This document shows positions 1 through 58,849 of a stretch of 58,849 nt of DNA, in pieces. The position numbers and the translations under genes are program-made. Source of the stretch: an uncultured virus (IMG/VR IMGVR_UViG_3300033121_001601) (lineage: Duplodnaviria > Heunggongvirae > Uroviricota > Caudoviricetes); the IMG/VR virus record IMGVR_UViG_3300033121_001601, positions 62,001 to 120,849 of that record; one strand, written 5' to 3'. The notes under the pieces are model-generated. The model saw only the letters and a list, made by a program, of their open reading frames with translations. It was not told the origin of the DNA and made no database searches. Position 1 is the first letter of the stretch. Each line of letters begins with the position of its first letter.

Positions 1-663
1 TCCTTGCAAAAGCGCAACTCTGTCTTGAATTGAGGCTGTCAGGTACTCGACTGGGATGAATTTTGTGTACGAATTGGCCCCAGCAAGCCCGAGAGATTCT
101 ATTCCAGCTCGAACAATATTGGGAACCCTTTTCTTTCGTCCAATGTTGTCTGACATCCCGAAATACCAAGTTAAGCCCGACTTGTGGCGTAACGTTGCTC
201 CGCTCGGGAGGGAACGCTGAACCCTCTCTACAATTTCACTATCAGCAGAAGACAATTCAGTAGCATATCGCTGGGTTACACATCCATCACCAAGAATGGC
301 GCCAAGGACATAAGGATCAATTGGAAGTTTGTGAACTGTCTGATACTCCACTGGTTTCACGTATTGCACAAAATGGTGCAGGTGTTCCTTTCCCGTAAGG
401 AGATCAACTTCAATTTCCTTGGTTGACCGGGTTTTGGGAATTTCTTCGTGTGGCTTGTATGTGTTCCACGGATGGTCCTCGCAGCACTCAACTTCAGCTC
501 CATCCTCAAAGATAAGCTTCAAAACCTCCTTTTGCCCTTTCGGAAAGACCTCCAGAACAGACGTTGGCTTACCATCCCGAGCAATCACCTGATTACCCTT
601 CTGGATTGCTCCCATTGTGGTCCACCCCGTCGGCGTTAATACCTTGGAGTAAAGTGGTTGAGG
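1..663 (-). mobile_element. Intein with LAGLIDADG-type endonuclease inserted in PhoH after GFLPG (partial)
   Basis: Block A-like PQPLYSKVLTPTGWTTMG, block B-like VECCEDHPW, endonuclease motif IDPYVLGAILGDGC, then KFIPVEYLTASIQDRVALLQG at the window edge. Confidence 0.88.
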
Positions 664-1578
664 TCCCGGAAGAAATCCAATGTCTTTGCCCAAGGGCTGA
701 ATTGGACGGCACACGATGAGGCTCTTGTACCGCTTCTGGTCAATTACCTGATGGAGGCCAGCTGCAATGGCCAAGAGAGTCTTGCCGGTACCAGCAGAAC
801 CAACAATGGTCGCCAGGGAGATAGAAGGATCCATCAGAAGGTCGATGGCAAATTTCTGCTCCTTGTTTCTTCCTTCGATCTTTGAAGGTGCAAACTCGGT
901 GATTCCTTTGACCTTGCCACCCTTGTATCGCATGATGGCTGAAGACTCAGCTCCCTCCCTCTTTACAAGCAAGAACTGATTCTCGTAAAGGGTACTCTTA
1001 ACTTCTTCTGGAAGCTCTAAAACTCCTTCTCGATAAAACCTCTCTAGGTCATAGTCTCCAACCAAAGTAGTCTCGCCTGTGTACAAGCCAGAAATAGACT
1101 CAGCCACATGTAGCTTTTTATAGTCATCAGCTAGAATGCCCAAAGCATGAGCCTTGAGTCGAAGTAAGATGTCCCTGGACACCAAGACCATCTCTGCGTC
1201 CGGGTTCTTTCGCTTGAAAGCCATACAGACCGCAAGAATCTGGTTGTCTCCAGATTTGCCTTCCAACTCCGATGGGATCAGTTCCTTCAGGTCTGAAAAT
1301 CCAAGGGAGTTGAACGACAGAATCCGAAGCGACCCCTGACCTTCTCCAAGCGGAATAGGTTCATCAAATGCCTTGTGATCTTTTGTTATTTCCGTTAGCT
1401 TCCGAGAGGTCTCTCGGGCATGCCTACCCACTTCATCCTGACGGTCTTTGTGTCTGTCCAACTCCTCCAGGACAATCATAGGCAGAACCACGTCGTGCTC
1501 CTTGAAGGAGAACATGGCATTCGAGTCAGAGAGAAGAACGTTGGTGTCGAGGACAAAAGTTTTCTTGTTGTTGTTCAT
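1..1578 (-). CDS. phoH: PIN-PhoH family ATPase (YlaK-like), intein-containing, runs off the window edge
   Basis: Not in the ORF track; translated by hand from ATG 1578: MNNNKKTFVLDTNVLL (PIN), IVLEELDRHKD, Walker A GSAGTGKTLLA, CRPIQPLGKDIGFLPG. The segments checked are in frame down to position 1. Confidence 0.92.
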   Translation of the reverse strand, partial: MNNNKKTFVLDTNVLLSDSNAMFSFKEHDVVLPMIVLEELDRHKDRQDEVGRHARETSRKLTEITKDHKAFDEPIPLGEGQGSLRILSFNSLGFSDLKELIPSELEGKSGDNQILAVCMAFKRKNPDAEMVLVSRDILLRLKAHALGILADDYKKLHVAESISGLYTGETTLVGDYDLERFYREGVLELPEEVKSTLYENQFLLVKREGAESSAIMRYKGGKVKGITEFAPSKIEGRNKEQKFAIDLLMDPSISLATIVGSAGTGKTLLAIAAGLHQVIDQKRYKSLIVCRPIQPLGKDIGFLPGPQPLYSKVLTPTGWTTMGAIQKGNQVIARDGKPTSVLEVFPKGQKEVLKLIFEDGAEVECCEDHPWNTYKPHEEIPKTRSTKEIEVDLLTGKEHLHHFVQYVKPVEYQTVHKLPIDPYVLGAILGDGCVTQRYATELSSADSEIVERVQRSLPSGATLRHKSGLTWYFGMSDNIGRKKRVPNIVRAGIESLGLAGANSYTKFIPVEYLTASIQDRVALLQG

Positions 1579-1650
1579 CGCATGTTATTTCTAAGCTGTG
1601 GCACTTGCAAGAACATTGGATTATACGTGAATGCCTTTTTTGCATCTAAC

Positions 1651-1995
1651 TTACAAGACGTTCTTTGAACCCTTCACTTGCTTCCCAGCAGCCTTCGTTG
1701 GGACAGTCTTCGGAGTCTCAACAACAGGAGGCGCAGCTGCCGGCTCTTCTGTTTCCTTAGCCACAGAAGACTCTACCGCCTGAGATTCGGAAACTGAATC
1801 AGAAGCTTTTTCTTCAGCAATAATGACTGGTTCCGGAGTTTTTTCAGGCTCAGAAATGGCAACGACGGCAGGTGCTTGAGGTTGTACTTTCGGAGTGAAA
1901 GGAACAGCCAGCATGCCGTCGTAGCCAAGTGTGCGATGCGGGACGGATGGGTCCAATCCCTTTGAGATTGCGTCAGCAGCGATATGCAGCTTCAT
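1651..1995 (-). CDS. Hypothetical protein, low-complexity Pro/Ala/Glu/Lys-rich C-terminus
   Basis: ORF track; start trimmed to MKLHIAA just downstream of a TACTTA motif. Confidence 0.6.
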   Translation of the reverse strand: MKLHIAADAISKGLDPSVPHRTLGYDGMLAVPFTPKVQPQAPAVVAISEPEKTPEPVIIAEEKASDSVSESQAVESSVAKETEEPAAAPPVVETPKTVPTKAAGKQVKGSKNVL

Positions 1996-2021
1996 ACCCA
2001 TAAGTATGAGCTGAAACAAAA

Positions 2022-2300
2022 TTACCCTGCTGGGGTTTCGGCCTTAGGTGCCTTCTTGGACTTGGTGGCATTCTTGGTCTTGCGAGTCTCTACCGTTCCC
2101 TTGTCAGAAACCAAGGTCTCCTTCAGAATCAGGAAGGCCTGCTTCCGAAGCGAACGAAGTCCCTTGCGGACTCGAACTCCGGCTGAAACGTTGTGTTTGA
2201 GAGCATTTTTCTCAAGATCCTTTTGTAGCTCAGCTACATTTTGACAAAGCTCAGTCCACAGCGCCAATACCTTTGAATCACTTGTCGTTCCGTCACTCAT
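2022..2300 (-). CDS. Histone H1-like / Hc1-type basic DNA-binding protein
   Basis: HNVSAGVRVRKGLRSLRKQA resembles the Hc1 core (GNxAAGxRxRKxxxxL), with a Lys/Ala-rich tail. Confidence 0.6.
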   Translation of the reverse strand: MSDGTTSDSKVLALWTELCQNVAELQKDLEKNALKHNVSAGVRVRKGLRSLRKQAFLILKETLVSDKGTVETRKTKNATKSKKAPKAETPAG

Positions 2301-2390
2301 TGAGTTTACTCCTATATGCGATACGAGAACTTTGTACCGTATCAAGTAGTCTATTTTGGTTTTGGCAGGATTGTATCGGCAAATCGGAGA

Positions 2391-2927
2391 TTATCTGTGG
2401 CTAATGGCTTCCCAGATAGCTTTTCCGATAGCGGCAAAGGCCCCGCCAACGATAAGCCAGACAGCTTTGCCCAACCAGTCACTCCAGGCGGACTTGACCT
2501 TGATGACCGATTCCAGCTTTTCCAGGTCATCCCCAGCGATCTTCTTGAGCTTGGAGGTAGTTTCCACCTTCTTGCTCAAGTCATCGTCAGTTGAACTTAA
2601 CTTTTTCAGAGAGTCGTTGAACTCCTTCATGTTTTTCTCATCGGCTGCAAGGTGTGCAGTATGAGACTTGACCATTTGCTTTATGTCCGTTTCAACCAAT
2701 TTCACACGGGCATACAAGCCATCGTCTGGATTATAGAGTCCATCATGGATCTTATCAACCTTTTCGCTTGTTTCCTGCTGCTTTTCTTGGATGTGTTCAA
2801 CGATAACCATCATCTTGTCGAACCCACCATTCAAAACAGGAGAAGTGTTGATTTTCTGTGCAATGCTTTCAACCATAAGCTGAAGCTGTTTATTGTCAGA
2901 TTTAGTGTCAGACATGGACTCCCCCAC
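2391..2927 (-). CDS. Coiled-coil protein with C-terminal transmembrane helix
   Basis: 178-aa ORF with hydrophobic AVWLIVGGAFAAIG near the C-terminus. Confidence 0.6.
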   Translation of the reverse strand: MGESMSDTKSDNKQLQLMVESIAQKINTSPVLNGGFDKMMVIVEHIQEKQQETSEKVDKIHDGLYNPDDGLYARVKLVETDIKQMVKSHTAHLAADEKNMKEFNDSLKKLSSTDDDLSKKVETTSKLKKIAGDDLEKLESVIKVKSAWSDWLGKAVWLIVGGAFAAIGKAIWEAISHR

Positions 2928-3020
2928 CTAAGGATTTCCGATACGACCTAAGGCCAACCGGCTTCCAATAAGTATGAAATCGCCGAGCCATTTTAACGAG
3001 TTTGAAGAATACAATGAGTC

Positions 3021-4415
3021 ATGGCCTACAGTTCCTTCCGTGAAAAATCCGTCTTTTTGGCCGAAATGCAACAAGCCAATGAGAAAATGAAGACCTTGCT
3101 CGGACGAATCAAGGTTGCTCTGAGTGAACAGGGGTATCCCCTTCGGAAAGACACCTACCACTTTCTTACTCGGGTCCTGGAGCCGTCCAACCGAGCAGAG
3201 CGGACCCTGTTCATGCTTTTGTTCCAGTCGGCCTACAGAAGCGAACTGCTATCTGCTGGGAGCTCCTACCTTGCCGTTCGGTTTGCTAACGAATTCATCC
3301 AAGAATTGGTGAAACATCCGGAGCTTATCTCCAGGAATGAAGTTGAACTGATGACCGAGTATGAGGAGCTCGTTGCCGACCTAAACCGCCAGATTACCTC
3401 AATTTCTTTGCCGGTGACGGAAGAGTGGATGCAGCAAGAGATCGAACGCATCTGTGAGGATCCCATTTTGGCCGAAGCTGTTTGGCAAGCCATCTCTGTT
3501 TCGGGCCTTGAAGGCAAGATCCATGTGGAAGATGGCACACTCCCCAACTACGTGGTGGAACAAAAGTCAGGATATTACTTCAGTGTCCTGAAACCATTCA
3601 AGTTCATGCTGCCAAAAAACGGCTGCTGGGAAGCTCAGAACGTCAAGGTCATGCTGGTTGATGGCATCCTGGAACGGGTAAGCGAACTGGACAAGATCCT
3701 GAACGGAGCCATGCAGACCAAGATTCCGACTTTGCTGGTAGCTCATGGGTTTTCCGAGGAAGTGGTTGCTACGATCAAAGCCAACGTAGACTACGGCAAA
3801 TTTAACATCATGCCCGTCAGGCTTACCTCCGACCTGGAGTCCCTGAACGTTTTGAACGATATTGCCGTGGTCTGTGGAGCTGATGTGGTTTCTACCCTAA
3901 AGGGACAGATGGTGGTATTTACCGAGTTCGACTCACTTCCCATCGTTGAGAGAATTCGACTCACTTCCCAAGAGCTGACTATCGAAAATGCCAAAACAAG
4001 GAGGGCCGTTTCTAACCACCTCCGAATGCTCCTGGAGAAAAGGCAAAATCAATCGGAGATATCGGATATCTCCGATCTGATTGACCGTAGAATCCAAGGG
4101 CTCATCTCGGCCGCTGTTACCCTTCGGCTTCCCAACATGCCCGCTTCCAAAAGGGATAATGCCAAGGTCAAGATCGACGTTGCCCTTCGAAGCGCAAAGA
4201 CCCTCCTGAATCTCGGAAAGGCAAACCTTCAGGATGTCAAAGGTTCCCCAGCACCCCATGGGAGCCTCCAGGGAGCCTTCTGGAAGGCTTTGAAGGAGGT
4301 GCAAAGGGAGATTAACACCATGCCCACTCTGAGCGCCTATACCGGTATTTACTTCGCCGGAAAGACCATCCTATCCATGATGACAACAGGGGGGTTGGTG
4401 GAAATTGTTACTTAG
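3021..4415 (+). CDS. Divergent GroEL/Cpn60-like chaperonin
   Basis: Intermediate/apical-domain-like segments GLEGKIHVEDG, VMLVDGILERVSELDKIL, PTLLVAHGFSEEVVATIKAN, LNDIAVVCGADVVS; no GDGTTT motif. Confidence 0.75.
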   Translation: MAYSSFREKSVFLAEMQQANEKMKTLLGRIKVALSEQGYPLRKDTYHFLTRVLEPSNRAERTLFMLLFQSAYRSELLSAGSSYLAVRFANEFIQELVKHPELISRNEVELMTEYEELVADLNRQITSISLPVTEEWMQQEIERICEDPILAEAVWQAISVSGLEGKIHVEDGTLPNYVVEQKSGYYFSVLKPFKFMLPKNGCWEAQNVKVMLVDGILERVSELDKILNGAMQTKIPTLLVAHGFSEEVVATIKANVDYGKFNIMPVRLTSDLESLNVLNDIAVVCGADVVSTLKGQMVVFTEFDSLPIVERIRLTSQELTIENAKTRRAVSNHLRMLLEKRQNQSEISDISDLIDRRIQGLISAAVTLRLPNMPASKRDNAKVKIDVALRSAKTLLNLGKANLQDVKGSPAPHGSLQGAFWKALKEVQREINTMPTLSAYTGIYFAGKTILSMMTTGGLVEIVT

Positions 4416-5272
4416 GTTTTTAGAGCTGTGGTAATTCCCTGAATCAACTTGGTCAATAGCTCATCTGGAATATTGTCTCCCATGTAAGGTTTTAGATTGG
4501 CAACAAGTGAGTTGTGGATCTTTTGGCCCAAACCGCCACCAGGAGCGGTAGCAGCACCTCCCGAGGCTGCTTGAGTCTGCCCCTGAGTTGATGCAGGAGT
4601 ACCAGCCCGACCGGAAGCTGGTGCTTCTCCGGATGCTTGAGCAGCCATCTGATCAATCTGCGCTTGTGGCAGAACAGCCGGAATCTTGCCGACCTTGGTC
4701 AGCTTGTCCAGCTGATTCCAGGTGAGCTGAGTGAGTTCCTGGGCTGCCTGAGCATTGTTGATATAGGGGATGTCCGAGCTAGAGAACAGCCGCTTCAGGA
4801 ACCCGCCCTGCTTGTTGATGGCAAGGGCCTGCTGGAAAGCCGGTGCCATGTTGGCTCCAACAGGTTGATCCGGGTTGTTCTTGGCATTGGACATCATCCG
4901 AGATTTGAGCAGAACAGGGAGATCTTGTCGCAAGAATTCCGAAAGACCCTGGAAGAAACCCATGGCTTTCCCAAGCATCGCACTGGTTTTCTTGGGATCG
5001 TTGCCGGCCTTGCCGGAAATGAGATTGGTCAGCTCAGCTTCAGCAGCATCCAGACCAGCTTTAATGCTGTTCAAAGGAGGAATGAACTCACCGAGGGCTG
5101 ATTCCACTCCAGTCATGGCATCCACAATCTGGGAAATAGTAGCGGTATCCAATTTTTCAGCGATCAAGTAGTGGGCTTCAAGGAGCTGCTTGGCCTCATA
5201 GTAAGCAACAGCTTGTTCCTGGGCCTTTTTCTTGGCATATTCTTCCTTGAGTGTCAAACTCTTCTCGGTCAT
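4412..5272 (-). CDS. Hypothetical protein, possible virion/internal head protein
   Basis: 286-aa ORF with Glu-rich N-terminus and Ala/Gly-rich linker; TATTTA motif upstream. Confidence 0.6.
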   Translation of the reverse strand: MTEKSLTLKEEYAKKKAQEQAVAYYEAKQLLEAHYLIAEKLDTATISQIVDAMTGVESALGEFIPPLNSIKAGLDAAEAELTNLISGKAGNDPKKTSAMLGKAMGFFQGLSEFLRQDLPVLLKSRMMSNAKNNPDQPVGANMAPAFQQALAINKQGGFLKRLFSSSDIPYINNAQAAQELTQLTWNQLDKLTKVGKIPAVLPQAQIDQMAAQASGEAPASGRAGTPASTQGQTQAASGGAATAPGGGLGQKIHNSLVANLKPYMGDNIPDELLTKLIQGITTALKT

Positions 5273-5331
5273 GGTGCATTCCTGCCTGGGTTTGTGTTAC
5301 TATGATAAATAGGTCTAGGAAGGGGAACTGT

Positions 5332-6033
5332 ATGGAAATCAAGGTCCGGCCAGCTCTTACGGTCGAAGAGTTGGAAAAACTCAAGCAAGAACGTGAGGCT
5401 GTGGACAACGCGGCCAAGAAAAAGGAAATGTCTCGAATTCTCAGAGGCAACCTTCAAGCTAAAGGTGACGCAGCGAAAACCAAGATCGACCGATTTCATC
5501 TTCCTGTCCTGCATATAAACGACCCTACTCAGTGGGCTTCTCAACCTAATCAGAACCGGCCCAGGTTTACAGATGAGGCTGCCTACAAAACCTGCCTTGG
5601 AAATTGTTGTGGAATAGAAGGCCTAAAGGCAGGTTGCTGTCAGATAGATCCTGATGACATGGAACGCGTCCTGGGTCCTCTTGACGAAGAGTGGATTGAG
5701 AATATTGTTGTTTGGTTGCGGCGGAAAGGAATTGCTGCTTCCAGAGCTGACATAGTAATCGACTGGGAAGAGGGTAAAATCATCGGCGAGAGGTTCTTCA
5801 ACGGAGAGAGAAAAGCCGTCTTCCTGGCCAAAGAAAGCTACCCCATTTTGCGTTTCCAAGTCTTTGGGCCAAGATTTGCTTGCAAATTTCTGAATCCAAC
5901 GAATGGGAAATGCACTATCTATGAAAAGAGGCCCAGTATGTGCCAAGGCTATCTCTGTCAGTACGTGAAGGCCAATTTTTTAATCCGAACTGACCCCGTG
6001 AACCACCCAAATACGTACACCAAATTTCGATGA
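5332..6033 (+). CDS. YkgJ-like Cys-cluster (Zn/Fe-chelating) protein
   Basis: CLGNCC...GCC and CKFL...GKCTIYEKRPSMCQGYLC; SD AGGAAGGGG before ATG 5332. Confidence 0.75.
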   Translation: MEIKVRPALTVEELEKLKQEREAVDNAAKKKEMSRILRGNLQAKGDAAKTKIDRFHLPVLHINDPTQWASQPNQNRPRFTDEAAYKTCLGNCCGIEGLKAGCCQIDPDDMERVLGPLDEEWIENIVVWLRRKGIAASRADIVIDWEEGKIIGERFFNGERKAVFLAKESYPILRFQVFGPRFACKFLNPTNGKCTIYEKRPSMCQGYLCQYVKANFLIRTDPVNHPNTYTKFR

Positions 6034-6062
6034 GGTTGGAATAGAAAGAGCTGAGGAATGTC

Positions 6063-6587
6063 ATGAACGAGAAGGCAGAAGAAATCCCCGTGTTATGGAA
6101 GAGCGCCGACGGCAAGCGTTTTGCCCAGGAGCATGTCTTCAACTGGGTTGCCTCCACGAAACTAGACCGTGAGAACGACTACCAGGTCATCGTGGGCACG
6201 GACTCACACAGGCACAGTGATCAGTTCAGGTTTATTACTGTGATTTGCGTATACCGGGTGGGCAAGGGAGGCAATTACTACTACCTGGAGAACTACGAGC
6301 CTCGGGAAAACTACGTCCAGGCAACACGTGGCAAGCGGGTGAAGGGCAACCAGAAGCTCCGAATGTTCAACGAAGTTGTTCGGTCTGTTGAAATGGCCAC
6401 TAACCTGTTTGATACAACAGGAGTGCTTCCGGTAGTCCACATCGACGCTTCTCCTTCTCACCGGAAGGAATTTACATCAGAATTTAGTGATCAGCTCAAA
6501 GGTTACGTTGCCTCTAATGGATTTGAGTGCGTCCTGAAGCCAAATTCATTTGTAGCTAATGCTATAGCTGATAAGCACAGCAAATAG
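6063..6587 (+). CDS. RNase H-like YkuK/DUF458 family protein
   Basis: YQVIVGTDSH, FITVICVYRVGKGG, RMFNEV, VHID, KPNSFVANAIADKH. Confidence 0.85.
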   Translation: MNEKAEEIPVLWKSADGKRFAQEHVFNWVASTKLDRENDYQVIVGTDSHRHSDQFRFITVICVYRVGKGGNYYYLENYEPRENYVQATRGKRVKGNQKLRMFNEVVRSVEMATNLFDTTGVLPVVHIDASPSHRKEFTSEFSDQLKGYVASNGFECVLKPNSFVANAIADKHSK

Positions 6588-6669
6588 CTGCGCAACCGAG
6601 CAATTCCATCAATCCAATCCCAGGGTCATATAGACACAATCGAAGAACCTGAAAGAAGGAATTCTTCGA

Positions 6670-6975
6670 ATGTCAACAGATATTGATCGTACTAAGCTTG
6701 AAACTGCTATTGAGCGTGAGGTCTACAAGTTTGTGTGTCAACTCAAAGAACACATGTACGACCACACGATGATCTACCTGAACCGAACTCAATCTGATGT
6801 TGACCGAACGGTTGCAGACCGGATCCTACAGATTGCCAAGAACGCAGTCGAAGATGGGTTCATGACCAAGGTGGACTTTTTCAAGAAGGCCATTGATGAG
6901 CCTTTGAATCAGTTTACGGAGACCGATTCAAGCCCTTTACCACCTGGAGAGTCAGGGAAGAAAGGGAGAAAGTAA
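6670..6975 (+). CDS. Hypothetical protein
   Basis: 101-aa ORF with AAGGA SD. Confidence 0.65.
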   Translation: MSTDIDRTKLETAIEREVYKFVCQLKEHMYDHTMIYLNRTQSDVDRTVADRILQIAKNAVEDGFMTKVDFFKKAIDEPLNQFTETDSSPLPPGESGKKGRK

Positions 6976-7086
6976 CCAAAGCTCTCAAGACCAAGGAGAC
7001 CATGAAGAAAGCCAGCAAGGTGGCTCTTTCTGGTCTTGTCATGGTTTTGATGCTGGTTGCCTCTCTTGTGTTGGCAAGGAGTTGAT

Positions 7087-7560
7087 ATGGGTGGCGTAGC
7101 TTACATCAAGCACTTAATTGAGTGCAACTGCCTTCTTCCGCAGTTTAAGCACTCGGACCCTCCGAAGTGGCATCACTTCGTGGCTTTCTCGGAAATTGAT
7201 GATAAAGGGGATGTTATCCCTTCTTTTGTGCAGTGCAACAACTGCGGGATTATCCACAAGGTAATAGAGGCTTGTGTTTCTTCAACCCTAAAGAGGGACA
7301 ACCTCCCAAGTCTGGTGACCAGGGAAGAGCTATTAGATGCTCTCCCAGAAAAACTCCGGAAAGATCTGGACAAGTACAAATCAGACCTTCCGACTATCCA
7401 GGAAATCACCTGGATTCGTGAGCACCAAGCCTGGGGACGTTCTGTTGTCCTTGCTAAGGACGAAGTGGATGGGATCCTGGTCGGGAAAGCTCTATTGCTC
7501 TTAGGAGAGACCCTCTGGAAGATACAAAGCTTTCAAGACGGAGGAGATGATAATGAGTGA
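7087..7560 (+). CDS. Hypothetical Zn-ribbon protein
   Basis: ECNCLLP and QCNNCGIIHKV; SD AAGGAG before ATG 7087. Confidence 0.65.
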   Translation: MGGVAYIKHLIECNCLLPQFKHSDPPKWHHFVAFSEIDDKGDVIPSFVQCNNCGIIHKVIEACVSSTLKRDNLPSLVTREELLDALPEKLRKDLDKYKSDLPTIQEITWIREHQAWGRSVVLAKDEVDGILVGKALLLLGETLWKIQSFQDGGDDNE

Positions 7561-7879
7561 GACCAAAGAGAAAGATGCCGAGGGGAATGACGTTCCTTAT
7601 GTTCATCCGAACATTGAAGTGGAGCTTTCAAGAGAAAAAAGACAAGTCTGCAGGGACATTGTTTCTGAAATTAGAAACTTTGGAGTCAACCAACGCCAAA
7701 TCCTCTTTATTGTTCAACTCCTGGCCATGGAGCTGGAAAACGGTGAAGCGATGAGAGCTATCGTCAAAGCCGTTGGAGCTGTCCGAAAGGATATTCCTGC
7801 CGGAAGTAAGCTCATTGTGGCACCCGAGCAGACATCGGTCAAAAAGATGGCGAAGACCGGTCTAGTGGTAAAGCCTTGA
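7547..7879 (+). CDS. Hypothetical protein
   Basis: ORF coupled to upstream gene; GGAGGAG SD. Confidence 0.65.
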   Translation: MIMSETKEKDAEGNDVPYVHPNIEVELSREKRQVCRDIVSEIRNFGVNQRQILFIVQLLAMELENGEAMRAIVKAVGAVRKDIPAGSKLIVAPEQTSVKKMAKTGLVVKP

Positions 7880-8549
7880 TCCCTCTTTGAGCCCTCCAGT
7901 GCATTGCCAGGGTTCGATAGGTGAACCCATCGAGCAAGCCTGTTTTCCACGGCATCAAAGTCTTCGGGTAAGCTTCCTGGAAGGCTTTGCAGGCCAAGAT
8001 ACTCTCCTTGCTCCATACTCCCGCTGGAACCACCCCCAAAACATGTTGGGCAAACAGGATACGTAACCTCTCTGTGAGCCTCTTGTAAAGATTCAAAGCA
8101 ACTTCCTTCTCATCCAGGAATGGCAGCACCCAACTCTTCTCTCCCCGCCAGAATTTTCCATTTTTCGGGAGCCGCAGAGTCATCCAAACCTCAAAGAACT
8201 CCTGAACCGTGGAGAATGCCCAGCAAAATCGGAAACCGTCACGGCACCAAAATGGCACTTCTCCAGGATGGGCCTCTTTCCATACTCTGACCGACTCCTC
8301 CGTCATCGGCACCCTGGCCACTTTACCTCCTTTTTGGTGAAGAAGTAAAATCAAAGCCGTTAGCTCCGTCGTTTGCCTGTCCGTCAATCCAAGACGGTAG
8401 AGAGCTTCGAAGCAGAGCAGTTGAAACGCAAGAGTTTGTTGCAGTGTGGTCATCCCAAACTTCTTGATGCCAAAATCAAGAAGCGCATTTGGCTCCACTC
8501 CCCTGGATGGATTCAGCCACAATGGAATTGGGGCAAATGGACGATGCAT
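7839..8549 (-). CDS. Hypothetical protein
   Basis: 236-aa ORF with no recognised motif. Confidence 0.55.
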   Translation of the reverse strand: MHRPFAPIPLWLNPSRGVEPNALLDFGIKKFGMTTLQQTLAFQLLCFEALYRLGLTDRQTTELTALILLLHQKGGKVARVPMTEESVRVWKEAHPGEVPFWCRDGFRFCWAFSTVQEFFEVWMTLRLPKNGKFWRGEKSWVLPFLDEKEVALNLYKRLTERLRILFAQHVLGVVPAGVWSKESILACKAFQEAYPKTLMPWKTGLLDGFTYRTLAMHWRAQRGIKALPLDRSSPSF

Positions 8550-8657
8550 GGCTTAAACCCCCTGTGTGGGGCCTCAGCCCCTTATCATGACATGTATAAC
8601 ATGCGTGCGTGTGTCAGAGGGTAATTAGCTGTAATCCCAGCCGCAACATCAGAAGGT

Positions 8658-8942
8658 CTACCCCTTTTTGATGCAAATGAGCCGAACCGGCCGCTCGTGT
8701 TCTGGCACCATCCACATCAATTCACCGTAAGGAGAACGCTCTCCATCCCGAGCAATCCTCCAAAGATCCAAGTGCCGCTCGTAGTCAAGTTTCTGACTCC
8801 GAAGAGAACCATCTTCATTGAGGAACTGAATGAAGTGCATGTCCACCTCCAGGTAAAACCCTTCCGGTGTTCTCCGAAAGGTCTTTTGAACTGAGGTTGT
8901 CATCTTGCCAAGAGTGCGAGGAAGTTTGGGCTGTGTGCTCAT
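8658..8942 (-). CDS. Hypothetical protein
   Basis: Start trimmed to MSTQPK, with AGGAGG SD. Confidence 0.55.
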   Translation of the reverse strand: MSTQPKLPRTLGKMTTSVQKTFRRTPEGFYLEVDMHFIQFLNEDGSLRSQKLDYERHLDLWRIARDGERSPYGELMWMVPEHERPVRLICIKKG

Positions 8943-8958
8943 CCTCCTATTTCTGCTC

Positions 8959-9318
8959 CTAAATCCCCAGATTGTCCACTTTTGCTTCCTGAACACTCGT
9001 CCATGGAAACCACAAAGGAGCGGAATCAGCCACAAGCAAAATACGGTAAATCAGGTAACAACCACCTCGCTTCACCATCACTTCATCAGCCCTGAAAGTA
9101 TCCAGGGTAGAAGCATCCATCCACTCCAAAACCATCCCAAATAAGTCCTTTCCTCCATCCTCTGGGGCCACCAATGTCATCAGGTCCAAACTGGCCCATC
9201 CAGAAGGCCAATAAACTTGCTCCGATCTCCGATGCCCCTCAGCCTCCCAACGGTTGCTTATCGTGGTCCAGACAGTCTTCAGCTTCACCAAAGTGCCGAC
9301 GGGGAAAGGATGCTCCAT
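8959..9318 (-). CDS. Hypothetical protein
   Basis: 119-aa ORF (MEHPFPVGTLVKL). Confidence 0.55.
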   Translation of the reverse strand: MEHPFPVGTLVKLKTVWTTISNRWEAEGHRRSEQVYWPSGWASLDLMTLVAPEDGGKDLFGMVLEWMDASTLDTFRADEVMVKRGGCYLIYRILLVADSAPLWFPWTSVQEAKVDNLGI

Positions 9319-9348
9319 TCTCTATCTTTCTTATGTTATACTGGGTCT

Positions 9349-9627
9349 ATGACAGACTCACTTTACTTCAGACCAGGAGCTATTCTCATTCTAAATGCTG
9401 GGATCCCAATGTGGGACCAGATGCCAACCACTTGGGAAAATGCCTGGAAATGGAAGGTCACCAACAAGAAAACCTTCGTTCAACTCTGGGAACAAATCGA
9501 TACACATCCCGTCACCTTTTGGGAAATCCTGAAGGAGGGAGAAGTCTGTTTCTGCTCTGAAGCTTTGTTGAGGCAATACATTGACAAACCAGAGACACAA
9601 CAGACTCTTTCCTCTCACAATACCTAA
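9349..9627 (+). CDS. Hypothetical protein (leaderless start)
   Basis: TGTTATACT extended -10 ends 6 nt before ATG 9349. Confidence 0.55.
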   Translation: MTDSLYFRPGAILILNAGIPMWDQMPTTWENAWKWKVTNKKTFVQLWEQIDTHPVTFWEILKEGEVCFCSEALLRQYIDKPETQQTLSSHNT

Positions 9628-9647
9628 CGAAAGGTCTCTCTACCGTC

Positions 9648-10184
9648 ATGGCGCCCAAAAAACCAAAGACAGCCTTCTCTTCTGCCAACCCCAAAGAAGT
9701 CCTGAGCCGCTTAGGCCTGGATCCCGAACGCTTCAAGCGAGAGAATACTCCAGAGGTCATGATCCCTAAGATGGCCATCGTTGGCTTGCTCGATACCATT
9801 AAGCAGTTTGCCGAAATTGGCAAGCAAACCGTTAGCTCCTCCATTCAGGGCCTCAATCCAGCCCAGATGAGACTCTTTCTTGATGCCACCCGAGGCACCC
9901 TGGACATGATTGACCAGTCTTTGCTTGCTTATGAAGCTTCCCTCCGTCAAGCAAAAGCCAAAGACGTCGTGGATACCATCGCTAAGTCCGTTCGCTTTGA
10001 CACAGGCACCACAGAGAATGAAGAGGGCGGCGATGAAGAAAATGAGACAGTCAACGATGATGACTCATACCAAGATTACTTGCCAAAAGAAGAAGAAGAA
10101 GAAGATGAATTCGAAGAAACGGACGACCCCTCCGCTGAAGTTGATGATGCCTTTTTTTCATCAAAAAAACGCTCCATCAATTAA
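9648..10184 (+). CDS. Hypothetical protein with very acidic C-terminal tail
   Basis: 178 aa; EEEEEDEFEETDD tract. Confidence 0.65.
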   Translation: MAPKKPKTAFSSANPKEVLSRLGLDPERFKRENTPEVMIPKMAIVGLLDTIKQFAEIGKQTVSSSIQGLNPAQMRLFLDATRGTLDMIDQSLLAYEASLRQAKAKDVVDTIAKSVRFDTGTTENEEGGDEENETVNDDDSYQDYLPKEEEEEDEFEETDDPSAEVDDAFFSSKKRSIN

Positions 10185-10190
10185 TGTAAC

Positions 10191-10769
10191 ATGTCAACAT
10201 CCAACAAGCTTCACAAGTGTAATTCTTGTGGCATAGAAGATCCAACAGCCTTCCACAATGGCTGCAAATCCAAGTGTCGCCAATGCAAGAAAACAGCACG
10301 GCAAACTCGGTACATTCTGGAACTCGAAGAAATTCAAGGCTTTATTGGCCAAACCAAAGTCTGTGCCACCTGTGGCCAAGAGAAAGACACAACCCACTTT
10401 GTTCCCCAGAACTCCGACTGCAAACCCTGCATATCCCAAAAGAACAAAGTCCGGAGATGCCAGAACTACGCCTTTTACATATGGAAAAATGCCAGATACA
10501 GAGCCTCCAAAAAAGGCCTGGAATTCACCATCACACAAGCAGACATCCACATCCCAGATACTTGCCCCGTCCTCGGTATCCCCCTGTCTACCTCCACCTC
10601 CGGTAGACAACCCAACTCACCCTCCTTGGACCGTATCGACAATTCCAAAGGCTACACACCCTCCAACATCCAAGTCATCTCCTGGAGAGCTAATCGCATA
10701 AAAGCCGATGCCTCCGCAGACGAATTGAGACGTGTGCTGGCCTATATGGAAGGCAGACTCCTTCCATAA
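10191..10769 (+). CDS. HNH-type homing endonuclease with N-terminal Zn fingers
   Basis: CPVLGIPL...SPSLDRIDNSKGYTPSNIQVISWRANRIK; several CxxC pairs. Confidence 0.85.
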   Translation: MSTSNKLHKCNSCGIEDPTAFHNGCKSKCRQCKKTARQTRYILELEEIQGFIGQTKVCATCGQEKDTTHFVPQNSDCKPCISQKNKVRRCQNYAFYIWKNARYRASKKGLEFTITQADIHIPDTCPVLGIPLSTSTSGRQPNSPSLDRIDNSKGYTPSNIQVISWRANRIKADASADELRRVLAYMEGRLLP

Positions 10770-10813
10770 CTGCCCAACAGACAGCATATGGAAGGCAGAC
10801 TCCTTCCATAACT
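10744..10813. repeat. Two direct copies of a 28-bp hairpin-forming unit
   Basis: ATATGGAAGGCAGACTCCTTCCATAACT at 10744-10771 and 10786-10813; each contains TATGGAAGG/CCTTCCATA inverted arms. Confidence 0.95.
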
Positions 10814-11020
10814 CCCTCCCTCCCTTCCGGAAATTTTTCCGGAAAATTTTCCACCAAAAATTTCAAAAATGTGCTTGTTTTCGTGCGGGGGTCTGACCCG
10901 CAATTCTCGTGCCGGGCCCTCCCACACATGTCGGCACCCTCCCCCGGGGGTACCCCCACCCCCCCAACTAGTAGTTTGCAAACCCCCTCACATGGGTTAT
11001 ATCTCTGGATAAGGAATCCA

Positions 11021-11479
11021 ATGGGTAACATCTGTTCAGTATGCAAGCTTGATAAGACCGAAGATGAAATGGCAACCAGTCCACGGACTCACAAGAAGGT
11101 GAAGGTGTGTCTTGCCTGTTGGGACAAGCACTATGCCCGCCTCACCAAGTCCTCAGAGCATCACAAAGCCAAACAACGCAAAGAAGACAGCAATGGAAGG
11201 AAGGTTGCCATTGCTCGCAATAGAAGCTTCATTGCTTCCATCTTGTGTGGTGCCAAGTGCATGGACTGCGGCTATGACAATTGGATTGCTTTAGAGCTTG
11301 ACCATCGTGATGCAGCCGAGAAGGAAGATGCTGTAACCAGATTGGTCAATAATGGCATCTCTTTGGAGCGAGTGAAGGCAGAAGCAGCCAAGTGTGACAT
11401 CGTGTGTGCCAACTGTCATGCCATTCGAACAGCCATCCAAGCCAAGAGCTGGCGTATAGCGTTTAACCGGCCAGATTGA
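11021..11479 (+). CDS. HNH endonuclease
   Basis: CMDCG...ALELDHRD...KCDIVCANCHAIRT; AAGGA SD before ATG 11021. Confidence 0.85.
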   Translation: MGNICSVCKLDKTEDEMATSPRTHKKVKVCLACWDKHYARLTKSSEHHKAKQRKEDSNGRKVAIARNRSFIASILCGAKCMDCGYDNWIALELDHRDAAEKEDAVTRLVNNGISLERVKAEAAKCDIVCANCHAIRTAIQAKSWRIAFNRPD

Positions 11480-11678
11480 TCTTCCCGACAGTCCGGCCAC
11501 CCTTACGGGCCGTGTTGATCCAACAGTTGTCGGTGCCGTTCTTCTTCATGCTCTCCAGGGCCTTTGCCTTGGCCTGAGCATACGTCCCTTCGAACAGCTC
11601 CACGTCCTTCATCATCCAATCTCCACCAACGTAGAAGAAGAGGCTGTAGGTCCGAGTCGTTTGGTTCGAGCTGCTCAT
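11463..11678 (-). CDS. Small hypothetical protein (leaderless, sigma70-like promoter)
   Basis: TTGACG-16-TATATT-6-ATG on the minus strand. Confidence 0.6.
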   Translation of the reverse strand: MSSSNQTTRTYSLFFYVGGDWMMKDVELFEGTYAQAKAKALESMKKNGTDNCWINTARKGGRTVGKINLAG

Positions 11679-12174
11679 GAGTTCAATATAGACATCCCTA
11701 TTTCATCGTCAACCCCCCTTTTCACATTTTCGCCCACGAGCCCTGACGAAAGATTAGTCTATCCGACCTGCCCAGAACTTCGTCTGAATTGTGAGTAAAT
11801 TCAAGCACTTGGCGCGGCATGGCGTGTGCATAGGGATTTGACCCTCCGGGGTTATTTGGGCACAAAATCCTCTCTCTGGAGTAGCCAGAGGCATTCGGCA
11901 AAGATTGCCCTAGCGCTTTCTCAGCTAAAAAGGAGGGTTAGTTCCGCTGGTCCTCTGGAAGATTTCTCAAATTGGGCATAAGAATTGCCTCTGGCAAACC
12001 GTGAGAGGCAATTCGGGAAATGGGACATTTTAGGACATTCAAAAGGGGACGTGGAAGATATTTGAGTTGAGGGAGGGTGAATAGTCAATGGACAAGAGCA
12101 GATTTGGTGATTATGCGTTGGCGACAGGGAAACCAACTTAGATCATTGACATTGAGGAAGGTCCGAATTTCCTA

Positions 12175-12570
12175 ATGCCATCATTTCCAAAGCCGAAGCC
12201 GCCCAAGCACCCTAAAAGGTCTGGGAAGCCAGTTAGTGTAAAAGCCATGGCACTGAGGGCTCAAAAGATGTTGAAGCACTTGAAGGTGGGGCAGCTCTAC
12301 AAGCTCTCCATGTCTTCGAAGCTTCCTGGCTACAGTGTACCTTACCTCTACAAGACGGCGGCTATTAGGGAGGGACTGATCCGGGTTGAGTGTGGGAAGT
12401 GGATCATCTTCCTTGGGAGCGAGGTATCGGGCCACGGGCTTTTCCTGAAGATTATCTACGAAGATGTGGTGGGTTGGTTCAAGATGACCGAGGGTGTGCT
12501 TCTCAAGAGAATGACCAAGAGGCAGAGATTCCGGATGGAGGGAAGCCAGGATGAAGAAGCCGAGACTTAG
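12175..12570 (+). CDS. Small beta-rich (SH3-like) paralog
   Basis: LKVGQLYK...KIIYEDVVGWF, a pattern shared with neighbours. Confidence 0.6.
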   Translation: MPSFPKPKPPKHPKRSGKPVSVKAMALRAQKMLKHLKVGQLYKLSMSSKLPGYSVPYLYKTAAIREGLIRVECGKWIIFLGSEVSGHGLFLKIIYEDVVGWFKMTEGVLLKRMTKRQRFRMEGSQDEEAET

Positions 12571-13237
12571 AGGTTCCAGGCCCACGGACACCACAAAGAT
12601 GAAGGAGGAAAAGGTTGTTCGAAAGGGCAACCTTTATTGCATTGGGAAGTTGCATAAGGAAACAGGCCAAGAGGATTTTGGTCCAATTCTTCTTTTGTCA
12701 ACTCGTGAGTATGACACAGCGCTAGCGGGGCATCCTGCGAAGGCCAGAGAGTGGATTGCTGAGATTTGGGATGGGGAAGCAGTTCTGTTTTTGGGAGCTG
12801 AAGAGAAGGGGCAATACTGGTTGGTGGGGGTACCAAGACATGTTTGGCTGCCTGGAGGTTGGGAAGGTAATTTTCTTGAACCCGATGAAGTAATGGTTAT
12901 GACAATGGGGATGTTTAACACGACCTGCGTTCCTTACTGGCCCAAAAGCGACTATAAACCTGGGAAACTCTACCGGATCAAGGATTACCCGTGGCATCTT
13001 TTCACAGTTTGGTCAGCATATGAGGGAGGCAATACTGCTTACCCTAAGAGGTTGTTTGATGTGGATGCTAACACCGAAGAGTGCTTTCTTTACATCAAGT
13101 TCGTCCCGGAGGAAGAGGAGCAAGGCCTTGAGGCTCTCCACCTTGTAATTTTCAGGGATACTGTTGGTGCCATTGATGGAAGAATGGAGTTGGAGGAGCT
13201 TATTTCTCCGGAGGATGGTTCTCATGAGCCGCCATGA
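12551..13237 (+). CDS. Two-domain SH3-like paralog
   Basis: RKGNLYC and YKPGKLYRI...LVIFRDTVGAI. Confidence 0.6.
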   Translation: MKKPRLRGSRPTDTTKMKEEKVVRKGNLYCIGKLHKETGQEDFGPILLLSTREYDTALAGHPAKAREWIAEIWDGEAVLFLGAEEKGQYWLVGVPRHVWLPGGWEGNFLEPDEVMVMTMGMFNTTCVPYWPKSDYKPGKLYRIKDYPWHLFTVWSAYEGGNTAYPKRLFDVDANTEECFLYIKFVPEEEEQGLEALHLVIFRDTVGAIDGRMELEELISPEDGSHEPP

Positions 13238-13667
13238 TGATTTCTTCTATCGACAGAAACCAGACCTTTCTACTGCTGAGAAGGAGAAGCCCAAGATTCC
13301 AGCCAACATTCGAAAGGGGATGTTGGTTTGCGTTAAAGTCAGCAACAGCTCTTCCGTTGATCTGTCTCAGGTGGACGTGGACGGGACGGAGCTTCACCGG
13401 TTTCATTTTTTGTCCCCTCAGGAGTCTTGGGAGCAAGCATTCATGGTGGTTCGAGTTGGGAAGTTTCGGACCTTCATGGATGTCTTGTGGGGCGATGAGA
13501 TATGGAGAATCTTACCAAGGGAGAACCTTGCCATCATCCCGGTGACCGTAAGTAGCAGAGCGAGAAAGGAGTCCCTACCAGATGAAAAGGCCGGTAATCC
13601 CTATGGTTTCTCTGACGAAGAGATGGAGACCTGGGTTAAGAATGGTAGACTGGGGGATATAGGATAG
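13224..13667 (+). CDS. Hypothetical (SH3-like) protein
   Basis: IRKGMLVCV...DVLWGDEIWRI; GGAGG SD. Confidence 0.55.
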   Translation: MSRHDDFFYRQKPDLSTAEKEKPKIPANIRKGMLVCVKVSNSSSVDLSQVDVDGTELHRFHFLSPQESWEQAFMVVRVGKFRTFMDVLWGDEIWRILPRENLAIIPVTVSSRARKESLPDEKAGNPYGFSDEEMETWVKNGRLGDIG

Positions 13668-13689
13668 GTCCTTTCCTAACTCTCTTTTC

Positions 13690-13726
13690 CTCCCTCCTCT
13701 TGGTTATCCTCCACGCTTTTGGGATA
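13690..13726 (+). repeat. Dispersed intergenic repeat, copy 1
   Basis: C/T tract + CTTGGTTATCCTCCACGCTTTTGGGATA. Confidence 0.85.
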
Positions 13727-13770
13727 TTCGACAGAGCAGGAAGAATGTGTTATTCTTGAAGGAGGTATTC

Positions 13771-14187
13771 ATGGCGAAGTGGATCATGAAGGGAGACTTG
13801 GTGAAATTTCAGGTTATTTCTCAGTACCCGAGGCCCTCAGTCTTATTAGCTTTATGGGCTCCGAAACATCGGTTTGACTGGCGGAGTATGTATTCGAAAC
13901 CTCGGATTGCCCTGGAGTGTAACAAAATCTACACTGGGCTGGTTGTGGACACCTACTTGGTTAGCAGGAGTCGGCACGTTGAGAACTCCTTCAAGCCCAC
14001 TGCTAAGATGCAGCCGGGAAAGGATCAGCGGTACCTTCAGGAGATCAGCAAAGAGCGTGTCTACCACGTTCTGTCAGAAGACATGATCTTGTTCGTCCGG
14101 GCCAGTGACCTTGGCTTTTCCAATGCAAATGGCTTCCGGTGGGAAATGAGGGTTATTCAAAAAGGGAAAGCCCATGAAAGGAGGTAG
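13771..14187 (+). CDS. Hypothetical protein
   Basis: AAGGAGG SD before ATG 13771. Confidence 0.6.
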   Translation: MAKWIMKGDLVKFQVISQYPRPSVLLALWAPKHRFDWRSMYSKPRIALECNKIYTGLVVDTYLVSRSRHVENSFKPTAKMQPGKDQRYLQEISKERVYHVLSEDMILFVRASDLGFSNANGFRWEMRVIQKGKAHERR

Positions 14188-14362
14188 TTTTGTCACACTC
14201 ACAGAGCCAATCATTTACCGGAAATAGTTCCTTGTGTAGCTCTAGCAGAGTCGGTGGCGCTGTGGCAACCCTGGAGGGTCTGCTTGTTCTCTTGCTGGAT
14301 GAAGCGACTAGTGTGTCCAGGTTAGATTTTCACATGGTGTTTGATAGGATGCAGGGAAGGAC

Positions 14363-14659
14363 ATGCCTCACTTAAAACAAGGGAAGCTGTATCGGTTCAA
14401 GTGTTGCGGGTCTTTATTTAAAGAGGCAGAGGGTGAAAAAGTTATTGGGAGGGTCAACAAGGAAGATGTGCTGATGTTCATTGAACAAAGCACAGAAGTG
14501 CCTTACGTTTACAAGGTGCTTTCTGGAGACCAGGCGGGCTGGCTGTGTGCTTACCTGGATTGCTTTGAGGAGCTAACCGATGCTGAAGAAGTTGGAAAAG
14601 GGGAAGCTATACCGAACCAAGCAGATTCAGGTTCTCATGAAAACACATTACAAAAGTAG
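14363..14659 (+). CDS. SH3-like paralog
   Basis: LKQGKLYRF...KVLSGDQAGWL. Confidence 0.65.
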   Translation: MPHLKQGKLYRFKCCGSLFKEAEGEKVIGRVNKEDVLMFIEQSTEVPYVYKVLSGDQAGWLCAYLDCFEELTDAEEVGKGEAIPNQADSGSHENTLQK

Positions 14660-14822
14660 CGGCAAGCTTGCTACAATTCCGCCTCAATCTATTGTGTGTT
14701 TCCTTGGACACCACGCTTCCAACCACTGGATTATCCAGGTAGTTTACGGCGAACTGATTGGTTGGTTATTTTTGGAGAAGAATTCGTTGGACGCTTTGTT
14801 CACGAAGCCAAAGGGATTATAG
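14580..14822 (+). CDS. SH3-like paralog
   Basis: LEKGKLYRT...QVVYGELIGWL. Confidence 0.65.
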   Translation: MLKKLEKGKLYRTKQIQVLMKTHYKSSGKLATIPPQSIVCFLGHHASNHWIIQVVYGELIGWLFLEKNSLDALFTKPKGL

Positions 14823-14826
14823 CATC

Positions 14827-15147
14827 ATGAAGAAGTTGGAGCCGGGCAAATTCTACCTGACCCGAGAGGGGCACAATCTTTGGAAAACGGATAGTAGTGG
14901 TGCAAATCGCGTCAGGAACCAGGTACTGAAAATCTTGCTGCCTGGGACGATGGTTTTGTTTACCAAATTCGGAAAATTCCGTTACATACAGGTTGTATTC
15001 GAAGATGTTGTCGGCTATATCTGGTGCAACACCAACATATCGATGCACGATCACCTGGAGCCAGTAACAGAGGAGAACCTGGAAGAGCTCCAAGAGGCCA
15101 TGAAGGCAGACAGCGGATGGAGGCCACGCCATCATATCCGATCTTGA
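14827..15147 (+). CDS. SH3-like paralog
   Basis: LEPGKFYLT...QVVFEDVVGYI. Confidence 0.65.
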   Translation: MKKLEPGKFYLTREGHNLWKTDSSGANRVRNQVLKILLPGTMVLFTKFGKFRYIQVVFEDVVGYIWCNTNISMHDHLEPVTEENLEELQEAMKADSGWRPRHHIRS

Positions 15148-15175
15148 TAAAATCCATCCCTGGGAGCCGGGGACG

Positions 15176-15364
15176 ATGGTAAAGACCTGCGGGAATGACA
15201 TCCCTTTGTTCAAGACCTCCCGAGCTGGCTCTTTTGCTTTTCTGCAAATCCCTCCTGGAGAGTTGGTGATGTATGTTGATTGTGAGGCCAACCGTATGTG
15301 TAAGGTGATTTACGGTGAGAACATCGGGTGGACCTATTCCGATGCTGTGACAACCCCTCGTTGA
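15176..15364 (+). CDS. SH3-like paralog (start uncertain)
   Basis: KVIYGENIGWT. Confidence 0.55.
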   Translation: MVKTCGNDIPLFKTSRAGSFAFLQIPPGELVMYVDCEANRMCKVIYGENIGWTYSDAVTTPR

Positions 15365-15396
15365 CTTGAGAAGTTTTCGTGTTTAACCACATTCCC

Positions 15397-15768
15397 ATGT
15401 CTGACAGGCTAAGTCGTGGAGTCTTGCGAAATGGCAAGAAACAGATTATCAGGGCCAACCGGAGAAACAGGTTGGCCAACAAGTTGAAGCGAGGAAAACT
15501 TTACACTTTTCTTGCGGCGAGCGCAACCCAGGCCATTTACGCTACGCCCAATATAATGGGGAAGGTGATTGGCTGCCTTCCAGACAAGGCCACGGTGATG
15601 TGCGTTGACCCTGCACCCTTCCTTTATAAGAACCGGAAGAACAACTGCTGGATGATGTTCTACATTGGCTATGGGGAGCTTTTCGGGTATGTGGCTTGCC
15701 ACTACAGCGAAGCAGCAGAAGAAGAGGAATTTCAAGCACACAGGTTCTTCAAGCGAGTCTATGCTTAA
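15397..15768 (+). CDS. SH3-like paralog
   Basis: LKRGKLYTF...YIGYGELFGYV. Confidence 0.65.
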   Translation: MSDRLSRGVLRNGKKQIIRANRRNRLANKLKRGKLYTFLAASATQAIYATPNIMGKVIGCLPDKATVMCVDPAPFLYKNRKNNCWMMFYIGYGELFGYVACHYSEAAEEEEFQAHRFFKRVYA

Positions 15769-15771
15769 GGC

Positions 15772-16218
15772 ATGACCGTTGTTATGCCTCAAAGATTCCG
15801 GAAGGGTGAAGTCTTCTGCTACGTCAGCTCTTTTGACTCTTCCTTGCCCGTGTGTGCCAAGGATGAGACAGGAAGGTTCATCCGCCTTCACGAGAACCCT
15901 GTGAACTGGCTGGCTCAAGGCCATGAGCTGTTTCACAAGGTACCCGGCAAGAAGCCCTGCTTTGGGTTTGTGTGCGAGTACGACCCGATGTGCCTCGTGG
16001 TTCATGCCGGTTCCGAGTGGAATGAATTTGAGCAACATGCCTTCTTTGGCATCCTCTTTGTGGACTCACATCCTCACATGATCCGAATTGAAGACAATGA
16101 CCCACATCTTTGGAAGGTCATTGACCCTGAGCAAGAACTGATCCAAAACTGCAAGGGAGACATCACGACGCCATCAAAAGCTCTCCATGACTCCATGGCA
16201 CAACTTCACCCCGCTTAA
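15772..16218 (+). CDS. Hypothetical protein
   Basis: 148-aa ORF in the same operon. Confidence 0.55.
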   Translation: MTVVMPQRFRKGEVFCYVSSFDSSLPVCAKDETGRFIRLHENPVNWLAQGHELFHKVPGKKPCFGFVCEYDPMCLVVHAGSEWNEFEQHAFFGILFVDSHPHMIRIEDNDPHLWKVIDPEQELIQNCKGDITTPSKALHDSMAQLHPA

Positions 16219-16314
16219 GGCTCTACCTTCAGGGCTCTACCTTCAGGGCTCTACCTTCAGGGCTCTACCTTCAGGGCTCTACCTTCAGGGCTCTACCTTC
16301 AGGGCTCTACCTTC
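16217..16314. repeat. Tandem repeat, 7 x 14 bp (AGGGCTCTACCTTC)
   Basis: Counted directly; first copy has one mismatch; no spacers. Confidence 0.97.
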
Positions 16315-16634
16315 ACCAGTTTGCCATAAATGTGGCGGATTTGAACGTAGCCATTTACGTGCCCCTTGTTGTTCGAAATCTGGTATCTCTTGTCCTTCGG
16401 GGCTCCTTTGGAACCTCCCGTAACGGCACTCAGGAGGTGCAAGAATTGCCTTCCTTCCACCGTGCATAGCACAACATCACCTGGGGCCAAAGAAGCTTCT
16501 GGAGGGCTTCCCAGGGGCTCCACGGTGCAGAGCTGACCAGACTTAATTCTTGGCTGCATCGAATTTCCGTGAGGTCTGAACCTCACGGTCTCCCCAGCCT
16601 TTAACCTCTCAATATAGTGACTTGCCCATCCCAT
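16299..16634 (-). CDS. S24/S26-like peptidase domain protein
   Basis: VRFRPHGNSMQPRIKSGQ...PGDVVLC...FLHL (Ser motif GxSM; His at the general-base position). Confidence 0.7.
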   Translation of the reverse strand: MGWASHYIERLKAGETVRFRPHGNSMQPRIKSGQLCTVEPLGSPPEASLAPGDVVLCTVEGRQFLHLLSAVTGGSKGAPKDKRYQISNNKGHVNGYVQIRHIYGKLVKVEP

Positions 16635-17113
16635 TAGTTTGTACCTGTGTGTGTTTATGGAGTGCTTGTTATCAGGAACATTCTCGTTCGCAACCCCTGG
16701 AAATCACCTGAGATTCTGCGATAACCTGGGTCGAGTTTGGTGGTCAATGAACCCAATCTATTCACTGAGTGTGGCAATTGAGTTGACAGGCTTTTCTATT
16801 TCACTCTTCGAGTGAAAGGTTGTTGCAGGATTTGCTCACTGTAGCGCTTTGTCAAGTAGGATTGAAGCTCCAGAGTGTCCGTGATGAGCCGTGGTTCTCC
16901 TCGAAGGTACTTCGGGCATCCGCACTGGGGGCAGTGGCCCCCAACGCAGTGACAATAGAACCGGTTGCAGTATGAGCATTCCCAAATGCCGCCACAGAGG
17001 TGAAACATGATAGTGATCCTAGTGACTTACAAAGTAGTAGTTCTGGCGGGAATCGAACCCAATAACTTGCTTGTCGATGGAAGATGTAAATCATTGCCCT
17101 TCAAGGCCACAGT

Positions 17114-17365
17114 CTATGGCAATTTTTCTTTTGGAGGCACGAACTCACTTGACACAAAGAACTCTCGGATGGCAGGCCACATTGGATGGAATTCGATGAA
17201 GCCTGCTTCATGGAGCTGTTCCAGGACGGGGATCACCACATCCTCCGAGGCCTTCATGTGTTCTGCCAGAGTGGCCACAGGCATGAATGGCCAGTCCGGA
17301 TGCTGTTTAATGAAATCCCGGATGGCACGATAGATTAGGTCTCTTCCACCTCTGATAATAGGCAT
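17114..17365 (-). CDS. Small winged-HTH-like protein
   Basis: VATLAEHMKASEDVVIPVLEQLHEAGFIEF. Confidence 0.55.
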   Translation of the reverse strand: MPIIRGGRDLIYRAIRDFIKQHPDWPFMPVATLAEHMKASEDVVIPVLEQLHEAGFIEFHPMWPAIREFFVSSEFVPPKEKLP

Positions 17366-17453
17366 GTCTAACTTAAGAATCTCTAGGGCGAGACTCCATG
17401 TCTAGGACATGGTGCTATCTCCGTTTTAAGTCTAGTTATACCCCGGAGCAACG

Positions 17454-18119
17454 ATGAAGAAAACCCTTCAGAAAATATTCAACCTGTGGGAAGCAAGCGC
17501 CGAGAAAGGCTCGGACAAGCAAAGCGGCAAGAGTTGGCAAGACGGCAAGCCGGAAGGCAAGAAGCTTGCCGCCCAGGAAGTCCCGGATGAGAAAGTTGCA
17601 AGCTACAACAAGCCAAAGCCGGTTCAATTGCACAATGGTAATGATGGCTGGAACCAAGGTGGTGGCCCTTCTGGCTGGAATGCTCTGGAAAAGAAAGCCA
17701 AGTTTACTCCAGGGAATGATAAGAACAAGAACGCCCATTCTCTCCAGCAAGAGCAAGACAAGCTTCACCAGTTAGAAGAGGAGTTAGCTGCCCTAGGAGT
17801 CCAGGAAGAAGGTTTGATTACTCCCGATATGGGAACGTCGGTCCTTGGAAGGTCCCTTTTTACTGGAGCTGCCTTACAGCCACCTAATGGATATGGTCCC
17901 AACTTTGACCCTGCCGGCCCGGCTCCCGAAGAGCTTCCTCAGGGTTATGAGAAGAATACTGTTCCTGATCCCATTGCTCCAGAAGAGGGCTCAGGTTTTC
18001 AGCACCAGGATGTTGCTGGCACAATCATTGCTCCAAAGCAATGGATCCCTCGGGAATCAGTTGCTAAGAGACTTGCTGAGGCTCTCAATCAGCAACGTCG
18101 AGCAAAACTACGAAGATAG
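17454..18119 (+). CDS. Hypothetical low-complexity protein, possible virion protein
   Basis: 221 aa; TAGTTA motif and GGAG SD upstream. Confidence 0.6.
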   Translation: MKKTLQKIFNLWEASAEKGSDKQSGKSWQDGKPEGKKLAAQEVPDEKVASYNKPKPVQLHNGNDGWNQGGGPSGWNALEKKAKFTPGNDKNKNAHSLQQEQDKLHQLEEELAALGVQEEGLITPDMGTSVLGRSLFTGAALQPPNGYGPNFDPAGPAPEELPQGYEKNTVPDPIAPEEGSGFQHQDVAGTIIAPKQWIPRESVAKRLAEALNQQRRAKLRR

Positions 18120-18619
18120 TTGATGGCCCGCTCAAGACGCTCCAAATCCTCTTTGAAGCATCCTAGTCCAGTATTGCATCCTCGGCATAGCAATCCCCTA
18201 ACAACGTTAGTCGAATGACAATGGTCTACGGCCAACTCTTCAAGAGGATACTCCATCCGACAGATGGCACATCTTTGCTCTTGACCAACATACAACCCTT
18301 GGTGCTCTTGTAGAGATAAGCGGTATTTGTGCCTCAGCAGATATGCCTTATTGCATACTTTGCATAGGCTGGCGTGTCCATCCGGCGACACTACTTGCTT
18401 GGCAAATTCTTCGATTGGCTTGGAGTTTTTACATCCAGAGCAGAATTTTGCAGAAACCAGAAGGTAGTTTTGCTCTGCAACTCTTTTGGCTGTTCGTGCT
18501 TGATGTGTTGCAGATTTGCAGGATTTACAGTGGGCCACATACCCATTCACTTCTGAACGCCGATGAAACTCTGTTGTTGGCTTCTCGGTTTGGCACTTTC
18601 GACAGAACTTGGTTTCCAT
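18089..18619 (-). CDS. Endonuclease VII-family (HNH) homing endonuclease
   Basis: QRCAIC...LAVDHCHSTNVVRGLLCRGCNTGLGCFKED; tandem CxxC Zn fingers. Confidence 0.9.
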   Translation of the reverse strand: METKFCRKCQTEKPTTEFHRRSEVNGYVAHCKSCKSATHQARTAKRVAEQNYLLVSAKFCSGCKNSKPIEEFAKQVVSPDGHASLCKVCNKAYLLRHKYRLSLQEHQGLYVGQEQRCAICRMEYPLEELAVDHCHSTNVVRGLLCRGCNTGLGCFKEDLERLERAINYLRSFARRC

Positions 18620-18839
18620 ATGAGTAAGTATGGGACCAACTTGAAACTATCGGCAATTCATTCCCTGTGAGGGAGTCCACTGTCGGCTTGCCGAGCATAT
18701 CTCCAGGATGGAGCAGGCTCGAAGGGCCAAGCTCCGTCGGCCTTAGAGACTTGCAAGGTCTGGTTCGCAGAGTTCTTTTAGCCGTTCCGTGTATCCAGGA
18801 GGGTGTCCAGAGCATCCTGGACGCTTACCTTCTGTTTCT

Positions 18840-19298
18840 TCATGGATTCCCCAGGGTCATCTCAAGCAGTTCCTTTTCCCCAATACAGGCTGTCCCGTAG
18901 CTTTGGGCTTTCTCTGCTTTAGTGCTATAGCTATTTGGGCTTCTCATCACGAGGTAGGTGAGATTCTTGGTTACTCGGGGAGAATAAGTACCGCCGTGAA
19001 GCTCAACAAGAGCTTTATAGAACTCACGAGTGTGTTTTAGAGCACCCGTGAAGCAAAAGCTCTTTCCCGAGAGCTTCTCTGATATTTCAGCCGCGATGTA
19101 CTGTCGTTTGTCCACCACCCATGTCATTTCTCCGTGAATTATATGGAGGGTCCATTCAGACCCTCCGCCTACACAGAGTACAGCGGTGCCTGCCGGGATT
19201 GAGACCGATTGGTTTATGTGATACCCGCTTTCTACTTTGTCAATGTTTACGGCATAGGCCGTATGCCTGTTCTTTGCTAGCAGAATCTTGCCCTTCAT
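18840..19298 (-). CDS. Stand-alone BRCT domain protein (NAD-ligase C-terminal type)
   Basis: LSGKSFCFTGAL...VELHGG...VTKNLTYLV...KAEKAQSYGTACIGEKELLEM. Confidence 0.85.
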   Translation of the reverse strand: MKGKILLAKNRHTAYAVNIDKVESGYHINQSVSIPAGTAVLCVGGGSEWTLHIIHGEMTWVVDKRQYIAAEISEKLSGKSFCFTGALKHTREFYKALVELHGGTYSPRVTKNLTYLVMRSPNSYSTKAEKAQSYGTACIGEKELLEMTLGNP

Positions 19299-19586
19299 GC
19301 TCATCACCAATACGGTTTCGCCCTTCGTGGTTTTCCCAACCCGGAGCCTAACATATGTGTATTTTGTGTCAATGGTCCAATGTTAGTATGCCAAAATCGC
19401 ACTTAACCTGTCGAACTTAGCTTATAAACTATGGACAAATCATGTTGTCGCTTATGAGCGACGGATGACTTCATGATCTAAAGATCATACGTTTTGCACA
19501 ATACAAATCGTTCGAAAGCTGTTGACAGCTCACGTGACATGATTTAATCACTAGTTCCATAAACAAATCCTGTTTGGGAGAATTTC

Positions 19587-20909
19587 ATGGAAACCAAGCT
19601 CGTTGGAAATAAGCCGTATCGTGAAGACACCAGCCTCTACGAGTTACAGCGAAAGTATACTCGTGGGAAAATCGAAGCACCGAAGTGGCAACGTGGGATT
19701 GACAAGTGGTCTCCTACGAAACGAGAACTTTACATCAAAAGCATTATCTTGAATGCTCAAAGCGATGATTTGACCGACCATTACATGCCCGGTCAGATTT
19801 TGCTTTACACCATGAAGGGCGTCAAGAACAGCAAGCTTTTTCTGAACGACGGTCTCCAAAGGATTTCGAATGCGGTTCGGGCTTATGAACGCCTGAGAAG
19901 CCAGTTTGGAGAAGACCTGGCTCAGGAGCTTCTGGAGAAAATCAAAGTGGTTACGACCACCTATGACTTGACGGACGATGAAGCCATCGACCAGTTCTGC
20001 AAAGTGAACCAAGGGACGCCTCTTACTGATGCTCAATTGAGCAATACCGTACTTGCCCAACACAACGAATACTTGGATTGGGTTCCTGCGATTGAGCAAA
20101 TGCAAGAGTTGATCCGCAACGTGTGTGAAGCATCACACTTGTGCAAGGTCAGGGAAAATGGCAAGCTTTTGAAAGCCTACAATGATGATGACTTCCGTCG
20201 AGAAGTCATGTGTATGGCGTATCGCTGGCTTTCTGGCACTACCGAACGGAATCCAATCCAATTCCATCCCACGCATCTCCGTGGAGACTCCAAGATGTCC
20301 AGAGGACATCTTGTAGAAGAAGTCATGAAAAGGGTCATGGATAGCATGACTCCCCAAGAAGCGACAACAAAAATGCGGGAACTTCAAAAGGTTCTGGAGA
20401 ACCGTATGCCAGTTTGGCGTAGTGAACTGACTAGGGTTACCGGTCCAACCCAAGGCCTTAATCCGGCAGTGAACAAGCTGCTGATCTTGAGCACTATTCA
20501 GTTCGAAAATGCAAAGGTGCCGGTTGGCATGCAAAATGAGTGGTGCAAGGCATTAATTCGCCATGTCAAACAGCACAGTGCCTTGCGGGTCAAAAATAAC
20601 AAAGGCGAGGAAAACAATACCAACATGCGTTCTCGGGATTTGGCTGACCTGCATCGAGCAGAGATTTCAGTCAAACAGTATGAGTTTCTCATGCCGTGTG
20701 ATCCCAACGCGCCCGCACCTGAGTTGAAGGGGCGCTTGAAGAAGAAGAGTACCTCGGTTAGAGGGTATGATTCCTCTCACAAAACCCCTATCAGCATGAG
20801 CAACCATGATGATGGAGATGTGTTCGCCGAACCTTCTTCTGAAAATCGAGTTCGAGGTAACAAGCCGGTCAAAAAAGAACGAAAACCCTCGGTCCCAAGA
20901 GTTTCTTGA
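19587..20909 (+). CDS. DUF262 (GmrS/ParB-like) domain protein with possible degenerate C-terminal HNH
   Basis: PKWQRG, LNDGLQRI, FCKVNQGTPLT match the DUF262 QR / DGQQR / FxxxNxGxxL motifs; C-terminal DSSHKTP...ENRVRGNK. Confidence 0.7.
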   Translation: METKLVGNKPYREDTSLYELQRKYTRGKIEAPKWQRGIDKWSPTKRELYIKSIILNAQSDDLTDHYMPGQILLYTMKGVKNSKLFLNDGLQRISNAVRAYERLRSQFGEDLAQELLEKIKVVTTTYDLTDDEAIDQFCKVNQGTPLTDAQLSNTVLAQHNEYLDWVPAIEQMQELIRNVCEASHLCKVRENGKLLKAYNDDDFRREVMCMAYRWLSGTTERNPIQFHPTHLRGDSKMSRGHLVEEVMKRVMDSMTPQEATTKMRELQKVLENRMPVWRSELTRVTGPTQGLNPAVNKLLILSTIQFENAKVPVGMQNEWCKALIRHVKQHSALRVKNNKGEENNTNMRSRDLADLHRAEISVKQYEFLMPCDPNAPAPELKGRLKKKSTSVRGYDSSHKTPISMSNHDDGDVFAEPSSENRVRGNKPVKKERKPSVPRVS

Positions 20910-20997
20910 CATCTCAGGTTTCCGGATTATCTTCCGGAACATAAGCACTCAAGAGCTATATTGCTCTGCTTTTGAACCGCAAGAAGTAAAGGGTCAA

Positions 20998-21264
20998 ATG
21001 GGAACCGTAGAGAAAACAGAAGACAAGTCTTTCGAACTTAACATCAAATACTGTCATCTTCCAGGATTCGTGGTCAACACCATGTGTCCGAAGTGCCAGA
21101 AACCCACACAAAGCGATTTGGGAGAGGATTTCCTTTCCTATCCAACGGTTGGAGAGCCTGCAACCGTGTACTTTGTCTGTGATGAGCCGTGCTTCATGGA
21201 GTGGCAAGAGCATGTCATCCTCCGGGTTTCTCTGGAGATGGCTCCAAATTCTTCTTCGAAGTAA
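20998..21264 (+). CDS. Small Zn-ribbon protein
   Basis: CPKC...CDEPC. Confidence 0.55.
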   Translation: MGTVEKTEDKSFELNIKYCHLPGFVVNTMCPKCQKPTQSDLGEDFLSYPTVGEPATVYFVCDEPCFMEWQEHVILRVSLEMAPNSSSK

Positions 21265-21292
21265 TTGACGGGTCTGTTTTCATGTTTATCCT
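21265..21292 (+). promoter_or_regulatory. Sigma70-like promoter, leaderless start at 21300
   Basis: TTGACG-16-TATCCT, with ATG 7 nt after the -10. Confidence 0.6.
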
Positions 21293-21299
21293 ATCAGGC

Positions 21300-21833
21300 A
21301 TGAAGACGCTCACCGAAACCGAACTCCAGGCTCTCCTGGCTGACTACAACGGCTTCGTCTCCATCACCACGGCAACCTCTGCCAAGCTCAACAAGAAGAA
21401 CCGTGAGACGAAGGCTCTCTGCCCCTTTGTCAACGTGGTTCATACGGCTATCCGTATGGGTCTCGTGGGGGCTTCGTACGAGAACGCCGTGAACAACCGG
21501 CGTGAGGCTGAGGACCACCCCCAGGCCGGTGAGTTCAAGGCTGAGAGCCTGTGGAACGGTGCTGGGGAGCATATCTCGAAGTCCTTGTGCCGCCACCGTG
21601 GGACCGGCAAGGTCTATATGGTATTCTACCCCCGGAAGGACTCTGTGATTTCGGATACCTGGACTGCGGATGGGCAGGAAGTTGACGTGGCTTCTCTGGC
21701 CCCTTACCTTCCTCCCGTCTCGGAGGGCAGCAAGCGTCAGGAGTGTGAGACTCCGGTTCCGTGGCGTACCATCGGCCTGGACAGCATCGTTTCCGTCACC
21801 CTCCGTGGTGAGACCTTCGTGGTGGCCCGGTAA
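21300..21833 (+). CDS. Hypothetical phage protein
   Basis: 177 aa; strong codon bias. Confidence 0.7.
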   Translation: MKTLTETELQALLADYNGFVSITTATSAKLNKKNRETKALCPFVNVVHTAIRMGLVGASYENAVNNRREAEDHPQAGEFKAESLWNGAGEHISKSLCRHRGTGKVYMVFYPRKDSVISDTWTADGQEVDVASLAPYLPPVSEGSKRQECETPVPWRTIGLDSIVSVTLRGETFVVAR

Positions 21834-22003
21834 GGGCCTCAGAAAGTAGGACTGAAGATGTGGACTCCCAAGGTTCGTCTGTTCATCCACAACGCCCGGA
21901 TGTGGTGGGGTGGTCTCAGTGAGGTGTGGGGACGTGGATATTCCTGGGAATACCGGGAATATCGGTTCCGAGAGGCTTTCGGAATCCTCCCTCCGGAAGA
22001 CCG

Positions 22004-22324
22004 ATGAGGGTCCTTCGTCTGGACATTGGTGAACTTCCCGAACCAGGGAAGTTTTACCTCTGCAAGAACCACGAACTCAAGGTCTATAAGGACTTGCATG
22101 TCCTGGAGGAAGAACACGGGGAGGAAGATGAGCCTCCGGTTTGTGGTGTCATTCCCAAGGGACAGCTCTTCCTGTATGCCAAGGTGGCTCGCGAACAGAG
22201 AATCCCAGGCCAAATCAAGAAGGTCTGGTTCTATGTGGCCTTCGGGGAAATGTCCGGAATCATCTACAACGGACAGATTCCTTTTCATCAGCTTCTGCTG
22301 AAAGTACAGGAAGATGAGGGATGA
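22004..22324 (+). CDS. SH3-like paralog
   Basis: PEPGKFYLC...YVAFGEMSGII. Confidence 0.6.
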   Translation: MRVLRLDIGELPEPGKFYLCKNHELKVYKDLHVLEEEHGEEDEPPVCGVIPKGQLFLYAKVAREQRIPGQIKKVWFYVAFGEMSGIIYNGQIPFHQLLLKVQEDEG

Positions 22325-22402
22325 GCAAAAACCACATAATCCGCAAGGGTCTTGACGGATAGTCTAATGGTGTCCATTCTCTTTCTCAGAACGGAGCTGC
22401 GC

Positions 22403-22624
22403 ATGAAGACCACGCTGGCCATTGCAAATGTCCCTGTTTGCCGCCACTATACCAACAAAACCGTCCTCATGACGGTTGTTCGTGCCACCAAGACCCTGCT
22501 CATCCTAGAGGATGAGACTGGGATGCAGATTCGTATTAGTCGTGATTACGGAGCAGACCATCCTGTCAAGTGCTGCTACTCGGTTACTCCCAAGGCTCTT
22601 CAGGCGATTCTCGCCCAAATTTGA
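22403..22624 (+). CDS. Hypothetical protein
   Basis: TTGACG promoter at 22352; GGAG SD. Confidence 0.55.
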   Translation: MKTTLAIANVPVCRHYTNKTVLMTVVRATKTLLILEDETGMQIRISRDYGADHPVKCCYSVTPKALQAILAQI

Positions 22625-22684
22625 AAAAAGTCTTGACGGACAAATGGCTCTGGTTTTCTTCAGAAATAGAAGGAGAGAAAAGTA

Positions 22685-23008
22685 ATGGAAATTATTATTC
22701 TGAATTCTGATGTCCTTGCCTTGCTCTGTAAGGCTAAGGGCAAGTGGGGCATGATGATTTCATTCGAAGAATATCCGATGGAGGAGCTTCTTCAGGCTGC
22801 TCCATACCTTGCTCGGGAGGAGTTCCGAGTAATGTCCGTGTGTGGGCGTGGGTTCATCTTCACGGACACCAGTGAAGAGTTGTACGCCCTCTACAACCAG
22901 ACTGTGGGGGATGATGGCCCCACGTTTGAGAACCCCTACAATGGCCCTGCCAGGGTCTACGCTATTACCTGCAACCCAGAAGGGGAGCTCCTGACAGAAA
23001 ACACGTGA
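22685..23008 (+). CDS. Hypothetical protein
   Basis: AAGGAG SD; TTGACG at 22633. Confidence 0.65.
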   Translation: MEIIILNSDVLALLCKAKGKWGMMISFEEYPMEELLQAAPYLAREEFRVMSVCGRGFIFTDTSEELYALYNQTVGDDGPTFENPYNGPARVYAITCNPEGELLTENT

Positions 23009-23011
23009 ACC

Positions 23012-23170
23012 ATGACCAAGGACCTAAAGGCAGGCCAACGAGTCAAGAAGTGGTTTAACTCCGACCACTTCCAAGAAGGTCTTTGCATGTCCGGCAACAA
23101 GTTCGCCAAAATCCTGTGGGATGACGGGGTTGTGGATGATGAACTTGCCCAGGACTTGGAGCCTATCTGA
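23012..23170 (+). CDS. Small hypothetical protein (52 aa)
   Basis: Hand translation MTKDLKAGQRVKKW...ILWDDG...LEPI; below the track cutoff. Confidence 0.5.
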   Translation: MTKDLKAGQRVKKWFNSDHFQEGLCMSGNKFAKILWDDGVVDDELAQDLEPI

Positions 23171-23239
23171 ACAAAATCTGAAAACCCCCCTTGATCCTGC
23201 CGGAGCTGACTTTATCTTGTTCTCTGCAAGGAGCAACGA

Positions 23240-23692
23240 ATGAAGTTTTTTACCGTTACTGCCATCAAGCGCTTCCCCTTGGCAGGCTGGACCACGGTCC
23301 AGGAAGGTCAGACGCTCAGCGTAGCCAAATGGAACGACCTGTTCGTTCTGGCCTCTTCCGAGAAGTCCTTTGCCATCCTCACTGCCGAGCAGTGCCAAGG
23401 TCTTGTGAAGACCGTCCGTGACTCTGCTGGCCGTCCGGTTCCTTGCCGGCGGGCTCTTGCCGTCACCGGCAAGGAAGTTCAGTTCACCTGGAGGGTGGAA
23501 GCCGGTCACACCTGCCCCGATGGTTGCTGTGGTGAAGACTCTCCAACCTTCTCAAAGGTGTGTGGTGGCAAGGATGAGGCCCTAGCCCTGGCCGACAAGC
23601 TGGAGAAGGGCGACTTCAAGGTCATCCGGGCCTTCGTCCGGGTGATGGGACCGGCCTTTTACCAGAAACACTGGAACCGTCCTGCAATGTGA
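23240..23692 (+). CDS. Hypothetical protein
   Basis: AAGGAG SD; promoter TTGATC...TATCTT at 23191. Confidence 0.65.
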   Translation: MKFFTVTAIKRFPLAGWTTVQEGQTLSVAKWNDLFVLASSEKSFAILTAEQCQGLVKTVRDSAGRPVPCRRALAVTGKEVQFTWRVEAGHTCPDGCCGEDSPTFSKVCGGKDEALALADKLEKGDFKVIRAFVRVMGPAFYQKHWNRPAM

Positions 23693-23713
23693 TAGTAGCA
23701 AGGGGCATAAGAG

Positions 23714-23745
23714 GGGCTCTAGGAGACAATCCTAGAGCCTCTTTT
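23714..23745 (+). terminator. Rho-independent terminator
   Basis: GGCTCTAGGA-gacaa-TCCTAGAGCC followed by TCTTTT. Confidence 0.8.
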
Positions 23746-23909
23746 ACATTGGGTGGCCCGAAGGCCATTCCAAGGGGTTTGGGGGCTCAGAAGGGCGTAC
23801 AGAGCGGTTATGGAGGTGTCTTGTGTATTTCCCCACAAGTTGTCGGTTTCTGAGAAATGGCTGTATGGTAGTGTGATGTACCAGCTTAAGGTTTTTCACC
23901 TTGGGCTAT

Positions 23910-23952
23910 TATCTCAAAAGCGTGGAGGATAACCAAGAAGGAGGGGGGGGGG
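23910..23952 (-). repeat. Dispersed intergenic repeat, copy 2 (inverted)
   Basis: Reverse complement reads C-tract + CTTGGTTATCCTCCACGCTTTTGAGATA. Confidence 0.85.
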
Positions 23953-24017
23953 AAAAGGAGAGAAGGTGGTCCAGAAGTTGGCAGAGATCTTTGAGTTAGT
24001 GAGGAAGTCTAGAACAC

Positions 24018-24239
24018 ATGAAAATTCAATTTGTCCAGGTTGGAAACGGTTGGGAAATCCGGGAGATGTATGGAAGGTTCACCTACCAGATTCAGGGACA
24101 GATTCGACTTGTGACAATGGATGGAAGTGTGTGGTGGAAGGTGGAGTTTTACACAGGAGAGAGTTGGTATGCGGATATCCAGGACATTCTGCTGTTGTTT
24201 GACCTTTCGGAGATGTACCTTTCAGCCCCATCTGGATGA
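24018..24239 (+). CDS. Hypothetical protein
   Basis: 73-aa ORF; GAGG upstream. Confidence 0.5.
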   Translation: MKIQFVQVGNGWEIREMYGRFTYQIQGQIRLVTMDGSVWWKVEFYTGESWYADIQDILLLFDLSEMYLSAPSG

Positions 24240-24322
24240 TAACGGTCCTGCGAATTCAAAGGGAAGTCTATTCTTTTGGCCTACCCATTGATTCTTTTCC
24301 TGGAGCTGTTACTATTGGCAAC

Positions 24323-24514
24323 ATGAACACCGAGACGAACAATATGGTTGCTGATCTCTCCATTTCTCTTGCCGGAGAACTTCTCGATCCGGAGGAAATG
24401 ATGAGGGATGATGAAGTCCTGGCTTCGGACTCCGAATTCGGCACTTGGCTGGACAGCCGCCAGGAGGAAGCCCTGGCCCACCAGATGGCAGCAGAGAATG
24501 ACCTCTGTTTTTAG
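24323..24514 (+). CDS. Small acidic protein (leaderless)
   Basis: TTGATT-16-TACTAT-7-ATG. Confidence 0.55.
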   Translation: MNTETNNMVADLSISLAGELLDPEEMMRDDEVLASDSEFGTWLDSRQEEALAHQMAAENDLCF

Positions 24515-24943
24515 TAACAGCCTAAAAGGCTTTCTGGTATGCATCCCAATTAAATCGAGGCATACTTAGAAACGGAACTCCCGGTTGTGCCACAACCAAA
24601 AGACAAATCCAAGGCTTTTGTCGCCTTGGCTACCGGGATAAGGTTCGTGAGTGACCGAGAGCAGGAATACTCACGTGAGGTACAGACGGACGCCAAGAGC
24701 AGAAAGTCCATGGCCGTGAGAGATGTTTGATGGTTTCTCATCTCTTTTCGGTTGGGGTTCCGGAACCCAAAGACCATCTCTCGCCCTGGGGGTAAAGGGT
24801 AGTCCAGACAAGTGAGCCCAAGCTTCCTGGAACTTGCAACTTGTGGTCTCGGTGTGGTTCAGAGGTTGCATGTGTGTTTCTTGATTGAAGGTTCTGGAAT
24901 ACCTCTTGAATCGCTTGGTTGGGATCCGTCAATTCCCAACACC

Positions 24944-25015
24944 CTCCCTGTAGTTGAACGGATACAACGCGGCTCTCCTAAAGCTGAGATTCGGGTTCGA
25001 TTCCCGACAGGGAGA
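24944..25015 (+). tRNA. tRNA-Arg(CCT)
   Basis: Acceptor CTCCCTG/CAGGGAG, anticodon loop CT-CCT-AA, T-loop TTCGATT. Confidence 0.9.
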
Positions 25016-25096
25016 CTACATTTCAGATGACTGAAAGACGAACTTTCTCCTAAGAAGTCAGTTTTTCTGCTATCCTAAGCCAAGGAAATAATTTCA

Positions 25097-25966
25097 ATGA
25101 CACACAGGATTGCTTGGTTAACCGACATTCACCTTGACTGGCTCACGGAGTTCGTCCATGAGCCTGGAGGCGGGATGACGAGCACAGGAAGAGTGCTATC
25201 TGAGTCACAGGTAGCAAGCTTCTGCCGCAAGGTAATGGCCCAGAAGCCTGATTCTGTCGTCATCACAGGGGACATCTCAACGGCTGAGGGACTCGAAGTC
25301 CACCTGATGTGGCTTGAAAAGTACCTTCCCGGCATCCCGGTCTATTTCGTCCTAGGGAATCATGATTACTACAACGGTTCTATCAATGTCGTTCGGGCCT
25401 CCATTGCAAAGTACGATGGCACAAAAACTAGGACTCAGTGGCTCAATGTTTCGGGGATTGTGAAGCTTACCGAGAAGACGGCTTTGGTTGGTCATGATGG
25501 CTGGTACGATGGCGGCTATTCTGATTGGTTCAAGAGTAAGCTCGTCATGACCGAGTACATTCTCACGTCTGATTTTCGGTTTCAACCACCGGCACTTCAA
25601 CATCGAAGGCTTGTTGAGCTGGCTACACAGTGTGGGCATCACATCGACCGGTATGTGCAAGAGGCAGCCTCCAACGGCTTTCAGCATGTTTTGTTCGCAA
25701 CCCACGTTCCACCTTTCCGAGAAAACTCCAGGGCTCCTGACCATAGCCTTAGCAACAAAGACTGGCTTCCAAACATGGCCTCCAAGATCGCAGGCGATGC
25801 CCTTCTGAAGGTTGCTGAGACTTATCCTGGAGTTAAGTTCACCTGTCTCTCAGGACATACCCACACCCGATGGGAACAGGACTATACACCCAACTTGACT
25901 TGTTTCACCGGCCATGCCAAGTACGGAGAACCCATCTCATCCCTTCGCATTATTGAAGTGAATTAG
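25097..25966 (+). CDS. Metallophosphoesterase (CpdA/Icc-like)
   Basis: TDIH, TGD, GNHD, THVPP and SGHTH motifs. Confidence 0.9.
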   Translation: MTHRIAWLTDIHLDWLTEFVHEPGGGMTSTGRVLSESQVASFCRKVMAQKPDSVVITGDISTAEGLEVHLMWLEKYLPGIPVYFVLGNHDYYNGSINVVRASIAKYDGTKTRTQWLNVSGIVKLTEKTALVGHDGWYDGGYSDWFKSKLVMTEYILTSDFRFQPPALQHRRLVELATQCGHHIDRYVQEAASNGFQHVLFATHVPPFRENSRAPDHSLSNKDWLPNMASKIAGDALLKVAETYPGVKFTCLSGHTHTRWEQDYTPNLTCFTGHAKYGEPISSLRIIEVN

Positions 25967-26135
25967 TCGCTGACCAGAATTCGGTAGAATCCTCTTTCAG
26001 GAGCTGTTATACTATTTCATAGCTAGCAAAGATAACTTCCTGTCTCCAAAGTGAAACGGTTTGGGTTCAATTCCTCGTAAAATTGGAATCTTTCTCACAG
26101 TTCAGTTTCAAACACAAACAAGAGCAAAACAAGCA

Positions 26136-26369
26136 ATGACCACTCTAAAAGAAGCAGTCGATTCATTTCAAGCCAAGTACAGCCAACATCCCATCTGGAA
26201 GAGCATCTGGTCGGTAGGAGCGGATGAGGCCTATGGGGTCATCCACGTTTACACAGCAAATGCCAAAATTTGGGTGGACTTGCCTAGCAAGCATGAGGGA
26301 TTTTCTGTTAAGATGAATGTGGTTCGTAAGCCACGACCAGCAGCATCGAAGTACCAAGCCGGAACCTAA
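26136..26369 (+). CDS. Hypothetical protein
   Basis: Start trimmed to MTTLKEA. Confidence 0.55.
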   Translation: MTTLKEAVDSFQAKYSQHPIWKSIWSVGADEAYGVIHVYTANAKIWVDLPSKHEGFSVKMNVVRKPRPAASKYQAGT

Positions 26370-26593
26370 TGTCCTGGAATTACCGCGTAATTCGCTTCTG
26401 TGATTTAACCACAGGAGATTGTACCTATGCTGTTCATGAGGTTTACTACGACAAATGTGGTAAGCCCACCTCTTGCTCTGAGTCTCCCAGTGCTCCATTG
26501 GGAGAGACTCCACAGGAGCTGAAGAGATGCCTTAAGCTTATGGCATTTGCCTTCAAGAAGCCCATCCTAGATTTCGAGGACTTCTCTCCATAA
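26369..26593 (+). CDS. Conserved-looking small phage protein
   Basis: MSWNYRVI...YAVHEVYYD...GET..EL..L..M..AF.KPIL. Confidence 0.65.
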   Translation: MSWNYRVIRFCDLTTGDCTYAVHEVYYDKCGKPTSCSESPSAPLGETPQELKRCLKLMAFAFKKPILDFEDFSP

Positions 26594-26747
26594 TTCCTTC
26601 AATTTCTACTCTTCATTGGGCTATCATTCACTGGCCGTTCGACAACGATGACAGTTCAAATGGGGAACCCAAGTCTTGGGTTGTTTGGCGGCTTGACTTC
26701 TTCAGGAGTCAAAGAAAGCTACCTGGAGCGGAACAAGGAACTTGCCG

Positions 26748-27086
26748 ATGCCCTTCTACAAAGTTATCCCGGATTCAGGTGCAACGGCCTTGAAGCCAAT
26801 CCTGGTTGACCGCAAAGAAACCACAGGAGGCAAGAAATATCACTCAAACTTCGAGCTGGAAGGGCAGAACAAAGCCAAGTTCCAAATTGCTCGCATTCAC
26901 AGCATTCCTCAAGGAACCATGGGTCTTTACCTGGGAACTGACTTCTCTTACAGGATTGGCCATCCGGAAGACAAAATCCCGATGATTGAATTGCTTGTTG
27001 GGGAAGAGCGGTTGTATTTCTATGCTGCCCATGTTAGGCTTGTCACACCCGAAGAAATTGAATCCTTGAAGGAAGAACCGAAATGA
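26748..27086 (+). CDS. Hypothetical protein
   Basis: AAGGA SD; coupled to the downstream gene. Confidence 0.55.
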   Translation: MPFYKVIPDSGATALKPILVDRKETTGGKKYHSNFELEGQNKAKFQIARIHSIPQGTMGLYLGTDFSYRIGHPEDKIPMIELLVGEERLYFYAAHVRLVTPEEIESLKEEPK

Positions 27087-27694
27087 ATTTGGATAAAGCT
27101 CTAGAGCAGATGGTCATTATTGACCTTGAAGCCACATGTGATAAGCCAATGCCGTTCTGGCAGAGCGAAATCATTCAGGTTGGAGTTTGCCTTTTGAATC
27201 TTCAATCACTGAAAATCACGAAGTCACGTCAAATTCTGGTGAAGCCAGAAAGAACTCCTATCACAGGTTTCTGCACTACCCTTACCGGTATCACTCCGGA
27301 ACTGGTGGCACGAGAAGGGATCACTCTGGCGGAAACCATGAGGATCTTAGAGAAAGAGTACAAGCTGAACGAGAGCACTTGGGCTACCTGGGGCGATTAT
27401 GAGCTGAAGATGTTGGAGACAGACTGCGAAGCAAAGAGAATTACCTCCCCAGGTCGCATCCAAAATCACATTAACCTGAAACGACTTCTAGCCGTGGAAC
27501 TCGGTCTTCTATGGGAGGATGATTTGGATGCTGCTCTAGCTCGATTCAGACTGAACTTTGAAGATCTTCACCCCCAAGAGATAGATGCTGTTGACATCGC
27601 CCAAATCTACCAGAAGCACCTGACAAAAGTCAGGGCTTGCGAACCATCCTGTGGAGAACCCGGTTTGTGGCCTCTCAAAGGTTGGGACCTGTGA
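27083..27694 (+). CDS. DEDD 3'-5' exonuclease (KapD/ERI-1-like)
   Basis: IIDLEATC, EIIQVG, FCTTLTGIT, TWGDYE; ExoIII motif atypical (LHPQEIDAVD). Confidence 0.85.
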   Translation: MNLDKALEQMVIIDLEATCDKPMPFWQSEIIQVGVCLLNLQSLKITKSRQILVKPERTPITGFCTTLTGITPELVAREGITLAETMRILEKEYKLNESTWATWGDYELKMLETDCEAKRITSPGRIQNHINLKRLLAVELGLLWEDDLDAALARFRLNFEDLHPQEIDAVDIAQIYQKHLTKVRACEPSCGEPGLWPLKGWDL

Positions 27695-27749
27695 TGGAAG
27701 ATGTCTTTGATTGGCCTTGGAGTCAATCAAGGCTGGTTATGCTCTTTCC

Positions 27750-28157
27750 ATGTCAACTGCCTCAATTAAGCATGAAAGCGGCAACACAATGAGCAACACC
27801 TTCGTTGAGTTGGCCTCGAAATACAAGAAGGACCTTCAATCCCGCCTGCGGGCACAAGTTGAGGAGTTCACCAAGGAAAATCCAAAGTATTGTGGGATTC
27901 AGTGGGATCAGTACACTCCGTCTTTCAACGACGGTGAACCCTGCTATGCCACCATGTCTGACCTTCGACTTCTTCTCGTTGACGAGGAAGAAGGAGATGG
28001 TTACATTGATGCCTACGAGTTCGATAGTTTCACTCCCGAAGGCCAAATCAACGAGTTAATTTCTGACAGCATTGGCCTGATGACTTGGCTGTTCGGGGAT
28101 GACAAGACCATCACAATCACAGCCTCCACTGTGACCACAGAGGATTACAGAGAATGA
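27750..28157 (+). CDS. WxQYTPxFxDG-family phage protein, paralog 1
   Basis: IQWDQYTPSFNDGEPC. Confidence 0.65.
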   Translation: MSTASIKHESGNTMSNTFVELASKYKKDLQSRLRAQVEEFTKENPKYCGIQWDQYTPSFNDGEPCYATMSDLRLLLVDEEEGDGYIDAYEFDSFTPEGQINELISDSIGLMTWLFGDDKTITITASTVTTEDYRE

Positions 28158-28642
28158 AGCGGAACGTTAAAACCAAGCTCAATAAAATCAATAGAGCACG
28201 GCAAAATTACCAAGCTCTCATGCAACAACATGGAGCAGCTCTGGTTGAAGAGATGGCCAAGGATATTTTTGATACTTTTCCATGTGTCCGAGCCATTCGG
28301 TGGGCACAATATACCCCTTACTTCAGTGATGGCGATCCTTGTTATTTCAAAGTCCATGAAGCCCGAATTGCTCTAAACGAAGACTTCATGGAAAATCTGC
28401 AAGCCTCAGAAAGGCAGTGCCTCTATGAGCACCATGATGACTTCCTGGAGTTTTCCTATCGTCTTACCGACCACCCTAATACTTCTGGTGCTCAGAAGTT
28501 GAAGAAAATCGAAAAAGCACTGGAGGAATTCCAAGGTGTTCTAAATAACCTTTCGGAAGCTATGGAAGAAGCCTTCGGGGATCACCAGCAAATTACCATT
28601 ACTCGAAATGGGGTTAAGCCTGAAGAATACAACCACAACTAA
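28154..28642 (+). CDS. WxQYTPxFxDG-family phage protein, paralog 2
   Basis: IRWAQYTPYFSDGDPCYFKV. Confidence 0.7.
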   Translation: MKRNVKTKLNKINRARQNYQALMQQHGAALVEEMAKDIFDTFPCVRAIRWAQYTPYFSDGDPCYFKVHEARIALNEDFMENLQASERQCLYEHHDDFLEFSYRLTDHPNTSGAQKLKKIEKALEEFQGVLNNLSEAMEEAFGDHQQITITRNGVKPEEYNHN

Positions 28643-28665
28643 AGTTAACCATGGCATAGACAACT

Positions 28666-29148
28666 ATGATTGTAATGAAACAGCGTACCCGGAATAAGAT
28701 TGCTGAAATCGCAAAAGTTTGTGAGGAATACAACGAAATTATACAAATGCACGGACGCATCTTGCTTATGGATGTAGGCAAAGATATTTTAGATCAATTC
28801 TCATTCGTTCGGAACATTCGGTGTACTGTGTATGTCCCGGAATTTCATCTAACTAAAGTTCAGTTTTCCCTAACAGAAGAATTTGTGCAAAGTCTTTCCG
28901 AAACGGAACAAAAGTGCTTGCTTAAACGCGATGAAGGGTTTATAGAACTTGATTATTTTCACGTTGCTAAACTCTCTGACACTCCTCATACCAAGGAATT
29001 AAAAGCTTTTTGCGAAGCCGTGCAAAATTTCAAATCGATCATGCTTGAACTTGATCGTGCAGTAGATGATGCCTTGATGTCAAACTTTTGTGAAAATTTT
29101 CGCGAATTGACGATCACTCAAAGCGGCATTAAAGTTGAAAATTACTAG
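28666..29148 (+). CDS. Diverged paralog 3 (motif partly deleted)
   Basis: Aligns by eye with 28154-28642 (KDILDQFSFVRNIRC, SETEQKCL, ITQSGIKVENY). Confidence 0.65.
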   Translation: MIVMKQRTRNKIAEIAKVCEEYNEIIQMHGRILLMDVGKDILDQFSFVRNIRCTVYVPEFHLTKVQFSLTEEFVQSLSETEQKCLLKRDEGFIELDYFHVAKLSDTPHTKELKAFCEAVQNFKSIMLELDRAVDDALMSNFCENFRELTITQSGIKVENY

Positions 29149-29172
29149 TACGCCAAAAAGGAATTCGTATAA

Positions 29173-29796
29173 ATGAAGCCTCTGCAACATGCAAAAATCT
29201 CGGCCAAGAAACATGGCGGTAAGTGGGAGGACTACATCGACATCCATGAGTTCTTTGACCAGACAAAGGCACACATCCCGGACATGAGGCACCGGGCCAT
29301 TTTGCACAACTCCCTAGGCATTTACCTTGCCCAACAAGTTTTCGGAGAGGTTCGGATCAATAGCGCTGGACGAGAATACTCGGTTCGGGACATTGGGGAA
29401 GACCATGTTCTGGAAGACCTGGGAACCATTCCTTCCATGGCTTCCATCATCGAGTGCATTGATACCAAACATTTGAAATGGCTCGGCGGCTTACCCAAGA
29501 ACAAGCGAACCTTGGTTAGCAAGATACCCCGCAAGAAGTCCGATGAGCCACCAGAGGAGATCATCCACGAAGGGGCCTGTACGGCCTGCGGACTGGAAGA
29601 TGGCCGCCACACCCAGGAGTGCCCCGAGAAGGGCAAGGAAAGGACGCTGGAGGTCAAGGAAGGGTTGGTTGATGGGAAGTGTGAAGACTGTCCAGATTTG
29701 AAGAGAGTTGAAGAGGCTCCACACTCTGGACTCTCGGGCAGGGACATGGTAGTAGATGGAGCGGCTTCTTTCCGAAGCGCATTGATGAGGGACTAA
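29173..29796 (+). CDS. DUF6915-like His-rich protein with C-terminal extension
   Basis: PLQHAKISAKKHGGKWEDYIDIHEFFDQTK...RHRAILHNSLG...VRDIGEDHVLEDLG. Confidence 0.7.
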   Translation: MKPLQHAKISAKKHGGKWEDYIDIHEFFDQTKAHIPDMRHRAILHNSLGIYLAQQVFGEVRINSAGREYSVRDIGEDHVLEDLGTIPSMASIIECIDTKHLKWLGGLPKNKRTLVSKIPRKKSDEPPEEIIHEGACTACGLEDGRHTQECPEKGKERTLEVKEGLVDGKCEDCPDLKRVEEAPHSGLSGRDMVVDGAASFRSALMRD

Positions 29797-29817
29797 CGCC
29801 CCAAAAGGACTAAGATA

Positions 29818-30165
29818 ATGGCACACCGGATTCACATTCCAACCGTAGGAGACAAATTGGTTCTTGCAGAACCATGGACCTTTACCCTGCATTATGAGTA
29901 CCGAAACAAGAAGTTGTTCCAGATGGCAATTCCGGTCAAAGACCGGGAAGGCGGCGGATACGGCAAGTTGGGTAATTCTTTGCAACTAACATTCCCGACA
30001 GGCTGGGAACTGAAGGTTACTCGGGTATACATCCGGCAAGGACGGCCGGGATATGATTCCATTAGCTTTATGTGCCCCTACAATGGGAAGAATGTAAGGT
30101 TTTGGGTCAAACTACAAGATGTCAACAAGATGATCGTGGTGGAGGAGAGTGAGCATGACGATTGA
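29818..30165 (+). CDS. Hypothetical phage protein
   Basis: IPTVGDKLVLAEPWTFTLHYEYRN...RVYIRQG...RFWVKLQDVN. Confidence 0.65.
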   Translation: MAHRIHIPTVGDKLVLAEPWTFTLHYEYRNKKLFQMAIPVKDREGGGYGKLGNSLQLTFPTGWELKVTRVYIRQGRPGYDSISFMCPYNGKNVRFWVKLQDVNKMIVVEESEHDD

Positions 30166-30547
30166 ACTCACCGAAGAAGAGAAGGCTATGACTCTGGAGG
30201 AGTTTGAGGATCAGCAAGAGAAGATAGACCGTCCGCCGGATATCCAGGATGAGAATAGAAATTGGGTCTGTGGTGAGTGCAAGGATCGGCACCTGGATTC
30301 TTGTAAGATTTACCAGCATTTCCGAAGATGGTATGAAAAGCTGACTCAGGAGAACGAGAAGGCTCAAAATCAGCCACGCCCTGAGTGGATGTGTTCGGGA
30401 TGTGACGAACCCAAGGAAGGGCCTCATCGATTCTCCTGTTATGCGAGTGAAACCAAAGCAAATCAACTGACGGTTTCGGCAACTCAGAAAGAGGATGGGA
30501 CGTTTATGACCCATCTTTCAGGGACAGACCTATCTTTAAAAGGGTGA
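30149..30547 (+). CDS. Hypothetical Zn-finger protein
   Basis: Two WxCxxC...H...C repeats. Confidence 0.55.
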   Translation: MSMTIELTEEEKAMTLEEFEDQQEKIDRPPDIQDENRNWVCGECKDRHLDSCKIYQHFRRWYEKLTQENEKAQNQPRPEWMCSGCDEPKEGPHRFSCYASETKANQLTVSATQKEDGTFMTHLSGTDLSLKG

Positions 30548-31152
30548 GCTATACCACCCTTCAAACCAAACTGGCAAAGCTAAAGAATGGGGACCGACTT
30601 CCCCTAGACATGCTACGAGAGCTTGCTGACTGCAACCCTCATTGGTCTTTTTATAAAGGGAAACAGCAATTCAAGCTGGCGGATCATATTTCCCTTGTCT
30701 CTGAGTTCAGATTTCGGAGGTGGACCGAGAGCACCCAGAAGACAGATGGCTCGTGGAACTTCCATGAGGCCAAGGGGAACCTGACGTTCAAGGATGGCAC
30801 CAAAGCTACCGTTCACTTCGACCAATCCAGCTTTTACAAGATGGACGTTTTGGGTTCCAGATACAGGAACACTTATTTCGGTCTTTTGAAGCCTGGAAAG
30901 TTGGCTATTGTGGCCGAAGAAGTTATTTCGTTGTTGACCGAACACGAAATGATTATGGATGGAATCGACAGTCACCAACAGAATCGCCTTCAGGTTTCAG
31001 AAGGGACACCGGTTATGGTATTGAAGACGTTGATGTTCGACTCCATCCCCTTGGTGAAAGTTCTGTGCGGTGAAGAAATCAGGTGGACGTATGGAGTTCT
31101 ATATGACAAGGACACCTTTGATGCAAACGACAACGACAACCATTGGCTCTGA
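30544..31152 (+). CDS. Hypothetical protein with C-terminal SH3-like domain
   Basis: LKPGKLAIV...KVLCGEEIRW. Confidence 0.55.
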   Translation: MSYTTLQTKLAKLKNGDRLPLDMLRELADCNPHWSFYKGKQQFKLADHISLVSEFRFRRWTESTQKTDGSWNFHEAKGNLTFKDGTKATVHFDQSSFYKMDVLGSRYRNTYFGLLKPGKLAIVAEEVISLLTEHEMIMDGIDSHQQNRLQVSEGTPVMVLKTLMFDSIPLVKVLCGEEIRWTYGVLYDKDTFDANDNDNHWL

Positions 31153-31444
31153 AACTAAAAAAAAAGCCGCTCTCAATGAGCTGAAATCAGGGAAGTGGTA
31201 CAAGATTCGAGGCCCGAAGAACACGTTGCTCCTGTTCAAAGAACCGAACATACAAGCCAAAACTGTTGGAGCCTTGAAAGACACCCAAATTTTCATGGTG
31301 ATCCAAACTGGTGAAACTCATGCTGCCCTGGAACAAGACAGTCTGAAGAACCGGAAGTGGGTCTACCTGGGAGTTGGCGAGCAATTTGGCTATGTCAGCT
31401 TCAGTGCATTAACAATGTTCGACGAAGTGACTCCGGAGACCTGA
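31121..31444 (+). CDS. SH3-like paralog
   Basis: LKSGKWYKI...YLGVGEQFGYV. Confidence 0.6.
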   Translation: MQTTTTTIGSETKKKAALNELKSGKWYKIRGPKNTLLLFKEPNIQAKTVGALKDTQIFMVIQTGETHAALEQDSLKNRKWVYLGVGEQFGYVSFSALTMFDEVTPET

Positions 31445-31485
31445 GCCCCAGGGAGCCTATCTACCTTCAGGTGCAGGAGGCTCTC

Positions 31486-32109
31486 ATGACTGTTATTATG
31501 GCCCTGAAACGTAACGGACAGGTTTGGCTTGGCGCAGATACACGAATCACTGATGGTGATTATGGAATCGACTATCAAGTGAGCGAACACGAAGATTTCC
31601 ATCATTCCCTGGAAATGGACTCAAAGTTAGTTCTACTGGATCATGCTATCATCGGATGTGCTGGGGATGTCACCATGCGGAATTACCTGGAGTTATTTGT
31701 CTCTAGAAACAAGAACAAAACTCTTCCTTTCGACCACAAGCTTCATGTGATCGAATTCTTCATTGTCTTCAAGAAGTTCCTGAAAAAAGAAGCAGGACTT
31801 GGCGACTCTGGCTCTAATGAAGTTCAGGGCATACACAACACCTCTTGGCTGGTTGCCACTCCAGAACGCATCTTCACAGTTGACTATGACGGAGCCGTTC
31901 TGGAATATCCTGTTATGTGCGCGGTTGGTAGTGGCACATACAGTGCAAGAGCTGCCCTGGAATATATGTTGGAATATCAGCCAAAGATTCTGCCCACCAA
32001 AATGCTGGAAAGAGCCCATGAGATTGTTGTCAGGCACAACCTGACCTGTGGCGGCAACCAAATCCAGATAAACGTAACGAAGGCACTTGGCTCTGTTGAA
32101 ACTGAGTAA
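31486..32109 (+). CDS. HslV/proteasome beta-subunit-like Ntn-hydrolase
   Basis: AGGAGG SD; M-T1 start (MTVIMAL...LGADTRIT), SKL, IGCAG, AVGSG, TCGG. Confidence 0.85.
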   Translation: MTVIMALKRNGQVWLGADTRITDGDYGIDYQVSEHEDFHHSLEMDSKLVLLDHAIIGCAGDVTMRNYLELFVSRNKNKTLPFDHKLHVIEFFIVFKKFLKKEAGLGDSGSNEVQGIHNTSWLVATPERIFTVDYDGAVLEYPVMCAVGSGTYSARAALEYMLEYQPKILPTKMLERAHEIVVRHNLTCGGNQIQINVTKALGSVETE

Positions 32110-32150
32110 TGGGGGTGGATTTCTGTTATTTGGTGTGCTACCATACTCGT

Positions 32151-32954
32151 ATGGGTCGCGTAATTTGCATCACAGATGTGCATGGGTGCTACGATGAATT
32201 TATGCTTCTGCTGGAAAAAGCAAAGTATTCTGAGGGAGTAGACCGGCTAGTTTTGGCCGGAGACCTTGTAGATCGTGGGCCGGCTTCTGCCAAGGTGGTC
32301 CAGTGGACTAGGCTGGCTATGGCCAAACACCCTGGGCTTGTTGAGTGCGTGATGGGCAACCATGATGAAAAGCATTTCCGTTACTGGAAGCATGTCCTAA
32401 AAAAAAGAGAACATTCTAACTATAAGATCCCCATGCGACCCTTTAGCATGGACAAACTTCAGGTTTTCAACTCCTTTGAGGATGAAGATCTGGAGTTTAT
32501 CGGTCAGTTGCCAGCTTTCATTTCCCTCCAGGAAGACCGAGAGGGTTGGTTGGTAGTGCACGCTGGCTTGGAGCCTGGAAAGGATTTGAAAGACCAGGAC
32601 GTGGGTAAAATGACCCATATTCGATTCTTGCACCAAGAGACACGTAAAACGGTTTCTTTGGATGATAACCACCAGCCTCCGGCTGGCTCTGTGTACTGGA
32701 CGGAAGTGTACGACCTCCCTTACAGTGTGGTTTATGGCCACACTGTCCATAGCTTTACCAAACCGGAAGTAACAAGGAAGGCTCACGGTCCGACACTTGT
32801 GGGTCTTGACACAGGAGTCTGCTTTGGTGGTCGCCTTTCAGCGTTTTTCATTCCGGAACATGGAGAAAAAGTAGGGCCTGAACATTTTGTACAGGTCCAA
32901 GCCAGCAAAGCCTACTCTAGGAGTCTTCTTCAGAATGTCAAATGGGATGAGTAA
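32151..32954 (+). CDS. Ser/Thr phosphatase-family metallophosphoesterase (PrpE/ApaH-like)
   Basis: DVHGC, GDLVDRGP, MGNHD, VHAG, VVYGHT, LDTGVCFGGRLSA. Confidence 0.92.
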   Translation: MGRVICITDVHGCYDEFMLLLEKAKYSEGVDRLVLAGDLVDRGPASAKVVQWTRLAMAKHPGLVECVMGNHDEKHFRYWKHVLKKREHSNYKIPMRPFSMDKLQVFNSFEDEDLEFIGQLPAFISLQEDREGWLVVHAGLEPGKDLKDQDVGKMTHIRFLHQETRKTVSLDDNHQPPAGSVYWTEVYDLPYSVVYGHTVHSFTKPEVTRKAHGPTLVGLDTGVCFGGRLSAFFIPEHGEKVGPEHFVQVQASKAYSRSLLQNVKWDE

Positions 32955-32957
32955 GCC

Positions 32958-33221
32958 ATGCCTGTAACTCCCGCACAAGCCCGGAAATTCTACAAAGAAC
33001 GAGAGGAATTGCTGGAAAAAATTGACGAAGCCATTCTCGCAGCTTACACTAAGAGCATTCCTGCGAAGATAGAAGTTGTCATCTCGAAAGAGCATTACAA
33101 AAACGAACTTTTGGCAGAGTGGCTGATGAATCAATACGAGGAAGCGGGTTGGAAGACTTATTTCGACAGACATTCTGGCGAAGAGGTATTCTTGTTTGTT
33201 CTCACGGAAGCAACAAAATGA
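32958..33221 (+). CDS. Hypothetical protein
   Basis: 87-aa ORF; resembles 55868-56245 (Y..AGW). Confidence 0.55.
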   Translation: MPVTPAQARKFYKEREELLEKIDEAILAAYTKSIPAKIEVVISKEHYKNELLAEWLMNQYEEAGWKTYFDRHSGEEVFLFVLTEATK

Positions 33222-33512
33222 GCATCAAGGCTGTCAACTGCGACTCTATGAAAGGCTACATTTTTTAATGAACGAATGGCTCGAAAAGTCTGTGAGTTCA
33301 TCGGAGCACACGAGAGCAATGGAGAGAGTAACGACCTTTTTGTGGTCAATTGCCACATGGGGGTCTCTCGGAGTTGTACTGTATCTGATTTTGTACGGTC
33401 TGTATGCGGCATCGACTATGGGTTCCGGAAGCGGATGAACCCACGGAACAATTTGAACTTTTTGGTCAAGGCCTTGCTTAGGGCAGCCTGGGAAGAGTTT
33501 GACAAAACATGA
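33218..33512 (+). pseudogene. Truncated/frameshifted Cys-based (PTP/DSP-like) phosphatase
   Basis: CX5R loop VNCHMGVSRS; the ATG 33218 frame hits TAA at a T6 run (33261-33266), and removing one T restores a continuous frame. Confidence 0.6.
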
Positions 33513-33715
33513 AACAAGATACGATTGAGAGTCTGGCCCTGGAATTGGCGCAAGCGGCCGGAGAGTCAAATTGGAGAGGCCCTGGAATCCAAAGGGACAT
33601 TGATTCAGCCAGCAATGGCTGGATACGATGGTCCAGTGTCGTTGGATGGCCTCGTGAACTGGCAGAGCGAATCGATCGATTCGTCACAGAACAAAGGTCT
33701 CATCGGGGCAAGTAG
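33509..33715 (+). CDS. Hypothetical protein
   Basis: ATGA overlap with the upstream gene. Confidence 0.45.
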   Translation: MKQDTIESLALELAQAAGESNWRGPGIQRDIDSASNGWIRWSSVVGWPRELAERIDRFVTEQRSHRGK

Positions 33716-33780
33716 TGCTTTCTTCAGTCCGATAGCACGAAGTGAATAAAGGCTTCCGCAGAAGGGATGTTTTGTATGGC

Positions 33781-34218
33781 CTAGCTGATCGGGTTGTTTC
33801 CGAAGTTGCCAACAACAATGAAGTGGGTTCCGTCGCTCTTCAGGATGGCAGAAGCACCAACCGTAGCAGCGAAAGTAAGCTTGGCACCAGCAACCGAGCC
33901 AGAGACCAGAGCAGTTGTTCCTGCGGTCTCCTGGGAGCTGGTAACAATGTGAGCCGAGGCCGAACCAACTTTGAACACAAACTCAGCTCCGGGGCAAGAA
34001 GCAGCCGTTGGCAGAACCACGGTCTGAACTCCAGAGCCAGAGATGATATTCACTCCACCGTCACCTGCGGTGAGGGTAGAAGATCCAATGGTTGGAACCC
34101 CGTCAACAGGGAATGGCGCAAAGCCCCGGTTGGCAGTGGTGCGTTCGATGGAAACTCCAGTTTCATCCTTGTAGGTAACTGGACCCAAAGTAGAGTCGAT
34201 ACGAGTTTTAAGCGGCAT
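33781..34218 (-). CDS. Gly/Ser/Thr-rich beta protein, possible virion decoration/fibre component
   Basis: TVVLPTAASCPGAEFVFK...LKSDGTHFIV; TATTTA and AAGGGGG upstream. Confidence 0.6.
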   Translation of the reverse strand: MPLKTRIDSTLGPVTYKDETGVSIERTTANRGFAPFPVDGVPTIGSSTLTAGDGGVNIISGSGVQTVVLPTAASCPGAEFVFKVGSASAHIVTSSQETAGTTALVSGSVAGAKLTFAATVGASAILKSDGTHFIVVGNFGNNPIS

Positions 34219-34395
34219 GATGATCCCCCTTGAAGGTGCCAATAAATAGGATAATCGGGATCAATCATTCTGCCAAAATCGGCTTGCTTCAGTTGAGCCT
34301 GGAAGGTATCTAGGTTTTTGCCTTCTGGGCTGTACTTTCTGACTATTATAAGGAGAAGGTCAGCGGCCGTGAGCCTCTTTTCCTAATTAAGCAGC

Positions 34396-35244
34396 ATGGA
34401 CCCAAACAATCTTCTGAAAGAGTACATTAATGCCATCCTGGAATCCAGGGAAGAAGACTTCCAAAAGATTCAGGCAGCCAACGAGAGTTACGATGCCATC
34501 CTGGGCTATATCCGCAGGCTTGGCAGAGACCCAAAGGCTTTCGCTCGTGTCTTCCAGACCAATGACCAGGGCTTCTTCACAGGTTTTGCTTTGGGAGCCA
34601 GGGTGAGACGAGAAGAGCACCTTCAACTGGCCGTGTTCTTCATGGACAGGGGGCTGGCTGGCACAAAAGGCAAGGTGAATGCCCAGGCTTCCCGGATCCG
34701 TGTGAGGCCGATGAGCACCACAGCAGCGGCCATCAAGGGCTACCAGATTAGGATCTACTTTGATGCTCCGGAGGAAGTCAGGACGAGCCCCAAAACCTAC
34801 AACAAATGGCTTGCAGCCAACCTGGAGGATTTGCTGACGAACGACGGCACAAGATCTTCTTACGTTCACGAGTTCACTCACGTCCAAGACTTCAAGCGAA
34901 TGGACCCCAAGTTCCTCCTTCAGAGAGGACAACAAAAACAAGCCGAAAAAGAGAGACAGCAGCAAGCCGGGGAGAAGTCAAGAGACTTTGGGGCCTATGC
35001 CAACGACCCCTTGGAGTTGAATGCCTACTTCTCTCAGGCCATGTCGGATGTGCAAACCCAACTCAAGAATGTAAAAACTCCCGAGGAGAAAAGAGCTATC
35101 ATCGGCTCCTCCCCGCAAGAGTTCGTTGACAAGTTTATGGGTTCCTACCTCAAGAAGCAGGTTCGGAAGAACATCGACCCCGAGAACTGGAGAAGGCTTG
35201 CCAAGAGAGTTGCTACTTCTTGGGAGCTACTTATTGGAGCGTAA
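34396..35244 (+). CDS. HExxH zincin-like metallopeptidase, possible virion protein
   Basis: YVHEFTHVQD...YANDPLELNAY; N-terminal LLKEYINAILES. Confidence 0.7.
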   Translation: MDPNNLLKEYINAILESREEDFQKIQAANESYDAILGYIRRLGRDPKAFARVFQTNDQGFFTGFALGARVRREEHLQLAVFFMDRGLAGTKGKVNAQASRIRVRPMSTTAAAIKGYQIRIYFDAPEEVRTSPKTYNKWLAANLEDLLTNDGTRSSYVHEFTHVQDFKRMDPKFLLQRGQQKQAEKERQQQAGEKSRDFGAYANDPLELNAYFSQAMSDVQTQLKNVKTPEEKRAIIGSSPQEFVDKFMGSYLKKQVRKNIDPENWRRLAKRVATSWELLIGA

Positions 35245-35246
35245 TC

Positions 35247-35984
35247 ATGAAGAAATCTGAATTCGTTGCCTTGGTTCGTGAAGCTGTCCTGGCTGGTATT
35301 GAAGAAGCCAACTACCCCGAGGGGTTCAACGTGGAGGAGTTCAAGGCTCTTCCTTCATTTGCAGCCCGAATGAAGTACGTCAAAGCAAGACTTCCCAAGG
35401 TTGCTCAGGGAAGCGCAAGAGCCGTCTTTATCGTGGATGATGCCACCGTCCTGAAGGTGGCCATGAACGAGAAGGGGAAGGCCCAGAATGACGTTGAAGC
35501 TGACGTTGGCAGGCAAGGGGGCTACCCTGTTGCCCAGGTCTTTGAGGTAGGGGACGGCGGGGCTTGGATTGAGATGGAAAGAGCCACCAAGGCCACTCCT
35601 AAACTCTTCAAACAACTGGCCGGGGTGGACATCAAGACCTTTGAGCAGGTTGTTCGTTACTATGACATGGATATGAAGGGGAGAACCCAGTACATGGCCA
35701 GACCAGCGAACTATGATGATTTGGTCTCTGGAGACAACGAACTCATCAATGATGTCCTGGGGATGATGGCTGACTACAACATGCCAGGAGGTGACATTGG
35801 GCGCATCTCATCCTGGGGAGTTGTCAACCGAGGCCAGCCAACGCTTGTCATGATTGATTTTGGGCTCACCCAGACGGTTTGGGATGACTACTATGCTCCC
35901 AAGACAGCACCAACAAACTATGTAAGGCCAGCACCAGGAATGTACCCTTGGGGGGCTCCCATGAAGGAAAACAAGAAGCAATAG
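35247..35984 (+). CDS. Protein-kinase-fold protein, possible virion protein
   Basis: QGSARAVF, VLKVA, QNDVE, WIEMERA, GDIGRISSWG, VMIDFGL. Confidence 0.75.
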   Translation: MKKSEFVALVREAVLAGIEEANYPEGFNVEEFKALPSFAARMKYVKARLPKVAQGSARAVFIVDDATVLKVAMNEKGKAQNDVEADVGRQGGYPVAQVFEVGDGGAWIEMERATKATPKLFKQLAGVDIKTFEQVVRYYDMDMKGRTQYMARPANYDDLVSGDNELINDVLGMMADYNMPGGDIGRISSWGVVNRGQPTLVMIDFGLTQTVWDDYYAPKTAPTNYVRPAPGMYPWGAPMKENKKQ

Positions 35985-36265
35985 GCAGTTTTCGGTGATG
36001 CCCAGCACCCTTCGAAAAGTCGAGAGTCCCATAGATGGGAGATGATCCTACTGGAAACACAGGTCAGAGGCTTTTGGTCTACAGTTCCCGTATCCTCTAA
36101 GATTTGTGGGGCCGGGATTCAGGTCAAGATTGTACTCTGACGGATGGTTCTGTTGCGGGGGTGGTTACCGCACTCCCAACTTCTCCAAGCTCTGATGCAC
36201 TATAATGCAGGAACAAGCTGATTTAGGGCTGTTTTAATGCACTATAGTGCAGGAGTCCTGCTCAC

Positions 36266-36772
36266 TCACTCGAAGTCAGCAGGCTCCAAACCTTCGATGT
36301 CCAGCTCCGTCTGGTTGCCACGGTTGATGGCAGCACGGAGGGACTCAGCGTACCCTGTAGCCTTTACGGCCAGTTCCACCGCTTCCTTGATCGGAACGGT
36401 ACGAACCGAGGATACCTCATCGGCAGAGCGAGAACGGCTCCGGTAAGGGTTGGCATCCTCCATGGAGGCTTTCCTCCACAAAGCTTCCACTCGGCCAGCT
36501 CCTCCCACACGCTTGACAGCTTCAGTGAGAGTCATGACCTTGCTTCCAGCCTTCACAGTCACCTGGAGGTTGTACCGAGCTTGACCAACCTGGAGACGCG
36601 CGATGGCATCTTCTGCCCGGTTCATCTCAGCCACCAGTTCTTGAGGCTTCGCCTTGGCCTCCTCACGTCCTGGGAAGACATGCAGGGAGCCATCGAACTG
36701 CTTGTGTGCCGCTTCGAGACGCAGTGCCCACCGACGGAGGGCATCACGAAACATACCGCCGTTTACCTTCAT
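36266..36772 (-). CDS. Helical protein, possibly DIP1984/septicolysin-like
   Basis: IARLQVGQARYNLQVTV...MTLTEAV...LRAAINRGN pattern; family call tentative. Confidence 0.45.
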   Translation of the reverse strand: MKVNGGMFRDALRRWALRLEAAHKQFDGSLHVFPGREEAKAKPQELVAEMNRAEDAIARLQVGQARYNLQVTVKAGSKVMTLTEAVKRVGGAGRVEALWRKASMEDANPYRSRSRSADEVSSVRTVPIKEAVELAVKATGYAESLRAAINRGNQTELDIEGLEPADFE

Positions 36773-36836
36773 AACAACCTTTCAGGCTCCAAAAAGCCAA
36801 GATCCTAACTATGTTGTCCGGAACCAAACTTCCAGG

Positions 36837-37409
36837 CTAGATGCTGGCTCGGGTGAAGGATTTCACTTCAACCTTCTCACCGCATTTGGCTGAGAATGCC
36901 TTGATGGCCTGTCCAACCGTCTGCTTGGAATCTAGCACAAACGGCTGCTCGGTCAAGACCTTTTCGGAGAAAACTTTCTGCATCTTGCCCTGGAAGGCTT
37001 TCTCCAGCTTCTCGCCCGTCATTCCACGCTTCTCCAGGTCGGAACGAGCAATCTCCTGCTCCGTGAGCAAGTCCTCGTCATCCATGTCTGCCACCGTCCT
37101 GGCAATCGGGTTGGAAGCCATCACGTGCATGGCGATGTTGTTGGCAAGCTCCTGGAACTCCGGGGTCCGAGCAACGAAGTCCGTCTCACAGGCAAGCACT
37201 ACCATCACACCCACACTCTTGTCGTGGTGGATGTAGGAGCCAACCACGCCAGCTTTGGCCGACCTTCCAGTGAAGCTGTCAGCCTTTGCCTCGCCCTTCT
37301 TCCGAAGGATCACCGTGGCCTTCTCAACGTCTCCATTCGCTTCCTTGAGGGCGGAAACGCATGCAGACATACCGGCACCAGTTCTGGCTCTGAGTTCTTG
37401 GATAGACAT
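36837..37409 (-). CDS. tsf: Translation elongation factor Ts (short type)
   Basis: IQELRARTGAGMSAC..AL.EANGDVEKA..ILRKKG, GVVGSYIHH, CETDFVART, IAMHVMASNP, LTEQPFV. Confidence 0.95.
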   Translation of the reverse strand: MSIQELRARTGAGMSACVSALKEANGDVEKATVILRKKGEAKADSFTGRSAKAGVVGSYIHHDKSVGVMVVLACETDFVARTPEFQELANNIAMHVMASNPIARTVADMDDEDLLTEQEIARSDLEKRGMTGEKLEKAFQGKMQKVFSEKVLTEQPFVLDSKQTVGQAIKAFSAKCGEKVEVKSFTRASI

Positions 37410-37422
37410 GGCTATTCCTTTG

Positions 37423-37510
37423 CGGATCCAGGAGGGATCGAACCTCCGCAACGTTCTTCACGTTGGCCTCCACTTTCCAGGCGGGCACGTTTCCACTCCG
37501 TCATGGATCC
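37423..37510 (-). tRNA. tRNA-Ser(GGA)
   Basis: Acceptor GGATCCA/TGGATCC, loop CT-GGA-AA, long variable arm, G73. Confidence 0.9.
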
Positions 37511-37527
37511 AGGGACGCTTAACTATG

Positions 37528-37980
37528 TCACAGCTCGTAGACGATGAATCGGGCGTCCGTGTTTTTCTCCAGGACATCCAGGATAACCTCTACGTCGTCC
37601 CAGTCAAGTCCTCCGATGCCACAACCGATCTTAGGCATGGCAATCACGGGGAGACTTGGCCCGAAGGTCTGAATGGCACTCCGGAGGGATTGGTCGATCC
37701 ACTCCAGCCGAGCGTATGGGCCTGGACGGTCCTGGGTGGCAAGGTTGAGGATGTACCGTTTTTCGACCCTTCCGGCGTAGTTCTTGCCTTTCCAGACGAA
37801 GGCATCTCCGGGGGAGAAATCCTTGTGCTGGCACTTGAACTTGTACCACTCGAACATCTCGGGGTACCGGTCCTTGAATTGCTTGGCAATCCCAGCACCC
37901 ATCACCCCGAAGGTGTTGCACCCATGGGCAAGGGCAACACCGTCCTCGGCATTGAAAAGGTTGCCCTTGCGCTTGTCCAT
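37528..37980 (-). CDS. Macrodomain protein (ADP-ribosyl hydrolase, Poa1p/DarG-like)
   Basis: KGNLF, AHGCNTFGVMGAGIAKQFK, IAMPKIGCGIGGLDW. Confidence 0.9.
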   Translation of the reverse strand: MDKRKGNLFNAEDGVALAHGCNTFGVMGAGIAKQFKDRYPEMFEWYKFKCQHKDFSPGDAFVWKGKNYAGRVEKRYILNLATQDRPGPYARLEWIDQSLRSAIQTFGPSLPVIAMPKIGCGIGGLDWDDVEVILDVLEKNTDARFIVYEL

Positions 37981-37986
37981 GGTCTG

Positions 37987-38175
37987 TTACTCCCTGGCTT
38001 GGAGCTGCCCTTCAGCAATCATCTGAAGGGTGGTGTAGTAGATTTCCCGACGAACAGGCTTGGGGAGTCTGACGTACTGACGACGTTCAGCCTTGGTCAT
38101 GGTCCTGCGAACCAGAGATCGTTCGTGTGCCCGACGAACCTGGCGAGACATCTTCGAGAGAGGCGCTTGAGCCAT
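37987..38175 (-). CDS. Small basic hypothetical protein
   Basis: 62 aa; AAGGAAG SD. Confidence 0.5.
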   Translation of the reverse strand: MAQAPLSKMSRQVRRAHERSLVRRTMTKAERRQYVRLPKPVRREIYYTTLQMIAEGQLQARE

Positions 38176-38413
38176 TGCAATTTACTTCCTTTTCGAATTC
38201 CTCAGAGGACTCATCCAGTTCTTTCCGAATCTGTTCGGCTAGAACAATAATAGCCCGAGCTGTTTGGTGGTCAGCTTTTGCCACAATGTAACCGTCCGAA
38301 GCCGTTACCTCTTCCGCCCAGTCCGACTCAACCCTCCAGGGCAATGGATGTTCCAGCACTTGTTGCAACACCAAGACTCGAAGCATCCTGTTGGGCAATT
38401 CGTCTGACTCCAT
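38087..38413 (-). CDS. Hypothetical protein
   Basis: 108-aa ORF. Confidence 0.5.
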   Translation of the reverse strand: MESDELPNRMLRVLVLQQVLEHPLPWRVESDWAEEVTASDGYIVAKADHQTARAIIVLAEQIRKELDESSEEFEKEVNCNGSSASLEDVSPGSSGTRTISGSQDHDQG

Positions 38414-38653
38414 GCCAGAAACCTAACACACCCTAGGCATCCATTCCACCTTTTTTCGTATGTTTCCACCACGTCTTGAAAATAGACTCGTCGATACCAA
38501 GGTAGTCCCAGAGAGATGACTCTCCCCCGAACTCTTGCCACTCTTTCACCAGCTCCTCCAGGCTGTCGTTGCAATATATCTGGTCAGGAGGTTGTGACGA
38601 AACAGAAGGATAGGTGGAGATAGAATCGGAAGCGTCTGTCATTATCAACCTAG

Positions 38654-38742
38654 CGGAAGAGGGGAGATTCGAACTCCCATAGGCTTTCTGGGCCTAACCT
38701 CAATTTTCGAGACTGGTACAATAACCGTTCTGTCACTCTTCC
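38654..38742 (-). tRNA. tRNA-Ser(CGA)
   Basis: Acceptor GGAAGAG/CTCTTCC, loop CT-CGA-AA, long variable arm. Confidence 0.9.
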
Positions 38743-38913
38743 GTAAGGGTAACTATGCGATTCAAGAACAACCATTCTTACGCTGCTGTTACTAAATCGC
38801 TAATGGTTTCGCCCTATATTATGCAGGCTGCAATTGAGCTAAAAGCGATAACTCTGTTCAGACCTTTGCTGAATGGGTAGGGCGTTTGGTCCAAAGGAAA
38901 CGATTGCGGAGCC

Positions 38914-39678
38914 TTACTCAGGTGGAAGTCCAAGCACTGCACGACAACGATTGTTGGCGACTTTGGCATCCTCAACCGAAGCCTCACAGCCTAGAAATCT
39001 ACGTTTCAAAGAGAGAGCTGATACTCCGGTGGTTCCCCAGCCAGCAAAGCAATCAACCACCAAATCATCCACATTGGAATGGGTTTCAATCAACCTATTC
39101 AGCAATGGAATTGGCTTCTGAGCTTGTCTCTCGGGTCGTTGAAGTTCCGGAATGTCTGTCCAGACATTGCTGACACGTTTGAACTCGCTCTTTGCCGGAT
39201 ACTTTTTTGAAAAACCCGCATATCCCCGTTTGATGTTGGTCAAGGGGATGTTGAAGGTCACCTTGGTTCGCTCGGGTGACATGCTGTACCATGCAATCTC
39301 CTCCCGGCAGAAGAGATAGTCATGAGATTTGCCATAGGCTCTCCTTTTGCCCCAGGTAATGAGATTGCGATAGTGAAAAAGGTTTTTCTCCTCGATCTTT
39401 TGGAGCAGAGAAAAGAACGGCCTTTCCCCGTGCTTCCCAATACCTCCAAAGAAGATGACGGAGCCATTCTCCTTCATCTTGGGCTTCACAGCTTCCAGGA
39501 GCTTGTACATCCAGTCAACGTAATCTTTTACAGATTTCCACTGGTTATCCCAGGAGTCCTCTACGATACCCATGTACGGAGGATCCGTCAGGAACAGGTC
39601 CACAGAACCATCCTGGAGGGTCTTGATGAAGTCGAAGCAGTCCTGGGCGGAAACGTAACGGGTAGGCGTGGGAGTCAT
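38914..39678 (-). CDS. DNA N6-A/N4-C methyltransferase, beta class
   Basis: VDLFLTDPPY precedes QKPIPLL...VVDCFAGWGTTG. Confidence 0.92.
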   Translation of the reverse strand: MTPTPTRYVSAQDCFDFIKTLQDGSVDLFLTDPPYMGIVEDSWDNQWKSVKDYVDWMYKLLEAVKPKMKENGSVIFFGGIGKHGERPFFSLLQKIEEKNLFHYRNLITWGKRRAYGKSHDYLFCREEIAWYSMSPERTKVTFNIPLTNIKRGYAGFSKKYPAKSEFKRVSNVWTDIPELQRPERQAQKPIPLLNRLIETHSNVDDLVVDCFAGWGTTGVSALSLKRRFLGCEASVEDAKVANNRCRAVLGLPPE

Positions 39679-39932
39679 TCTGGGTCCAGTCCTTGGAGAT
39701 TACCGGTTCCATTGCAGGTTTTACAGATGCCGTCACCGAAAGTGGGTCTTCCGTAACCTCGGCATTCCTTGCAAATGCAGGTCTTGGCCAGATTCATCAT
39801 CCGGTCAAAAGTTTCTTCATCTGATTCGTGGATGAGGCGAATCATTGCCAGCTTGGTTCGCATCCGTTCCAACAGCTCAAGTTGACTGACAATACTCTTG
39901 AGTTCCTTCAAGGCCTTCAAGGCATCGTTCAT
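39675..39932 (-). CDS. Small protein with DnaJ-type CxxCxGxG repeats
   Basis: CKECRGYG and CKTCNGTG. Confidence 0.6.
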   Translation of the reverse strand: MNDALKALKELKSIVSQLELLERMRTKLAMIRLIHESDEETFDRMMNLAKTCICKECRGYGRPTFGDGICKTCNGTGNLQGLDPE

Positions 39933-40504
39933 GGCACAGCCGGTTTCATGCCGCCAAGATCTTTTAGCATGACCTTGAGCAAAGCATAGGTCAACTCGAC
40001 ATCCACCTTGGCATCGTGATTGCCAGAGGGATTAATGCCGTAATGGAGGCACAGCTTGGCAAGAGATCCGTTGTTGTCATTTGGAATCTTCCCCAGAAGC
40101 TGAAGAGTTTGTCCCAAAACAGAGGTGTCAAGCCACCTGTGACCACAAAAAGCTTTCCAGTCGGGAACAAGCTTTTGAGCAAACCTAACATCCAGGTTGA
40201 TGTTGTGCCCCGAAGGAATCAACTTGCTGTTAGTTGGGCAGTTCAGCAACAAAAAGTCACGGAGTTTCTGTCTCGCTTCCAACTCTGGAATGGCTTCGGC
40301 GTCATGCTTCAAAAGGTCGATCTTGTTGACCCTCAGAGCATCAATATCAACCACGTAACGGCCGTTGGGCGGACGGATCTTCAGGTCAATGACGTCGAGC
40401 TCCTCTAACTTTTCATTAAGAACCATGCCGTAGAGAGTGAACAAAGAGACTTCTTTCTCCTCAAGGCCACCAGTTTCAACATCGAACAGGAAAAATCGTT
40501 TCAT
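39929..40504 (-). CDS. DEDDh 3'-5' exonuclease (DnaQ/epsilon-like)
   Basis: FDVETGGL, GHNINLD, LDTS, SLAKLC, HDAKVD. Confidence 0.9.
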   Translation of the reverse strand: MKRFFLFDVETGGLEEKEVSLFTLYGMVLNEKLEELDVIDLKIRPPNGRYVVDIDALRVNKIDLLKHDAEAIPELEARQKLRDFLLLNCPTNSKLIPSGHNINLDVRFAQKLVPDWKAFCGHRWLDTSVLGQTLQLLGKIPNDNNGSLAKLCLHYGINPSGNHDAKVDVELTYALLKVMLKDLGGMKPAVP

Positions 40505-40814
40505 GGTCCACCAAAGATAGCACTTCTTTGAGGGACATAGCACCTATTTTCCGTTGCACCTCGTTACCCTTGTCGTATAGGACCAACGTAGGAAGCCCAC
40601 GGACATCCTCCTCTTTTGTCAGGGAGTAGGATTCATCACAGTCCACATACCTGATTGACACCTTGCCAGCCAGAAGAGGGACAGCTTGATCTAGGATGAG
40701 CTTGAGTCTTTTGCAAGGAGCACACCATTCAGCTCCAAACAAGACTAGAATAGGAATAGGAGAGGATTTGATGGTGGAGATGAAGTTCTCCGGGGTAAGT
40801 TCAGGAAGGAGCAT
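40476..40814 (-). CDS. Thioredoxin
   Basis: FGAEWCAPCK, VRGLPTL. Confidence 0.9.
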   Translation of the reverse strand: MLLPELTPENFISTIKSSPIPILVLFGAEWCAPCKRLKLILDQAVPLLAGKVSIRYVDCDESYSLTKEEDVRGLPTLVLYDKGNEVQRKIGAMSLKEVLSLVDHETIFPVRC

Positions 40815-40843
40815 AGGGGTAAATATACCCCATGCCTCGGGTC

Positions 40844-41539
40844 TCAGTCCTTCTTGTAGCTGGTGCCATTAAAGAGACGGAGGATGTGGATGAAAAGGTT
40901 GATGAAATCGAGGTAAACCTCAAGAGCCATGTCCAAAGCAGCTAAAGCGGTCTGACTCTCCATTCCCTTCTTCCGGATGGCCTGGGCGTCGAAGATGGCC
41001 AAACCTGTGAACAACAGGACAGCTACGCCAGAGATCAGGTAGCCCATAGGCTGGGAATGAATGAACAAGTTGATTACCATAGTTGCAATCAAACCCAACA
41101 AGCCAAAAAACAGCCATAAACCCCAACTATCCAAATTTTTCTTGGTGGCAAAACCGTAGAAACTTGCTGCTCCAAAGATCCCAGCAGAAGCCAAAAAGGC
41201 CAACAACACAGTAGCTGAACTGTACCGAATCAACAAGCCCGAGAGCGTAAGGCCGTTCAAAACAGTATAAGCTCCCATTAATGCTAACCCGGTAGCCAGA
41301 GAGAGATTTTTTCTTAGCCTGGAATAGGCTACTACAAGGCACAGCTCCACCGTCAACAGGGCAACAAATACCCACAAGTGAGTTAGTAGCCACTGGACAG
41401 CACCGACTGCTAGTGCTACGCCAGAGGTTCCAGCGGTTACCAACAGCATTCCTGTCATCCAGGTATAGACTTTTGCCCCAAAATTTGCAAGCACCTCTGA
41501 AGTGGGGGCTGAGCTCTGTCGATACACATTCGTTTCCAT
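40844..41539 (-). CDS. Bax inhibitor-1/YccA family membrane protein
   Basis: About 7 TM helices; KVYTWM, FDAQAIR, ALEVYLDFINLF. Confidence 0.92.
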   Translation of the reverse strand: METNVYRQSSAPTSEVLANFGAKVYTWMTGMLLVTAGTSGVALAVGAVQWLLTHLWVFVALLTVELCLVVAYSRLRKNLSLATGLALMGAYTVLNGLTLSGLLIRYSSATVLLAFLASAGIFGAASFYGFATKKNLDSWGLWLFFGLLGLIATMVINLFIHSQPMGYLISGVAVLLFTGLAIFDAQAIRKKGMESQTALAALDMALEVYLDFINLFIHILRLFNGTSYKKD

Positions 41540-41594
41540 GAGTTGAGAATTCCTTTTGAAGGAAGTGTAGCGCAATTCAAGTTGAATTTCAACT

Positions 41595-42323
41595 TCATTC
41601 TTCTGTTGGCTCAGGATCTCCTGACCTTCGAATGGAGAACATGCGATCTGGCAGGAACCTTGTGTACCCGTCAGCAGTGTGGTTAAGCAAAGTGATGGAG
41701 TAACAACTCCAAGAGGAGGTGGTGTAGAACCTGGGCTTGTTTAGGAGCTTCTTTCGGATAACCAGTCCCTTGGTCTTCTGGAATAGAATCAGGTCTCCTT
41801 TGGAAACTGACTCGTATTTCATGATTTCTGTGACGGGAACAAGCTCCCAGGGGTTGAAGAACCACATGGTCTCGTGGCCCTCAGCCGTCTTAGGATTCCA
41901 GGGATTGATGGGTTTGAGTTGCTTGGTCTCTGGATCCACCTGGAAGCCCTTGTAGAGCTTCAAACCCACCGAGACGACCCGGAGGTTGGTTCGTGCTCCA
42001 AGACGCTTCCTTGCCATTCTCAGAGTCTCCTGGACGTTGTTCTTGTCCACAAGGGTGAGGGCCCCGGCAATCCGGACAACGTAGTGGGTTACCTCTCCGA
42101 CATAAGCGACTGTTGTATCCTTGGAGGTGTCTCCCAATTGAAGGGAAGAAAACAGGTCGTGGGGCTTTCTCTCAAAAGCTCCAAAGTGATCGTATCTATC
42201 TGATTTCCTGGCTTTAGTCCAGGAAAACTCAAACTGGAAGGTGCTGCCAACGGGAACAATGGCTGCTGTGGCCAAAATTCTAGGCCGAACCAGTGTTCCT
42301 AATGTTTCAGGTCTGAATCTCAT
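41595..42323 (-). CDS. Hypothetical protein
   Basis: 242-aa ORF. Confidence 0.6.
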   Translation of the reverse strand: MRFRPETLGTLVRPRILATAAIVPVGSTFQFEFSWTKARKSDRYDHFGAFERKPHDLFSSLQLGDTSKDTTVAYVGEVTHYVVRIAGALTLVDKNNVQETLRMARKRLGARTNLRVVSVGLKLYKGFQVDPETKQLKPINPWNPKTAEGHETMWFFNPWELVPVTEIMKYESVSKGDLILFQKTKGLVIRKKLLNKPRFYTTSSWSCYSITLLNHTADGYTRFLPDRMFSIRRSGDPEPTEE

Positions 42324-42383
42324 GGCCGCTGAAAATAGATAGGAGGAACCTACCGGTTCTCTGGCAGCTTGATTTCGATGATA

Positions 42384-42662
42384 TTACGAGTCTGAATCGG
42401 GCTGTGTTTTCGGCTTCTTCGCAAGCTTTTGAACAGGCTTGGGAGCTTCCGGTTCAGCAAGAGGGGTTCCATCCGGAAGAGATAGAGCCATGTCCTTCAT
42501 TTCCTGAGGGATAAAAAACTCTCCAGCTTGTTCGATACGAGCAACAACTTCCTGGAATTGGGGCTTATTCTGAATTCCTTCTTGTCTGCACCAACGTTCA
42601 AATGACACCCTTCGACGGTTAAGAAGATGAAGCAGAGAGGTTGGGCCGGTGTTGGGTATCAT
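42384..42662 (-). CDS. Hypothetical protein
   Basis: ATGA-coupled to the upstream gene. Confidence 0.6.
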   Translation of the reverse strand: MIPNTGPTSLLHLLNRRRVSFERWCRQEGIQNKPQFQEVVARIEQAGEFFIPQEMKDMALSLPDGTPLAEPEAPKPVQKLAKKPKTQPDSDS

Positions 42663-42967
42663 GGTGCTGTCTTTTCTTTCTTGATTTGATTGTGGATCTC
42701 GAAGAGTACATCCGAAAGAGCTTCGTGGACCTGCTGGTCTTTCAAAGTTCTCTTGATTTGCTCCTCGGTAATTGTAGCTCCCAGTTCTTCCGAGACGTTC
42801 TTAACTAGACGACCCAAGGAATTCATGAGAACATTCCGTGCTGTAGCATGATTCATCTGGTAGCCCGCAGCCGACATGATTTCGGCAATCCGGCGAAAAT
42901 CAGTGCCTTCCTCCAGGGTAACGTACTTGGTGGCAGCAGTCTTGATAGTTTCTGGCGTCTTAGACAT
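42659..42967 (-). CDS. Sigma region-4-like HTH protein
   Basis: EGTDFRRIAEIMSAAGYQMNHATARNVLMNSLGRL resembles region 4.2; own SD GGAGAAGG. Confidence 0.6.
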   Translation of the reverse strand: MSKTPETIKTAATKYVTLEEGTDFRRIAEIMSAAGYQMNHATARNVLMNSLGRLVKNVSEELGATITEEQIKRTLKDQQVHEALSDVLFEIHNQIKKEKTAP

Positions 42968-43781
42968 TGGATCCTTCTCCGGCAGAGTCTTGAATCGAAG
43001 GCACTTTTTGGATCACATCATACCGCAAGAGAATGATATTCCTTTCTCGTTCTGGTAGCTTCAGAAGAGCTCTTTTCACCACTTCAACCAAGGTATGGTA
43101 GTCGGAAACAGAATCGCTGCTAACATCCAACTCATCCACCAACAAGTCCTTGATGGAGAGACCAGTAGATATGCCTTTCCCATGCTGAGCAGGAATGGCG
43201 GTATCCATGGAGGAAATCCACCTGGATTTCAGGGAGTGGTTGATGCTATTGAGCATTTTCTCGGAAACACCGAGTTCTGCCGCATTCCCCTCAACCAAAT
43301 CCTTAAAGCCGAGATTCTTCTCCTTCATGGTCTTCAGAAGCTTGTTCTGAGCTGTCCGGATGTGTGAAGGTACATGGAGCTGAGGATCCTGGGAAAGAAG
43401 GTAGTTGTTGATAGCATGGCGTATCCACCACGTAGCGTAGGTACTGAACTTGAACCCACGGTGAGGGTCAAACTTCTCCACAGCTGACAACAAGCCGAAA
43501 GAACCCTCTTGGAGAAGATCTTCCCGAATACGTTGGTGTTCCTTCTTCTTGGAATAGAATTTGTTGACCACAAAAGTGACCAACTTGCAGTTCCGGTTCG
43601 CAAGAACATTCCTCAGATTCTTGTCTTGTTTCGCCAACTTGCCTTTGGCATCCAATTCTTTCGTCTCGGAATACCGGAAAAACAGCTTCATGTCCTCGTC
43701 TCGATCATCCAGATTCTTTGAAAGAGCCGTAGCCGCTGCTTGAGTTATCGCTGATGTTGATGTTTGCTGATATGATTCCAT
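42960..43781 (-). CDS. Sigma70-family RNA polymerase sigma factor lacking region 4.2
   Basis: NCKLV, DLLQEGSFGLLSAVEKFDPHRGFKFSTYATWWIRHAI, LPERERNIILLRY, then ends. Confidence 0.92.
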   Translation of the reverse strand: MESYQQTSTSAITQAAATALSKNLDDRDEDMKLFFRYSETKELDAKGKLAKQDKNLRNVLANRNCKLVTFVVNKFYSKKKEHQRIREDLLQEGSFGLLSAVEKFDPHRGFKFSTYATWWIRHAINNYLLSQDPQLHVPSHIRTAQNKLLKTMKEKNLGFKDLVEGNAAELGVSEKMLNSINHSLKSRWISSMDTAIPAQHGKGISTGLSIKDLLVDELDVSSDSVSDYHTLVEVVKRALLKLPERERNIILLRYDVIQKVPSIQDSAGEGSNV

Positions 43782-44238
43782 CCCTGTTTTTCCTGCCCTT
43801 TCGAGGCCTTGCTGCCCAGTTCATATAGGATGTAAGGCACTCTGCTCGGATTTTCTCAAACTTTGCCTCATTGATCCTGAGGCAAAGACTCCTTGCCAGC
43901 TTTTTTCCAACCTCCCAGGCTTCGATCTCCTCTTGCACCTTTGCAATTTTGTAGGTAACGGTTGCATACCTCAGAGGTTTCCGAACCAACTCCGGATATC
44001 TGTCCTGGTAAGTAAAATCACACTCCAACATCCATGCATGACCAATTTCATGCAGGAAGATGTAGTAGAGGATTTCAAGCTTTCGTTGTGCATATAGGGT
44101 TATCACCTTATCATGGTACTGATTCTTCCTTTTGTTTGAATACTCTATCCTCCAGGAGTGCTGAGAGCAGAACTCAGTCAGACGCTTAATACTCGCCTGG
44201 ATCTCCTCTTGGCCAAGTTCAACAGGAAAAAGTGCCAT
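43705..44238 (-). CDS. HExxH metallopeptidase-like protein (ImmA/IrrE-like)
   Basis: FLHEIGHA...EEIEAW..G..LA. Confidence 0.65.
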   Translation of the reverse strand: MALFPVELGQEEIQASIKRLTEFCSQHSWRIEYSNKRKNQYHDKVITLYAQRKLEILYYIFLHEIGHAWMLECDFTYQDRYPELVRKPLRYATVTYKIAKVQEEIEAWEVGKKLARSLCLRINEAKFEKIRAECLTSYMNWAARPRKGRKNRDGIISANINISDNSSSGYGSFKESG

Positions 44239-44360
44239 GTGAATAACCTTAAATGTAGCAAGCCCTACATTCACTTGGGCCATAGAGCAACCTACCATAC
44301 ATGCACTGTCATATAAACCAATTTAACCGGACTGAATTTAACTCTTCTCCCTCCCCCCTT

Positions 44361-44387
44361 TTCCCTCCCCTCTTGGTTATCCTCCAC
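44361..44387 (+). repeat. Dispersed intergenic repeat, copy 3
   Basis: C/T tract + CTTGGTTATCCTCCAC. Confidence 0.8.
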
Positions 44388-44526
44388 CACCATGGAAAGT
44401 CTGGAAAAAAGATTGGCAAAAGCAACAAAACCTAGAAGTTACGCTTTGAAGTTTTCATCGGAATGCTATTCTGACTTGACGTGGGGGTGTTGGTGGTTAA
44501 GATGGGTTGTGCAAGGAGAAAATCAC

Positions 44527-44778
44527 ATGACAACCCTGATTACCGGCAACACATACCCCGTCAAGGAAAAGCTTAAGGCTCTCGGAGGCCGGTGGGACTC
44601 GGCCCGCAAGGGCTGGATGGTCCCGGACGAAAAGGCTGCTGAAGCTCAGCAGCTAGTAAACTCAGCTTCCACCAACTACACTCCCCGGAAGCGGTACGGC
44701 ATTCGGACGTTTTCTGGGTTCTGTACGCGGTGTGGAGACGATTGTGGCGGTACGGCCTACCACTGCAACTATGAGTAA
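44527..44778 (+). CDS. Small protein (DUF5710-like N-terminus plus Zn ribbon)
   Basis: GNTYPVKEKLKALGGRWDSARKGW; AAGGAG SD; TTGACG...TAAGAT promoter at 44476. Confidence 0.65.
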   Translation: MTTLITGNTYPVKEKLKALGGRWDSARKGWMVPDEKAAEAQQLVNSASTNYTPRKRYGIRTFSGFCTRCGDDCGGTAYHCNYE

Positions 44779-44832
44779 GGTGTTCCTACTCACAAAAGGG
44801 TTCATTCGGTGTGACACTTTGGCTTCGGAGAT

Positions 44833-44905
44833 GCTCCCTTAGCTCAGTGGTTAGAGCAGCCGCCTTCAAATCGGTTGGTCGTGGGTTCAAATCCTACAGG
44901 GAGCG
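44833..44905 (+). tRNA. tRNA with UCA anticodon (opal/UGA suppressor candidate)
   Basis: GCTCCCT/AGGGAGC acceptor, GCTC/GAGC D-stem, GCCGC-CT-TCA-AA-TCGGT anticodon arm, 5-nt variable loop, GGTTCAAATCC, G73. Confidence 0.85.
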
Positions 44906-44909
44906 CAAG

Positions 44910-45371
44910 ATGCGTAAAACATGGACTTCATTTGAAGATGACGAATTCATTCCTATTGTCGATGAGGCCCTTCAAGAGTTGACCAGAGAAGAGTGCGACC
45001 TCGAAAAGGAACCAATTCTGTCCTACATGTTTTCCCGGTATCCCAAATGGGAAAAAGTAAATCTTCTCTATGTGTGCAAAAATGCTAAGAATGGAAGCAA
45101 GAAAGGGGTCATCAATCTTGATGTCGCCGACAGCATTGTTCTTCTTGACAAGGAATACCTTGTTGTCAATTATTGCAAAGTGGTAGCTTTTGAGCCTCGC
45201 AGCGAATGGGTTGCGTTCAATTACATAGTCCAAGCCCACTGGAAAGAGGGTAAACTTCAAGTTTGTGCTGATATTGCCCCAAAAGATGAAGATTTGGAAG
45301 AACTTGACCCTCTGTTTGAACATTACTTGAGCTTGGAAGAAACGACCACACGTTGCGTGTGCAAGACATGA
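44910..45371 (+). CDS. Hypothetical protein
   Basis: Start trimmed to MRKTW just after the tRNA. Confidence 0.55.
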   Translation: MRKTWTSFEDDEFIPIVDEALQELTREECDLEKEPILSYMFSRYPKWEKVNLLYVCKNAKNGSKKGVINLDVADSIVLLDKEYLVVNYCKVVAFEPRSEWVAFNYIVQAHWKEGKLQVCADIAPKDEDLEELDPLFEHYLSLEETTTRCVCKT

Positions 45372-45607
45372 TGGTTACCATGCTCATCCAGCTCAAAGGC
45401 AAGACCAAGACATAGATGAGGTGAAAGAAGCTGCTGGACTTTTGAATTGCTACAAGCTAGACATCAATGACCCCAAAGTCCAAAAGGTATTCCATGACTT
45501 TGATGGTCAATTTGACATCAAGCAAAAAAGGGCCATTTTTACGATTAGCTCATACGAGAAGCAACACCGGAGCCCGGGAATGGGCCAAGAAGGGAAGAGA
45601 GAAGAAT

Positions 45608-45682
45608 ATGGCAGCACGTAGAAGAACCAAGGGGCGTCGGGCGCCGTGGTCATGCGGTCACCGTGGGTTTGGGGTAGCCTGA
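45608..45682 (+). pseudogene. Truncated paralog of the 46306-46671 N-terminus
   Basis: MAARRRTKGRRAPWSCGHRGFGVA* versus MASSKKPKKRTFACGHKGYGILCHRC. Confidence 0.55.
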
Positions 45683-45691
45683 AAGGGTTTG

Positions 45692-46258
45692 CTACGTTGT
45701 TTCACTATGATGAATGCGATGGCAGTTAGCACACAGTAAATCGCATTTGTCCAACTCCACCACAATGCGTTTCCAACCTCTTTTCCTGAGCTTATCCCAA
45801 CTTACATCTTTTTCGGCTGGGATTCGATGATGGAAATCGAAAGCTGCATGTTGTGTAAATCCACAGTTCTTGCACACTCCGCCAAGATACTGAACAGCTT
45901 TGAGTCTAAGTGCTACTCCTCGCTCTCTGTCATAAACTGAATAGCACTTAGAACAGTAAGAGGTTCGTTTTTGTACCGAACCTTTAAAGGAGGTAAGTGG
46001 CAAATGCAGCTTGCATCGGTGACACCACTTCATTCCCGGGATCAGCTCAATACTTCTGTTCTGTGTGGCCTTGAGCCATCCACAAACATTTGTTCTTCTG
46101 GTTATGCCAAACTTCTTCATTTTGCGTTCGATCGTAACCTTGTTTACACCCAATTTGGCTGCTATTGCTCTCATAGAAAGACCTTCTTGGAAGTAAAGTT
46201 GTTCTAAGTCTTCTTTAGAGGGGGCTGCTTTCATGCTTGACTTTTTCGATGTGGGCAT
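45692..46258 (-). CDS. HNH homing endonuclease with N-terminal HTH
   Basis: GLSMRAIAAKLGV; YLGGVCKNCG...FDFHH...ELDKCDLLCANCHRIHH. Confidence 0.9.
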   Translation of the reverse strand: MPTSKKSSMKAAPSKEDLEQLYFQEGLSMRAIAAKLGVNKVTIERKMKKFGITRRTNVCGWLKATQNRSIELIPGMKWCHRCKLHLPLTSFKGSVQKRTSYCSKCYSVYDRERGVALRLKAVQYLGGVCKNCGFTQHAAFDFHHRIPAEKDVSWDKLRKRGWKRIVVELDKCDLLCANCHRIHHSETT

Positions 46259-46305
46259 TACACTTTAGTCCATTCGAGCCAAACAATAGTGACTCAGGAG
46301 TAAAT

Positions 46306-46671
46306 ATGGCATCCAGCAAAAAACCAAAAAAACGTACTTTTGCCTGCGGACATAAAGGTTATGGCATTTTGTGTCACCGATGCGCCCAGGCAAATGACCT
46401 GGAGACTAAGGCTAATGAGTTGGCCCAAGCAATCAAGGCTCAGGCGAAAACCCTCCCCGCCTTCGTAGTGGTCCAAAAGGCCGCCAAGGCTACGGAGACG
46501 GCTCCGGAATTGGAGTCGGGCATTCTGATCAAGGGTGGGGGTCAGCGCATCTTCATCGGGACCAATAACAAGGGCCAGGAGACAGCCCTGACCCAGGCTG
46601 TGGCTACCATGCGGGAGCATGCTACCCGCCTGGAGGCACGGCCAGAGAACAAGGTTCGTGTCTTCTCGTAG
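46306..46671 (+). CDS. Hypothetical protein with N-terminal CGH..C..C Zn motif
   Basis: AGGAG SD before ATG 46306. Confidence 0.65.
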   Translation: MASSKKPKKRTFACGHKGYGILCHRCAQANDLETKANELAQAIKAQAKTLPAFVVVQKAAKATETAPELESGILIKGGGQRIFIGTNNKGQETALTQAVATMREHATRLEARPENKVRVFS

Positions 46672-46742
46672 CTGGAATGACTAAGGAAAAGGTAGCCGAT
46701 ATCTATCGGCACTACTCTTGAAAGGTTGACAGAATGATACAC

Positions 46743-46831
46743 GGAGAGTTGCTAGAGCCGGGCAATAGTCCTGTTTGCTAAACATAGGACAGCCTTAATT
46801 GGCTGCGGGGGTTCGAGTCCCTCACTCTCCG
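46743..46831 (+). tRNA. tRNA-Ser(GCT)
   Basis: GGAGAGT/ACTCTCC acceptor, TT-GCT-AA loop, long variable arm; anticodon stem imperfect. Confidence 0.8.
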
Positions 46832-46840
46832 CTAAGAAAG

Positions 46841-46872
46841 AAACTCCAGGATCTTCGGGTTCTGGAGTTTTT
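46841..46872 (+). terminator. Rho-independent terminator after tRNA-Ser
   Basis: AACTCCAGGATC-ttcg-GGTTCTGGAGTT followed by TTT. Confidence 0.8.
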
Positions 46873-47175
46873 ACATTTGAACTTTCGTGATTAGTTTGCT
46901 CGTCAAGACCGAAAGGGATGTCAAAGAGGCTTTTCCTCAACAGGAAGCCAAGTATGCCCGTAGACTTGCCCAGGAGGCGCAGGAAGCCGAGTTCAAGGAT
47001 CTGAAGGGCTATCCCATCTCCCTCCAGCTTTCGAGCCCTGGAAGGGCTCCCAGACTCAAGGAAGAATACCTCGGAGACCTTACCTTCGATGCTTTCAGGG
47101 AGCGAAGGGCAATTGGAAGGAAGTGAGCGGCTATCTTGAGAATCGTTTTCAGGATGAGAAAATCCAAGGGGGAAA

Positions 47176-48159
47176 TTAGGAGAACAGGTGGCGACAGATG
47201 GCCGACCCTCTATGTTCTAGGTGCTTCCATTTGGTCTTGAAGGAATCCGTGTTGGTACCGCCAAAAAGTGTTGCATCGGAATGTACCTCGGCTAGACCAG
47301 CAAGCAGCAGAGCTGCTTCTTCAGGTCTTTTGCTGAACTCTTTCGCTTCTTTAGCGGATAAACAGTGAAGATCCATGTCCATCTCGATTAGTCGAGCTAC
47401 CTCTTTCTGCTCGGGATAGAGTTCACGGAAAATCTGAGCGGATATCTTGGCATGATTGGGGTAATAGACCTTGCCCTCAGCGTCCACCTCACGGCAGAAA
47501 GGTTTGCCGCAATCATGCCATAAAGCGTACTTCTCAAGGATGTGATCCGGAGGAAGTTTCTCTTGAAGCTTCTTGCCATAGGCCATGAGCCACTGTGGAA
47601 ATTTCCATTGTTTCTGGTAGGAGTAGTGAGGATCCCGAAGGAACTGAAGAAGATCAAGCAGGTGTTCTTTGACAGATCCGCCGTGTTGAAGTATGTTCTG
47701 TCCAGAAGTCTGCTGGGTATTCTCCATGGCTTCCACCACTTCAAACTTCCTCTTCAGACGCTCCGGAGCACCTTCATTCACCCTTTTCCCAGCCAGAGGA
47801 AGACCAGAACAAACCTTCTTTACGTCAGGCCCAGGAACTATTGAAATGGCTGTCAACTCATTCCCAATGTCAGGCTCTCGGAACTCGGCAAACCGAATCC
47901 CCTTCTCTTTGAGCTTCAGAGAGAGCTCAATGAGCTTCAGCTCATTGGGAACGTTCAGGCAGATTACGGAGTTGCTGGTCCGATACCACTCTTTCCACTC
48001 TTCAGGGAAGGATGCTGCAAACTCCATGGCAGCGTGTGTTGTCTGTGGAACTTGGTAGCCGGTAGGTAGGTCAGAATGGGTCACAACATAGAGTTTGTGG
48101 CCAGTCTGTTCAGACAGGGGGAGTTGAACAAGAATTCAAGCTTCGTGGTTGGTGTTCAT
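47176..48159 (-). CDS. Pth2-like peptidyl-tRNA hydrolase fused to an HD domain; in-frame UGA at codon 8
   Basis: KLYVVTHSDL..G.Q..Q..HAA...SNSVICL...FREPDIGNELTAI...LPLA, then QHG..V...LWHDCGKPFC...YPNHA. ATG 48159 (MNTNHEA*ILV...) is in frame, with TGA at 48136-48138. Confidence 0.8.
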
Positions 48160-48233
48160 TTCTCTTCTATTTTGTAGATATTCGGGACGGTTGTCTTGAT
48201 GTTTCGGATCAGAAAGAGTTAGAGTTCATCTCA

Positions 48234-48608
48234 TCAATGTTCAGCATCGAACTCCTGGACCTCATACCATCCGATGTTCAGGCAGTCCATAATCTCTCCT
48301 GCCTTCTCGTCGGAAATATTGTTTGGGACACGGGTGGTAGCCCAGTCCAGGTCAGTTAGAGGATCACCCGTCAGTAGCTCACAAAGCTTGCTATACTTGC
48401 CTGGAAAGCAAATGTCCGAGATGTTATTCTCATCCCCCGCATAGGAACCAAGGCTAATTCCCTTGACTTCCTTGATATTCAGGTTTCGAGCATATTGCTC
48501 AGCGGATACTTTTTTGCTGAATACCCTTTTATTGGTACCACCAGACCTGTGATAGAATTGGTCGTCATACTCCCAATTTGCCTCAACCACAATGTAGACT
48601 TTACCCAT
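48234..48608 (-). CDS. Hypothetical protein (leaderless)
   Basis: KVYIVVEANWEYDDQFY; TAGATT-6-ATG. Confidence 0.65.
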   Translation of the reverse strand: MGKVYIVVEANWEYDDQFYHRSGGTNKRVFSKKVSAEQYARNLNIKEVKGISLGSYAGDENNISDICFPGKYSKLCELLTGDPLTDLDWATTRVPNNISDEKAGEIMDCLNIGWYEVQEFDAEH

Positions 48609-48639
48609 GGCCCCAATCTAACACTGAGGCCACAGGAAA

Positions 48640-48921
48640 TCAACCTGTCATCTTCCGGAGAGTAGCTCCAAGGAGTGCTTGGTAGGGCCCCGGAAAGGCC
48701 ACAGAAATGTGGTACCGAGGGTTGGTTGGGTTGTGAGAGAAGTTAGCATTCAAGATGCCAATGAACCTGACAATGCCCACTCTTTGACCATTTTTCTCAG
48801 CCAAGAGTTGATCCCCAGGCACAAGTTGCGGTTGGGGGACTTGGAAGTGCCCCTGAACCAAAATGCCATTCTGAAACGGGATAGAATTTTCTACCAAGAA
48901 CATACTACACCTGCTGCCCAT
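48640..48921 (-). CDS. Hypothetical protein
   Basis: 93-aa ORF; start uncertain. Confidence 0.5.
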   Translation of the reverse strand: MGSRCSMFLVENSIPFQNGILVQGHFQVPQPQLVPGDQLLAEKNGQRVGIVRFIGILNANFSHNPTNPRYHISVAFPGPYQALLGATLRKMTG

Positions 48922-48931
48922 ATTTATGGGT

Positions 48932-49258
48932 ATGAAAAAGTTGGAATTTTACTCTATCATTCGGGAAGCTGTCAAGAATGCCTTAGTCGAAGCTTTGGAC
49001 TACCATGGAATGGAAGAGCCAAAGGAAATCCGCAAGGCAAGGTTGGCAGGCAGAGCGCAAGCACGAGCAAAGCTAGCAGGAAAAACACCCGCAGAGCTAG
49101 AACAAGCTTATTTGGCTATTGAAAGGCAGTCAGAGAGGGAATATGAGGACCCTATCAGGAGTGAATACCTCCTGGGAGCTAGGGAGCAAGTTCGAGACAT
49201 GCTGAAGAAGCTTGGTCGTGGACTTCCGAAAAGGTCACAAGACCCCTGGACTCGCTAA
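48932..49258 (+). CDS. Hypothetical protein with shared N-terminal leader
   Basis: MKKLEFYSIIREAVKNALVEA; TATTTA 5 nt upstream. Confidence 0.65.
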   Translation: MKKLEFYSIIREAVKNALVEALDYHGMEEPKEIRKARLAGRAQARAKLAGKTPAELEQAYLAIERQSEREYEDPIRSEYLLGAREQVRDMLKKLGRGLPKRSQDPWTR

Positions 49259-49266
49259 CAAAATGG

Positions 49267-49521
49267 TTAGCTTGCCTTCGTTGAACAGGGCGGCCTGTCC
49301 GAAATCGGTCGGGGCCGGAGCCTCCCATCTTGGTTCTTGAGCCTAAGCTCTGCTTCTTTCTCCGGGCCAATACGAGAGAAGATTAAGCTTACAACCTTGC
49401 TAGTCTGTTCCTGGGCTAGTTCAGTGGTGAAGCCCGCTGCTACTGCAGCGGCAAACACCTCAGTCCAGAGCTCTTCTCGTGTGGTTACTTGAACTTCGAT
49501 GGTCTTGAGAACTTTTTCCAT
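49267..49521 (-). CDS. Hypothetical protein
   Basis: Start trimmed to MEKVLK. Confidence 0.45.
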   Translation of the reverse strand: MEKVLKTIEVQVTTREELWTEVFAAAVAAGFTTELAQEQTSKVVSLIFSRIGPEKEAELRLKNQDGRLRPRPISDRPPCSTKAS

Positions 49522-49698
49522 ATTGGTAACTATGGAAATGCTAGAACAACTCGGGGATGCCAAACTTCGTGAAGTCATTCCAAGGAATCCGAATAAGGCG
49601 ATTCGCCGGAACGGCAGGACCATCCTCACCATTCTGAAGGCCACCCAGAAGGGAACTTCCCGTTGAGTCCGAGGGCTCAAAGCAAAGAGGAGATGGAG

Positions 49699-50082
49699 TC
49701 AATCAATGGAGTCGTCGATGGCCTGCCGAGCTTCTTCCGGGGTCTCGTTCAGGATGGTCTGGTAATGCCCCTCCTGGACCTTGAAGTCCCAACCCCCAAC
49801 AGCCTGAGCGGTCTTCAGGGAGTATGGATTACCTCTCCACCCGAAGGCAGTCATGCCCTTATTCGTGGAGAACCACATCAGGTCCCCGGAGGGATCACTG
49901 CCGGGCTGGACGTTCTGGAGGAATTTTATGGCTTCAGCTGAAAGACCCAGGTTCCGCTTAGCGTTGTTGATCACACACCTCAGTTTCCCGTTACCGGCTG
50001 GAGTGAAGTCCGGGTGCGACTCTTCAGGATTGAGGGTTTCAATCACGAGATAGCCTTTGTACACCGTTACCTTGACCTTCAT
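49699..50082 (-). CDS. Hypothetical protein
   Basis: 127 aa; AAGGA SD. Confidence 0.65.
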   Translation of the reverse strand: MKVKVTVYKGYLVIETLNPEESHPDFTPAGNGKLRCVINNAKRNLGLSAEAIKFLQNVQPGSDPSGDLMWFSTNKGMTAFGWRGNPYSLKTAQAVGGWDFKVQEGHYQTILNETPEEARQAIDDSID

Positions 50083-50162
50083 TTCTTTTTTCCTTTGTTG
50101 CCCAGGCCGTTTAGGCTCTTGGGCTTGTTCTAGATGCCAGTGTTGGCTTTGTTTCTTTTCTG

Positions 50163-50405
50163 TCAGTAGCCCGTATAGTCATTTGCAAGGTCTTTGTAGC
50201 GACGTGGAGGACTATCATCCGGGTCACCCGGATCGTAGGAGCGTTTTGTCTCCGCAAGCTTCTCGAAGAGAGTAGCATCTTCGATCTTCCCATCAGGGCA
50301 AAATTTCTGCTTGTATTCCAAAGCTAGATCATGAGAGCCAAATGCCTTGGTCTTCTCCCCTTTGGAGACAACAAGGTAAATGGCCTTTGTGGTATTATGG
50401 CTCAT
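50163..50405 (-). CDS. Hypothetical protein
   Basis: AGGAG SD. Confidence 0.5.
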   Translation of the reverse strand: MSHNTTKAIYLVVSKGEKTKAFGSHDLALEYKQKFCPDGKIEDATLFEKLAETKRSYDPGDPDDSPPRRYKDLANDYTGY

Positions 50406-50414
50406 TACTGACTC

Positions 50415-50654
50415 CTAGTCATTGGGGCGCAACGCCGAGAAGAGACCAGGAGTACAACGCTCCTGGGTGTCAATGATCCTGATGACAGGGAGACTGCAGA
50501 GATAGGCATCTCGACGGAACAAAGCGGCGAGGTTTCTCTCTTCCACAACCACGGACTTCATCTCCGTGAAAACCGTGACCGTTCGTTTACTTTTTCCCTC
50601 CCCTTTTTCACACTGCTCTTTGACGCCGCCGACCACCTTAACGCGCTTGCTCAT
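50415..50654 (-). CDS. Hypothetical protein
   Basis: AAGGA SD. Confidence 0.5.
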   Translation of the reverse strand: MSKRVKVVGGVKEQCEKGEGKSKRTVTVFTEMKSVVVEERNLAALFRRDAYLCSLPVIRIIDTQERCTPGLFSALRPND

Positions 50655-51058
50655 TTGCTCTGTTCCTTTGTTTCTTTGTTTCTTTTAACAAAGAGGCAGA
50701 ACCAACTCTGCCTCAATCCCAACCGTTTTAACACATCACAGCAGAAACCAACACCTTTTATTGAGAGCCGCCTAAGAAGGCCTAGGAAGGCCCCAAAGAA
50801 AGGGGTGGCAAGCCCCGAAAGACTCTCCGTCATGTTTCTGTTCGTCCTCGTTGCAAGCCTCCCTGGAAGGCCAGCAAGAAAGCTCAGGACGAAGGATCTT
50901 CCGATAGCACCAGACTCGAACAGGAGGGCTGGATTCCTGAACGGGAATGGGGGACAAACAGCCTTTTAGGATGATGAGAGTGAAAATCAAAACTGAAAGA
51001 AGCCAGCAATTCTTCATGATGTGAGTGTAAGAAGCCAAGTTTGTGTTGTGCGGCGATA

Positions 51059-51298
51059 TCAGCTTTGTTCAACTTGGTAGTACTTCAAGGCAAGATCAAT
51101 GATCTGAAGCCAGTCCGCATTGAATCGTTCCAAATCCCACTTGGCATTGGACAGTTTTGCTCGGAGGATTTTGTCCACCGTAGCCAACCTATCCTTTTGG
51201 GGAATTTCCAAGCTAATTTTCGGGATGATGACGACAATGATGTTGTCAAAGTATTCCAGGAATTCCCGGTCAAACCTAACAGCTTTTATCAATTCCAT
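51059..51298 (-). CDS. Hypothetical protein
   Basis: 79-aa ORF. Confidence 0.45.
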   Translation of the reverse strand: MELIKAVRFDREFLEYFDNIIVVIIPKISLEIPQKDRLATVDKILRAKLSNAKWDLERFNADWLQIIDLALKYYQVEQS

Positions 51299-51369
51299 TG
51301 CTTTGCCATGAACCTTTTTCTCGGACGAAAAATCAAGCTATTTCTTTCCCAGATTACGGCATGTTTGAA

Positions 51370-51444
51370 TGGTCAGGGACCTGAGAGTTGAACTCAGACT
51401 GGATGCTTCCAAAGCACCCCGGCTGCCACACGCCTTCGTCCCTG
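51370..51444 (-). tRNA. tRNA-Pro(TGG), atypical D-arm
   Basis: CAGGGAC/GTCCCTG-A-CCA; GGTGC-TT-TGG-AA-GCATC. Confidence 0.8.
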
Positions 51445-51452
51445 AGAAACAG

Positions 51453-51529
51453 TCGGGAAAGAGAGACTCGAACTTTCATGATGTCCTGTTTCCAAAACAG
51501 GCGACTTAATCCAATTAGTCCATTTCCCG
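51453..51529 (-). tRNA. tRNA-Pro(TGG)
   Basis: CGGGAAA/TTTCCCG; CCTGT-TT-TGG-AA-ACAGG. Confidence 0.88.
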
Positions 51530-51802
51530 AGGTGACCGCTTTCACGTATCGGTCGTCTACCTTATGGCCAATTCGGCAACGGATGTCTATTGCTGCTCTC
51601 AGGGTGACATCACTTCCTGGAGCCGGTTGGCTTTACCTTCAGCCTAGCGTCCTCATTACGGGACTTAACCGTGAGGGATGGTTGTCATTGCACCCAGTGA
51701 GCAAAACTCCACCAAACGCTCAAGGGCTTTCCTTGCACTGGGTTAAAGGCCCAGTCTGGGAAATCTGTAAGTATGGAGTCTATCACAACTCCATACCAAA
51801 GT

Positions 51803-52219
51803 CTACCAACTTCCGGGCTGCCACACCTGGGTGTGGTTCTGAGTGGTCTTCACCCGGTTGCTGCTTGGAAAAGCACTCCGGTGAAGGCACAGGTACATCC
51901 AAGCTTCCTGGTCATTGGCCAGCTTTACCAGCTCTCGACGGTAAAAATACTCATTGCTCTCCAGTCTGTCAAGCTCCTCTAGGATCTTGTCATCCACCTC
52001 ATACAGCTCACCCTCGATGCTGTATGAAGGCCCGCCGGTTTTCGTGTGAGCCTTTCCAGCGGGAATCGCCTTGTAAACAGCCGGAAAGGCACCGAAGGAC
52101 TCCATTCGGAAAAACCGGTCCTTAGTTCGGGTCTCACCCAAGAAAGCAGCTCCTTCCAGCCTGGGGTGGTTGGCAAACCCCCTCTTCAAACTTCCGTAGA
52201 CAAAAATCAAGTGGGCCAT
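51803..52219 (-). CDS. Gamma-glutamylcyclotransferase (AIG2-like)
   Basis: IFVYGSLKRG..NH, IEGELYEV, LDRLE, YRRELV, AWMY. Confidence 0.9.
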   Translation of the reverse strand: MAHLIFVYGSLKRGFANHPRLEGAAFLGETRTKDRFFRMESFGAFPAVYKAIPAGKAHTKTGGPSYSIEGELYEVDDKILEELDRLESNEYFYRRELVKLANDQEAWMYLCLHRSAFPSSNRVKTTQNHTQVWQPGSW

Positions 52220-52289
52220 GAGCAATTCCTATGCTGTTTTAGGACCTATGATTCGTAGACGAAAACGAGATAGGTCATGGTGAGTACCG

Positions 52290-52538
52290 TTAGTTGTTGT
52301 CCAAAACGTTAGTGAGCCCAACAATAGACACAATTTCGTAATAAATCAAAGAGCTCAGGAACTTTTCTGCATTTTCAGTTCGGATGTAGATCCCGACCTT
52401 TCGTCCCCGTTCGGCACAGTCGTGCATGAATTCATATTCGTCCTCAGAAGAAGCGAAGCTAGCCGACCGCATTTTCTTGACAAATTCTTCTGGGGTGTCA
52501 GCCTCAAGTTCTTTCCCGTCTGTAAATCTGTACCTCAT
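52290..52538 (-). CDS. Small hypothetical protein of the amidoligase cassette
   Basis: 82-aa ORF; GGAG SD. Confidence 0.6.
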   Translation of the reverse strand: MRYRFTDGKELEADTPEEFVKKMRSASFASSEDEYEFMHDCAERGRKVGIYIRTENAEKFLSSLIYYEIVSIVGLTNVLDNN

Positions 52539-52620
52539 GAGAGTCTCCAGGGATTCCATTATAGCACCTCAGTGGGTTGTTAGTGGAATGCAGGGGGGCA
52601 TTTAGCCCCCCTTTGGCCTC

Positions 52621-53661
52621 TCAGGAGGCAAGATCCATTGCACGCTCCTGGAAGTAAGAGATGGTGCTCTGCTCCAGGCCCATAAACATTCCGGTATCGA
52701 CCGGCATTTCTACCCGATGAACAACTGTGGAGACAGTCACGCCCACCATGGCTAGGAGACTCTGCGAGCAGTCCCGGTAGTACCCACGGCCCCGTCGGGC
52801 CGAAATTTCTGCGGCGGGGTATTTCTTGCGAAAAGCCGAGATGTAGTTGGGAACTGTACCCTCATCAATACCCATCGCAGCAGCCAGGGTAGCAGCCGAG
52901 ACATAGTTGTAACGGCTCGAATCATCCAAGAGGCTTGCCATTGCAGCAAACTTCTTCTCGATGGCATTCTTGCGGAGCCCCGCCGTAGCATCCGACCCAC
53001 CAACCTCTTCCCGAACCATGTTGATGGAAACCTTGCTGGTCTCCACGAAATTTACACAGAAGAGGATCCATGGAATCATTTTGCGGGCTTCTACCGTGCC
53101 AGAGTGCTGGCGGAACTCAACCGTCCCGTGACGGACGAAGGAGCAAAGATTTAGTTTGTAATATCGATTAGATACCATCCCGGCCACGGAACGGTTCGAC
53201 GCATCCATGCCCAAGTTCTGAAACCGACTGGCTAGTCCAACAACAGACGCACAAAACCGGTTGTTGTTCTCACGCCTGCTTTTTGGCATGAACGCATCAA
53301 TTTGCGTTTCGTACTTGGCATACCGAGTCAGGATGTTGGCAATCGTGAGACCATTCAGGTCACGAGCATCCACGTGAACGTGGAATCCGCAGTCTTTTTC
53401 CACTGTCGCCCCGGCACTCACAAGGGCGTCAGAGACCTTCTGAACCTCAGCCAATCCCTCATTTCCTGAGAGGATGGGGCTGACAACCTCGAACCCACCA
53501 GAAACGGAGGCGTCCGTGACGATCTTCCATTCCGATCTTGTTTCATGATTATAGTTCTCAATATTACAAAACACGCCTACAGCGTGAATGGCTGCGAGGG
53601 CAGCTTCCATGGTAATACCTTTGCACTCGATCTCGATCCCAAAACTGCGGCTGCTGTTCAT
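52621..53661 (-). CDS. Putative amidoligase (COOH-NH2 ligase, Amidoligase_2-like) with C-terminal winged HTH
   Basis: FGIEIE, WKIVTDASV, FEVVSPIL, CGFHVHV, RYYKLNL, GTVEFRQHSGT; AATLAAAMGIDEGTVPNYIS...RRGRGYY. Confidence 0.88.
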   Translation of the reverse strand: MNSSRSFGIEIECKGITMEAALAAIHAVGVFCNIENYNHETRSEWKIVTDASVSGGFEVVSPILSGNEGLAEVQKVSDALVSAGATVEKDCGFHVHVDARDLNGLTIANILTRYAKYETQIDAFMPKSRRENNNRFCASVVGLASRFQNLGMDASNRSVAGMVSNRYYKLNLCSFVRHGTVEFRQHSGTVEARKMIPWILFCVNFVETSKVSINMVREEVGGSDATAGLRKNAIEKKFAAMASLLDDSSRYNYVSAATLAAAMGIDEGTVPNYISAFRKKYPAAEISARRGRGYYRDCSQSLLAMVGVTVSTVVHRVEMPVDTGMFMGLEQSTISYFQERAMDLAS

Positions 53662-53766
53662 TTGCCCTCGCTCCTTACAAGAGACAAGATAGCCCACCCC
53701 CTGGCATCGTCAACGCCAATTTTGATTTTTCGGAAGGGATTTTCTTTTTTTGGATGACCTTGGAAG

Positions 53767-54567
53767 ATGTCCTACCTACTTTGTAGGACGCCTATGACAA
53801 AATGGAATGAACCACCTGAGCCTGTTCCTTCTTGGCTAGATCCAGCCAACGAGGTAACCATAACAACCGACACCAAACCTTCTTCCTGGAAGTCTATGAG
53901 CCTCGGTGAGCTAAGGCCTGTTTTTACTATTGCCTGCTACATTGCCCTTCGAAACCTCGGTCTTGCACCTTGGCAAGCCGTGGAAGTTCTTGGAAATGCC
54001 GTTGTTGAGACCGGCTGGGGGCAGTTCTTTCGATCCTGGAACCTTGGAGGTTGGAAAATTCGGAAAACTGACGTGGATGCCCTGAAGGCCAAGGGGAAAA
54101 AACCCCTTTGGTGGAGAGCCCCCGGTAACAAAGCTCCAGGAGCCACCCTGCAAGACTACAAGGGAGGCGATCCTCCCTGGTGCTACTACCGAGGATTTGA
54201 GTCAATTGAAGCCTTCTTTGCTGAGTGGGTTTCAAAATTTGTGCCAAAGCCTGGAGCTTCAACGGGACGATACAAGAAAACCGGCGAAGCCTTCTGGTCC
54301 AAGGGAGATTGGTTCCGTGAACTGTGTCTTGCCGGGTACAAGGGCTCGAACACCCAGAAGGCACCTGATGGATCCGTGGCTTCTCATCGCCAAATCGTCA
54401 CAATGGCCTTGAGGTTCCTTTGTCAAAAGGCCCTCGGAGTCACTGTTGACGGAACCTGGGGTCCAAAGAGCACCCAAGCCTGCAAGGATGCCGAGAAGGC
54501 CCATGGACTCCCAGAGACGGGTCAACCTTCACTCGCTCTCCTGGAAGCCATTCCTGTGACCTCCTAG
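53767..54567 (+). CDS. Endolysin-like protein: lysozyme-fold (GH73-like) plus peptidoglycan-binding domain
   Basis: VETGWG, WNLGGWK, YRGFESIEA, LAGY; C-terminal QKALGVTVDGTWGPKS...HGLPETG. Confidence 0.7.
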   Translation: MSYLLCRTPMTKWNEPPEPVPSWLDPANEVTITTDTKPSSWKSMSLGELRPVFTIACYIALRNLGLAPWQAVEVLGNAVVETGWGQFFRSWNLGGWKIRKTDVDALKAKGKKPLWWRAPGNKAPGATLQDYKGGDPPWCYYRGFESIEAFFAEWVSKFVPKPGASTGRYKKTGEAFWSKGDWFRELCLAGYKGSNTQKAPDGSVASHRQIVTMALRFLCQKALGVTVDGTWGPKSTQACKDAEKAHGLPETGQPSLALLEAIPVTS

Positions 54568-54587
54568 AGTCAGCAAAAGCCCAAAAT

Positions 54588-54627
54588 GAAAGAAAGCCGG
54601 TTGATAACATCAACCGGCTTTCTTTTT
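54588..54627. terminator. Bidirectional-looking terminator hairpin
   Basis: AAAGAAAGCCGGTTGAT-aac-ATCAACCGGCTTTCTTTTT. Confidence 0.85.
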
Positions 54628-54631
54628 GCAG

Positions 54632-54704
54632 CAGGGGTGCTCAGATTTGAACTGAGACGAGAAGTTTTGGAGGCTTCCATGCTGCCAGATTACATCACAC
54701 CCCT
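54632..54704 (-). tRNA. tRNA-Trp(CCA)
   Basis: AGGGGTG/CACCCCT-G; loop CT-CCA-AA. Confidence 0.9.
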
Positions 54705-54720
54705 ATGGTTTGTTAAGCTT

Positions 54721-55029
54721 TCAACGACTCTCTTTTCCCGCAATTATCCGAACCAGATACCAAGATAGCATTGCTGCCAGAACAAGTACGCCACAACCGC
54801 AAGTTGCAATAGCCAGGAATAGCAAAATAGCAACTATCAAAGGATCTGTATGTGGAACGTGTGAATTTGGCACCATAATCCAATGGATAATCAAGCTTGC
54901 CTCTAGGTATGTGGCTCCAACTATGATGCTAAGTAGTGCTTCCTCAATAGTACGGCGTTCTCGAAAGTTTTTCGAGGTAATTGTAGAGGTTTCCTTAATT
55001 TCGCTTTCGTCCAACTTGCGATAATGCAT
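54721..55029 (-). CDS. Small two-TM membrane protein
   Basis: Two hydrophobic stretches. Confidence 0.45.
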   Translation of the reverse strand: MHYRKLDESEIKETSTITSKNFRERRTIEEALLSIIVGATYLEASLIIHWIMVPNSHVPHTDPLIVAILLFLAIATCGCGVLVLAAMLSWYLVRIIAGKESR

Positions 55030-55148
55030 GATTGTTTTATATGAGACTGCGAATCTTTGCTTTGCATCTTCAGGCAGGCGCATATGCCAGCCATGCAAAG
55101 GATACATTTACCTGTCTTTCCAGGCTCTCTGAGAGTTGAAGAGTTACT

Positions 55149-55224
55149 TGGTCCTCCCGTCGGGCTTCGATTCCGAATCTCCGGGGTTTCAATCCGGCAC
55201 ACTTACAACTTGTGCTACAGGAGG
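55149..55224 (-). tRNA. tRNA-Phe(GAA), atypical T-loop
   Basis: CCTCCTG/CGGGAGG-A-CCA; loop TT-GAA-AC; T-loop ATCGAAG. Confidence 0.75.
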
Positions 55225-55269
55225 ATATGGCTCACAGGGAGGGAGTCGAACCCACACCGAGGCAAGTTA

Positions 55270-55819
55270 CATTACCACTATGGCTTTCGCCACCTTTCGT
55301 TTGTGGTCTGGACTATACCTTCATCCCTTTGGGATGGTGCCCGTCTAGTCTCTACACCTTCCGATTTTCGTCGGCTTGGCTCGGGGTTGACATAGCTAGC
55401 ATTGGTGCTAACCAATGACATCTTCTTCAAAATGCCTTTGGCATACATGTTCTAACCACTCTCAAGCCTATCAAGGCAAATTTTGCTCCAAACAATGCAA
55501 GAACAAATTCTACGTTGATAGGCGTCGAAAATCGCTAAAACGAAAAGCAGTTGAATACAAAGGGGGTTCTTGCTCCAAATGCGGGTACAGCAAGTGCATT
55601 GCTGCCATGGATTTTCATCATCTCGATGCAGCCCAGAAAGATTTTGGCATTTCCCAAGCGGGACATACAAAATCATGGGATGCCATTCGAGCCGAATTGG
55701 ACAAGTGCATTCTTTTGTGTTCGAACTGCCACCGTGAGTTGCACGATAGCTAACTTTAGTTTTCTCCGAATTTGAGCACTGTTTCAACTCATGTTGCCAT
55801 GAGAAGCTGCTAACAGTTT
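55270..55819 (-). mobile_element. Group I intron at anticodon position 35/36
   Basis: P1 GCTGT/GCAGC with U.G at the 5' splice site; terminal omega-G; core elements AAATTCGGAGAAAC, GTAGAGACTAGACGG and AAGGTATAGTCC. Confidence 0.9.
55415..55753 (+). CDS. Intron-borne HNH endonuclease, antisense to the intron
   Basis: YKGGSCSKCGY...AMDFHH...ELDKCILLCSNCHRELH. Confidence 0.9.
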   Translation: MTSSSKCLWHTCSNHSQAYQGKFCSKQCKNKFYVDRRRKSLKRKAVEYKGGSCSKCGYSKCIAAMDFHHLDAAQKDFGISQAGHTKSWDAIRAELDKCILLCSNCHRELHDS

Positions 55820-55867
55820 ACAGCTTGCTGCCCTACCATTGGGCGACCTGTGAATAGCGGCTCTATC

Positions 55868-56245
55868 TTAGGGCTTGTTGCCCTTCTTGTCAAACACCAC
55901 CGAGTAAATATTTGCTTTTGACGTTTCTTGCCCCAGGGAAGCAGTAGTTGGAGTTGGCCGAATTGCCTTCAGTCGCTTAGTAATCTCCATTTGATCGGGG
56001 TCTTCGAACTCTAACCTGAAAAGGTGTTCGCTGCTGTAGGCACAAACCACCGTCCAGCCTGCCCTCTTGTACCTCTCGATCAAGGTGTCAACGACACTCT
56101 TGTTCGAAGCTGTCACAAGGTAGCTTGTTTTGCCAGCAATGAGACGTTGCAGGAGATGCTTGTCAATCTCGTTTTCCAATGTCAGAAGTTCTCGGATTGT
56201 TGTCGAGGAAATCTGAGGGTTGGTGTCGTGAGTCTTGATAGCCAT
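55868..56245 (-). CDS. Hypothetical protein
   Basis: 125 aa; AGGGG SD. Confidence 0.55.
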   Translation of the reverse strand: MAIKTHDTNPQISSTTIRELLTLENEIDKHLLQRLIAGKTSYLVTASNKSVVDTLIERYKRAGWTVVCAYSSEHLFRLEFEDPDQMEITKRLKAIRPTPTTASLGQETSKANIYSVVFDKKGNKP

Positions 56246-56303
56246 AACACCCCTAAGTAGGATCTTTCACTCTGTATTATGCCTTGCTTGAGAGGTTGGA
56301 TAG

Positions 56304-56372
56304 TTCCGGCAAACGGACTCGAACCGTTTCTAAGCCCTTATGAAAAGCTCATGCTGCCCTGAGCGTGCCGGA
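56304..56372 (-). tRNA. tRNA with CAT anticodon (Met/Ile2), shortened D-arm
   Basis: TCCGGCA/TGCCGGA; AGCTT-TT-CAT-AA-GGGCT; AACGG-TTCGAGT-CCGTT; only 69 nt. Confidence 0.65.
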
Positions 56373-56528
56373 AAAAGAGCTTTCCTTGTCATTGTTGCCC
56401 AATGGCAATGTGCTCGGAAAGCTCTTGCTGGAGGTTAATAAACACTTGCCTAACACGCAGGAGCTTACCTCGATTCAGAGTCGAGAGCCGCTGGCAAACA
56501 ACAAGCTGAAGCTTTCGCTCCTTGTTTG

Positions 56529-56606
56529 TGGCCTCCAAAGGGGGATTTGAACCCAACCAACCTCTCGGTTCGTAGCCGAGTGCTCTATCCGTTGAGCTAT
56601 ATGGAG
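56529..56606 (-). tRNA. tRNA-Arg(ACG)
   Basis: CTCGG-CT-ACG-AA-CCGAG; CCA encoded. Confidence 0.88.
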
Positions 56607-56652
56607 ATTTCCAAAGCATTCCATTTAGTTGGAATAATGGAAGGTAAGCACG

Positions 56653-57186
56653 CTATTTCCGTTTTCGTCGCCACTGCTTTGGCTTTGTTCCTTCTGATAG
56701 AGCGTCTGCAGCACTTTGAAGGCCTGCTTTAACATTATCAAGTGTTGTTGCCATGTTGGGATCAGTTTTTGCTACTGTTTGGGATGCCTTGTCTACCGTT
56801 TGAATTGTGCTTTGAATTTCCGAAGAAACATTTTTTATAGCAGCAGCGCTTGCTCCGGATTGGTAAGCTCCCTGAACAGCTCCTGCTGCCCCTTTCACGG
56901 CTCCACCGACGGCTCCTGCTGCCTTCCCTGCAGCTCCCGCCACAGCTTGCCCAACCTTTTGAGCAGCACCGCCAACGGCCTGTCCAGCCCCTTTCACAGC
57001 TCCGCCAACAGCTTGGGCTCCTTTGGCGATTCCTTGACCGGCTCCTTTTGCAATTCCACCGAGGCCTCCCATAAAGGTTTTGAGACCACCAAAAAGTTCT
57101 TCAAGCTCTTCTTCGTTAAGCTGACCCACTTCGGCCTGCACAGCTTCCAAAACTATCTTTTCCAGTTGCTCCTTCGTGACCTTCAT
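56653..57186 (-). CDS. Gly/Ala-repeat protein with shared N-terminal leader, possible internal virion protein
   Basis: MKVTKEQLEKIVLEAV..., about 11-aa repeats (AVGGAVKGAGQ); TACTTA upstream. Confidence 0.7.
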   Translation of the reverse strand: MKVTKEQLEKIVLEAVQAEVGQLNEEELEELFGGLKTFMGGLGGIAKGAGQGIAKGAQAVGGAVKGAGQAVGGAAQKVGQAVAGAAGKAAGAVGGAVKGAAGAVQGAYQSGASAAAIKNVSSEIQSTIQTVDKASQTVAKTDPNMATTLDNVKAGLQSAADALSEGTKPKQWRRKRK

Positions 57187-57348
57187 TGTTGCCTTAAACT
57201 CCACTGGAGTAAGTATTGTGCTCTTCAAGCGTTTGTGCTCCCGCCGAGACTCGAACTCGGATGTCCCATCCGGGACCAAGGTGGTGCCGAATGGATTCGA
57301 ACATTTGCTGTTACAACTCTCTATTCCAGGTCTTGCAAATAGAGCGTT

Positions 57349-57573
57349 CTATCCACCGTGGTACTCGGTCACTTGCTGACGAAAATCACAGATTTGAGCA
57401 GTCTTTTCTCGATGCTGTTCCTGAGCCTTGTTGGCCTTCAGGTACTTGCAGTGAGAACATTTCCGACTCGAACATCCGTGAAAAACCCTTCCAACCCACT
57501 CTGGTGGAATCTCCACGAGCTTGCCACGACGCATCCGGTAGAACTTTCCATCTTTCTCGATTCGCTTTGACAT
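57349..57573 (-). CDS. Small basic hypothetical protein
   Basis: MSKRIEKDGKFYRMRRGKLVEIPPEWVG. Confidence 0.55.
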   Translation of the reverse strand: MSKRIEKDGKFYRMRRGKLVEIPPEWVGRVFHGCSSRKCSHCKYLKANKAQEQHREKTAQICDFRQQVTEYHGG

Positions 57574-57588
57574 TGGTCTTCCAACCTT

Positions 57589-57710
57589 TCGAGCTGGCGG
57601 GGATCGAACCCGCATCCTCAGTGTAATTTGGGCCTATAGGTTGCCCTCGGTTTTAGCCAGCATAGATGCCAGTCAAAACCAGGGGTGTATTCCGGTTCCA
57701 CCACAACCCT
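57589..57710 (-). ncRNA. tRNA-like RNA with Leu-type D-arm and extended anticodon hairpin
   Basis: GGGTTG/CAGCTC acceptor, GTGGAACCGGAATACAC, GGTTTT..GGCAT-CT-ATGCT..AAAACC, GCGGG-TTCGATC-CCCGC. Confidence 0.55.
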
Positions 57711-57726
57711 ACTGGGTTGGAAGTTG

Positions 57727-57823
57727 TTAACCTGGAGGGATTCGAACCCTCATACTCGGCTTCTAAGCTTGCCTGTGGCGAAGCCATTGAAGACCGATGG
57801 CTTTGCTGTTAGCCTACAAGCTC
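57727..57823 (-). tRNA. tRNA-like gene with 25-nt insert in the anticodon loop (UCA or UAG anticodon)
   Basis: GGCT/AGCC D-stem; TCGGT-[CTTCAATGGCTTCGCCACAGGCAAGCTTAGAA]-GCCGA; GAGGG-TTCGAAT-CCCTC. Confidence 0.6.
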
Positions 57824-57955
57824 TTGAGACGAAGTTGCCAAAACTGCCCCCCCTCTCTCCTGTTGTTGTCAACCTTCATGGAGGGATTGAGTTCCCTAGC
57901 TTTCTGATTGTGGGCGAAAAGGGTCTGGTGTTGACAACAAGGAAAAAGTGAGTCC

Positions 57956-58387
57956 TTATATTAACTTGGCTGCCCTGTAGTCCTTACGGCTCCAAGTCCT
58001 TGTACGATGACAGTTGGCACAAACCAACTCGCATTTGGCCACTTCCTCCCACATTCCTTGGCCGCTTCCGTTACGGATGAAATTAGAGACGTTATCAGCC
58101 TTTTGTGTTCTGTCCACGTGATCAAAATCCATGATGAAATGCGGGAAGAAGTTGCCGCAATCCTTGCATGGATGCTTTTCTTTGTACTCCCTCAAGGCTT
58201 CGAGGGCCCTCTGCCTTGTTCTCTTTCGAGATTCAGAGTACTCCTTTTTGTGGCGTTGAAAGTGAGAAGCTGTGAGCTTCGCAATGCACGATTTGCACTG
58301 CCGTACCCGCCTCTTGTCTTTTTTGGAGGCCCAAGAAAACAGCTCTTCTTCCTTTTCTTCACCGCACTTGATGCAAGTTTTCAACAT
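57956..58387 (-). CDS. HNH endonuclease
   Basis: PCKDCG...MDFDHVD...EVAKCELVCANCHRTRT. Confidence 0.9.
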   Translation of the reverse strand: MLKTCIKCGEEKEEELFSWASKKDKRRVRQCKSCIAKLTASHFQRHKKEYSESRKRTRQRALEALREYKEKHPCKDCGNFFPHFIMDFDHVDRTQKADNVSNFIRNGSGQGMWEEVAKCELVCANCHRTRTWSRKDYRAAKLI

Positions 58388-58514
58388 GAAAACATCGTAA
58401 CTCCAAGGGGTTCACTGTCAAGCGCTGGCATTGAACTATGATTGAATCCAGCTGATCGGACTCGAATCTGCATTCTATTTTCCGATGACCGAATAGGATT
58501 CAATTAGCACTTTG

Positions 58515-58597
58515 TGCTCAAGAGGGGAATCGAACCCCTACGCCCTTTCGGGCACAGGCTTCTGAGACCTGCACGGCTTCCTTTACGTCACTTGAGC
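58515..58597 (-). tRNA. tRNA-Leu(CAG)
   Basis: GCTCAAG/CTTGAGC-A; CT-CAG-AA; variable arm GCCC-GAAA-GGGC. Confidence 0.9.
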
Positions 58598-58659
58598 ATT
58601 CAAACATGGCAAAGTTGCTTTGAGGGAGAAGTCGCCATGTTTTAAGTTATATGAGACAG

Positions 58660-58733
58660 TGTTCCCGGTGGGATTCGAACCCACAACATCTTCTTTTTGA
58701 GAGAAGCGACTCTGCCGGTTGGTCTACGAGAAC
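58660..58733 (-). tRNA. tRNA-Leu(CAA) with short variable loop
   Basis: GTTCTCG/CGGGAAC-A; CTTCT-CT-CAA-AA-AGAAG; 5-nt variable loop. Confidence 0.82.
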
Positions 58734-58772
58734 ATACAAATACAATCGTTCACTGATGAGTTATTTGTCAGG

Positions 58773-58844
58773 TAGGCGTAGATGGAATCGAACCATCGCT
58801 CTCTCGGTTATCAGCCAAGTGCTTTTCCATTAAGCTATACGCCT
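58773..58844 (-). tRNA. tRNA-Ile(GAT)
   Basis: AGGCGTA/TACGCCT-A; CTTGG-CT-GAT-AA-CCGAG. Confidence 0.92.
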
Positions 58845-58849
58845 GTTAT

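Follow-up and report, generated by a model that had tools for sequence, protein, structure and literature searches.

An in-frame UGA precedes the fold of a Pth2-HD protein

The stretch of DNA analyzed here (the window; 58,849 nucleotides from an uncultured Caudoviricetes virus) raises the question of how an enzyme can be made from a reading frame that meets a stop codon before the fold of the protein begins. On the minus strand, a frame of 327 codons (47176-48159) closes with a TAA at 47176-47178 and carries a UGA as codon 8. It opens with a leader (48139-48159) made up of an ATG (48159-48157) and the six sense codons AAC ACC AAC CAC GAA GCT, and this leader runs into the TGA (48138-48136), which is followed by ATT with A as the +4 base, so that the translated frame reads M-N-T-N-H-E-A-stop-ILVQLPLSEQTGHKLYVV. 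Thirteen codons, ILVQLPLSEQTGH (48097-48135), separate the stop from the first Pth2 strand; from the TGA onward the sequence is ATT CTT GTT CAA CTC CCC CTG TCT GAA CAG ACT GGC CAC AAA CTC TAT GTT GTG. On inspection, the first legal start (ATG, GTG, or TTG) past the TGA in this frame is GTG 48084, the one chosen by the ORF caller. The initial annotation had described this layout, with one open frame and a start-free gap before the KLYVV strand, and the sequence bears it out. Its further claim of a purine-rich leader holds in part: the nine bases directly 5' of the ATG, AGAAGAGAA (48160-48168), are purine-rich, but their likeness to a Shine-Dalgarno sequence is weak and they are at most a weak candidate for a ribosome-binding site. 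Other genes of the phage show a weak purine-rich region at -14 to -7 and nothing stronger.

On the plus strand, at 44833-44906, lies a tRNA with the anticodon UCA (an opal suppressor), found by ARAGORN and by Rfam (RF00005, 66.4 bits). Its cloverleaf is of the standard 7/5 type with a variable loop of 5 nt and G as the discriminator base; CCA is not encoded, and the fold scores z = -4.0 against shuffles. As the initial annotation had noted, it lies ∼2.3 kb from the gene: the distance is 2.27 kb to the 3' end of the Pth2-HD gene and 3.2 kb to the TGA, with the two on opposite strands. An identical tRNA(UCA) is carried by a second record (L001), and among 970 tRNAs of related loci the nearest relatives of the window tRNA are other phage suppressor tRNAs. 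We posit that suppressor-tRNA-dependent readthrough gates the Pth2-plus-HD enzyme at 48159-47176, a reading to which we assign a probability of roughly 0.72.

The read-through protein joins a Pth2-like domain to an HD domain

The Pth2-like domain spans residues 22-125 (47785-48096, minus strand), as judged from Pfam, Foldseek, and an AlphaFold model. The Pfam PTH2 profile (PF01981) covers residues 22-116 of the read-through protein with profile positions 2-108 of 115 and 29.5 bits (cut-off 23). This places the start of the domain upstream of the caller's GTG, which is codon 26, as had been claimed. The model is confident overall (pLDDT 93.1, pTM 0.88) and puts beta strand 1 at residues 23-28; residues 1-13 have a pLDDT below 50, and the stretch 48097-48135 is disordered or of low confidence. 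Foldseek matched the domain to the archaeal and eukaryotic Pth2 structures 2zv3, 3erj, 1xty, and human Bit1 (1q7s) with TM scores of 0.70-0.76 (normalized to the target). The window domain shares their fold but differs from them in being fused to an HD domain and in having Tyr in place of the Lys of the archaeal "GK" motif, a position held by Gln or Glu in relatives. Because of this Lys-to-Tyr change, the chemistry of the enzyme is uncertain, and peptidyl-tRNA hydrolase activity is assumed for the window protein.

The remainder of the protein, residues about 131-326 (47182-47769, minus strand), is an HD/HDIG-type domain by NCBIfam, PDB profile, and Foldseek. Residues 127-317 align with positions 202-401 of the 466 in TIGR02692 (E 8.5e-8), at a score of 31 bits against a family cut-off of 439, with the HD part alone in common. 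TIGR00277 (HDIG) matches at E 4.6e-5, PDB profiles of 3wfp/3wfo/3wfr/3wfq match at E about 5e-4, and Foldseek returns 3wfo/3wfr at E 2e-3; the Pfam HD profile gives 18.8 bits, under its cut-off of 22. The domain thus most resembles the HD part of class II tRNA nucleotidyltransferases (CCA-adding enzymes), in keeping with the link between HD domains and tRNA-end enzymes drawn in the initial annotation. Over residues 127-317 both sequence and fold match best to the class II CCA-adding/A-adding enzymes (3wfo-3wfs), and the H..HD..D-type invariant residues are kept; unlike those enzymes, the window protein lacks the nucleotidyltransferase head domain. Pth2 and CCA-adding enzymes both act on the 3' end of tRNA, and the enzyme encoded by the window gene probably works on tRNA ends.

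The leader and stop are conserved at Pth2 loci

The search for homologues of the Pth2-HD protein returned 116. Of 185 loci fetched, 130 had a Pth2 match; the 126 that included the N-terminus fell into 100 clusters at 90% identity. In 69 clusters, a leader of 1-9 codons opening with ATG ends in an in-frame stop, and no ATG, GTG, or TTG intervenes between that stop and the strand; a further 22 have leader and stop yet some canonical start codon after the stop, and nine are ordinary (ungated). An in-frame ATG lies within nine codons upstream of the upstream stop in 91 of the 100 clusters, compared with 15.3% of a background of 1403 long open frames from 100 related loci; the arrangement at Pth2 loci exceeds chance. 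The leader peptides of relatives, 1-9 codons long, are not conserved in sequence. The codons after the stop change in the manner of coding sequence (286 synonymous versus 454 non-synonymous codon differences), and the leader does not (48 versus 462).

A blind search of 91 loci for a leader, a stop, and an open frame gave 189 matches with TAG, 126 of them Pth2, HD, or fused genes; 113 with TGA, six of them in this group; and 89 with TAA, none of them in it. The gate is specific to Pth2/HD genes. Where separate Pth2 and HD genes lie side by side, each has its own in-frame leader and stop in 51 loci, an arrangement consistent with readthrough, and in one complete genome of 342.6 kb both are TGA-gated beside two tRNA(UCA) genes. 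None of the six homologues located on bacterial chromosomes or megaplasmids carries the gate or has a suppressor close by. Within the window's own subfamily the gate is not universal, since 18 of 40 database homologues, as called proteins, have an ordinary Met just before the KLY strand (nine of these 18 start MDCKLYII).

The leader might instead be a separate mini-ORF, with the enzyme made from a non-canonical codon shortly past the stop (AUU 48135 or CUG 48117), through re-initiation or direct initiation, and the suppressor unrelated. We regard this as unlikely, although several observations fit it: the codon next to the stop is ATT in the window and in a homologue with 66% identity (L081), and is ATT, ATC, or ATA in 42 of the 69 gated clusters; the window's leader ATG has a weak ribosome-binding signal with an AUU right after the stop; and in homologues starting MDQQTGPKLY the Met falls opposite the window's CTG at codon 15. 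However, 27 of the 69 gated clusters continue past the stop with a codon unable to start translation (GTT, AAC, ACT, GGC, and others) and offer no near-cognate start ahead of the strand, as in TAG-AAC-GAA-AAA. The leader is also in phase with the enzyme, which re-initiation does not need: of 99 clusters, 87 have an ATG in frame 0 in the 30 nt before the stop, compared with one for frame 1 and four for frame 2. Finally, in one large clade a GGAG stands 7-8 nt before the leader ATG, a distance that suits that ATG, and about 19 nt from the codon after the stop; L081 also has a GGAG, 8 nt before its leader ATG.

The stop codon and the suppressor anticodon vary together

Among the 69 gated clusters, the stop is TAG in 66, with tRNA(CUA) in the locus for 34 and tRNA(UCA) for none, and TGA in three (window/L001, L081, and L054), all three with tRNA(UCA) and none with tRNA(CUA); the suppressor search for each cluster was limited to the fetched locus of at most 21 kb. 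That the stop type tracks the neighboring anticodon with zero mismatched pairs argues against a mini-ORF to which the suppressor is unrelated. On the Pth2 tree, well-supported branches force two origins of the TGA state. The tRNA(UCA) bodies of L081 and the window differ, so it is the match of anticodon to stop that is kept. The usual distance between a suppressor tRNA and the gated genes is 0.02-2 kb, with both on the same strand. Six of the nine ungated Pth2 genes also have a suppressor tRNA beside them. When five whole records were searched for a distant suppressor, it was present in three and not in two, one of the latter being a complete gated genome of 176.7 kb with 30 tRNAs, a case that fits expression independent of the suppressor from behind a mini-ORF.

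Gated genomes in which no suppressor was detected also fit a stop that acts as a constitutive throttle or as a sensor of release-factor activity (the RF2 variant of the initial annotation), with the phage tRNA having no essential part. We consider this improbable, and more so than the mini-ORF. In its favor, the stop comes very early, and the next base is a purine in 68 of the 69 gated clusters (A in 54, G in 14, T in one, and C in none); moreover, strong suppression would do harm in these phages, where genes often end in TGA. Such a throttle or sensor would, however, leave unaccounted for both the TAG-CUA and TGA-UCA pairing, switched together twice, and the closeness of suppressors to gated genes on one strand. 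Nor was a stimulatory RNA structure or hairpin found after the window's UGA (fold z = -0.82; 40 of 200 shuffles fold as well).

The TGA is genuine and the phage uses it as a normal terminator

It is very improbable that the TGA reflects a sequencing error, a recent nonsense mutation, genome-wide use of code 4, or a selenocysteine codon. The TGA at 48136-48138 is identical in L001, an independent 189-kb record, and 46700-48700 is covered in three other DNA runs (three studies) by contigs that show 17, 17, and 21 differences, none listed at the ATG or TGA. An error or a dying gene is further opposed by L081, in which TGA-ATT occurs at the equivalent place with the downstream frame intact. A code-4 reading could appeal to recoded phages with suppressor tRNAs, which are known (Borges et al., bioRxiv 10.1101/2021.08.26.457843). 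In the window phage, however, 141 heuristic genes stop with TAA (52), TGA (48), and TAG (41), coding density is 0.88 under the standard code and 0.89 with TGA as sense, and the frames beyond TGA terminators are short (median 12 codons). As had been pointed out in the initial annotation, the TGAs ending at 6033, 7560, and 7879 (plus strand) are ordinary stops; they close frames of 260, 169, and 124 codons. In the 189 kb searched, no further convincing TGA-gated gene was found, and TGA ends 27% and 53% of heuristic genes in two UCA-suppressor phages analyzed over all or nearly all of their genomes. The window phage shows no global recoding, and TGA serves as its normal terminator. Because an efficient suppressor would be costly where TGA is so common a terminator, suppression must be weak or context-specific. 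The selenocysteine reading has in its favor the ARAGORN label "SeC" on the tRNA(UCA), owing to its anticodon; the tRNA is nonetheless an ordinary 74-nt cloverleaf, scored as a tRNA by Rfam, and lacks the partner of a hairpin after the UGA.

Initiation at GTG 48084, as the ORF caller has it, with the upstream ATG and TGA irrelevant, is just as hard to credit, since this codon, although a legal start and the first past the stop, lies inside the first core beta strand (model pLDDT 93) and four residues into the Pfam match, has no purine-rich signal before it and no counterpart start in relatives, and since the called starts of 22 of the 40 database homologues are scattered inside the fold (11 at Met45), as is typical when gene callers fail at a start that is interrupted.

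Comparison with known recoding and readthrough systems

In prfB, which encodes RF2, an early in-frame UGA senses the RF2 level through a +1 frameshift, and classical viral readthrough relies on host near-cognate tRNAs and yields C-terminal extensions. The window locus resembles both in having a conserved in-frame stop at which decoding against release factor would set downstream yield, and resembles prfB in having that stop early in the gene. It differs in that the stop is at the very start of the gene, is read in frame, and has a dedicated cognate tRNA from the same genome.

Borges et al. describe phages, among them crAss-like, Lak, Jade, and Agate phages, that read TAG as Gln (code 15) or TGA as Trp (code 4); they propose that in-frame stops delay or condition the expression of particular genes and mention standard-code relatives carrying a TGA suppressor. 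As in those phages, a phage suppressor tRNA would override a stop that the host reads as a stop. However, alternatively coded phages have many recoded stops, mainly in structural and lysis genes, and their coding density rises under the alternative code, whereas in the window phage TGA is a normal terminator (48/141 genes), density is flat, and the gate amounts to one stop, within codons 2-10, in a single enzyme family (Pth2/HD). The word "hydrolase" is absent from the main text of that preprint.

Xanthomonas phage XacN1 (PMC5852040) and Agrobacterium phage Atu_ph07 (PMC6102473) are, like the window phage, large and rich in tRNAs; they use the standard code and carry a Pth-like gene along with one or two suppressor tRNAs. 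Neither paper reports a suppressor target; reading through 18 annotated amber stops gave the XacN1 authors nothing, and they state that target genes could not be identified. Unlike the stops inspected there, a target of the window type lies upstream of annotated starts. The HD-Pth2 gene of XacN1 (ORF364) is preceded by an in-frame ATG-AAG-TAG, yet four codons further on there is an ATG. In their review, Iyer et al. 2021 (PMC7824862) catalogue PTH2 throughout the jumbo phages under tRNA repair and ribosome rescue; its main text lacks the word "suppressor". We found no published description of this stop-gated Pth2/HD design in the literature.

A model for suppressor-gated expression of the enzyme

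Under readthrough gated by the suppressor tRNA, ribosomes would start at AUG 48159 and reach the UGA at codon 8, where, without help, RF2 would terminate translation after the heptapeptide. No restart downstream would be expected because there is no start codon before the first core strand. Once made, processed, and charged, the phage tRNA(UCA) would compete with RF2 and read the UGA, giving the full enzyme. Since the stop falls in a tail that the model predicts to be disordered, any inserted amino acid would probably be tolerated.

The initial annotation had taken the stop to be a sensor linking termination failure to a tRNA-rescue enzyme. Comparison strongly supports a gated Pth2-HD gene paired with a matching suppressor but does not support the RF2 or termination-failure step; the tight link to a dedicated tRNA makes that tRNA a more likely input than RF2 limitation. 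Elsewhere, the Pth2-like and HD genes are fused or adjacent, and each opens with a very short leader that ends in a stop, most often UAG; a suppressor tRNA of matching anticodon lies nearby, and the rest of the genome is in the standard code. The window locus is the opal form, with the two genes fused, of a module widespread in large and jumbo phages, in which the output of the enzyme would most likely depend on, and scale with, the activity or timing of the suppressor tRNA.

Anatomy of the gate and authenticity of its TGA

The gated gene, a Pth2-HD fusion, occupies positions 48159–47176 on the minus strand, and its product with the stop read through (P0001) comprises 327 residues when the TGA is counted as one. 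The leader reads ATG (48159–48157) AAC ACC AAC CAC GAA GCT and is followed by TGA (48138–48136) and by the codons ATT CTT GTT CAA CTC CCC CTG TCT GAA CAG ACT GGC CAC AAA CTC TAT GTT GTG, and the frame remains open beyond the TGA until the TAA at 47176–47178 (minus strand). The gate therefore comprises a 7-codon leader, the TGA, and 17 start-free codons, and a tRNA(UCA) gene lies 3.2 kb off. The initial annotation had described the strand sequence, the translation, and the tRNA(UCA) at 44833–44906 correctly, and the TGA codons that it gave as ordinary stops (6033, 7560, and 7879) close open frames of 260, 169, and 124 codons. The ORF caller's version of the gene starts at GTG 48084 and is 302 aa long.

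Sequencing error and decay as sources of the in-frame TGA, both raised as concerns in the initial annotation, are ruled out by independent assemblies and by a homologue. L001, a second assembly of the same locus, comes from a viral contig of 189,179 bases; its ATG, TGA, and flanks match those of the window, and the protein is 99% identical. At least half of the sampled words from positions 46700–48700 were present in 20 public runs from 9 studies (wastewater, sludge, and river water), and contigs from three DNA runs (three studies) span this entire interval with 17, 17, and 21 differences from the window; among the differences listed (16 of 17, 16 of 17, and 20 of 21), none falls at the ATG or the TGA, so that the TGA is kept in L001 and in all three contigs. 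One contig from a metatranscriptome library also covers the gated gene, with 57 differences, 27 of them listed, and may represent DNA carry-over; it bears neither on the TGA nor on transcription, strand, or transcript ends. Further, the homologue at locus L081 (66% protein identity) reads ATG AGC CAA AAT GAA CTA GCT GAG ACC TGA ATT CAA GAA TAT AAA CTA TAC ATT and has the same layout of short leader, TGA-ATT, start-free segment, and KLY strand, with GGAG 8 nt before the ATG and tRNA(UCA) 1.4 kb off. The possibility that homologues would have no stop at the equivalent place is thus contradicted at L081.

Two features of the surroundings were also recorded. The gene upstream of the gated gene (48234–48608, minus strand) ends GAA CAT TGA TGA GAT GAA CTC TAA, a tandem TGA pair with a TAA three codons on. 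An HNH-endonuclease-like ORF (45692–46258, minus strand), ending ...CANCHRIHH..., sits amid the tRNA genes; likewise, an HNH-like gene lies immediately upstream of the gated Pth2-HD gene in L081.

Conservation of the gate among relatives

To place the window locus among its relatives, we fetched 185 loci (80 viral contigs, 80 metagenome, 19 prokaryote genome contigs, and 6 cultured phages). A tblastn search with the Pth2 domain matched 130 of the 185, with the N-terminus covered in 126, which formed 100 clusters at 90% identity. Strictly gated genes, having a leader ATG of 1–9 codons, an in-frame stop, and no ATG, GTG, or TTG before the first strand, made up 69 clusters (TAG in 66 and TGA in 3). 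A further 22 clusters have a leader and a stop with a canonical codon later (TAG 20, TAA 1, and TGA 1), this codon often being a TTG or ATG that encodes a conserved residue, and 9 clusters have an ordinary start, for which stop type is not applicable. The conservation of a stop upstream of KLY, put forward for testing in the initial annotation, therefore holds for 69 of the 100 clusters, but the stop is mostly TAG, and the 9 ordinary clusters depart from it. In the closest subfamily of the window (P0002–P0047, the nearest database protein homologues, at 60–94% identity), DNA was compared for L001 and L081. Among 40 database homologues, 18 have ordinary-looking Met starts before the strand, which counts against the gate; the other 22 have called starts within the fold, 11 of them at Met45.

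Of the 69 strictly gated clusters, 57 have a leader of 2–3 codons, and the gate stop is followed by A in 54, by G in 14, by T in 1, and by C in none. In 87 of 99 clusters, the 30 nt ahead of the stop contain an ATG in its frame, compared with 1 and 4 clusters for the remaining frames; for comparison, 15.3% of 1403 long open frames from the same loci have an in-frame ATG at most 9 codons ahead of the upstream stop. In one large clade, GGAG precedes the leader ATG by 7–8 nt. Over all pairs of a 24-cluster clade, the five post-stop codons accumulated 286 synonymous and 454 non-synonymous changes, and the three leader codons 48 and 462, respectively, which indicates that the post-stop segment is translated in the frame of the gate and that the leader is not a conserved peptide. 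In the K-x-G-D-K-L-Y clade (e.g. L008, L014, L017, and L036), 15 of 24 clusters have CTA (Leu) directly before the gate stop, which gives a conserved core CTA-TAG-ATT/GTT; the efficiency of suppression may depend on this P-site codon.

Gating of separate Pth2 and HD genes

A blind search of 91 representative loci for an ATG leader of at most 9 codons, a stop, and at least 70 open codons without an early start returned 189 TAG matches (61 Pth2, 52 HD, 13 fused, and 63 other), 113 TGA matches (3 Pth2, 1 HD, 2 fused, and 107 other), and 89 TAA matches, all of them other (0 Pth2, 0 HD, and 0 fused). Pth2 (about 112 aa) and HD (about 191 aa) are encoded separately in 51 loci, on a shared strand and with either gene first, and each gene has its own leader and stop; the two genes abut or overlap in about half of these loci, and the suppressor tRNAs share their strand, usually at a distance of 0.02–2 kb. 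The 160 HD genes with their own N-terminus, counted per locus with duplicates kept, divide into 91 with a strict gate, 27 with leader, stop, and later canonical codon, and 42 with an ordinary start. Homologues on bacterial chromosomes or megaplasmids are ordinary in 6 of 6 cases, with no suppressor nearby.

The complete phage genome G002 (342,591 bases) carries a gated Pth2 gene (MES-TGA-VTQKHYLY) and a gated HD gene (MTWS-TGA-VTLP), both beside two tRNA(UCA) genes. The same genome has, at G002:C1:286878-287198 (+), an open frame of 188 codons that contains an RF-1 domain (64.5 bits); shorter than a full release factor would be, it may encode an ArfB/ICT1-like ribosome-rescue hydrolase. We define a suppressor-gated Pth2/HD module of large phages by four elements: a leader ATG of 1–9 codons, a stop in its frame, the lack of a canonical start ahead of the domain, and, encoded in the same genome, a suppressor tRNA that matches the stop. 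The window locus has all four.

Correspondence of gate stop and suppressor anticodon

Among the 66 TAG-gated clusters, a tRNA(CUA) lies within the fetched locus in 34 and a tRNA(UCA) in none. Conversely, the TGA-gated clusters (the window with L001, L081, and L054) have a tRNA(UCA) in 3 of 3 cases and a tRNA(CUA) in 0 of 3. The initial annotation had asked whether stop and matching suppressor co-occur; there is no mismatch of stop and anticodon among strictly gated clusters that have a suppressor in the locus. In a maximum-likelihood tree built from 96 Pth2 domains, well-supported branches make two separate changes necessary for the TGA state: L001 and L081 group in a single clade, and L054 is nested among TAG-gated relatives with CUA tRNAs. 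At the level of sequence, the conserved feature is the match between anticodon and gate.

The pairing is not without exception, and half of the TAG-gated clusters lack a suppressor within the stretch fetched. In five whole records considered for distant suppressors, a pattern search found one in 3, and full ARAGORN scans of the other 2 gave none. One of these 2, G007, the complete genome (176,695 bases; L238–L246) behind L038, has 30 tRNAs and a TAG-gated Pth2 gene (MNL-TAG-TKFYVIV), and ARAGORN called no suppressor tRNA in the whole genome. Suppressor tRNAs also neighbour 6 of the 9 ungated Pth2 genes. When the L054 Pth2 was used as a tblastn query for a cultured phage of the TGA type, TAG-type phages only were returned, and Atu_ph07 was not among the matches.

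The tRNA(UCA) of the window (44833–44906, plus strand), one of 12 tRNAs called by ARAGORN, scored 66.4 bits with the Rfam tRNA model against a gathering score of 29 and folds into a cloverleaf (z = −4.0). It has the form of a canonical tRNA with a stop-complementary anticodon and is a predicted opal suppressor. Its best E. coli match is tRNA-Ile (84–88% identity), and the window's own tRNA-Trp(CCA) is unlike it; among 970 tRNAs, it is nearest to the CUA suppressors of TAG-gated loci, and its body differs from that of the tRNA(UCA) of L081. Selenocysteine insertion would call for a SECIS hairpin immediately downstream of the UGA and for a tRNA-Sec whose variable arm is long. We found no significant stimulatory RNA structure or SECIS-like hairpin 3' of the UGA (z = −0.82), and the tRNA is 74 nt long with a variable loop of 5 nt, and selenocysteine was therefore rejected.

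The tRNA(UCA) gene is nested in frame within the 5' extension of an open frame (44811–45371, plus strand), which has a plausible ATG (MRKTWTSF...) 4 nt past the 3' end of the tRNA. Elsewhere in the window, a group I intron (55288–55851, minus strand; Rfam, 55.4 bits) adjoins a tRNA match at 55152–55224 that ARAGORN did not call in the window and that appears in L001 as an odd tRNA with a two-base anticodon; the interval 55152–55851 (minus strand) may hold a tRNA that is split or contains an intron. Rfam alone gave another tRNA match, at 57727–57823.

Features of the Pth2-HD protein

The Pfam PTH2 profile (PF01981; cut-off 23) matched residues 22–116 of P0001 (profile positions 2–108 of 115) at 29.5 bits, and the NCBIfam Pth2 equivalogs scored far under their cut-offs (17.8 versus 126 and 16.1 versus 82). 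As the match starts at residue 22 and the GTG is codon 26, the domain does begin upstream of the GTG, as had been claimed. An AlphaFold model of P0001, built with 41 aligned homologues, had a pLDDT of 93.1 and a pTM of 0.88, with residues 1–13 disordered and the first beta strand at residues 23–28. The N-terminal domain is predicted to adopt the Pth2 alpha/beta fold of the archaeal/eukaryotic type, its Foldseek matches being 2zv3 (E 4e-5), 3erj, 1wn2, 1xty, and human Bit1 1q7s (target-normalised TM 0.70–0.76). For the C-terminal domain, the nearest structures are the tRNA nucleotidyltransferases 3wfo–3wfs (3wfo and 3wfr at E 2e-3, with low TM). Similarly, a sequence profile search of the PDB matched 2zv3 at 4.2e-5 and 3wfp/3wfo at about 5e-4, and the NCBIfam CCA tRNA nucleotidyltransferase family TIGR02692 matched residues 127–317 (positions 202–401 of 466, the HD half only; E 8.5e-8). 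Pfam HD (residues 194–264, 18.8 bits) and HDIG TIGR00277 (23.2 bits) fell under their cut-offs of 22 and 27.6, respectively. A weak PADLOC match to a Cas3-HD defence protein (E 0.007) was set aside as generic HD similarity.

In the HD half, where metal-dependent phosphohydrolases of the CCA-enzyme type carry an H..HD..D motif, His-159, His-215, Asp-216, His-236, Asp-261, and His-265 are invariant across the 41 sequences. The lysine of a 'GK' motif and an Asp/Thr pair are catalytic in Sulfolobus Pth2. The lysine position is Tyr in P0001 by HMMER alignment to 2zv3, and relatives have Gln or Glu there; Glu-95, Asp-97, and Thr-103 are invariant, giving an acidic residue and a Thr. Peptidyl-tRNA hydrolase activity of P0001 is thus an assumption. 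Given the likeness of the N-terminal domain to Pth2 and of the HD domain to CCA enzymes, both halves resemble enzymes of the tRNA 3' end.

Standard genetic code of the phage

G000, the whole record, is a single contig of 120,849 bases judged 31% complete by CheckV, and the record of L001 is 48% complete, so the phage is probably a jumbo phage of several hundred kb. In a phage using genetic code 4, TGA would be rare as a terminator and frequent within genes, and coding density would rise under the alternative code. The stops of 141 heuristic G000 genes are TAA in 52, TGA in 48, and TAG in 41; coding density is 0.88 under the standard code versus 0.89 with TGA as sense, and the in-frame extension past TGA terminators has a median of 12 codons. 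Since TGA terminates 48 of 141 genes and density is flat, we rejected global recoding. A single convincing in-frame TGA was found in the 189-kb record, and a search of G000 and G001 (the record of L001) for further genes with an ATG leader, a TGA, and a long open frame, screened by codon usage, gave only non-coding-looking frames.

Extensions after TGA are shorter than after other stops in the 189-kb record (medians 13 versus about 20 codons, p = 0.034) and in G002 (16 versus 22 codons, p = 0.001), and these may reflect back-up stops in phages with UGA suppressors. TGA terminates 56 of 205 and 210 of 395 heuristic genes in two UCA-carrying phage records, so that suppression must be weak or context-dependent. 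Neither G000 nor G001, both of them fragments (31% and 48% complete), yielded an RF-1-domain gene, and megablast of positions 44000–49000 of the window against the phage collection gave zero matches. Outside the window, three successive large ORFs in one frame are separated by single TAA stops (G000 14349–17954), which may be chance.

Gated genes in cultured phages

In Tenacibaculum phage pT24, ATG-AAA-TAG-ATA precedes a fused Pth2-HD gene, a tRNA-Sup is annotated 2.5 kb off, and the annotated CDS starts about 30 codons late. Gated Pth2 genes also occur in Yersinia phage fHe-Yen9-04 (MSH-TAG) and Cronobacter phage GAP32 (MAQ-TAG), with the Pth2 region wholly unannotated in several relatives, and in Acinetobacter phage ME3 (MT-TAG, with a CUA tRNA 0.4 kb upstream). 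Mycobacteriophage Myrna has an ordinary GTG start. XacN1 (L164) and loci L057, L062, and L070 carry reversed HD-Pth2 fusions with in-frame MK-, MNLA-, MSFT-, and MNT-TAG, respectively; an ATG follows four codons past the TAG in each, and the full protein could therefore also arise without readthrough. Gated genes are truncated or missing in public records such as those of pT24, GAP32, fHe-Yen9-04, and ME3, and in 22 of 40 database homologues.

Separately, GAP32-like jumbo phages have an HD gene with an ordinary ATG and a conserved internal TAG about 40 codons in (ELD[ST]G-TAG-GD), at about 4330–4900 of L162 (fHe-Yen9-04) and about 6300–6880 of L165 (GAP32). The annotation of this gene is split by the TAG into two or three small 'hypothetical' genes.

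Proposed readthrough by the suppressor tRNA and its implications

The best-supported mechanism of Pth2/HD synthesis, as predicted from comparative sequence data, is readthrough of the leader stop by the suppressor tRNA. Ribosomes would initiate at the leader AUG, the early stop would be decoded by the cognate suppressor tRNA of the phage in competition with the release factor, and the yield of the Pth2/HD enzyme would be tied to the activity of that tRNA. Counting against this mechanism, the ribosome-binding signal of the window is weak and AUU directly follows the stop. Re-initiation at a non-canonical codon after the stop is less consistent with the data: a downstream start at ATT, CTG, or GTG, which the initial annotation had named as its contrary, finds the codon after the stop incapable of starting translation in 27 of the 69 strictly gated clusters, but this codon is ATT in 34 of them. 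A host-driven leak through the stop is likewise less consistent, as the UGA has no hairpin 3' of it. The same applies to translation from GTG 48084, the start taken by the ORF caller, which falls within strand 1 and would cut a core beta strand of the fold. Suppressor readthrough also accounts for the data better than decay, global recoding, or selenocysteine does.

It is doubtful, though conceivable, that the suppressor serves as a dedicated 'reporter tRNA' and that the gate works as a homeostatic sensor. Because the gated enzymes would act on the acylated or damaged tRNA 3' end and would themselves need a charged tRNA that beats the release factor, their output would then respond ultrasensitively to the charging state of the infected cell's tRNA pool or to the intactness of its 3' ends. 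Such a sensor could work by negative feedback, in which excess Pth2/HD strips the suppressor and turns off its own synthesis, or as a lock, by which the enzymes are made only where the phage tRNA system works. If so, the suppressor tRNAs of standard-code jumbo phages would exist mainly for one switch.

Many standard-code large phages carry one or two suppressor tRNAs, and to our knowledge it is not known what these read. The closest known system is phage stop-codon recoding as presented in the Borges et al. preprint; because the window locus fails the tests for a recoded genome, we file it as a minimal, gene-specific variant. The XacN1 paper (PMC5852040) states that the targets of the XacN1 suppressors could not be found, and the main text of a jumbo-phage review (PMC7824862) lists PTH2 and never uses the word 'suppressor'. 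No stop-gated Pth2/HD gene is described in the available portions of PMC5852040, PMC6102473, PMC7824862, PMC8386662, PMC13037316, and the Borges preprint, and a full-text search, whose coverage excludes subscription journals, found no description of one. Our results provide a concrete conserved target for such suppressors, namely the opening codons of Pth2-like and HD genes, at which stop and anticodon switch together. If suppressor readthrough is correct, the gate would be a natural translational switch of one tRNA and one gate, a minimal form of phage code change, and would link the tRNA set of the phage to a pair of enzymes whose probable role is to clean tRNA 3' ends.

Follow-up and report, generated by a model that had tools for sequence, protein, structure and literature searches.

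Suppressor tRNAs are well known from phages with altered genetic codes (Borges et al., 10.1101/2021.08.26.457843; PMC11210395; PMC13037316) and have been reported, without explanation, in phages that keep the standard code (Borges et al., Fig. 3A legend; PMC12386605; PMC8386662). Why standard-code phages keep suppressor tRNAs that they do not seem to use is an open question in print (PMC12386605; Borges et al.). The case described here is a tRNA with the anticodon UCA in a jumbo phage whose setting is wastewater and sludge. Such genes are not rare: among 36 metagenome loci obtained with one pattern, ARAGORN found a UCA tRNA in 24, on varied tRNA bodies.

The systems most similar to this one are the TGA-recoded gut phages Agate and Jade and a standard-code relative of Agate, all of which encode a UCA tRNA (Borges et al.). 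As in Agate and Jade, the presumed late genes are those whose relation to TGA has changed; unlike in these phages, in-frame TGA codons have not built up and neither RF1 nor TrpRS was found in the DNA at hand. The suppressor tRNA of the standard-code relative was read by Borges et al. as a step before recoding. In the case that they describe, TGA loss extends over the whole genome (4/146 genes) and was ascribed to low GC, whereas here it is confined to presumed late units, at 49% GC. An Arg-like tRNA body and a wastewater/sludge jumbo phage as carrier also set this case apart from those in the available passages of their study.

Retention of the tRNA without recoding recalls the "non-functioning" suppressors of Zeta crAss-like phages, for which a weakening of the host was proposed and whose matching stop is rare in the carrier (PMC12386605). 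In those phages a scarce or backed-up stop is a feature of the whole genome; here, in contrast, it is common in non-late genes and lacks back-up, and its loss can be polarised by sister genomes. The Klebsiella jumbo phage phiKp24 offers another parallel, being a large standard-code phage with a stop-matching anticodon on an Arg-type body (PMC8386662). Its tRNA is labelled Sup-TTA, with no analysis of stop usage in the available passages, and the tRNA described here differs in lacking A20. The UCA anticodon is also common to tRNA-Sec and the selC* tRNA-Cys(UCA) (PMC5389517), from which the present tRNA is distinguished by a 7/5 fold, a short variable loop and G73, with neither an extended acceptor branch nor U73. 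Suppressor tRNAs in standard-code phages have already been published, and the new element is a late-specific TGA deficit with a direction. The passages available from the literature do not report a stop loss limited to late-promoter genes and polarised by sister genomes, supplements (where Borges et al. and PMC12386605 may give comparable examples) and subscription journals aside.

The tRNA gene and its carrier

The window is a stretch of 58,849 nucleotides, positions 62,001 to 120,849 of the IMG/VR record IMGVR_UViG_3300033121_001601 (G000 below), which is linear, 120,849 bp long, 49% in GC and 31% complete. A twin record of 189 kb (G001), about 98% identical overall, is 48% complete. Together they carry genes for a T4-like capsid, portal, terminase, baseplate, sigma factor and RNA ligase, together with the translation-linked EF-Ts, a PTH2-like protein, peptide deformylase, tmRNA and 25 tRNAs. 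The source is a T4-capsid jumbo phage with the standard code. A search through EF-Ts and tmRNA tags identified no host, the nearest named EF-Ts matches being about 50% identical. Host-like genes in the window include those for EF-Ts (36837-37409), the PTH2-like protein (47176-48084), a Bax inhibitor-1 family member (40844-41539), an HslV/proteasome-like protein (31486-32109) and a GroEL-like protein (3021-4415), and the PhoH and UDP-glucose dehydrogenase genes contain LAGLIDADG inserts of the intein type.

The UCA tRNA gene (Table 1) is real. Its 73 nucleotides form a cloverleaf with a 7-bp acceptor, a 4-bp D stem and a 7/5 fold, an anticodon loop reading CU-UCA-AA, a variable loop of 5 nt and the discriminator G73; the stems contain a C31.U39 mismatch and a G27.U43 wobble, and the CCA end is absent from the gene sequence. 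ARAGORN returned the anticodon tca, as the first-pass annotation had expected, and the cloverleaf which that annotation had seen, with its loop and mismatch, agrees with Rfam (RF00005, 66.4 bits against a cut-off of 29) and with folding (z = -3.8; 0 of 200 shuffles equally stable). It was also right in setting tRNA-Sec aside. No tRNA-Sec family reached the gathering level in the Rfam scan, although one lower-scoring match of the same clan exists, and the 5-nt variable loop and 7/5 fold rule out a tRNA-Sec or selC* identity.

The gene is letter-identical in the twin record, where the flanks differ, and unchanged in contigs from 4/4 runs belonging to four studies, a sludge DNA and a wastewater RNA library among them (one study is possibly that of the window's source); it is therefore not an assembly error. 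In one strain the identity stretches over some 540 nt around the tRNA, so that invariance alone is weak evidence of selection. In two RNA-library runs (X19 and X20), contigs of a 94%-identical strain span the locus at depths of 322 and 256; we do not count these as expression. Run X17 does not reach the locus. Cultured phages contain no close match, the best being 83-87%. The 31-39 pair is open in only two of the 24 scorable tRNAs of the twin record, the UCA tRNA and tRNA-Trp(CCA), whose C31.A39 mismatch the first-pass annotation had also seen, and it is closed in 23/23 of the other UCA tRNAs scored.

The 83-aa ORF that precedes the tRNA is likely to be co-transcribed with it. Sigma-70-like sites are not above chance here (two found, 2.0 +/- 1.5 expected from shuffles), and the presumed late motif described below is absent from positions 43800-44833. 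The ORF converging on the tRNA from the other side holds most of the strain differences, right beside the invariant tRNA. In the sister fragment G003 the sigma factor gene is present and the tRNA upstream of it is not; neither sister fragment, G003 or G031, contains a counterpart of the 4-kb segment in which the tRNA lies.

Table 1. Features of the window referred to in the text
Feature	Position	Strand	Basis or remark
Motif-led gene outside the structural block, TAA stop	4412..5272	-	
Motif-led gene outside the structural block, TAG stop	33781..34218	-	
Sigma factor gene, synteny anchor	42960..43781	-	
Sigma-70-like promoter match, 9/12	44476..44503	+	Weak; upstream of the small ORF and the tRNA
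83-aa ORF, weak DUF5710 match below cut-off	44527..44778	+	
Type I tRNA gene, UCA anticodon, U20, G73, open C31.U39	44833..44905	+	Sequence, ARAGORN, Rfam, folding, strains
UCA anticodon (complement of UGA)	44866..44868	+	Sequence; position 34 per ARAGORN
131-aa unknown ORF converging on the tRNA, TGA stop	44928..45323	-	
tRNA-Trp(CCA), A1-U72, G2-C71, G3-C70, G4-C69, G5-C68, G73, open C31.A39	54632..54704	-	Sequence, ARAGORN
tRNA-like gene, 25-nt hairpin insert in the anticodon loop, 3-nt flanking repeat	57727..57823	-	Rfam, 40.4 bits

The body of the tRNA is likely to derive from a tRNA-Arg(UCU)-type body. Its anticodon arm and variable loop matched Arg(UCU) in 7/7 bacterial and 12/17 viral matches, from which they differ by U36A and G39U, and the best whole-gene identity, 62/73, is also to an Arg(UCU). 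The latter came from a pattern-biased set of 358 tRNAs, the searches for relatives having been seeded with the query itself. The pattern of the acceptor and D arm gave 23 matches, 13 with CAU and six with UAU anticodons. With respect to charging, the bacterial Trp set includes C34, A1-U72, G2-C71, G3-C70, G4-C69 and G5-C68 (PMC9976931, Table 1). The UCA tRNA has U34 instead, with G1-C72, C2-G71, U3-A70, C4-G69 and C5-G68, and thus misses C34 and all five acceptor pairs; G73, A9, C35 and A36 are present. From the Arg set of the same table it keeps C35 and G73, A20 and U/G36 being replaced by U20 and A36. The Gly set (U73, C35, C36) is not compatible with its G73 and A36.

The open 31-39 pair is common to the UCA tRNA, to the Trp tRNAs of the source record and of two relatives (G004 and G028), and to two CUA tRNAs, one of which, in the relative G034, has almost the same anticodon arm; the arm of the G028 Trp tRNA differs at 3/17 places. 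McClain is said to have found in 1990 that opal derivatives of E. coli tRNA-Arg insert arginine. We also presume that the anticodon would read UGG as well if U34 wobbles. TGA suppressors are tryptophanylated in E. coli according to other work cited by Borges et al. (10.1101/2021.08.26.457843). Our own estimate for charging by a host synthetase places Trp slightly ahead, somewhat short of an even chance, followed by Arg and then by any other amino acid; with the Trp and Arg sets incomplete and the 31-39 pair open, charging may be inefficient. The first-pass annotation held it to be "probably Trp-charged". This is not established, as the body is nearest to tRNA-Arg(UCU) and the Trp set is reduced to G73, A9, C35 and A36, even though Trp tRNAs of the clade also leave the 31-39 pair open.

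TGA within genes and at their ends

The genome does still stop at UGA, as had been noted at first sight. TGA ends 33 of the 109 genes of at least 80 aa (gene calls are from our own script), BRCT and Bax1-I domains are complete right before TGA stops, and of 46 TGA stops with a full-length match in the twin record 44 are TGA there too. A TGA-recoded phage (code 4) does not agree with the lack of in-frame TGA in structural and lysis genes within the 31% and 48% of the genome covered by the two records. Back-up TAA or TAG codons are not enriched after TGA stops (p 0.17-0.19). Profile searches returned no PF00472 (release factor) match in the twin record, no PF03462 match in the source record and no PF00579 (class Ic synthetase) match in either; among TGA-recoded phages, too, RF1 and TrpRS accompany the code change in some members only.

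Programmed or timed readthrough, proposed along with Trp charging, finds no support in this DNA, in which searches brought up neither a gene with a fixed UGA junction nor a release factor or TrpRS; even the twin record lacks about half of the genome. In a scan of the two records, coding-like pairs of ORFs joined in frame by TGA were no commoner than the controls (TGA 1, TAG 1 and TAA 10 in the source record; 2, 6 and 14 in its twin). When proteins of relatives were aligned to the genome, internal TGA occurred in none of the 82 genes with homologues (among 126) of the source record and, convincingly, in one of 145 (among 206) of the twin; three more TGA sites of the latter were crossed by a single query each, at alignment edges or beyond the gene end. 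Capsid, portal, terminase and amidase genes are not interrupted.

The one convincing case, and the sole internal stop within a conserved gene of G001, belongs to a phrog_4301 gene lying outside the source record, in which TGA replaces Trp171. The gene has kinase-like motifs by eye and no match in a PDB search. The other ten of the 11 cluster members have Trp at this place, and eight of the 11 are shorter at the N-terminus. The TGA would suit readthrough with Trp and, equally, a decaying gene; being strain-private, it was rejected as a client. So was the TGA that ends the 1144-aa LamG-domain gene (G000 22769), the C-terminus of which is conserved across loci: at 62 loci the gene ends, there or nearby, with TAA in 38, TGA in 16 and TAG in seven, one being cut off. 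This is the only TGA-ended structural gene of the source record, and a lineage-specific open frame of 48 codons comes after it, within a 149-nt spacer (L002 4720-4868 (-), corresponding to G000 22620-22768) that also contains the presumed late motif and measures about 20 nt in the three closest relatives. Two more sites were discarded. The TGA at window 10617-10619 (-), across which the alignment with a relative continues, is an antisense shadow of the endonuclease gene 10191-10769 (+). At G000 85006, where a further pair is joined, an ATG follows the TGA after one codon, so that these are two genes.

The distribution of TGA stops is uneven. In the structural block of the source record TGA accounts for 1/27 stops, whereas the final 54 kb have 26/54 (p 3.5e-5), the block boundaries having been drawn post hoc, after the data had been seen. 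Late genes were also defined blindly with respect to stops, as those in runs led by an upstream TATTTA motif. The motif precedes capsid and tail units, and 14 of its 32 occurrences lie within 60 nt upstream of genes (windows that make up 3.3% of positions), while the reverse complement occurs three times; from this position we presume it to be a late promoter. By this definition, TGA ends 1/39 motif-run genes and 50/158 others in G001 (p 6e-5) and 1/16 versus 38/105 in G000 (p 0.02). Motif genes outside the structural block have none in 17, compared with 45/117 (p 7e-4). TAG is retained in the motif runs (15/39). Among non-late genes 32% stop at TGA; of the early genes that have kept it, half (20 of 40) have it in ATGA/TGATG overlaps. 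In nine relatives the TGA share of motif-run genes ranges from 0.16 to 0.81, and only in G034 does it differ from that of the other genes (0.43 vs 0.57). Since TAG is kept, GC stands at 49% and relatives of 42-44% GC use more TGA, the deficit reflects neither a generic preference for TAA nor low GC. In the mirror comparison, relatives bearing CUA tRNAs have few TAG stops in late and other genes alike.

Comparison with relatives gives the deficit a direction. The fragments G003 and G031 do not overlap, and marker trees place each of them as the sister of G001 (support 100/98 and 100/99). Late orthologues have TGA in the sisters only in 13 cases and in G001 only in two (p 0.007), while the other orthologues split 10 to 10; G031 alone gives a late contrast of 4:2, which is not significant. 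More distant relatives agree (relative-only to G001-only TGA in late genes 17:1 for G033, 16:1 for G005, 13:3 for G032, 11:0 for G035, 15:1 for G028, and 9:2 and 4:0 for two others), with weaker, non-significant trends in the same direction for other genes. Wherever the sister and the nearest outgroups had TGA in a late gene, G001 had lost it (8/8, to TAA in five and TAG in three); it gained TGA at two of the 14 late genes with an inferred non-TGA ancestor, and 23 were ambiguous. The sister fragments are themselves partly depleted (motif-run TGA 4/17 and 3/19), and as they cover only about 60% of a genome they may carry a UCA tRNA. A search of 47 related records, four of which are at least 90% complete and most of which are fragments, brought up no UCA tRNA of type I, though split genes would escape it; L008, L010, L020, L101 and L211 were outside this whole-record search, and one pattern match in G037 had no locus. 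The loss occurred in one lineage, which makes it one evolutionary event without an independent contrast.

This loss suggests that the tRNA probably does read through UGA during infection, without any gene having been found that needs it. Of the first-pass reading, the term suppressor thereby gains indirect support, from a TGA depletion specific to the presumed late genes of this lineage; Trp charging and programmed readthrough do not.

Possible roles of the tRNA

The reading we prefer, to which we give an even chance, is that of a leaky opal suppressor without an obligatory client, from which the presumed late genes, by largely dropping UGA, are likely to have escaped. Early transcription from a promoter of host type would be followed by addition of the CCA end by the host enzyme and charging by a host synthetase, and the tRNA would compete with RF2 at UGA. 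Late in infection, readthrough would add tails to abundant virion proteins, and such tails would have driven the change from TGA to TAA or TAG in late units. Early and accessory genes would have kept TGA, many being locked in ATGA overlaps. The phage might gain from disturbed termination on host mRNAs, with tolerance of TGG-to-TGA changes as a by-product; that the one internal stop in a conserved gene of G001 is a TGA at a Trp position counts in favor of this reading. The unrelated large phage G002 counts against this reading: it has two different UCA tRNAs (72535-73891, L006; also L020), the standard code and TAG at 6/221 stops, and TGA ends 12/59 of its long genes, counted without division into modules, with no obvious purge.

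A host low in RF2 could by itself produce the TGA deficit, and the tRNA would then be a tRNA-Arg(UCU) with a mutated anticodon, inert or neutral in effect. In low-RF2 species high expression of a gene does go with a lower ratio UGA/(UGA+UAG) (PMC4989110), the sister fragments already show intermediate values and are rich in TAG, and the tRNA has lost A20 and U36 and has an open 31-39 pair. We nevertheless find this account unlikely: the late value of 1/16 (0.06) compares with 0.30-0.40 quoted for the highly expressed genes of such species in the available passages of PMC4989110, non-late genes stand at 0.58, and the tRNA has kept all its stems and does not vary, whereas a second tRNA of the record, which bears an insert, has five differences between the twin records. 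One could also envision a spare Trp decoder that reads UGG by U34 wobble and evades a host nuclease directed at tRNA-Trp(CCA), with UGA readthrough as the side effect that forced the late purge. The matches to the Trp set (G73, A9, C35, A36) and the open 31-39 pair shared with the Trp tRNAs of G000, G004 and G028, the last with only 3/17 differences in the arm, would agree with it, and it has been proposed in print that phage tRNAs evade anticodon nucleases (PMC10264068). This seems to us slightly less probable still, as the tRNA lacks C34 and the five Trp acceptor pairs, a complete tRNA-Trp(CCA) is encoded by the phage in any case, and the available text of PMC10264068 gave nothing on Trp or suppressors.

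Programmed readthrough of a fixed in-frame UGA in one or a few genes could be hidden in the unsequenced part of the genome, only 31% and 48% of which are available in the two records. The HD-domain gene of G028, which has TAG in place of a Gln codon and ends 20 bp short of two CUA tRNAs, makes a client of this kind conceivable, as does the 48-codon frame that the only TGA-ended structural gene of G000 precedes. This frame, though, begins at a C-terminus conserved across 62 loci, and the chance of such a length is about 10% by our estimate; internal TGA is found in 0/82 and 1/145 genes with homologues, in the latter case private to 1/11 members of a cluster in which 8/11 are shorter; and capsid, portal, terminase and amidase genes run through uninterrupted. 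We place it marginally below the Trp decoder. A host in which UGA codes for Gly or Trp (code 25 or 4), so that the tRNA would be an ordinary sense tRNA, appears very improbable and is already largely refuted by the complete domains ending at TGA. The group I intron of the tRNA-Asn of the window does sit at 35/36, a position known from Patescibacteria. TGA ends 30% of genes, no in-frame use of it was found in the source record, and back-up stops are not enriched. A patescibacterial phage with a tRNA-Gly(UCA) has been described (10.1101/2024.03.08.584096), yet G73 and A36 are unlike the Gly set of U73, C35 and C36 (PMC9976931), and phages compatible with code 25 avoid or back up TGA (PMC10746230).

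It is tempting, though doubtful, to extend the preferred reading, that of a leaky suppressor, to the clade: in its jumbo phages, stop-reading tRNAs may serve to poison termination and not to change the code, with one stop per lineage, an Arg-like body with a loosened Trp-style anticodon arm, and the phage's own late stops rewritten for immunity. The anticodon is UCA here and CUA in 3/3 near-complete relatives. Stop usage under late promoters would then be a footprint that reveals an active suppressor and also the stage that precedes complete recoding. The footprint can be checked across many genomes without culture: the matching stop would be lost solely in units under late promoters, in a direction given by sister genomes and at moderate GC. 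Should this be borne out, such tRNAs are active. Recoding would then have a suppressor-first route in which stop loss is driven by the tRNA, opposite in order to the low-GC-first model, and translation termination would be a target of host takeover.

Other tRNAs and stop codons of the clade

The second tRNA-like gene, at 57727-57823 (-), would yield a UAG, UCG or UCA anticodon on removal of the insert, depending on the cut; the ARAGORN call at 37/38 would make it a second UCA tRNA. The G001 copy differs from it at five places, and the other records contain no homologue of full length. The window's tRNA-Asn(GUU) (55228-55853 (-)) is split at 35/36 by its group I intron (RF00028, 55.4 bits), which is absent from the tRNA-Asn of G001, where the loop has 6 nt as assembled. 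Anticodons have switched elsewhere: window 38653-38742 (-) is Ser(CGA) and its homologue in G003 Ser(UGA), and G001:178693-178766 is Ile(AAU) where G003 has Thr(UGU), G001 also having an Ile(UAU).

Stop-reading tRNAs of relatives lie at G034:139981-140057, G035:60369-60443, G028:288775-288850 and G004:57008-57084, as CUA tRNAs in G034, G035 and G028 and odd UUA tRNAs in G028 and G004. The HD-domain gene at G028:228191-228949, a possible amber client, has its in-frame TAG where two relatives have Gln, and the two CUA tRNAs that it precedes are in tandem. The same relative has a short release-factor homologue (L398 1102-1770 (-)) with PPT and GGQ motifs, its two frames joined at CTT-TGA, which we take to resemble the RF2 frameshift site. 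At G032:4954 (+), in a 70-kb fragment with no UCA tRNA, a single TGA stands at an otherwise invariant Trp of an intact-looking gene.
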